Origin: Candidatus Micrarchaeia archaeon | GTDB taxonomy: Archaea; Micrarchaeota; Micrarchaeia; Anstonellales; J096 | Assembly: GCA_041500405.1 (NCBI GenBank) | Contig: JBGQMB010000007.1 | Span: 1 to 28,802, forward strand | Reading direction: 5' to 3' | DNA: 28,802 nucleotides | Part shown: one piece after another, positions 1 to 28,802 of the stretch | Layout of the letters: every line of letters starts with the position of its first letter | Numbering within the stretch: position 1 is the stretch's first letter | Notes under the pieces: model-generated | What the model was told of the DNA's origin: nothing | The model's input: the letters and a program-made list of their open reading frames with translations, nothing else | Database searches by the model: none | Position numbers and translations under genes: made by a program

Positions 1-3000
1 TACAACAAGAGCAACAACCAGACCTTCGTGCCGGTCGGAAGCGTAATTGTGGTTACGGGAAGGGCGACGCCATATGACAAGGACTGCACGGATATGATGC
101 TGCCTTCGGCAGAGACGCGGTTTTGCACTGCCGCCCCGCAGAGCGACTGGGGCATTTCAGGGAACTCGCAGAAGGTTTTGGAGTTGCAGGACGCTTGGGG
201 CGTTTCAGACTGCTCCAGCAGAAGCAGGCCGTCAGGATGCGTCGTAAAATACATATACGTATGCAACGGACTGCCCTGCCTCGCTACCGGTGCAACCGCC
301 GTCCAATCCTGGAATAGGGATAATCCGGAATACCCGGTTGTACAGTGTTCGTGTCCTTCGGGGGACGTCGGCGGTCCCGTCGTACTGTTCGACTGCCCAT
401 CGACCGGCACGGCAGGCACGACATCTACACAATTCTGCTCATACAGTAAGGACCAGGCAAGGTACAACACCTCATATTACCCCACAACCGCGGACCTGCT
501 GCAAAGGAACAGCCTTGTCAAGTCCATGTGCCCCGGATGCAGGACAGCGGTTGAGGTTGCCGGAAGCCTGAAGGAGATAAACGGCGCGTTCACCATACAA
601 ACGCAGAGGGGCAACGAGGCGGACGTGCTGATGACGACGTTCAAGGAAGTGAACATAGACAATCAGGTGACGCTGGAGGACATATACGATGACTACGGCA
701 TTACGCAGAGGCCAAGGCCCTCCGCCCCGGACCCGATGTGCCTGAGCGAATCGGCCTCGGACGATGATGAAATGGACTTTATGGCCTTGGCGTGCACGCC
801 CGGATATAGGGTGTCTGACGTCACAACGAAGTACGGCGAAGTAACATACACGACAAGCCCGACAACTTACACGGGATACTGGACCAACACTTTTACGCTC
901 CCCAACGGCACAAAAACCACGATTTCAGGCACAGGCAGTTATATGACAAACAAGGAGGAGACGCTGGCATGCAACAGCATCGGCACAGGATACTGCTCGT
1001 ACAAAAACGTCCCTGGAAACGAAATGTTCTTCTTTGACCAGAAGACAGTGGATTATAGCGTGCAGGTGCCGGCATACACGCCGGAAAACGGCTGGAACGG
1101 CGTAAATGTGTGGGGCCTTCCGGACAACAAGCCCTGCGCTGCGACGCAGATTGTAGATGGCGTGCCCACAGCATGCCCGGCAAAGGTCCGGAGCATATTC
1201 TTCGGCTGGATTACATATCCATGCACCTGCATTGTTCCCGGAACCCCGACCACAACCACAGAATGGAAAACCTGGACGCTTCCAGGGGTGACGCTTCCAG
1301 GGGTGCCGCATAAGGAGATAACGTGTTCCATACCAATCTGCACAGACCCATGGGACACGACATGCAAGACGGGCGCCTGTTCAGGCGGAGTCGGGATTAT
1401 GGGGGAGACGTGCACCGCAAAGCCGAACTGCATAAACGTGCCTTTTCTGCCCAGTGCCGGAATATGCACATGGAATCCTCCGCAGTCTGAATCAGGATGC
1501 AACACCTGCAACGCAACCAGTGCCACAACCGCAGACTACAGTTACAGGGCCTGCACTTCAGGAAGCCAGGCCTGCGTCATTCCAACAAGCGGAACGAACG
1601 AGGGCAAGCTGGTTTGCAGCAGCAACCACAACACGCTTTGCGTCCAAGGCGCCCCGAACAACGACATGGTGTGTCTAATGGGCAGCGCATGCGACGCCTG
1701 GTCCACTAATCTGTATTGCAGCAGCACTGGACATGGCATATTCACTACATATGACGACTACTGCACGCAATGGATGGCAGGCGGGGCTCCTGGATACAAC
1801 GCCAACAAACTGGTCTGCAGGTCAGACAAATATGAGATTTATCCAACGTCCTGCGTTTTCAGCAGTTTAAGCTGGGCATGGACGTGCCCGGAAAGCACCC
1901 ACGACTGTGAAGAATACAGCGCCTTTGGAAGCCCTGTCAATGCCGCGGAAAATCCGAGCAAGACAAAGCTCAAGACCGCCTCCTTGGAGATAACCTGCGA
2001 CAGCAGGTTCTATCCTGTGGATTTCATGCTCTACTGGATGCTGTATGATGGACATATAAATGAGAACCGTGCCGGCTATTACAGCAATCTTTTAACAAAT
2101 GAGATAATGACAGACAATGCGGCAAACAGCGCAGGCATGGACGCGACGATGTGCACAAGGGACAGCGACATCAGGACATATTATATTGGAAAAGGATGCA
2201 ACGACGCGTTCAACACAACGGACATGCTTGTGCTCAATCTTGAGATAGACCCCGCAACGACGAGGCACACTTCCGCTGATTACGAAGCGTGGTACACCGA
2301 GATGGCGGATGCCATAGTCAATTACTCGTCCAGCGAAACGTATACCTACGGAAAGCCGATAGTAATCTACATCAGGAGCATGAAGAACGCGTCCGGATTC
2401 AACCCGGAGAAGTTCATGACAGTGCTTGGCATAAACATGGAAAGGATGATAAACGCCGGCGTTGTCGCGATACATTTCGAGGACTGGAAGCAAGTCTCCA
2501 CCGGCGGCCAGAATGCATATGTTACGGACCAGCTGAACTACAGCAAGATGCTGTACGCGTTTGATGCGTCCGGAAGGCCGACGCAAACGTTCAGCGCGCT
2601 CTCGGACCTTGGAAGGGCCATATCCAAGAAGATAAGCTTCTCAGTGGCGAAATCCACGCCAGTCTACAACGAGACAACGTGCCTGAACAGTTCAACGCCG
2701 TGCATAGCGGACAGCGCATGCATCGAAGAGGCGGATATAGGGACGATGAACATAACCTGCTACAACAGCACCGGCGCGGTCAAGATAGTATATGCCATGC
2801 ATCCAAGCAGCAGCGAGGAGGACATGGCGCAGATATTCTCGAACCCGGACAAGTACAAGAGCATAATAGGCTCGGTCAACAGGTATTCAAACAGGAAGCT
2901 GTGCATTTCCTCAATCGGGAACAGCACTTATTTCACGTCCTACATGTCCAATGCGGGATACGGCATACCTGTTGCATGGGACCAGCTCCAGGGCCAGACG

Positions 3001-3084
3001 TGCACTGCAACAGGATTGACGAACGCGGAAGTGCTGTCGCTTGCGACGGGCGGAGCATCCGCGTACGTATGCAGGCTGGAATGA
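1..3084 (+). CDS. Giant Cys/Thr-rich putative surface or secreted protein, 5'-truncated (>1027 aa)
   Basis: Frame is open from base 1 (YNKSNNQTFVPVGS...). Dense Cys clusters, Thr-rich tracts and many N-x-S/T sequons, with a Cys-poorer alpha/beta-like block near the C-terminus. Confidence 0.8.
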   Translation, partial: YNKSNNQTFVPVGSVIVVTGRATPYDKDCTDMMLPSAETRFCTAAPQSDWGISGNSQKVLELQDAWGVSDCSSRSRPSGCVVKYIYVCNGLPCLATGATAVQSWNRDNPEYPVVQCSCPSGDVGGPVVLFDCPSTGTAGTTSTQFCSYSKDQARYNTSYYPTTADLLQRNSLVKSMCPGCRTAVEVAGSLKEINGAFTIQTQRGNEADVLMTTFKEVNIDNQVTLEDIYDDYGITQRPRPSAPDPMCLSESASDDDEMDFMALACTPGYRVSDVTTKYGEVTYTTSPTTYTGYWTNTFTLPNGTKTTISGTGSYMTNKEETLACNSIGTGYCSYKNVPGNEMFFFDQKTVDYSVQVPAYTPENGWNGVNVWGLPDNKPCAATQIVDGVPTACPAKVRSIFFGWITYPCTCIVPGTPTTTTEWKTWTLPGVTLPGVPHKEITCSIPICTDPWDTTCKTGACSGGVGIMGETCTAKPNCINVPFLPSAGICTWNPPQSESGCNTCNATSATTADYSYRACTSGSQACVIPTSGTNEGKLVCSSNHNTLCVQGAPNNDMVCLMGSACDAWSTNLYCSSTGHGIFTTYDDYCTQWMAGGAPGYNANKLVCRSDKYEIYPTSCVFSSLSWAWTCPESTHDCEEYSAFGSPVNAAENPSKTKLKTASLEITCDSRFYPVDFMLYWMLYDGHINENRAGYYSNLLTNEIMTDNAANSAGMDATMCTRDSDIRTYYIGKGCNDAFNTTDMLVLNLEIDPATTRHTSADYEAWYTEMADAIVNYSSSETYTYGKPIVIYIRSMKNASGFNPEKFMTVLGINMERMINAGVVAIHFEDWKQVSTGGQNAYVTDQLNYSKMLYAFDASGRPTQTFSALSDLGRAISKKISFSVAKSTPVYNETTCLNSSTPCIADSACIEEADIGTMNITCYNSTGAVKIVYAMHPSSSEEDMAQIFSNPDKYKSIIGSVNRYSNRKLCISSIGNSTYFTSYMSNAGYGIPVAWDQLQGQTCTATGLTNAEVLSLATGGASAYVCRLE

Positions 3085-3129
3085 GCGCACAGGGCATGGT
3101 TTTTAAATGATTGCGCCCATATCCGGTTT

Positions 3130-3843
3130 ATGGGATCCTTCGCGCGTGCGTACAGGGAAGTCGTAAACAGGCCCGTGGAATACGCAAAAATCATGTTTTA
3201 TTTCCTGATACTGGCAATCATTTCAGTTGTCGCCCCGCTCGGCCTGGCAGGCCTTTTCTCGCTAATAGCGAGCTATTCGAACGTGGAGGCGGCGATCGTA
3301 TCCCTGGCTGGCGTTGGGATTTACGTCATTGCCTTCCTGCTGCTTTCAAACGGCGCATACGGCGCGCTGCTCAAGGCCATTGACGCAAGGGAAAACAGCA
3401 GGGACATGGGCCTTGACGAGATGGCAAGCTACGCGCTCGGAAACTGCGTAAAACTAACGATAATAAACCTCGTTGAGCTGGCCATAATAGCTTTTTTCGC
3501 GGCAATAGTGCTTGGAACGCTGTACCTTCTCAATATAGACGTAACAAGGAAACTGTACCTTGGGGTGGGATTGGTGATTTTGAGCATTCCGGCCCTGCTT
3601 GTAAAATATCTATTTTCTTTGACAACAGTATCCTATGTCAAGTCAGCAGGCATAAGAAGGAGCATATCAAAATCCTTCAGGATAACGATATTGAGGGGGC
3701 TGAATTACATTCCGGTGTTCATTGCGGTTTGGATAGTGACGCTTACGCTCCTGATACCGTTCATAAACATAGCGACGGTGTTCTTGCTCTTTCCTATGGC
3801 GCTGCTGGCCCTTATGATGGAGTTCGAGAAGCTGTTCCTTTAG
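3130..3843 (+). CDS. Hypothetical multi-pass membrane protein
   Basis: 237 aa with about 6 hydrophobic segments. TTTTTAAA box at about 3100-3107. Confidence 0.8.
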   Translation: MGSFARAYREVVNRPVEYAKIMFYFLILAIISVVAPLGLAGLFSLIASYSNVEAAIVSLAGVGIYVIAFLLLSNGAYGALLKAIDARENSRDMGLDEMASYALGNCVKLTIINLVELAIIAFFAAIVLGTLYLLNIDVTRKLYLGVGLVILSIPALLVKYLFSLTTVSYVKSAGIRRSISKSFRITILRGLNYIPVFIAVWIVTLTLLIPFINIATVFLLFPMALLALMMEFEKLFL

Positions 3844-3877
3844 TCTTTTAAACGTTTTCCTTCATATGAGAAACTGC

Positions 3878-3889
3878 GCGGTTGTAGTC
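3878..3889 (+). repeat. 12-bp duplicate of the tRNA-Gly 5' end
   Basis: GCGGTTGTAGTC is identical to 3964-3975. Confidence 0.9.
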
Positions 3890-3963
3890 AGGCTCCTTTT
3901 CTTGGGAAGAAAAGGCCCCTGGGTTCAAAAGAACCCTTTTGGCATGACGTGGCTGCAGAATAA
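3890..3963 (+). repeat. Palindromic repeat element, copy 1
   Basis: Hairpin CCTTTTCTT-GGG-AAGAAAAGG (3895-3915) followed by TGGGTTCAAAAGAA (3920-3933). Confidence 0.8.
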
Positions 3964-4034
3964 GCGGTTGTAGTCTAGTGGTAGGATATGGCCTTGCCAA
4001 GGCTAAGACCCGGGTTCAAATCCCGGCAGCCGCA
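3964..4034 (+). tRNA. tRNA-Gly(GCC)
   Basis: Cloverleaf: acceptor GCGGTTG/CAGCCGC, anticodon arm TGGCC-TTGCCAA-GGCTA, T arm CCGGG-TTCAAAT-CCCGG. CCA not encoded. Confidence 0.97.
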
Positions 4035-4065
4035 TTGTAAGCGCGCCTAGGGATGCGAACCCGGA

Positions 4066-4088
4066 GGGTTCAAATCCCGGCAGCCGCA
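4066..4088 (+). repeat. 23-bp duplicate of the tRNA-Gly 3' end (att-like)
   Basis: GGGTTCAAATCCCGGCAGCCGCA is identical to 4012-4034. Confidence 0.92.
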
Positions 4089-4157
4089 AGCCCCTTTTCT
4101 TCGCGAAGAAAAGGGGCTTGGGTTCAAAAGAAGGCGTTTGGGTGCCTGCGGGCGCAT
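4089..4157 (+). repeat. Palindromic repeat element, copy 2
   Basis: Perfect 30-bp palindrome AGCCCCTTTTCTTCGCGAAGAAAAGGGGCT (4089-4118), then TGGGTTCAAAAGAA (4119-4132), then GGTGCCTGCGGGCGC. Confidence 0.85.
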
Positions 4158-4171
4158 AAATGGTGAAGTAA

Positions 4172-4660
4172 ATGGCGAAGATTTACGAAACGGAAAATTT
4201 TGTTGTCGAAGCTGTTGAAAAACCACACATAGACAGAAACGATGGGGGGCATATTAAAATTTACCCCAAAGTAAGAATAGTGGATAGGCAGCATCTTTCT
4301 CCCATGCAAGCCGTCGAAGTTATGAGACTAACTATTATTGTTGGAGAAGCTATGGCTAAAGTGATGAACGAGCATGGGGTTGACATTGGCAGGATAAACT
4401 ATCAGGACAATGGAAATTGGAGCGTCTTTAAACCCGAAGGACCTTATTTCCATATTCATTTGTATGGCAGGGCAAAAAGCGCAAAAATCCAAAGATATGG
4501 GCAATCATGCTATTTTCCCCATATAGCAGAAAAACCCGAATTCTATGAAAAATTGAAACCGCTGAACGAAGACGACATCAAGGATATCAGGGCCGAGATT
4601 GAAAAACTTTTCAAGGAAAAAAGATTTTCTGATTCAACATGGGGCTTAACCAAGCATTAG
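4172..4660 (+). CDS. HIT-family nucleotide hydrolase
   Basis: GGHIKIYPK motif, RINYQDNGN and a HIT-like YFHIHLYGR. Visibly AT-richer than its neighbours. Confidence 0.8.
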   Translation: MAKIYETENFVVEAVEKPHIDRNDGGHIKIYPKVRIVDRQHLSPMQAVEVMRLTIIVGEAMAKVMNEHGVDIGRINYQDNGNWSVFKPEGPYFHIHLYGRAKSAKIQRYGQSCYFPHIAEKPEFYEKLKPLNEDDIKDIRAEIEKLFKEKRFSDSTWGLTKH

Positions 4661-4742
4661 ATAAAGGAAGGGAAAGCCCGAAAGATGCGCTGAGGCACCC
4701 ATAAAAAGGCATGTTTTAAAAGGCTTAAAGAGAAACGCACTT

Positions 4743-5255
4743 ATGTTCCTGACGGACGTGGACATCAAAAGGGCCATGGAGAAGGGCGAGATAAGGTTCG
4801 AGCCCGCTGTTTCTGATGACCAGATAGGGCCTGGAAGCGTCGACCTGACGCTGGACAACAGGTGGTGGTTCTTCAAAAAGGGGAAGAAGAGGATAGACCT
4901 GTCCAAAACCGGCTGGCAGGAAATAATGGATGAAAAGAAGGCAAAATCCATAGTCCTGAAGCCGCAGCAGATGTGCCTTGCGATAACAAAGGAGAAAATA
5001 ACGCTGGCTGACGACATTGTCGGATTGCTGGAGGGCAGGAGCAGGTACGCAAGGATGGGCCTTTCCATCCATATAACGTCCTCTTTCGTCCAGCCCGGCG
5101 TGAGCAACCACCAGGTCCTTGAGGTATTGAACAACTCCAATTATGATTATGTATTGAGCGAGGGCATGAGGATAACGCACATCGTTTTCGCGAGGGCGCA
5201 GTCCCCGACCTCGAAGCCATACAGGAAGTTCGGGAAAATCGCCAGGAGGCAGTGA
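4743..5255 (+). CDS. dcd: dCTP deaminase
   Basis: N-terminal MFLTDVDI, QIGPGSVDLTL, EGRSRYARMGL, VQPG...LEVLN and GMRITHIVF. Confidence 0.93.
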   Translation: MFLTDVDIKRAMEKGEIRFEPAVSDDQIGPGSVDLTLDNRWWFFKKGKKRIDLSKTGWQEIMDEKKAKSIVLKPQQMCLAITKEKITLADDIVGLLEGRSRYARMGLSIHITSSFVQPGVSNHQVLEVLNNSNYDYVLSEGMRITHIVFARAQSPTSKPYRKFGKIARRQ

Positions 5256-6481
5256 TTGAAATGAAAACGCTATTCTTGCTTTTGGATGGTCTTGGAGATA
5301 TTAGGGACAACAAAAAGCCCACGCCGCTTGAGATGGCGAAGAAGCCCAACATGGACAGATTGGCGAAGGAAGGCGCGCTTGGACAGCTCCACTCGCTTGG
5401 GTTCGGCATAAAGCCAGGAAGCGACACGTCCCAGCTTGCCATCTTCGGGTATGACATAATGTCCGAATATCCCGGAAGGGGGCCTTTGGAGGCATTGGGC
5501 GCAGGCGTCGATTTCAGGCCAGGCGACGTCGCATTCAGGGTGAATTTTGCCACAGTGGACAAGGGAATGAAACTTGTAGACAGGCGGGCGGGCAGGATTG
5601 ACAGCCAAACCGCAAAAGCATTGGAAAAGCACATCAACGGGATGGAGATAGAAAAGGCAAAGATAATTTTCAAGTCCACTGTGGAGCACAGGGGCGTGCT
5701 TATAATAAGGGGGGACAGGCTGAGTGGAAGAATTTCAGATACGGATCCTCACGAGGCTAACGTGAAAATGGGCATATCCGAGCCGCTTGACACAAGCGCG
5801 GAGGCAAAAAGGACGGCAAGGATACTGAATGAAGCCATAAGCGAAGCCTGCAAAAGGCTTGGCAAGGCACCCGAGAACATTGAAAGGGCGAGAAAGGGCC
5901 TGCATCCTGCCAATGCTATCCTTTGCAGGGGCGCAGGGGAATACGCCGAAGTTGAAAAATTCGAGGACAGGCATGGGCTTAAGGCGGCTTGCGTGGCCGG
6001 CGGCGCATTGTACAGGGGCATCGCAAGGTACATCGGCATGGACGTCATCATGTTCCCGGGGCCGACCGGAAAAAGGTACGATGTTTATGCGCACAAAAAG
6101 GCGGAAATGGCAGTCAAGGCCTCAAAGGACCATGATTTCGTGTTCCTTCATGTTAAAGCAACAGACAACTACGGCCACGATGGAAACCGCGAAGGGAAAA
6201 AGTCCGTGATAGAAGAAGTGGACAGGGTCATTATTCCTGTCGTGAAGGACAAGTTCGACATTATAGTCATAACAGGGGACCACAGCACGCCGTGCTTGCT
6301 CAAGGCGCACAGCGGGCATCCAAACCCATTCCTTGCCTGGGGAAGGACGGTCAGGCAGGACAAGACAAGGAAATTCGATGAATACGCGGCAATGGAAGGC
6401 GGCATCGGAAACATAAACGGCGAGGATGTGATGCAGCTTATCCTGAACTGGATGGACAAAAACAGGAAAATCGGGGAATAA
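5252..6481 (+). CDS. apgM: 2,3-bisphosphoglycerate-independent phosphoglycerate mutase (archaeal type)
   Basis: LLDGLGD, TPLE..KPNMD, PGSDTSQL, GRGPLEALG, DVAFRVNF, TDNYGHDG and TGDHSTP motifs. GTG start overlaps the dcd stop (alternative ATG at 5261). Confidence 0.95.
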   Translation: MIEMKTLFLLLDGLGDIRDNKKPTPLEMAKKPNMDRLAKEGALGQLHSLGFGIKPGSDTSQLAIFGYDIMSEYPGRGPLEALGAGVDFRPGDVAFRVNFATVDKGMKLVDRRAGRIDSQTAKALEKHINGMEIEKAKIIFKSTVEHRGVLIIRGDRLSGRISDTDPHEANVKMGISEPLDTSAEAKRTARILNEAISEACKRLGKAPENIERARKGLHPANAILCRGAGEYAEVEKFEDRHGLKAACVAGGALYRGIARYIGMDVIMFPGPTGKRYDVYAHKKAEMAVKASKDHDFVFLHVKATDNYGHDGNREGKKSVIEEVDRVIIPVVKDKFDIIVITGDHSTPCLLKAHSGHPNPFLAWGRTVRQDKTRKFDEYAAMEGGIGNINGEDVMQLILNWMDKNRKIGE

Positions 6482-6487
6482 TGCTAA

Positions 6488-6520
6488 TTAAGCAAAAAAG
6501 AAAATTAAAAAAAATAAAAA
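6488..6520 (-). terminator. T-rich archaeal terminator-like tract downstream of the pilin
   Basis: Long A-runs on the + strand (T-runs on the - strand) just after the pilin stop, between convergent genes. Confidence 0.5.
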
Positions 6521-6533
6521 GTTGAGGGCCTTT

Positions 6534-7076
6534 TCAGCCCTGAACTATCGACGTCGAAACGCTTACCGTCATCTTTCTCGGATGAGTCGCGTTAGCAAGC
6601 GAATCGGGGTCCTCAAGGTAGTAATAAATCATTACGCCGTTGAACTGCTGGTTCGCGCTTCCAGAAGCCGTTCCTTGAGGAGTGGCAGTCGAGGAATAGC
6701 AGGGAACACTCAAGAACTTTTGCGTGTTTCCCGGCTGTACCGCAACTGCGGTTGTATAAGTTGTTCCAATGCCAGAAGTCACTGCGCTTGGCTCAGCTCC
6801 CATAAAGCACACTACCCTTTGCACCTTTATGCCCTTTCCCAGCCCGTTCTGGAGCACCATGGACATTGTAAGCGAACTGTCGGTTGCGCTTTTTGTCTGC
6901 ACTATCGGCTGCGAGTCCCCGCATGAGAATCCAACGGGTGCCTGGCACCTCTGGATCTTTGACATGTTTGTGAACAGAAGCAACAGTATGCCCAGCACAA
7001 TCACTATCACCAATATGGCCCACCCGTACGTCATCAGGTACTCAAGTGCGGCCTGTCCTTTTTTTGCGTTTTTCAT
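6534..7076 (-). CDS. Archaeal type IV pilin (class III signal peptide)
   Basis: MKNAKKG^QAALEYLMTYGWAILVIVIV: basic leader, G|Q cleavage site, E at +5, hydrophobic helix. GAGGTG lies 8 nt upstream. Confidence 0.92.
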   Translation of the reverse strand: MKNAKKGQAALEYLMTYGWAILVIVIVLGILLLLFTNMSKIQRCQAPVGFSCGDSQPIVQTKSATDSSLTMSMVLQNGLGKGIKVQRVVCFMGAEPSAVTSGIGTTYTTAVAVQPGNTQKFLSVPCYSSTATPQGTASGSANQQFNGVMIYYYLEDPDSLANATHPRKMTVSVSTSIVQG

Positions 7077-7105
7077 TTTTCATACACCTCTTTTTTTCAA
7101 AAGCA

Positions 7106-8176
7106 TCATATGCCGAAGCCCTGGAACATAGCTGAAACCAGGCTCATGGCCCCAAAGAACACTGCGTACGCGACCAGCACCATTATCGGGAAGAACTTCA
7201 CTCCGTCGTTCTCATTGCCCGTGTACGCGGCGCCTATTATGTACGCCGTCACGAAGTTGGTTATGAAAATCATGACCACCGAGAAGTAATAGAAGTCGCT
7301 CGGCGTTATCGGCGGCTTGCCTACGAAGAAGTTCGTCACGAACGAGTTGGACGCCATCTGGTCAAACCCGCTTGTGGGCGCCACCATCGCGAATGCGGTG
7401 AAGAGAACCTCAATCAGCTTGTTTGAGACTGAGAGAAGGAACGGCACCCCGAACGCGGCCGCGAAGAACAGGAAAATCACGTAAACGATCAGCATGGACT
7501 TTATGTCCCTCCTGACTATTATTACCTCCCTTATCTCCTCGCTCAGCTTCTCCAAAACGACTCCGACCTCGGCGCCGCTTGATATGGCCTGCTTAAGTAT
7601 CTCTATGAACCTCTTGAACAGCTTGGAGTTGAAGCGCGACGCCAAATCGTCGAGCGAATCGCCCATGGTCTTTCCGGAATAGGACTCTTTTATCGCCATC
7701 CTGACTTCAGCGGAAAGAACCCCGAACTCCGGCTTTGCGGAGTTCCACAAGGCCTGGTCAACAGGCATGCCGCCCCTTACGTTGGACGACACCATTGAAA
7801 GGAATTCAGGCAGCACGCTTTCCACGGCGCTCCTCCTCGCGTCTCCAAGGAAGACGTAGTATGCCAGTATCAGCGTCCATGAGAACAGCACCGCAAGCAC
7901 CGAGAACACCAGGGCAAGCACCGGAAACAGCGAATCCATGTTCGCCTGGCTTATGCTGAACGCAATCTCCTTCAGGAACTGCGACAGCGGGAAGAACATG
8001 AAAGAGCCTAGCAGCGCCGCTATGAATATCAGCGCAAGCACGACCGCGGAGACGCCTATGAAATATGCTCCGGGGTTCGGGCTTCCTGCCTCGCTCATCA
8101 CCCTATCGGCTTCCTTTTCGTAGCTTTTCGGGAATTGCTTTCCAATGTGGAACAGTGTGTTTATCATTTTTATCAC
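7106..8176 (-). CDS. Type IV pilus membrane platform protein (T2SSF; TadC/FlaJ-like)
   Basis: ESVLPEFLSMVSSNVRGGMPVDQAL...EFGVLSAE...SGAEVGVVLEKLSEEIR, plus transmembrane helices. Confidence 0.92.
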   Translation of the reverse strand: MIKMINTLFHIGKQFPKSYEKEADRVMSEAGSPNPGAYFIGVSAVVLALIFIAALLGSFMFFPLSQFLKEIAFSISQANMDSLFPVLALVFSVLAVLFSWTLILAYYVFLGDARRSAVESVLPEFLSMVSSNVRGGMPVDQALWNSAKPEFGVLSAEVRMAIKESYSGKTMGDSLDDLASRFNSKLFKRFIEILKQAISSGAEVGVVLEKLSEEIREVIIVRRDIKSMLIVYVIFLFFAAAFGVPFLLSVSNKLIEVLFTAFAMVAPTSGFDQMASNSFVTNFFVGKPPITPSDFYYFSVVMIFITNFVTAYIIGAAYTGNENDGVKFFPIMVLVAYAVFFGAMSLVSAMFQGFGI

Positions 8177-9018
8177 CCTAGGAACGCGTACCTCGGCCTT
8201 GAGCTTTTGACAAAGGCGAGGAACATGTACTGCACAAAGCCAAGAAGTATGGCAACAAGTATCAGGTACACCAACGGTATTGAAATGTTCTTTCCAACGA
8301 AGGAAAGCAGTATCATTATGAAAATCATGCCCAAGGACGGGAATATGACCGCGATAACCAGGTAAAACATTATCAGCGGGTTCAGCTTCTGGCCGTATTC
8401 CTTGACCTCGAGGATTTGCTCCTTGGATATCTGGTCGACCGTGGATTCAAGCGCCCTTGCGACGTTTGCCCCGGAGACCACGGCGGTTGCTATCTGGATC
8501 ACTATCCTCCTGAACGATGGGGACGGCGTCTTCTCGGCCACGTCCCTCAAAACATGGGTAAGCGGCTCGCCGAACGTCACCCTTTCAACTATCGTCCTTA
8601 TTTCGTCGCTGACCGCGCCGTATCCGTGCGTGGCGCCGACAAGAGAGTCAAACAGCGGAATCCCCGAGGAAATCTCGACTATGATGTGCTTTGCCGCAAA
8701 CACAATTTCGTTGTCTATTTCCCTTTTCCTGCGGATTATCCTGAGTTCGGGGTAAATGTATCCGTAGTAGAAGAACGACGCAAACACCAGTATGAAAACC
8801 AGGATTGGCAGCGCGAGGCTTATGTAGTAGATTATCGCAAGCCACGCGGCTATCGCGGCCGTGAAGACCGCAATCGCGAGCGAGGACAGGACAACTCCGT
8901 CCAGGAACTCGTTAGGCTGTTTCTTCTCCCCTGCCATGTTAAGCTTCCTGCCCAGGCTGGGCATGTATGGCAGCAATGCATCCGATATGTTGGATATTAT
9001 TGGCATTCTTTTGCTCAT
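8173..9018 (-). CDS. Type IV pilus membrane platform protein (T2SSF; TadB/TadC-like)
   Basis: REIDNEI...ISSGIPLFDSL...GYGAVSDEIRTIVERVTFGEPL...SPSFRR...SGANVARALE. Confidence 0.92.
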   Translation of the reverse strand: MSKRMPIISNISDALLPYMPSLGRKLNMAGEKKQPNEFLDGVVLSSLAIAVFTAAIAAWLAIIYYISLALPILVFILVFASFFYYGYIYPELRIIRRKREIDNEIVFAAKHIIVEISSGIPLFDSLVGATHGYGAVSDEIRTIVERVTFGEPLTHVLRDVAEKTPSPSFRRIVIQIATAVVSGANVARALESTVDQISKEQILEVKEYGQKLNPLIMFYLVIAVIFPSLGMIFIMILLSFVGKNISIPLVYLILVAILLGFVQYMFLAFVKSSRPRYAFLG

Positions 9019-10562
9019 TTTTCCTCACCTTTTGGAAAATACTTGTCCACAAGCTCGTCTGGGAGCCCCTTCTCCTTTGCTATGCTCCTTCTTGCGTGCG
9101 CGATGGCCGTGGACTTGTCCATCTCGCCCTTTATGTAAAGCAGGAACGCCCTCCTGTCCCTTGCGCCAAGCTCGTGCAGAAGCTCGGCCTCCTTCATGGC
9201 CGCTATCTCCTTCACTATGGCGGAAAGCGCGTCTGAGCTTGCGACAAGCTCCTTCTTTTTCTGCCTTAAGGCGTCAATCTTCTCCCTTATTGCGCCGAAC
9301 TTCGCCGAATACTCCTCCCTTATGGAGGACTTCATCTGCTCGGCTTCCTTTTTGGCGAATATGTCCCTTTCAAGCGCGGCGTCAACCTTGCTGCAGTGGA
9401 AATCCGCAAAGAACTTCGCGGTTCTGTCTATTACCCTTGCGTATTCCTCTGAAACATGGTTTGAGTCGCTCACGAACTGCATCTCTATCTTTCCCAGCAG
9501 TTCGCTGTCGCCCTCCGCAATCCTTTTTGCGCTCTCATATTTTGATTTCAGCTCCGTTGTTGTCACGTCAATGGATTCGCTGAGCTCTGCTGCCGCGGTC
9601 TCCATCTCCGAAGACAGATGGCTTTTCACTATTGACGGAAGGTCCGCTGTCTTCACCTTCTCGCCCTTCATCCTGTCCCTAAGAAGCATGATTTCCGAAT
9701 CTATTTTTTTCTTCTTGCTCAGGTCCTTCTCGCTTATCTTCTGTTTTGTCAATTCAAGAAGCCTTTTTGTTATGTCTATCTTGTCCTGGTATACACTTGA
9801 CTTTGAGCCCTCATCTATGGACGCTATGTCCTCCTCGGCCTTTTTGCGTATGTCCCAGGACAGCATTTCCGGCTCCAAAATCCTCGGCTGCTCGTGCTCG
9901 TCAATGTATGAAACCCTGATTTTCCCCGACGGCGTCCGTTCTGCCTTCTTTTCAACGGGCTTCTCCTCCTCGTCGGTTTTCTTTATCTCTTCCTCTGAAA
10001 TATTGAGCTCGCCTAGGTCGCCCTTGCTCTCTATCTCGGTCTCTTCCGGCGCCTCGATTTCCTCTTCCCGGTATTTCTTCTTTGCAGGCGCTGCGACCGC
10101 TGCCTCGACCTCTATCTCTTCCGGCGCCTCGATTTCCTCTTCCATCTTCGGCCTTGCCTCCTCTATTTCTTCAGGCTTTGTTGTTTCAACTTCCTCCTGA
10201 ATGGCCGCAGGGGCTTCAGTCTTCCTTCTTTTTATCGCCTCTGCAAACCCGCCCTTTGCCTCTGAAACGGCCGCAGCTGCTTTGGCAGCGGCTTTTGGCA
10301 ATGCCGCAGGAATTGCAGGCGCCCTGATTGTTGGCAGCATTGCCCTTTTTGCGGCAGGCATGCCGGCCCTTACGGCGCCTATCCTTGAAATCTTGTAAAG
10401 CTTGTCAAGCCAAAGGTACATGTCGGATGACTTGAACGTGCCATAGGGATACGTTGTCATGAATGAGTAGCGCGGTGAATCCGGCGCGCCGGCCTGCGGC
10501 TCCTTCGCCGAGGCGCCTGCCTTCATCATTTCCGCAATCCTGTCCCCTAGGTCCTGCTCCAT
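9015..10562 (-). CDS. Hypothetical highly charged coiled-coil/disordered protein within the pilus operon
   Basis: About 515 aa from the ATG at 10562 (alternative TTG at 10589). Ala/Pro-rich, then Glu-rich, then helical. No transmembrane segment. Confidence 0.8.
   Translation of the reverse strand: MEQDLGDRIAEMMKAGASAKEPQAGAPDSPRYSFMTTYPYGTFKSSDMYLWLDKLYKISRIGAVRAGMPAAKRAMLPTIRAPAIPAALPKAAAKAAAAVSEAKGGFAEAIKRRKTEAPAAIQEEVETTKPEEIEEARPKMEEEIEAPEEIEVEAAVAAPAKKKYREEEIEAPEETEIESKGDLGELNISEEEIKKTDEEEKPVEKKAERTPSGKIRVSYIDEHEQPRILEPEMLSWDIRKKAEEDIASIDEGSKSSVYQDKIDITKRLLELTKQKISEKDLSKKKKIDSEIMLLRDRMKGEKVKTADLPSIVKSHLSSEMETAAAELSESIDVTTTELKSKYESAKRIAEGDSELLGKIEMQFVSDSNHVSEEYARVIDRTAKFFADFHCSKVDAALERDIFAKKEAEQMKSSIREEYSAKFGAIREKIDALRQKKKELVASSDALSAIVKEIAAMKEAELLHELGARDRRAFLLYIKGEMDKSTAIAHARRSIAKEKGLPDELVDKYFPKGEEK
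10040..10143. repeat. 29-bp intragenic direct repeat encoding EEEIEAPEE
   Basis: TCTCTTCCGGCGCCTCGATTTCCTCTTCC at 10040-10068 and 10115-10143. Confidence 0.85.
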
Positions 10563-10575
10563 CAGTCCAGCCCCG

Positions 10576-12072
10576 TCAAGATTCCCCAAATTCCCATTTC
10601 TTGTTGCCGTTCACATACTCCATGATCAATTCGGGGTCGTCGTAATACGTTGAAACTACGCTTCCGACCTGGTCCACCTCGAAGTATTTGTTGTCAACAG
10701 TCCAGTTGAGGATTGCAATCTTTTCCTTGAGGTCTTGGTTGATTTCCTTCGGGGTAAGCCCGGCGTAAAGCTCAAGCATGTCCGCTATCCTTTCAAGCTC
10801 GCCTATCTTGTTCACAGTGTCCTTCTTGCTGTCCCACCTGTATATGGTGTTCAGCTCGCCCATCCTCTTGACTTCCGAGAACTCGAAGCACCTCCTGATG
10901 TTGAACCTCCTGTGCCTAAGCTGGACCACTATTCCGGCCAATGCGTCAAGCACCTCCTTTGGAAGGTTTATCGGCGGCGTTGTGAGCCTTGATATTGTCT
11001 GGTTTGCGTCGTCTGCGTGAAGCGTGGCGTAAACGCTGTGCCCTGTGTGCATGGCCTCGAAAAGTATTTCCGCCTCCCTTTGCCTCCTGACTTCGCCGAC
11101 CAGTATCCTGTCCGGCCTCATCCTGAGCGAGTTGACCAACAGGTCAAGCATGCTTATTTCGCCCTTGCCCTCGGGGTTTGCCTCCCTTGTGACCAGGGGC
11201 ACCCATTGCAGGAACTTCGGAAGCGTGAGCTCCCTTGTGTCCTCTATGCTTATGACCCTGTGGTTCGCCGGGATGAATCCGGCTATGGCGTTCAGGAAGG
11301 AGGTTTTTCCGCTTCCTGTTCCCCCTGAGACCAGCAATGAAAGCTCATTCTGGATTGAGAGCCATATCAATGCCATTATTTCCGTTGAACACGTCCCGTT
11401 CGCGATTATCGTTGACGCGGTCCACGGGTTCTTCGCGAATTTCCTGATTGTTATCGTGTTTCCGAAGGCCGATATCGGGAACAATGTGGAATTGACTCTG
11501 TCCCCGCTGCTTATGTGCGCGTCCAGGAGCGGGTTGAGCACGTTTATCTGCCTGCCGATCCTCCTGGCGATAAGGGATGAATAGTTGAGAATCGTATCCT
11601 CGTCCTTTATCTTGACGTTGGTCCTTGACCAGCCGAACCTCTTGTGGTAAACCCACACAGGCTCTGACGAGCCGTTTATGACCATTTCTTCCAGTGTGTC
11701 ATCCGCGAGAATGACCTCAAGCTGCCCCAGCCCAAGGCTGTGCTGCACAAGGTACGTCGCAAGTATGTCTTCCTTGTCCTTGGTCAGATTCGGAAAATTG
11801 GCCTGCAGGACTTCCCTGGAAATGTTGAAGAACTTGTCCCTGACGGGCTTCTCCTTCTTGGGGTCTAGTATGTCCGTTATGTCTATTTCGACCTTGGACA
11901 TCACTTCCGCCTTGAGCTTCGTCTCAAGCAGCATCCTCGTTGCGTCGGATATTCCCGGAATTTTCACTTCATAAAAAGGCACGAAGTCTGTTGGAGACCT
12001 CGAGATAGTGACCACAACCGGAATTCCCTCGTTCTTATAGTTGTACGTGTCCAGGATTTTAGTTTCCGCCAT
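10576..12072 (-). CDS. Type IV pilus assembly ATPase (CpaF/TadA/FlaI family)
   Basis: Walker A GGTGSGKT, Asp box SIEDTREL, Walker B LRMRPDRILVGEVR and His box AMHTGHSVYATLHA. Confidence 0.96.
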   Translation of the reverse strand: MAETKILDTYNYKNEGIPVVVTISRSPTDFVPFYEVKIPGISDATRMLLETKLKAEVMSKVEIDITDILDPKKEKPVRDKFFNISREVLQANFPNLTKDKEDILATYLVQHSLGLGQLEVILADDTLEEMVINGSSEPVWVYHKRFGWSRTNVKIKDEDTILNYSSLIARRIGRQINVLNPLLDAHISSGDRVNSTLFPISAFGNTITIRKFAKNPWTASTIIANGTCSTEIMALIWLSIQNELSLLVSGGTGSGKTSFLNAIAGFIPANHRVISIEDTRELTLPKFLQWVPLVTREANPEGKGEISMLDLLVNSLRMRPDRILVGEVRRQREAEILFEAMHTGHSVYATLHADDANQTISRLTTPPINLPKEVLDALAGIVVQLRHRRFNIRRCFEFSEVKRMGELNTIYRWDSKKDTVNKIGELERIADMLELYAGLTPKEINQDLKEKIAILNWTVDNKYFEVDQVGSVVSTYYDDPELIMEYVNGNKKWEFGES

Positions 12073-12140
12073 TTAGACCATCCCTTGGCACTATTTTTAG
12101 ACGATGGTGTTTATAAGCGTTTGTTTTTCAAAACAATGCA

Positions 12141-13052
12141 ATGGGCGGCCTGAAAATAAGGAAAGGGGAGCTCGAAATAGGGCTTGACCGCGGATGCGGG
12201 GACTACACGTTCATTTCGCACGCGCACGCAGACCATTTGGAGCGGGTCAAGAACATAAAACGGCTTATCTCAAGCAAGGAAACCGCCCTTCTTGCCGATA
12301 TACGGAAGGATGTTGAGATACCTGAAGGCATAACCCTGCATGATGCCGGGCACATTGTCGGCGCAAGGCAGATGAAGGTTGAGACGGACAACGGGGCAGT
12401 CACATATACCGGAGACTACAGGCTGAAAAAGGGCATCTTCGACTCCGGCGCGGAGATTGTCGAGACAGACCATCTGATGATTGAGGCGACGTACGGAAAC
12501 CCTGCGTTCAGGTTCCCGGAGCCTTTTGACGTTTACGATGACCTTGCGGTCTGGATGAAGGAGAAAATGAAAACATCGAATGTCATTATCGGGGCATACA
12601 GGATGGGCAAGTCCCAGGAGGTCATCCGCGTGCTTAACGAATATTTGGGCATAGCGCCGATTGTCGGAAGCTCCATTTACGGGGTTGCCAAAACATACAA
12701 CGCGCTTGGGCACCATCTTGAGTCGCTTGAGATTGGGAGCAATGAGGCGCAGGACGCCCTTGGCTCCGGGTTTGTTGCCATCCTTCCGCCGAACAAGGTC
12801 AATGCCGCATTCGCAAGGGCGCTTTCAGCGGCGCACAACAGGCCGTGCCTTTCAGTGTCTGTCACAGGATGGAGCCTAAGGTACGGCATGAGGGTTGACA
12901 AGTCCTTTCCATTGAGCGACCACTCGGACTATTACGACGCGGTCCGCTACATGGAGGAAAGCAACGCAAAGAAGGTGACATTCTTTGACGGCGAAATTGG
13001 CTATCTTTCAAAGGCCGCGAAAAGCCTCGGCATAGAGGTCATTCAAACCTGA
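12141..13052 (+). CDS. MBL-fold beta-CASP nuclease
   Basis: SHAHADH, DAGHIVGA, YTGDY, IEATYG, YRMGKSQE and FPLSDHSD motifs. Confidence 0.9.
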   Translation: MGGLKIRKGELEIGLDRGCGDYTFISHAHADHLERVKNIKRLISSKETALLADIRKDVEIPEGITLHDAGHIVGARQMKVETDNGAVTYTGDYRLKKGIFDSGAEIVETDHLMIEATYGNPAFRFPEPFDVYDDLAVWMKEKMKTSNVIIGAYRMGKSQEVIRVLNEYLGIAPIVGSSIYGVAKTYNALGHHLESLEIGSNEAQDALGSGFVAILPPNKVNAAFARALSAAHNRPCLSVSVTGWSLRYGMRVDKSFPLSDHSDYYDAVRYMEESNAKKVTFFDGEIGYLSKAAKSLGIEVIQT

Positions 13053-13677
13053 TTGCGAACGAGGTCCTGTAAACCCTTTTTCCCTCCTTCAGCCCGAACA
13101 GCTTCCTGCTTATCTTATAGTCCCTCAGCCCCAGCTCGTTGATTGCAGACAGGGCGGCCTTTGAGGACCCGACCTTCATGTCGATGCCCTCCTTCAGCTC
13201 TTCCTCCGACGCCACGAACGTTCTCTCATCAAGCTTCCTTTCAAGGATCTTTCTCCATTTCTCTATCATTCTCGGGTTTCCCCTGAGCTGGATGATTGCC
13301 TCGAAATATCCGCCGGCCCTTTTCCTGCAGAAGTCGCAAAGCTCCTTCTTGATTTCAACGCGGATTGGGACGCCCATGGGAATAAACCCCCTGTCCGTCT
13401 CGACAAAGTATGTGAGCATTGATTTGTTGATGTCAACCTGGACGTCGTTCGCGTCCCTTCCCCTGGCCTTGTGCGCAAAATCCTTCCTTACCAGGGATTC
13501 GTTTGCCTTGTCCCATCTCTTGCCCCTCAAAACAGCCCCGCACCTTGGGCATATTGCCATCTGGAACGAGCTTGGAAACTTTATTTTGGGAACGTAGCAG
13601 TCTATGCAGAGCAGGTCGACAAAAGCCTTGCCGCCTTTCTTTGCCCCGCACTTTATGCAGACGTCTATGCTGACCAT
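13039..13677 (-). CDS. nmd3: NMD3-family ribosome-associated protein
   Basis: Four CxxC pairs (CIKCG, CIDC, CPRCG, CDFC) and GGYFEAIIQLRG; ends in GKRVYRTSFAIR. Confidence 0.9.
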   Translation of the reverse strand: MVSIDVCIKCGAKKGGKAFVDLLCIDCYVPKIKFPSSFQMAICPRCGAVLRGKRWDKANESLVRKDFAHKARGRDANDVQVDINKSMLTYFVETDRGFIPMGVPIRVEIKKELCDFCRKRAGGYFEAIIQLRGNPRMIEKWRKILERKLDERTFVASEEELKEGIDMKVGSSKAALSAINELGLRDYKISRKLFGLKEGKRVYRTSFAIRFE

Positions 13678-13707
13678 GATTGGGATAGAGCCGTTTCATT
13701 TTAAAAA

Positions 13708-14265
13708 TCAGGCTGCAACGCACGGGTTGAATGCGGAAAGGAAAGTAGGAACGAGTTCTTTGCCGATCAAATTTTGCAGGCGTTCCATGCGGCTGAGATA
13801 TGCTGCAAGTTTTGTGCCTATTTCATTGGTGAGCATGCACGCAGTGCGGTGGTTCTGGCTTTCTCTTATGCTCATATCTGCGCCGCGCTCCACAAGGAGT
13901 TTGCATACCCTAATGCGGCCCCATATCGCCGCATACATCAGTGCAGTCCTGCTGTAAATATCAACTGCGTTTATATCCGCTCCTTTTTCCAGCAGTAGCC
14001 TGCATGTTTCTATATGGCCTTGCCTCGCTGCCAATATCAAAGGAGTAATCCCGCCTTCGCTTTTTGCCTCAATGTCCGCGCCTGCGTTGAGGAGCGGCTC
14101 GATTTTCATGGTTTCGCCATTATAAGCGGCATCAAAGAGCGCCTGATCCAATTCGTCCTGGCTTTTCGCAATGATTGCCGACTTTTCAGGCTCCGGCTTG
14201 TAAAAGCGAATAGATATTCTGCGCAGGATTTTCCTGATTTTGGATTCCTGCTGCGTTTTTTCCAT
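13708..14265 (-). CDS. Ankyrin repeat protein (3-4 repeats)
   Basis: GITPLILAARQGHIETCRLLLEKGADINA and RTALMYAAIWGRIRVCKLLVERGAD. Confidence 0.93.
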   Translation of the reverse strand: MEKTQQESKIRKILRRISIRFYKPEPEKSAIIAKSQDELDQALFDAAYNGETMKIEPLLNAGADIEAKSEGGITPLILAARQGHIETCRLLLEKGADINAVDIYSRTALMYAAIWGRIRVCKLLVERGADMSIRESQNHRTACMLTNEIGTKLAAYLSRMERLQNLIGKELVPTFLSAFNPCVAA

Positions 14266-14315
14266 ATGTCTGTTCGTGCGGCAAAGGTGTTAAAAATGGC
14301 TCCGCAGGGCCTTGC

Positions 14316-15242
14316 CTAGACTATAACAGACTCGCCCGGCACCCTCCTGAAAAGCTGGATGTCGCCTATGTGCTTCGCGCCTGAAAGGTATCTGACCAAC
14401 CTTTCCATGCCGAATCCGGCCCCGGCGGACGGGACCAGCCCTCCTTTCGCAAGCTCGATGTATGGCTTGTATTTTCCAAGCCCTATTTTGTCATGCCCGA
14501 TGCGCTTGACTATCCTGTCATACTCGTGCTCGCGCTCCGCGCCTGAAAGCGCCTCGCCGAATCCTTCCGGATAAATCAGGTCGTAGTTCAGATAGTGCCC
14601 AAGCTCCTCCGGGTCCTCCTTGTCGTAGAACTCACGCTTATGGCATAATGCCCAGAACGGCATTGAATGGTCCAGGGACGCGGCATACTCCCATTCCTTT
14701 CCATACCTTTGCTCAAGCTCGTGCGTCGTGTATTTTGGGAACGGGCCCCTTATTTTTGGGACTGCTCTTCCAAGCAGCGCAAGCTCGTCCTCGCACGTCG
14801 AGGCCACGTGCTCCGAAACGCCTGCCATATAGTCTTCCATCATGCGGAAAACGTCGTCCATCTTCCATCCGGCTATCTCGAAGTCAACCTGCGAGAACTC
14901 GAAAAGGTGCCTTCCGCTTTTGCTCCTGCTCTCGTGCTCCAGCCTCACGTTCGGCGAGATTATAAAAATCCTGTCAAGGCCTTTTTTCAGCGCAAGCTGC
15001 TTGTGCAATATCATTGACTGCGTCATGCAGAGCGTCTGCCCGTAGTACTCTATCTCGCCTACCTTTATGACGCTGCTGTTCGGGTCGGGGCCCAGCGGGT
15101 CCGTGACCGGCGAAAGTATGACCGGCATGAGCTGGGTGAAGTCCTTGCAATGGAAGAAATTGCTGGTGAAGACAAGCGCCTCGGACGTTATCCTCGCGTA
15201 TGCCTTTGCCCTTTCCTTTTCTTCCGTCTGTTGTGCTGCCAT
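14316..15242 (-). CDS. asnA: Archaeal asparagine synthetase A (class II aaRS catalytic-core paralogue)
   Basis: LSPVTDPL, MTQSMILHKQ, SPNVRLE..GRHLFEFSQVDFE, GEALSGAERE and SAGAGFGMERL. No anticodon-binding domain. Confidence 0.9.
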   Translation of the reverse strand: MAAQQTEEKERAKAYARITSEALVFTSNFFHCKDFTQLMPVILSPVTDPLGPDPNSSVIKVGEIEYYGQTLCMTQSMILHKQLALKKGLDRIFIISPNVRLEHESRSKSGRHLFEFSQVDFEIAGWKMDDVFRMMEDYMAGVSEHVASTCEDELALLGRAVPKIRGPFPKYTTHELEQRYGKEWEYAASLDHSMPFWALCHKREFYDKEDPEELGHYLNYDLIYPEGFGEALSGAEREHEYDRIVKRIGHDKIGLGKYKPYIELAKGGLVPSAGAGFGMERLVRYLSGAKHIGDIQLFRRVPGESVIV

Positions 15243-15370
15243 TCAAATTACCTAATCCGGTTGCGCATGAATAATATAAATATCTTTTCCCAAAAACAGC
15301 GGAATTTATACGGAAAACGCATAAAATAAGTTGTTTTCTTGGATATTGTCCAACATAGAGACGATAAAAG

Positions 15371-15530
15371 TAGTTTTTCTTTCCGCAGGAGCTTTCTTTT
15401 TTCTAAATGCTTTCTTTTTCCCCAAGTGCTTTTTTCAAAAGTAGTTTCTTTTGAACCCAAGGGCCTTGCGCCAGCAGGCGCCACACATAGTTTTCTTTCC
15501 GCAGGAGCTTTCTTTTTTCTAAAAAGAAAG
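15371..15530. repeat. Repeat cluster: 36/37-bp direct repeats enclosing a reverse-strand palindromic-family module
   Basis: TAGTTTT(T)CTTTCCGCAGGAGCTTTCTTTTTTCTAAA at 15371-15407 and 15488-15523. TTCTTTTGAACCCA at 15446-15459 and GCGCCAGCAGGCGCC at 15468-15482. Confidence 0.85.
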
Positions 15531-15595
15531 GAGCTTTTCCGCTGGCGCTTTTACCTGGGCCCCGCGCAGCTGGCTGGCCCTGGGAAAAGGGACAT

Positions 15596-15729
15596 TGCCA
15601 AGGGGGGGGCTCGAACCCCCGACCTCTAGATGACCCAAAGCTTTCCTATCATCGCCGTTGAAACGGCTCAGCACTCACAAAATCGCGTTTTATGAGTCTA
15701 GCGCTCTAAGCCGGCTGAGCTACCTTGGC
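15596..15729 (-). tRNA. Elongator tRNA-Met(CAU) with a 59-nt intron (15632-15690) at position 37/38
   Basis: Acceptor GCCAAGG/CCTTGGC, anticodon stem CTAGA/TCTAG, loop CT-CAT-A, T arm GGGGG-TTCGAGC-CCCCC. BHB central helix C32-A35 pairs with intron UGGG. Confidence 0.93.
15646..15682 (-). ncRNA. Putative intron-encoded box D'/C' (K-turn) 2'-O-methylation guide targeting C34 of the host pre-tRNA
   Basis: Guide UUUUGUGAGU, then G, CUGA, hairpin GCCGU-UUCA-ACGGC and G-AUGAUAG. The 5th nt upstream of CUGA pairs with C34. Confidence 0.65.
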
Positions 15730-15752
15730 CTGGAAACTAATGGCTGGGCATC

Positions 15753-15762
15753 TTTTTTAAAA
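15753..15762. promoter_or_regulatory. Putative bidirectional TATA box
   Basis: TTTTTTAAAA lies about 24 nt from both the tRNA-Met 5' end (15729) and the ATG at 15787. Confidence 0.55.
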
Positions 15763-15786
15763 CCTTGCAGTGTTTGATATAAATCA

Positions 15787-16464
15787 ATGATTGACGAAGA
15801 GGAGTTCGAATTCATACAAAAAAGCGCTTTGGGAAACAGGAAAATAGGCTTGCTTTCTGTATTAATCCTATGCATAATAATATTAATCATATGTAAAAAT
15901 GATATCGAACTCGCGCTTTCTGGCATCGGCGTCTTAATCTTGGGTGCCTTTATATACAATCTCTGGAGAGAAGAGTCTTTTCTCCAAGTGGAAAAGATAA
16001 GGGAAAAATACAGAAAACTGGATGCAAAATCACAGAAGAATGCATTTTTTTATCATATGTACCAAGGTTCAGCGGGCGCATATAGAATAAATGCCATGGC
16101 CGTATTAGACGAGGATTGCCTGTCATTCTACCATTTTGGATATTATACAGCATTTATATTAGCAATACCCGAGCTTTTGCTAAGGCCGATTTTCCCCAAG
16201 CCCATGGAGCTAAAAGAGGATAGGGTGCTGAAATCAAGCATCACAAAAATCAGCATTGGCACTATGCCTGGTTTTATTCCAGATCCGAGATATATTGATT
16301 TTGAAGTAGGGGGAATGCAAACCTTCCGGTACAACATATTGTGGCCTCTTCCTCCAAAACAAACGGAAGGCAGATATACGATGCGTTTCTTTTCTGCAGG
16401 ACTGAAGCAGTTTGATAAATTTGCCGGTTTGGCTAAAACTAATTTTGGCGCCGTGTTTCGGTAG
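15787..16464 (+). CDS. Hypothetical membrane protein (AT-rich)
   Basis: 225 aa with two N-terminal hydrophobic helices. Confidence 0.75.
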   Translation: MIDEEEFEFIQKSALGNRKIGLLSVLILCIIILIICKNDIELALSGIGVLILGAFIYNLWREESFLQVEKIREKYRKLDAKSQKNAFFYHMYQGSAGAYRINAMAVLDEDCLSFYHFGYYTAFILAIPELLLRPIFPKPMELKEDRVLKSSITKISIGTMPGFIPDPRYIDFEVGGMQTFRYNILWPLPPKQTEGRYTMRFFSAGLKQFDKFAGLAKTNFGAVFR

Positions 16465-16480
16465 GGCTGCTGGCGAAGAA

Positions 16481-17383
16481 TCAGACGACCTTGCGGATTT
16501 CATCAAGCATCTGTCTATTCATGTCTATAAGCTCCAGTATCTTCCGCCCGGCAAGCGCAGCCGACATCGGCTCGTCGCAGACGCAGAAGGTGCGCTGCTC
16601 CGAGAACCTCTTTGCCATTTCGTCAAGCGCCCATATTACATGGTCTATTTTCGACAGTTTCTGCGGCTGCAGCGACGGGTCCCATTTTGTGATGAACCCG
16701 TTGAATTCCGCGAAGCTGTTCTTCATGGCCTCTGTGTCCATCCCGTTGTCCTCCTCGAAAATTATCTTGAACGTGAAAAGCATGTATGGCTGGAACTTCG
16801 GGTTTTGTATGGCGTTGACAAGCTCCACGATTGCATTGAACCTTTGCATTGACGCGGCATTCGGGTCCCTGGCCTCAATCGCATCCGCAGAATGGAATAC
16901 GCGGTCGAATATGTATGTGAGATTCCTGTATTCCGTGAAGTTTGTGTATCCGGAAGTGACCTTGTATCCTGCAGCCGTGAACCACATCAGGTTGTTTTCC
17001 TGGATTCCAAGCGCCTTTGCCCAGTCCATAATGTTGTTCATCATCCCCTGATCCGGAGGCGCAGTTGTGGGCATCTCTTGCGCGGCTGAAGAAGGCCGCT
17101 CGGATTCCGGAAAGCCCGGAAGCATGGGCTTTATCTTGATTACCTGTGTCCTTTCGCCTTCAGCAGCGTCAAAAATAGCAGCATCCTCGAAGCCTTCGGT
17201 TGCGTGTATCGGCGTGCCATTTGGCCTTTGCTCGACCAGCGGCTCCGCGCTTTTCACGGCTGACTGTGGCGGCGCAGTCACTTGCTGCACTCCCTTGTTT
17301 AGACGTACAGTGTTTGTTTCCTGCGTCCCGTTTCCAGGGGCAGCAGCCTTCTGCGCCCCGTTCCCGTTGCCGTTGCCTGCCAT
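16481..17383 (-). CDS. Hypothetical protein (disordered N-terminus, helical C-terminal domain)
   Basis: 300-aa ORF filling the gap, with a TTTTTAAA box upstream on the - strand. Confidence 0.75.
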   Translation of the reverse strand: MAGNGNGNGAQKAAAPGNGTQETNTVRLNKGVQQVTAPPQSAVKSAEPLVEQRPNGTPIHATEGFEDAAIFDAAEGERTQVIKIKPMLPGFPESERPSSAAQEMPTTAPPDQGMMNNIMDWAKALGIQENNLMWFTAAGYKVTSGYTNFTEYRNLTYIFDRVFHSADAIEARDPNAASMQRFNAIVELVNAIQNPKFQPYMLFTFKIIFEEDNGMDTEAMKNSFAEFNGFITKWDPSLQPQKLSKIDHVIWALDEMAKRFSEQRTFCVCDEPMSAALAGRKILELIDMNRQMLDEIRKVV

Positions 17384-17424
17384 AATAATCCTTTTGTGTA
17401 GTAAAATGTTTAAAAATGTATCCT

Positions 17425-17973
17425 TTATCCGAAAAGCCCGTTAAGGACGACCCAGTTCCAGGCGGAGAGGCCAAGATAGGCGGTCACCCCGTATTTAAGC
17501 GCCTTTCCGATGAAAACAGGCAAAAGGAACCTTTGGACCGGTATTTTTATGGTCCCTGCGGCTATCCCGGCTATGTCAAATATCGGGTTGGGTATGAAAG
17601 CCAGCAAAAAAAGGAACATAAACTCCGAGCCCTTGAGCCAGGACTTCTGCTTCTCGAACTCCGGAAGGCTCTTCAAATTAAGCGTGGAACGGCCGTAATA
17701 GCCCGCATAATAGCCAGTTAACTCGCCAAGGGCGCTCCCGATGCCGCAGGCCAGGCCCAGGACAATAGGGCTGTAATGGACGCCCATCACCGCTATTATC
17801 GGCAGGATTGTGCCCGGCAGCAATATAGTTGCGGAGCTTATGAGCGCCATGAGGAAGGCGCCGATGTAGCCAAAGGGCCCCAAGGCGTCGTACGGGATAA
17901 TGAGGGAAACAAAGAAGAAGATGACGGCGGCTATCAGCGCCGCCGCAAAATCGATAACTTCTTTTTTCAGCAA
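17425..17973 (-). CDS. DedA/VTT-domain membrane protein
   Basis: SSATILLPG, GSALGELTGYYAGYYG, AFIPNPIFDIAGIAAG and FIGKALKY. Confidence 0.9.
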   Translation of the reverse strand: MLKKEVIDFAAALIAAVIFFFVSLIIPYDALGPFGYIGAFLMALISSATILLPGTILPIIAVMGVHYSPIVLGLACGIGSALGELTGYYAGYYGRSTLNLKSLPEFEKQKSWLKGSEFMFLFLLAFIPNPIFDIAGIAAGTIKIPVQRFLLPVFIGKALKYGVTAYLGLSAWNWVVLNGLFG

Positions 17974-17974
17974 A

Positions 17975-18805
17975 CTACTCGCACCTGAATGTCAGGGTGT
18001 TGCACACCATGCCGGTCGGGCAGTTGGAGTCGCTCGCACACCTGCCCTGCTGGGGCACGCACGTGTTGTTTGTCGCGCAGTATTGCCAGTCGTCGCAGTT
18101 GTCGTTGCTGTAGCACATGCCGTTCAGCACCGTGCACTTGTGCGTCTTTGCGGAGCAGAACTCAAACTCGCTGCATGCAGAATGGGTGTCGCAGTATCCC
18201 AGCGCGGCCGCGCACTTGTGCGTTGACAGCTGGCACATCTGCCACTTGCTGCATTCCTCGTCCCCGTTGCAGAATCCCGATTTCGGCGTGCAGAGGTGCG
18301 TTTTGATCGTGCATGCCTCCCAAGCGCTGCAGTCTATGTCAGCGTCGCACTTGTCCTCCATCGCCACGCACTTCTGGAGCGTCGTGTTGCAGGTCTGGTA
18401 TGACGCGCAATCCGCGTCAAAGTTGCACCTTCCTGTCTTCAGCTTGCAAACATGGTTCTTGGTGTCGCATGAATACAGCGGATTCGTGCAATCCTCCTCC
18501 ACGTTGCAGTTCCCTTCCGTTGCAACGCAGTTGTTTTTTTCAGCGTCGCACGTTTCCCAAAGGTCGCAGTCCGCCTCCCTGCTGCACCTGTCCACCTTTG
18601 CCACGCAGGCATGCGCCTTTGTGTCGCAAGTCTGCCAGTCAAGGCAGTCTGTCGACGCGCCGCACATGCCGGTGTTTGCCATGCACTTGCTTGTGTTCAG
18701 GTTGCACGACTGCCAGGCCTTGCATTGGTCGTCCGCCGTGCAGCTGCTTTCCAGGCAGCCGAACAGGAAAACCATCATTGCTACGAGTATTATCAGGTAT
18801 TTCAT
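17975..18805 (-). CDS. Cys-rich tandem-repeat lipoprotein (10 repeats of about 26 aa)
   Basis: Lipobox-like MKYLIILVAMMVFLFG-C, then ten C-x5-C-x5/6-C-x5/6-C units. Confidence 0.88.
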   Translation of the reverse strand: MKYLIILVAMMVFLFGCLESSCTADDQCKAWQSCNLNTSKCMANTGMCGASTDCLDWQTCDTKAHACVAKVDRCSREADCDLWETCDAEKNNCVATEGNCNVEEDCTNPLYSCDTKNHVCKLKTGRCNFDADCASYQTCNTTLQKCVAMEDKCDADIDCSAWEACTIKTHLCTPKSGFCNGDEECSKWQMCQLSTHKCAAALGYCDTHSACSEFEFCSAKTHKCTVLNGMCYSNDNCDDWQYCATNNTCVPQQGRCASDSNCPTGMVCNTLTFRCE

Positions 18806-18865
18806 CTAAAATACACCCTAAATTACGTTTTTACACAAATGTTTTTAATGGTTTGGACAGAACCG

Positions 18866-19099
18866 ATGATTATGATTTACAGGATACCCATGGACCGGGG
18901 CGCGTTCAAGGACAGGTCGTTCTTTATTGACAGGAAAACAGACTCTCCCTTTTGCAAGGAGCACGGCGCCATGAACGTCGTTACCGTTGTCAGCAAGAAC
19001 GGCAAAAAATGCCTCTGGTACAGGTGCCTGGTTTGCCACATCGGCGCGGTTTACGACAAGGAAATCAAGACAAACCAACCGTGGATAGAGGTGAAATAG
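18866..19099 (+). CDS. Small putative Zn-ribbon protein
   Basis: CKEHGAM...WYRCLVC (CxxH/CxxC). Start uncertain (18848, 18866 or 18872); TTTTTAAT box at about 18842. Confidence 0.65.
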   Translation: MIMIYRIPMDRGAFKDRSFFIDRKTDSPFCKEHGAMNVVTVVSKNGKKCLWYRCLVCHIGAVYDKEIKTNQPWIEVK

Positions 19100-19510
19100 A
19101 TGGACGCCGAGAAAATGATGAAGAAGCTTGATGCCGCAAAGATAAAGTTCAGCGTTGTCGGAAGCTACGCGCTCCTTTCGAACGGCTACAAGGTCAAGGC
19201 AAATGACGTTGACTTCATTGTGGAGAAAAAGGACGTTGAAAAGGCGTCTTCGCTCCTTTCCGAGTTCAAGGACGCGGAGGTTTACGAGGGAAAGCCGCGC
19301 TCCAGGATTTTCACTCCTGAGGAATACAGGGATTTGTTCATTTCAAAGTTCGTTGTTGACGACTTGATGATCGAGAAATTGGCAAGGCACGCAATTGACG
19401 AGCCGCGCATAATGCCGCTTTTTGAGAACACCGAGATAATCTTTGTGCTTGAAAGCATGAAAAAGGACATTGAAAGGAAGCTCAAGACATCTGGTCAAAG
19501 TAATCCTTGA
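19100..19510 (+). CDS. Small Pol-beta-superfamily nucleotidyltransferase
   Basis: VVGSYAL...NDVDFIV (hGS...DhD). Directly abuts the upstream stop codon. Confidence 0.75.
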   Translation: MDAEKMMKKLDAAKIKFSVVGSYALLSNGYKVKANDVDFIVEKKDVEKASSLLSEFKDAEVYEGKPRSRIFTPEEYRDLFISKFVVDDLMIEKLARHAIDEPRIMPLFENTEIIFVLESMKKDIERKLKTSGQSNP

Positions 19511-19556
19511 AGCTTTTTCAAAAAAAGCTTCAGCAAAAACGGGCCTTTTAGGCGCA
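19508..19556 (-). repeat. Palindromic repeat element
   Basis: TGAAGCTTTTT-CAA-AAAAAGCTTCA-GCAAAAAC. The reverse complement resembles 24464-24522. Confidence 0.75.
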
Positions 19557-20576
19557 TCAATTCATCTGATCGAAGTAATCCTTTAGTTTTCCGTGCAGAA
19601 GATAAGGCGCGCTTTTCAAAGATTCAACGTCCTTGCTTCCTGAAAGGAACATGCAGTGCCTGAACTGGGTTGTCCATTCCTCCACTGTCTGCTCTAATAT
19701 TTTCTGCTTGTGCGCCTTCAGGAAAGGCATCGCGGCCCCGAACATGTCTGCGCCCAGCGCGAACGCCTTTGCGCCGTCTATTCCGCTCCTTATGCCCCCT
19801 GTCGCTATTATTTTCGCGAACGGAGATGCCATGATTATTGACAATGCCGTTGGTATGCCCCATTCCTTGAACCCAGGCACCTGGCCGTTCCTCATGTATT
19901 CCACCCTGCTCCAGCTTGTGCCTCCTGCGCCTGCTATGTCAATCCATTCTATGCCGATTTTTCCAAGGCGGAACGCGACGTTCTTGCTTATGCCGCCCCC
20001 GACTTCCTTGACTATGACCGGGATTTTCAGCGCGTCCTTTATTTCCGCTATCCTGTCCAATACGCCTTCCCAGTCCCTGTCCCCTTCCGGCTGGATAAGT
20101 TCTTGCAACGGATTCAGATGCACTGCCATTGCGTCCGCTTCTGTGGAGGATGCGGCCTCCTCTATCCTTTTTGTTTCGTACCTTTTCAGCTGTATTCCGC
20201 CGATGTTGCCTATGACGAATGCGCCCGGGTATTCCTTCTTTACATAATAGGTGTCCCTGAGCCTGCTGTTTTCCACCATCGCCCTCTGGCTTCCCAAGCC
20301 CATCGGGATTTTGAACTTTTCCGACATCTCGGCCAATGCGAAGTTTATTTCCTTCGCGCCGCCAAATCCGCCCGTCATTGCGGAGATATAAAGCGGATAA
20401 CTGAACGTTTTGCCGAGGAACCTTGCCTTTGTTGAGATTGAGTCGTAGTCTATCTCCGGAAGCGCATTGTATATGAGCTCCACGTCTTCCAGCCCCGTTG
20501 TCTTCACGTATTGCGACTCCTTTTTCAGGGACGCGAGAATGTGCTCCTCCTTCCGTTTCTCTATGGTGCTGGCCAT
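19557..20576 (-). CDS. fni: Type 2 (FMN-dependent) isopentenyl-diphosphate isomerase
   Basis: RKEEHI, ISAMTGG, GLGSQR, HLNPLQELIQPEGD, VIVKEVG, AGAGGTSW and ATGGIRSG. Start placed at MASTIEKRK (20576). Confidence 0.96.
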   Translation of the reverse strand: MASTIEKRKEEHILASLKKESQYVKTTGLEDVELIYNALPEIDYDSISTKARFLGKTFSYPLYISAMTGGFGGAKEINFALAEMSEKFKIPMGLGSQRAMVENSRLRDTYYVKKEYPGAFVIGNIGGIQLKRYETKRIEEAASSTEADAMAVHLNPLQELIQPEGDRDWEGVLDRIAEIKDALKIPVIVKEVGGGISKNVAFRLGKIGIEWIDIAGAGGTSWSRVEYMRNGQVPGFKEWGIPTALSIIMASPFAKIIATGGIRSGIDGAKAFALGADMFGAAMPFLKAHKQKILEQTVEEWTTQFRHCMFLSGSKDVESLKSAPYLLHGKLKDYFDQMN

Positions 20577-20598
20577 GCTTTCCCATCTGCTGGAAGGG

Positions 20599-20606
20599 TT
20601 TAAATA
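20599..20606. promoter_or_regulatory. Putative bidirectional TATA box
   Basis: TTTAAATA is 23 nt from both divergent ATGs (20576 and 20629). Confidence 0.55.
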
Positions 20607-20628
20607 GTTTAAGCAAGCCCAATGGCAT

Positions 20629-22161
20629 ATGGCTGAAATCGGCAGGTATGCGCTTGTATGCGCGGTATTTGCGCTCGTTTTCACGTACATATTCGCCATA
20701 GGCAATGTCTCGATCCAGGACATAAACCTCCATACCACCGCCGCCCACGTGATGTACAAGATAGTCGTGGAAAAGGACGCCGGGCTCGCCGCATTCTTCG
20801 ACGTTGACCTCAAGCGGCCGGCTTCCGTATATCACCTATTCTACCTGGTTGCCTTCTATTTTTCAAGGTCCAGCCTTTTCGTCGCCTCGCTTTTCAACTT
20901 CCTGTATTTTGCGCTCTGGGGCGTTGCGTCCTATCTGGTGCTGAGGGAGGCCGGAAAGCTCAGTCTTGGATATTTCTCCATGATGATGGTGCTTTCAATC
21001 AACACGGGCGTGGCATATAACATGCCGGCGTTATGCGCGGCGCAGGTTGCGTTCCTGTTCCTGTATTCATACATATTGCGGAAGTCGAATGAGGGCAGGG
21101 CGGCGGGGCTGCTTTGGCTGCTGCCTGTTTCGGCAATCGCCTTCCATGTGCTGCATCCGTTTGTCGGCATATTGGCCGCGCTCACCATTTCCTTTTATGC
21201 ATTCCTCGGAAAGGACGGCAAGGTCAACATCCCCGGATTCCTTGTGTTTGCGATAGCCGGCGCGGCCGCGCAGCTTGCGCTGTGCAGCCTCTCTGTCCCA
21301 AACTATGACGGAACAAACACCATCATCGATGGATTCTTGAAGGACCCGGCAAGGGCTCTCATTGCCATGGTTGCCCTGAAGGCGATCGGCGTGCTGTTAA
21401 TAAACGGGCTGGCAATATGGATCATCTACATACCGCTTTTGATAAACACCGTGCAATCCGCAGGCGGATGGAACGTCCACCTGAAGTATTTCGCGCTCCT
21501 GGCGCTGTTTTTCCTGCTGATTCCCGACGGCGTCGGCAGCAGCGCCAACTTCTATTCCGGAAGGATGCTCGTTTTTGTCATGATGTCGCTCATCATCGCT
21601 TCAAAGGGCGGCAAGGAAGCATTTCCAGTCATTGTTCTGGTGCTGTTGGCGGCGGCCCTTGCCGCATATTATTTTGCGCTTTGTGACTATCCGGAGCTAG
21701 GCAGCTCATTGTCGCAGACCATAGCCAACGCCCTGGGGATGGGCAATGCGGCAGGCAGCCAAGCCGGCGACATGGCCAAGGTCGGGGATTACTTGAAGGA
21801 TGCCAATGTTTCAAGGGCATATATCGCAGCATATGGATTTGCATACGGAAGCAGGTATGAGGATATAGACAATGGGTGCATCTATTCCTCGATGTATGCA
21901 TATTCGTTCCATCCGATATCGTCAAAGGTGGAGACGTTTGCCGAATACAGCAACGAGCGCGTGGAAAAGGCCTCTTTCACTTCCTTTGGAACATGGGAAA
22001 GCGCAGATGAGGGTGCCTGTTCGGACGTTGCCTCAAATATAGAAGGCATATGCGGATTCTACTCCGTAATCGTCGCCCAGAACTGCACCCTGCCGCTGCC
22101 GGTTATGAACAGGAGCGGAACTGTTTCGGTCTATGCCTGCCCTGCCGGAACGCAAGGATAG
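20629..22161 (+). CDS. Polytopic membrane protein, possibly a GT-C-fold glycosyltransferase
   Basis: About 11 hydrophobic segments, a D-x3-H loop after the first TM, and a soluble C-terminal domain. The GT-C call is an inference. Confidence 0.6.
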   Translation: MAEIGRYALVCAVFALVFTYIFAIGNVSIQDINLHTTAAHVMYKIVVEKDAGLAAFFDVDLKRPASVYHLFYLVAFYFSRSSLFVASLFNFLYFALWGVASYLVLREAGKLSLGYFSMMMVLSINTGVAYNMPALCAAQVAFLFLYSYILRKSNEGRAAGLLWLLPVSAIAFHVLHPFVGILAALTISFYAFLGKDGKVNIPGFLVFAIAGAAAQLALCSLSVPNYDGTNTIIDGFLKDPARALIAMVALKAIGVLLINGLAIWIIYIPLLINTVQSAGGWNVHLKYFALLALFFLLIPDGVGSSANFYSGRMLVFVMMSLIIASKGGKEAFPVIVLVLLAAALAAYYFALCDYPELGSSLSQTIANALGMGNAAGSQAGDMAKVGDYLKDANVSRAYIAAYGFAYGSRYEDIDNGCIYSSMYAYSFHPISSKVETFAEYSNERVEKASFTSFGTWESADEGACSDVASNIEGICGFYSVIVAQNCTLPLPVMNRSGTVSVYACPAGTQG

Positions 22162-22201
22162 AGAATAGCTTATTAAAGCTTTTCCACTTAACACACCTTC
22201 A

Positions 22202-22927
22202 ATGGCCGAAAACGTAAAGATTGTGCTTTTCAAGGACATTGCGAAGCTTGGGCTCAAGAAGCCTAAATTCATAATTGGATTTCCGACCATCGGCCTTGTC
22301 GGGAGCATTTCACTTGCCTATCTTACGAGCACGATGGACTTTGAGTTCATTGGGACAATAAGGAGCAGCAGGTTCGCGCCTGTTGTGGCAATACATGACC
22401 ACAAGCCCATCCCTCCTCTCCGAATCATGGTTTCTTCCAAAAACAATATTGTTGCCGTTCTCTCGGAAATGAGCGTTCCGATGACGCTTTCGCAGGGCGT
22501 CTCCGACGCGATTTTGTCCTTGTTCAAGGAGATGGACGGCGACATGATGGTTGTTCTTGGCGGGATTTCGCTGGGGGAAAGGAAGGACGGCATATATTAC
22601 ATTCCATCTACGGAGCAGGCAAGAATCCTTTGCGAGAGCAAAAAGGTCGGGGAAAGCATAAAGGAAGGAGCTACGACCGGGGTTACGGCACTTTTGATTA
22701 TGGAGACCGCAATGAGGCGGATAAACGCGGTGACGCTTTTGGCTGAGGCAAACCCGGACATAAGCGACCCTAAGGCAAGCAGCAACATCCTGAAGTCGCT
22801 TTCAAGGCTGATTGATTTGCCGATAAAGACATCGGAATTGGACAGGGAAGCGCGGGAAATAGGGGAACAGGTAAAGGAAACCGAGCTCAAGTCTGCGCCG
22901 TTCCGCGGCGGGGACATGTATCGCTAG
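22202..22927 (+). CDS. PAC2-family proteasome assembly chaperone
   Basis: IIGFPTIGLVGSI, PPLRI, VVLGGI, GATTGVTALL and LLAEANPDISDPKAS. Confidence 0.9.
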   Translation: MAENVKIVLFKDIAKLGLKKPKFIIGFPTIGLVGSISLAYLTSTMDFEFIGTIRSSRFAPVVAIHDHKPIPPLRIMVSSKNNIVAVLSEMSVPMTLSQGVSDAILSLFKEMDGDMMVVLGGISLGERKDGIYYIPSTEQARILCESKKVGESIKEGATTGVTALLIMETAMRRINAVTLLAEANPDISDPKASSNILKSLSRLIDLPIKTSELDREAREIGEQVKETELKSAPFRGGDMYR

Positions 22928-22930
22928 TGT

Positions 22931-22960
22931 CCCTGAATTCAAAAGAACTATTTTTTGCGC
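22931..22960 (+). repeat. Degenerate copy of the repeat core
   Basis: CCCTGAATTCAAAAGAACTATTTT compared with CCCTGGGTTCAAAAGAACCCTTTT at 3917-3940. Confidence 0.6.
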
Positions 22961-23391
22961 TATACGTTTATGAGCTTTAGTTGAACCTTGGCGTTTATGT
23001 TAATACCTGACGGCACATCCAGCTTAGCCTGCACGAACCAAGGTATGGTTGAGGGATCGCGTATCTTGGATTTGAGAAAATTTGCCAATGGATTATCCGG
23101 CATATCAATTGGGGCAAGGGAGAGCGAGGAAGGAACTGCTATGGAAAATGCGTACACATCCCCGTTGTTGTATATTTTTTCTCCCGAAATCTGTTGTGGA
23201 ATCTCGTGAAAGATTTGGGGTGGTCTTCCCTTCCAAACCATCATTTCTCCATAAAAAATTATCTCCAAGCTACGGGCTTGCAGCGGTTTTGGCAGATTAA
23301 GATAAATCTTGCCGTTGATATTCTGCCCTGGCTTGAATTCAAGGCTTTCAAGTTCAATTTTTATGCTGCCATTGTCGCCAAATCCAAACAT
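22960..23391 (-). CDS. Arrestin-N/SpoOM-like beta-sandwich protein
   Basis: IKIELESLEFKPGQNINGKIYLNL..PLQARSLEIIFYGE...YAFSIAVP...WFVQAKLDVP. Start placed at MFGFG, with GGTG upstream. Confidence 0.7.
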   Translation of the reverse strand: MFGFGDNGSIKIELESLEFKPGQNINGKIYLNLPKPLQARSLEIIFYGEMMVWKGRPPQIFHEIPQQISGEKIYNNGDVYAFSIAVPSSLSLAPIDMPDNPLANFLKSKIRDPSTIPWFVQAKLDVPSGININAKVQLKLINV

Positions 23392-23493
23392 GCTGCCACC
23401 CATTTTTATATTTACTCGGCCTGTTTTAAAATATGCCGTAATATCTAAATCAATGAGCACATAGTTTTTAAATAAGCGAAGATATATCTTATC

Positions 23494-24372
23494 GTGGAAT
23501 TGGCAAAAGTCGATCAGATTTTGTTCGGGATAGTTTTTCTGGCAGGGAGCTTCATGTTTGTATTGATCTCCCTTTGTCTGACTTTATTACCAGGCGGCTA
23601 TATCCTCAATTCGCTGCCTGAATGGGTTCTATTAGGAGCATTCTTTATTTTTTTTATCGAGGCAGTAGCATGGTGGCTAAAGGGAACCCTTGCCATGGAC
23701 GAAGCAAAGCTTGAACAAAAGAGCGCCACCCTATGGTCGCAGTTGGGCCGCTTTCGCCAATATTTGGATGCGTTTAGGGTCGCGATCACTTCAATATTAC
23801 TCCTGATAATTTTTGGCGTTGCTTTTTATTACATATTCAACAGTCTCAAATCAGGAATGGTCTTCAGAATCCAATTCTTTGTTTTGCTTGCGACATATGT
23901 CTTTTATCTTGTCGTAAGGAGCCCGCTATTGTCATTTCTGGGAAAACTCTTTGCGCCAGCAAGCAAGATGTTCCGCGGCAACCTGCCAAGCTACACGTTG
24001 AATGGCAGTGGGCTGACAATAGATCTTAATATAAGGAATCTGTGGGGCCCGTCAGAGAAATATCTGGTTAATATAAACTTTGATGAGCTTGATGAGATAA
24101 GGACATTCACGTTCCAAGAAGCAAGCACATTCCTTAGATATAAGATAGGTCCTAATGCTGAACTACTGGCAAAGCAAGCAAAGGGCATGTACAGTTACAT
24201 GAAACATGAGATACCGAGGCCATCAACCTATATAGTACACGCTACTTCAAGCATCGGCAAAATCGTATTGCTAAGGGGGCCTGAACTTCTTTATTTTGTC
24301 GCTTTTGACAAGGACGACGTCAGCGACCTTCTGGACGCTTTTGAAAAATACAAGAAAAAGGCAGGAAAGTAA
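23494..24372 (+). CDS. Hypothetical membrane protein (AT-rich)
   Basis: 292 aa with four N-terminal TM segments and a soluble C-terminal domain. TTTTTAAATA box at about 23465. Confidence 0.8.
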   Translation: MELAKVDQILFGIVFLAGSFMFVLISLCLTLLPGGYILNSLPEWVLLGAFFIFFIEAVAWWLKGTLAMDEAKLEQKSATLWSQLGRFRQYLDAFRVAITSILLLIIFGVAFYYIFNSLKSGMVFRIQFFVLLATYVFYLVVRSPLLSFLGKLFAPASKMFRGNLPSYTLNGSGLTIDLNIRNLWGPSEKYLVNINFDELDEIRTFTFQEASTFLRYKIGPNAELLAKQAKGMYSYMKHEIPRPSTYIVHATSSIGKIVLLRGPELLYFVAFDKDDVSDLLDAFEKYKKKAGK

Positions 24373-24414
24373 GGTTTTGCATGCAAAGCCCCCAACTAGG
24401 GGACATGTACAGGT

Positions 24415-24560
24415 AAGCCCCTTTTGGGCTTTTTCTGAAAAAGCCCAGGGAAAAACCAACGACGTTTTTCGCTGAAGCCTTTTCCCAAAAGGCTTCGCTG
24501 GAGCTTTTTTCCAAAAAGCTTCTTGGGTTCAAAAGAAAGCGTTTTGGCGCCTTTCCGGCG
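24415..24560 (+). repeat. Composite palindromic repeat element (three hairpins plus core)
   Basis: TGGGCTTTTTC-T-GAAAAAGCCCA (24425-24447), tandem 26-bp hairpin units (24471-24496, 24497-24522) and TGGGTTCAAAAGAA (24524-24537). Confidence 0.85.
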
Positions 24561-24660
24561 GCTGGGCTTGTTTTGGATAAAAGAAAATATAGAACCCTTT
24601 GCACAAGGCTAGAGTGGCCGCCGGAAGCGGCGGCATCCTGCGTTTTTGCGAAAAAAGCCG

Positions 24661-24852
24661 TTAAACCTTTTTCACGTTCTTTGCGCGCGGGCCGCGCTCG
24701 CTTGCCTCGACCTCGTATTCCACGGCGTCGCCCACTGCGAGAGCCGCTCCGCCCTCAATCGCAGACTTGTGCACGTATACGTCTTTGCCGTCCTCGCCCG
24801 TGATAAACCCAAAACCACGCGCTTCGTTAAACATCTTTACTTTTCCTTTCAT
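24661..24852 (-). CDS. csp: Cold-shock domain protein (CspA family)
   Basis: [17 protein letters not shown] (RNP1), DVYVHKSAI (RNP2) and GPRAKNV. Confidence 0.95.
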
Positions 24853-24968
24853 TTAAATCACCAATTTGATGCCTATCTTGAAACGCATGGTTTATAAAAT
24901 CTCGTTCTTGGAGGGAGCCACAGCGCCCAAACACTAAATTTAATAACCCCGGAGTGGCATATGCCCAC

Positions 24969-25547
24969 ATGGCAAAATCAATAAAGGGAACCCAAACTGA
25001 AAAGAATCTACTAAAGGCGTTCGCCGGCGAATCCCAGGCAAGGAACAGGTACACGTTTTTCGCTTCAGAGGCGAAAAAAGCCAACTATGAGCAGATTTCC
25101 GCAATATTCCTTGAGACCGCTGAAAACGAGAAGGAGCACGCAAAGGTGTTCTTCAAGCATCTTGAGGGCGGGGATGCGGAGATAACGGCAACCTATCCCG
25201 CAGGAAGGATAGGGAACACGGTGGAGAACCTGCTTGAGGCCGCGAACGGCGAGAAGCTGGAGTGGGGCACATTGTATCCTAATTTCGAGAAAGTCGCTAG
25301 GCAGGAAGGGTTCAACGATGTCGCTGACTCGTTCAAGGAGATAGCTGAAGTGGAGATGCACCACGAGCAGAGGTACAGGGCGCTGCTGAACAATATCAAG
25401 ACTGGCGCCGTATTCAAGAGGAAGGGCGTTGTAAGGTGGAAATGCAGGAACTGCGGATACATACACGAAGGCCCGGAGGCGCCGAAGCAGTGCCCGGCAT
25501 GCAAGCACCCGCAGGCGTATTACGAGCTGCTTTGCGACAATTATTAG
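24969..25547 (+). CDS. rbr: Rubrerythrin
   Basis: TEKNLLKAFAGESQARNRY, ExxH di-iron motifs and a C-terminal CRNCG...CPACKHP. Confidence 0.96.
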   Translation: MAKSIKGTQTEKNLLKAFAGESQARNRYTFFASEAKKANYEQISAIFLETAENEKEHAKVFFKHLEGGDAEITATYPAGRIGNTVENLLEAANGEKLEWGTLYPNFEKVARQEGFNDVADSFKEIAEVEMHHEQRYRALLNNIKTGAVFKRKGVVRWKCRNCGYIHEGPEAPKQCPACKHPQAYYELLCDNY

Positions 25548-25553
25548 ATTTCG

Positions 25554-26027
25554 TCAGTTAAGCAGGAATACCGCCGCGTTCAGGATTGCGGCAAACGACA
25601 CCCAGGCAATGTAAGGAATCAGCAGAAGCCCGGCCGTCCTGGACACTTTCATGAATTCCCTTATTGTTATTGCGATTGAGAGCCAAAGCGCGATTATGCA
25701 CAAAAGGCCCAAAAGCGGGGAGTGCATGCCGAAGAAAAGGATTGACCATAAAACATTAAGCGCAAGCTGGACCGCAAATGCCGTCATGGCTCTTTTGGTT
25801 TTGCGCTTTTTCCGTTCCATGAAGACGAGGTATGCGGCAATGCCTATCACGATGTAAAGGATTGTCCAGACAGGCCCGAAAACCCAGTTCGGCGGGCTGA
25901 AAAACGGCTTGTTCAGGCCGGCGTACCAGCCCGCTATCGATGGAAAAGTGAAGATGGAGCCGATTGCGCCTGCCAGAAGGCAAAGCGCGACAAAAGCAAC
26001 GGCGATTGCCGCATTTTTTGCGTCCAT
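25554..26027 (-). CDS. tspO: TspO/MBR tryptophan-rich sensory protein
   Basis: WYAGLNKPFFSPPNWVFGPVWTILY, QLALNVLWSILFFG and LLIPYIAWVSFAAILN. Confidence 0.95.
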   Translation of the reverse strand: MDAKNAAIAVAFVALCLLAGAIGSIFTFPSIAGWYAGLNKPFFSPPNWVFGPVWTILYIVIGIAAYLVFMERKKRKTKRAMTAFAVQLALNVLWSILFFGMHSPLLGLLCIIALWLSIAITIREFMKVSRTAGLLLIPYIAWVSFAAILNAAVFLLN

Positions 26028-26079
26028 GGCTGGCTTTCTGCTCAGCAATTTAAAATACCTTCCAAACACCATTTATGAC

Positions 26080-26164
26080 GCAGGGGTTGCCAAGCCCGGT
26101 CAAAGGCGAGGGACTTAAGATCCCTTCTCTTAGGAGTTCGTGGGTTCAAATCCCACCCCCTGCA
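26080..26164 (+). tRNA. tRNA-Leu(UAA)
   Basis: Acceptor GCAGGGG/CCCCTGC, anticodon arm AGGGA-CTTAAGA-TCCCT, long variable arm and T arm GTGGG-TTCAAAT-CCCAC. Confidence 0.97.
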
Positions 26165-26169
26165 ATTCT

Positions 26170-26210
26170 TGCGCCTTAAAAAAACAATGGTGTTTTCAGC
26201 AGAAGCTTTT
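26170..26210 (+). repeat. Degenerate half-copy of the palindromic repeat family
   Basis: TGCGCCTTAAAA..GTTTTCAGCAGAAGCTTTT resembles the reverse complement of 19523-19556 (TGCGCCTAAAA..GTTTTTGCTGAAGCTTTT). Confidence 0.5.
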
Positions 26211-26213
26211 GTT

Positions 26214-26474
26214 TCAGGCCTTCGGCACCACGCAAATGAATTCCTTCTCAGGATAATAGACCTCGCCGATTCTAAGCAGCTGGTCCAGTATCTGCCTGGC
26301 CCGCGATTCGTCTATCTGCGCCTTGCCAGCCTCCTCAATCACCCTGGTCAGCGGGATTTTGGCATCCTTCGCGTTAAGGCCGTTTATTATGCCCATAACG
26401 GCCATTGCCTGCTCCATCTCCACAACCACCGTGCCTTCCGCAGCTTTCAGGTCCGCCTTTTTCTTTCTTCCCAT
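26214..26474 (-). CDS. Stand-alone winged-helix protein resembling the archaeal MCM C-terminal domain
   Basis: VMGIINGL...IPLTRVIEEAGKAQIDESRARQILDQLLRIGEVYYP..EFI. GAGGTG ribosome-binding site upstream of the ATG at 26474. Confidence 0.7.
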   Translation of the reverse strand: MGRKKKADLKAAEGTVVVEMEQAMAVMGIINGLNAKDAKIPLTRVIEEAGKAQIDESRARQILDQLLRIGEVYYPEKEFICVVPKA

Positions 26475-26578
26475 GTCATCCACCTCAATAGAGCAAGCGC
26501 CGGCCGGCTTAAAAACAAGGCCAGACCCCGTTGCCAGAGCAATCCCGCCTATAAAAACCCTATTGAGGAATTGAAACT

Positions 26579-27274
26579 ATGCAATCCCGCAAAACGATAG
26601 TGCTGTTCGACATCGGCGGCGTCCTGCTCCGCCTTAACTACTGGAATTTTATTGCCGCCTGCGCAAAGGCCTCCGGCTGCACTGAGGAGGAATTCAGGGA
26701 AAACTATATCCAAAGCAACGTGGAACGAAGGGCGCTTGCCGGAAAAATTGATGCAGAAGGTTTCCTCAAGGAGTTCGAAAAGGTCATAAGAAACGGGATT
26801 ACGGAGCCCAAAATGATGGAGCTCATCGCAATGACCTGGGGCGAACCGATAGCTGAAAACATAAAGCTAAAGAAAAGGATCTACGATGCTGGATATTCGG
26901 TTGGATTGTTTTCCAACATATCCGACATCGCGTTTCGCATCCTGTCAAAAAGGCACCCCGAGGTATTCGACCTGTTTGACCCGTCCTTCCCGAAGTTCTT
27001 CTCATGCCAAATCGGCGAAATAAAGCCAAACAAAAAAATGTACGAAAAGGTGAAAGGGTACGACAGCATTGTTTACATAGACGATGACCTGGCTTACGTT
27101 GCGGAAGCCGCCAGAAGGGGCTGGAAAGGGATCTTCTTCACGCAGTATATTGACAAGGATGAGGTCCAAAGGACGTTTGACAGGGAAACAAAAACGGACG
27201 GAATAATTACGGCAAACAGCCAAAAAGAGCTGATGGAAGCATTAAGGCAATCAGGAATTGGACTCAATCAATGA
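26579..27274 (+). CDS. HAD-superfamily phosphatase (YihX-like)
   Basis: FDIGGVL, FSN, KP and YIDD motifs I-IV. Confidence 0.9.
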   Translation: MQSRKTIVLFDIGGVLLRLNYWNFIAACAKASGCTEEEFRENYIQSNVERRALAGKIDAEGFLKEFEKVIRNGITEPKMMELIAMTWGEPIAENIKLKKRIYDAGYSVGLFSNISDIAFRILSKRHPEVFDLFDPSFPKFFSCQIGEIKPNKKMYEKVKGYDSIVYIDDDLAYVAEAARRGWKGIFFTQYIDKDEVQRTFDRETKTDGIITANSQKELMEALRQSGIGLNQ

Positions 27275-28285
27275 AACAAGGTTCCGTATCCCGTTCTTCT
27301 TCTTGCCGATGGAATGGAAGACGTCAAGGTTGCGCCTCAGGCGCCTGGCCTTCTCTATCGCAATGGACAGGCTGTACTCGTTCAGGCTGGACTGCTCAAG
27401 AAACTCTCCGAGCCTGAGGTCCCTGACTGCCTTGCAGTTGTTCACCCTTTCCGGATATTTCGGGTTGGGTATGCACACCATGGGCTTGCGCGCCATTATG
27501 CTCTCCATTATGCTGGTGTGCCCGCCATGCAGGACATTCAAAAGGCTCCCGCCCATGAAATCGCGGACGTTGTCAACGTAGATGATATTTCCCTCGCGCG
27601 GCTTGTTGCCGTGGATGATAAAATTATAATCCTTCATGCTTTTGGCAACGTCAAGGATGTTGCTTTCAGTGTTGAAGCAGGCTCCCAGGCCTATGACAAT
27701 GGAGCTGTTCTTCACCCGCCTTAGGGTTGATATGTCCACCATCGGCCCCAAAAACGTAGTGTTGAACGGAAGGTTGTGATGGATGTTCCGTGCGCATATG
27801 GAATATGGCAGGGGATAATCAGGAACTGCAACCATGTTGGAGCCTGAAAAAACATTGGAAAAGAACTTGTCAAGCCCTTTCACAAGGGCCTTTTGCATGC
27901 CTGAAAAGAACACGGAGTTGTCCGTGTTGTTTGAAACATAAATTATCTTTTTCTTGAGCATGGCAGAAAGCGCAAGCCCGAAAATGGAGGAATCAACGAC
28001 AACAAGGTCGGAATCTGAAATGGCTTTTCTGGCAACGTCCAAGGTCTTCGGATTGAAGCGCTTTATCACCTCGGCGATGGATGCTGTGACGTCTATTCCC
28101 TCCTCCCCAAGCCGTATGTCATATGGCTGCTCAATCTCAATCGCGTCAGCCTTGGCCTTGGCAAAATACTCGGAGCCCTGCCCATAGCTCAAAACGTTCC
28201 CGCCGACCTTGTTTATGACTGGAAGCATGCGCGCGGCATGGCCGTAACCAAGGCCCTCAACAATGAAAGACACGTTCTTTGCCAT
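27251..28285 (-). CDS. GT-B glycosyltransferase (MJ1255/GT28-like)
   Basis: GLGYGHAAR, VPDYPLPYSI, FLGP and HGGHTSIMESI..RKPMVCIP...ERVNN. Confidence 0.88.
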   Translation of the reverse strand: MAKNVSFIVEGLGYGHAARMLPVINKVGGNVLSYGQGSEYFAKAKADAIEIEQPYDIRLGEEGIDVTASIAEVIKRFNPKTLDVARKAISDSDLVVVDSSIFGLALSAMLKKKIIYVSNNTDNSVFFSGMQKALVKGLDKFFSNVFSGSNMVAVPDYPLPYSICARNIHHNLPFNTTFLGPMVDISTLRRVKNSSIVIGLGACFNTESNILDVAKSMKDYNFIIHGNKPREGNIIYVDNVRDFMGGSLLNVLHGGHTSIMESIMARKPMVCIPNPKYPERVNNCKAVRDLRLGEFLEQSSLNEYSLSIAIEKARRLRRNLDVFHSIGKKKNGIRNLVSLIESNS

Positions 28286-28381
28286 AAAGAAACTAATATG
28301 CGCCTGCCTTTTTTTAAAAGAATTGGCGGGCAGATTAGGTTTTTAAATGTTTTACCCAAAAAGAGTCTCACCTGAGCTTGT

Positions 28382-28484
28382 GGGCTCGTAGCTCAGCCTG
28401 GTAGAGCGACGGTCTTATAAGGCGCGTTCTAGCACACAAACCTAAGTCAGCCGTAGGTCCTGGGTTCAAGTCCCAGCGGGCCCA
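28382..28484 (+). tRNA. tRNA-Ile(UAU) with a 29-nt intron (28420-28448) at position 37/38
   Basis: Acceptor GGGCTCG/CGGGCCC, anticodon stem ACGGT/GCCGT, loop CT-TAT-A and T arm CTGGG-TTCAAGT-CCCAG. BHB helix CUUA/UAAG is all Watson-Crick. Confidence 0.93.
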
Positions 28485-28508
28485 TTTTCAATTTTGGGAG
28501 GGGAAAGC

Positions 28509-28802
28509 ATGCCGTGCATAAAGGTGGAAAAGGCGAAGGCGAACACGGCGATACGGAGCCTTGCCAAAAAGGGGCTTATTGACCCCTCTTTTTCAATAAC
28601 GCACGACAAAATGTACGTCTATGTCCCGGTAAAGGAAGCCATCAAAGGCTACGAACCCTCCAACAAGAGGCTAAAGCCCCGGAAAAGGGGGCCTTCCAAC
28701 CTTGCAGAGGCGCTTGGGTCGCAGGGCGTGAAAGCCAGGAACGTCATTTCCTCATTCGACCTTCTGGGAAACGTGGCAGTGGTTGAGCTTCCAAAGAAGA
28801 TA
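28509..28802 (+). CDS. trm5: tRNA G37 methyltransferase Trm5 family, N-terminal part (3'-truncated)
   Basis: Not in the ORF track. Translates as MPCIKVEKAKAN...LID...YVYVPVK...SSFDLLGNVAVVELP; GGAGG upstream. Confidence 0.8.
   Translation, partial: MPCIKVEKAKANTAIRSLAKKGLIDPSFSITHDKMYVYVPVKEAIKGYEPSNKRLKPRKRGPSNLAEALGSQGVKARNVISSFDLLGNVAVVELPKKI

Follow-up and report, generated by a model that had tools for sequence, protein, structure and literature searches.

Textbooks describe box C/D guides as two-sided RNAs. The DNA analysed here, a stretch of 28,802 nucleotides from a Candidatus Micrarchaeia archaeon that we refer to as the window, raises the question of whether half of such a guide, carried in the intron of an elongator tRNA-Met precursor, could direct methylation of that precursor's own wobble cytidine. 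The original prediction, made from the sequence alone, had placed a guide and a set of box motifs in this intron on the minus strand, and every motif was found where it had been placed. The reading that we favor, with a probability of about 0.7, is that the intron would hold a natural box C/D guide of half the usual size, which directs Cm34 in the unspliced precursor while competing with the fold used for splicing.

The tRNA-Met gene and its intron

The gene lies on the minus strand at 15596..15729. The Rfam tRNA model RF00005 matched 15729-15596 with 55.6 bits and a 61-nt insertion after the CAU anticodon, and ARAGORN, which missed the gene in its default run, reported a tRNA-Met(cat) with a 59-nt intron when introns were allowed; the two programs place this intron at 15632..15690, in the canonical 37/38 position. 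The tRNA has the pair G1-C72 and the anticodon stem CUAGA/UCUAG, and the initiator tRNA, with A1:U72 and an anticodon stem of three G-C pairs (GGG/CCC), is encoded elsewhere, on another contig (G000 C1:5812-5887). The window also carries a tRNA-Ile with the anticodon UAU and a 29-nt intron (28381-28485, plus strand; ARAGORN with the -i option, 58.3 bits with Rfam), and TiaS (PF08489) was not found in the genome, which is 86% complete. AUA is probably read by this UAU tRNA rather than by an agmatidine-modified tRNA-Ile2, and the presence of the tRNA-Ile(UAU), together with the failure to find TiaS, makes it unlikely that the CAU tRNA at 15596..15729 is a tRNA-Ile2. The tRNA-Met gene is housed in an inter-ORF gap of roughly 300 bp, where an A/T-rich box, UUUUAAAAAA, noticed on reading the minus strand at 15753..15762, 24-33 nt upstream of the 5' end of the tRNA, is a possible candidate for an archaeal TATA element. 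Introns also interrupt the genome's tRNA genes for Trp (28 nt; C1:12600-12702), Leu-CAA (38 nt; C30:612-735), Ser-CGA (49 nt; C41:6267-6399) and Tyr (27 nt; C16:13515-13614), and inspection of these four introns by eye revealed no layout of guide and kink-turn.

On the minus strand, to which all positions in this section refer, the intron reads AAA-CGCGA-UUUUGUGAGU-G-CUGA-GCCGU-UUCA-ACGGC-GAU-GA-UAG-GAAAGCUUUGGGUC. The 10-nt guide UUUUGUGAGU (15673..15682) is separated by a 5-nt linker loop, CGCGA (15683..15687), from a target strand (15688..15697) that was read from the minimum-free-energy fold and consists of A31, C32, U33, C34 (15694), A35, U36 and A37 of the exon followed by the first three As of the intron. 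Pairing of 15682-15673 with 15697-15688 yields nine Watson-Crick pairs and one G-U pair in a helix of exactly 10 bp, as had been predicted, and the minimum-free-energy fold of the pre-tRNA includes both this helix and the 5-bp hairpin of the intron. When the intron is folded alone its stability is not unusual (z = +0.76), the signal being the helix between exon and intron. The proteins L7Ae, Nop5 and fibrillarin methylate the base that is paired at D+5. A single nucleotide, G15672, stands between the guide and the D'-type box CUGA (15668..15671), which appears as NUGA in relatives, and the fifth nucleotide 5' of CUGA, G15676, lies opposite C34 (15694), in agreement with the N+5 rule and with the pairing originally proposed. 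It is this one-nucleotide spacer that sets C34 opposite the fifth nucleotide, so that the methyl group would be placed on the 2'-OH of C34.

Directly after CUGA comes the canonical stem of the kink-turn, GCCGU/ACGGC with the loop UUCA (15654..15667), which is present in the fold and covaries in relatives, and then a C'-type box region (15646..15653) whose geometry, judged from the motif, would comprise a GAU bulge (15653-15651) followed by G15650, A15649 and U15648. Together, CUGA, the 5-bp hairpin and GAUGAUAG constitute a kink-turn signature of the C'/D' type, in which G15650 and A15649 are expected to form tandem sheared pairs with A15668 and G15669, with U15648 opposite U15670. The C'-like sequence AUGAUAG (15652-15646) deviates from the consensus RUGAUGA at positions 6-7, an imperfection to which the original prediction had already pointed. 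The intron thus holds one set of the kink-turn boxes of C/D sRNAs (CUGA 15671-15668 and AUGAUAG 15652-15646); a second RUGAUGA/CUGA pair is absent from the intron sequence, which makes the element a half-size (halfmer) guide and not a canonical C/D sRNA. We discarded, for the window, the possibility of another kink-turn built from the intron's 3' portion or by circularization, as no further GA-containing box is present. The element would work like a C/D guide and still stand outside the canonical family, whose members are bipartite. When Rfam was searched at permissive thresholds, the only hits besides the tRNA were noise (a C. elegans snoRNA family at E=3.2 and mascRNA at E=3.9), and the element is covered by no curated Rfam family.

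The enzymes that such a guide would need are encoded in the genome: fibrillarin (266 bits), Nop5 (145 bits) and L7Ae (88 bits). The genome also encodes at least five canonical bipartite C/D sRNAs, compared with 0 in reversed-strand controls, which are built as box C, 11-13 nt, CUGA, 3 nt, C', 12-13 nt and CUGA. All five lie outside the window, in G000 at C14:13272-13320 (+), C15:4471-4520 (+), C21:76-123 (+), C22:5521-5569 (-) and C40:1414-1462 (-). The enzyme genes and the five ordinary C/D sRNAs together indicate that C/D machinery is in use in this genome, and the genome's standard guides clearly look different from the intron element, a difference that bears out the earlier description of the element as a half-size guide with one kink-turn only.

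Conservation and covariation in relatives

Relatives were sampled without bias toward the motifs, by a BLAST comparison of the whole pre-tRNA with 41 genomes from the window's own family and order. Matches in 27 of these genomes yielded 25 distinct elongator tRNA(CAU) loci, and in 23 of the 25 we found the layout of guide, one nucleotide, NUGA, hairpin or loop, and RAUGA, the order along the precursor being ACUCAU, a loop, the complementary stretch, the spacer, NUGA, a GC-closed hairpin and RAUGA. The two remaining loci both belong to genus g5 and have introns of 31-32 nt with no such motifs. Among the motif-bearing relatives helix and NUGA are separated by exactly 1 nt and the D+5 nucleotide is a G opposite C34 in every case (23/23 for each), and the core UGAGU followed by one spacer nucleotide before NUGA occurs in 22 of the 23, the last one having GAAU. 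The loop between target and guide measures 3-19 nt, with one case of 55 nt, and two relatives have a 3-4 nt loop in place of the hairpin.

In order to follow the guide helix independently of any alignment, each position was assigned by its distance from A31 and from NUGA, and the sequences paired there were counted. Pairs 1-7 are 95-100% paired, at positions so nearly invariant that comparison with shuffles is uninformative. Pair 8 is paired in 20/21 sequences with four pair types and pair 9 in 17/18, levels that were reached by 0/1000 shuffles in either case, these controls disregarding relatedness so that their counts are not probabilities. Pair 10 is paired in 12/18 (67%; reached by 19/1000 shuffles), and pairing then falls to 2/10 (20%; 945/1000) at pair 11 and 1/4 (920/1000) at pair 12; the guide helix in relatives stops at 10 bp. 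A MAFFT alignment, A1, of 21 of the 23 motif-bearing sequences (two with long inserts were left out) gave 93.1% of cells paired versus 84.1% in shuffles and a covariation score of 0.224 versus 0.102, each value reached by 0/500 shuffles of the same kind, and in slid registers 32-50% of cells were paired. Two-sided changes occur in 7/15 pairs of A1, including 4/5 pairs of the kink-turn stem. UGA is invariant in both boxes of the 21 aligned sequences and the A before the UGA of C' is nearly so, the first letter of D' is C, A or U across relatives, and positions 6-7 of C' are variable.

The guide helix is therefore real, and pairs 8-10, in which the guide pairs with the first bases of the intron, covary in relatives. 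As the helix extends into the intron, the selected substrate is the unspliced precursor. The end of the helix at 10 bp matches the limit on substrate length of C/D enzymes, described by Yang et al. 2020 (PMC7229835) and named in the title of Yang 2016, and the window's own helix does not exceed the 10 bp of a C/D guide-substrate duplex. The checks in silico that accompanied the original prediction, namely conservation of the motifs (the NUGA/RAUGA kink-turn, the UGAGU guide and the one-nucleotide spacer, kept at 23/25 tRNA-Met loci of relatives), covariation of guide and target, seen in the part of the guide that pairs with the intron, and the presence of genes for L7Ae, Nop5 and fibrillarin, all came out favorable.

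Could the pairing nevertheless be ordinary? Introns at position 37/38 in archaea and eukarya usually pair with the anticodon loop, and in such a precursor CUGA and GAUGA might have arisen by chance. This reading is already contradicted by conservation, pairing, distribution, covariation and shuffles, and we regard it as scarcely credible: 300,000 shuffles of the intron produced 587 sequences with UGAGU-N-NUGA, only 4 of which had a kink-turn partner as well, hundreds of genomes carry the motifs, and the pairing of intron and anticodon loop that serves splicing employs another intron segment, UGGG at 15637-15634, and not 15682-15673.

Additional introns were encountered in these genes. Many relatives have a second intron in the T arm of tRNA-Met (L009, L012, L016, L017, L019, L026), and two genomes of family f20 have one inside the anticodon stem (L191, L193); ARAGORN misses or miscalls tRNA-Met genes with extra introns at either place.

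Guide fold, splicing fold and the probable order of events

To be spliced, the precursor has to adopt a different fold. The UGGG at 15637-15634 is able to pair with C32-A35, CUCA/UGGG forming a central helix of 4 bp, and together with U15633, C15632 and A38 (15631) it makes up the splicing-fold strand at 15631..15637 of the minus strand. Worked out by hand, the bulges of this motif are U36-A37-A and U-C-A38, the latter containing the 3' splice site. Because the inner helix is weak, the bulge-helix-bulge is a relaxed one, and the intron is a tRNA intron of the protein-spliced kind; UGRG precedes the 3' splice site in most relatives. The genome encodes two homologues of the splicing endonuclease (tRNA_int_endo), at C18:10491-10730 in an ORF of 352 aa and at C31:7301-7543 in one of 158 aa, and the 352-aa protein may be a multi-unit form with a broad substrate range, which would fit relaxed bulge-helix-bulge motifs.

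For the isolated anticodon arm with the intron, the guide fold has a computed energy of -22.8 kcal/mol versus -14.8 kcal/mol for the forced splicing fold, and because the loops are as short as 3-5 nt the cis hairpin is the predicted dominant fold of the naked RNA. As C32-A35 are needed by both the guide helix and the splicing helix, the two folds are mutually exclusive. Guide pairing and splicing fold exclude each other in the tRNA-Trp intron guide of Euryarchaeota as well. Since the folds share anticodon bases, the precursor has to refold before the endonuclease can cut, and methylation would probably come before splicing; the folding model suggests methylation first, followed by refolding and splicing.

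We envisage the half-size guide at work as follows. In the unspliced pre-tRNA-Met the guide (15682-15673) would pair with A31-A37 and the first three bases of the intron, and directly 3' of this helix CUGA and GAUGA would form the kink-turn around the 5-bp hairpin. L7Ae would bind the kink-turn of the intron, Nop5-fibrillarin would dock on the L7Ae-bound kink-turn, and fibrillarin would methylate the 2'-OH of the wobble cytidine to give Cm34, after which the precursor would refold into the bulge-helix-bulge and be cut by the endonuclease. The guide could act in cis, or in trans between one precursor and another. More tentatively, and with some doubt on our part, the arrangement might constitute a built-in quality checkpoint in which the guide acts in cis, holding the anticodon in a helix some 8 kcal/mol more stable than the splicing fold, and splicing takes place only after C34 has been methylated and the enzyme released. 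If so, every mature elongator tRNA-Met would be born with Cm34, there would be a reason for the intron to be kept in tRNA-Met across DPANN and Hadarchaeota, and the element would prove, for the first time from a natural case, that one-sided C/D guides function in cells. Action in cis is argued against by the hairpin loops of 3-5 nt, which may hinder loading, and by the tRNA-Trp intron guide of H. volcanii, which acts in trans and is dispensable for growth (PMC11408192).

Several observations count against methylation as such. The sequencing runs on record are seven DNA runs from sediment metagenomes, with none from RNA. The element is not universal, although lineages without the guide keep fibrillarin and Nop5, and the non-canonical stem past the tandem G-A pairs is degenerate, being an A opposite a C in the window. 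Halfmers with C'/D' only were considered unlikely to assemble in eukaryotic cells (Yang 2020, PMC7229835). A further point is that no replacement trans guide to tRNA-Met was found in g5 with the exact pattern RTGAGTNNTGA, applied to five genomes, a search that sees no guides with G-U pairs or mismatches. Matches to this pattern in g5 were at the level of the backwards control; the three matches in G010 turned out to be linkers between D' and C' in ordinary C/D sRNAs, while a number of other matches recur as near-identical, conserved sequence from one g5 genome to the next. The idea that guide-less lineages might lack fibrillarin or Nop5 was abandoned, as the gene profile is uninformative: fibrillarin exceeds the cut-off in 40/41 and Nop5 in 39/41 relatives, including all g5 genomes.

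The main rival reading is an element that L7Ae binds for structural reasons, without methylation, and that controls the folding or stability of the precursor, the timing of splicing or the stability of the excised intron. In its favor, C/D RNAs are far from the only RNAs whose kink-turns L7Ae binds (PMC5539422), and the splicing fold has a competitor in the guide helix, which exceeds it in stability by about 8 kcal/mol. Moreover, the C' box deviates from the consensus, fibrillarin and Nop5 are retained where the element is missing, and the corresponding intron of Nanoarchaeum equitans is a stable, abundant RNA (PMC3491384). What a structural role leaves unexplained is that the spacer is 1 nt in 23/23 relatives, that C34 always faces a G and that the helix stops at 10 bp. 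These are the rules of the C/D enzyme, and a structural role alone is thus insufficient to account for them; we consider this reading unlikely.

Less likely still, in our estimation, is that the excised and possibly circular intron acts in trans, on tRNA-Met precursors, on mature tRNA-Met or on a different RNA. The tRNA-Trp intron of H. volcanii acts in this manner (PMC7994747, PMC11408192) and the N. equitans intron accumulates (PMC3491384), and by hand the window's guide could form 8 pairs with mature tRNA-Met. However, positions 9-11 of the guide covary with the bases that open the intron in the same gene, which argues that the selected substrate is the unspliced precursor and neither the mature tRNA nor some other RNA, and trans action of one precursor on another is already included in the explanation that we prefer, a half-size guide for Cm34 on the unspliced precursor.

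Known systems and distribution across archaea

The closest described system is the 66-nt intron of elongator tRNA-Met in N. equitans, which gives rise to a stable C/D-box-like RNA (Randau 2012, Genome Biol 13:R63, PMC3491384), so that the precedent named in the original prediction is real. In the published account that RNA has a single box D, a single imperfect box C and a GC hairpin, and it is called 'potentially guiding RNA methylation' (PMC3491384). The window's element resembles it in its elongator tRNA-Met host, in intron length (59 versus 66 nt), in its single box set and in its GC-rich hairpin, a likeness drawn from the published description. By description, then, the element is an intron RNA of the N. 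equitans type, and we infer that the two may be homologous. The description of the N. equitans RNA, as far as it deals with this intron, names no target and mentions neither self-pairing with the anticodon nor conservation outside N. equitans (PMC3491384). Beyond Randau 2012, a literature search that skips subscription papers and cannot query 'C/D' found no description of a self-targeting tRNA-Met intron guide or of its distribution, and a 2024 review of intron-dependent tRNA modification gives, in its treatment of archaea, only tRNA-Trp (PMC11408192).

The tRNA-Trp intron guide of H. volcanii, Pyrococcus and other Euryarchaeota (Clouet-d'Orval 2001; Singh 2004; PMC7994747, PMC11408192, PMC2584109) is similar in that it is borne by an intron and aimed at C34 of its own precursor, but it is bipartite with two guides, for C34 and U39, whereas the tRNA-Met intron has one kink-turn and one guide. 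The window's element is not of the tRNA-Trp type, its host being tRNA-Met, and the 28-nt tRNA-Trp intron of this genome is without box motifs. Cm34 of elongator tRNA-Met is itself guided by sR-tMet in H. volcanii (Joardar 2011; via PMC4033218, PMC6601510), by sRNAs in Pyrococcus (PMC7994747) and by SNORD97/SCARNA97 in humans (PMC6601510). These RNAs share with our element the target nucleotide and the enzyme family; they are separate bipartite RNAs that act in trans, whereas the window's guide lies inside the intron of its substrate.

In architecture the element is like the engineered halfmers, which, with a single box set and an open-ended guide, methylate specific sites in vitro (Yang et al. 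2020, NAR, PMC7229835; Wang et al. 2022, RNA, PMC9670817) and which sense substrate length with a 10-nt limit (PMC7229835, PMC9670817). Both combine a lone box set with an open-ended guide that lies 5' of a D-type box; the engineered halfmers are laboratory constructs, whereas the tRNA-Met intron element is natural, conserved and joined to its target by a loop of 3-5 nt. Whether halfmers exist and function in cells was posed as a question by the authors of the in vitro work (PMC7229835), and the tRNA-Met intron offers a natural, deeply conserved candidate with an unambiguous target. Such a guide would also explain, in functional terms, why the tRNA-Met intron persists in very small archaeal genomes. 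As cultured systems carry the element (Ca. Micrarchaeum A_DKE at locus L070, in which we found the motif, and, by description, N. equitans), the halfmer question is directly testable.

To see how widely the element occurs, we searched 401 genomes of the window's phylum with an exact pattern (GACTCAT, gap, GAGTNNTGA, gap, RTGA). The pattern was present in 216/401 genomes and in 110/188 of those at least 90% complete, compared with about 8 genomes, counted by hand from the table, for the reversed (backwards) control pattern. In the window's family it was found in 10/16 genomes, the six misses all belonging to genus g5 (0/6), and it was absent from families f17 (0/21), f20 (0/8), f21 (0/7), f22 (0/4), f23 (0/4) and f19 (0/3). 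Loci fetched from some of the pattern-less lineages had introns that were short or differently placed, with no guide.

When one genome of each prokaryote species was scanned with a stricter pattern, at least 120 loci matched, mostly from DPANN plus Hadarchaeota, and nearly all of these had the same architecture when parsed. By the record titles, which were given by depositors and counted by hand among the matches listed, 59 were of Micrarchaeota type, 15 unlabelled, 13 'Methanosarcinales', 9 Woesearchaeota, 7 Nanoarchaeota/Nanobdellota, 5 Hadarchaeota, 4 'Marsarchaeota', 3 Aenigmatarchaeota, 2 Diapherotrites/Iainarchaeum, and 1 each Nanohaloarchaea, Methanobacteriota and Nitrososphaeraceae, the last (4 bp, GUGA) being probably a chance match. 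The window's element is thus an ordinary member of a wider, barely described family.

The 13 records titled 'uncultured Methanosarcinales archaeon' (L038, L041, L048, L053, L065, L068, L085, L093, L107, L109, L114, L123, L127) carry a tRNA-Met intron element of the Woesearchaeota type, and their labels may be wrong. Finally, in longer introns at L035, L125, L066 and L148, in records from Aenigmatarchaeota, Micrarchaeota and Diapherotrites and in unlabelled ones, the conserved kink-turn is followed by another RAUGAU box and by a CUGA shortly before the 3' splice site; these introns may hold two-sided versions of the element.
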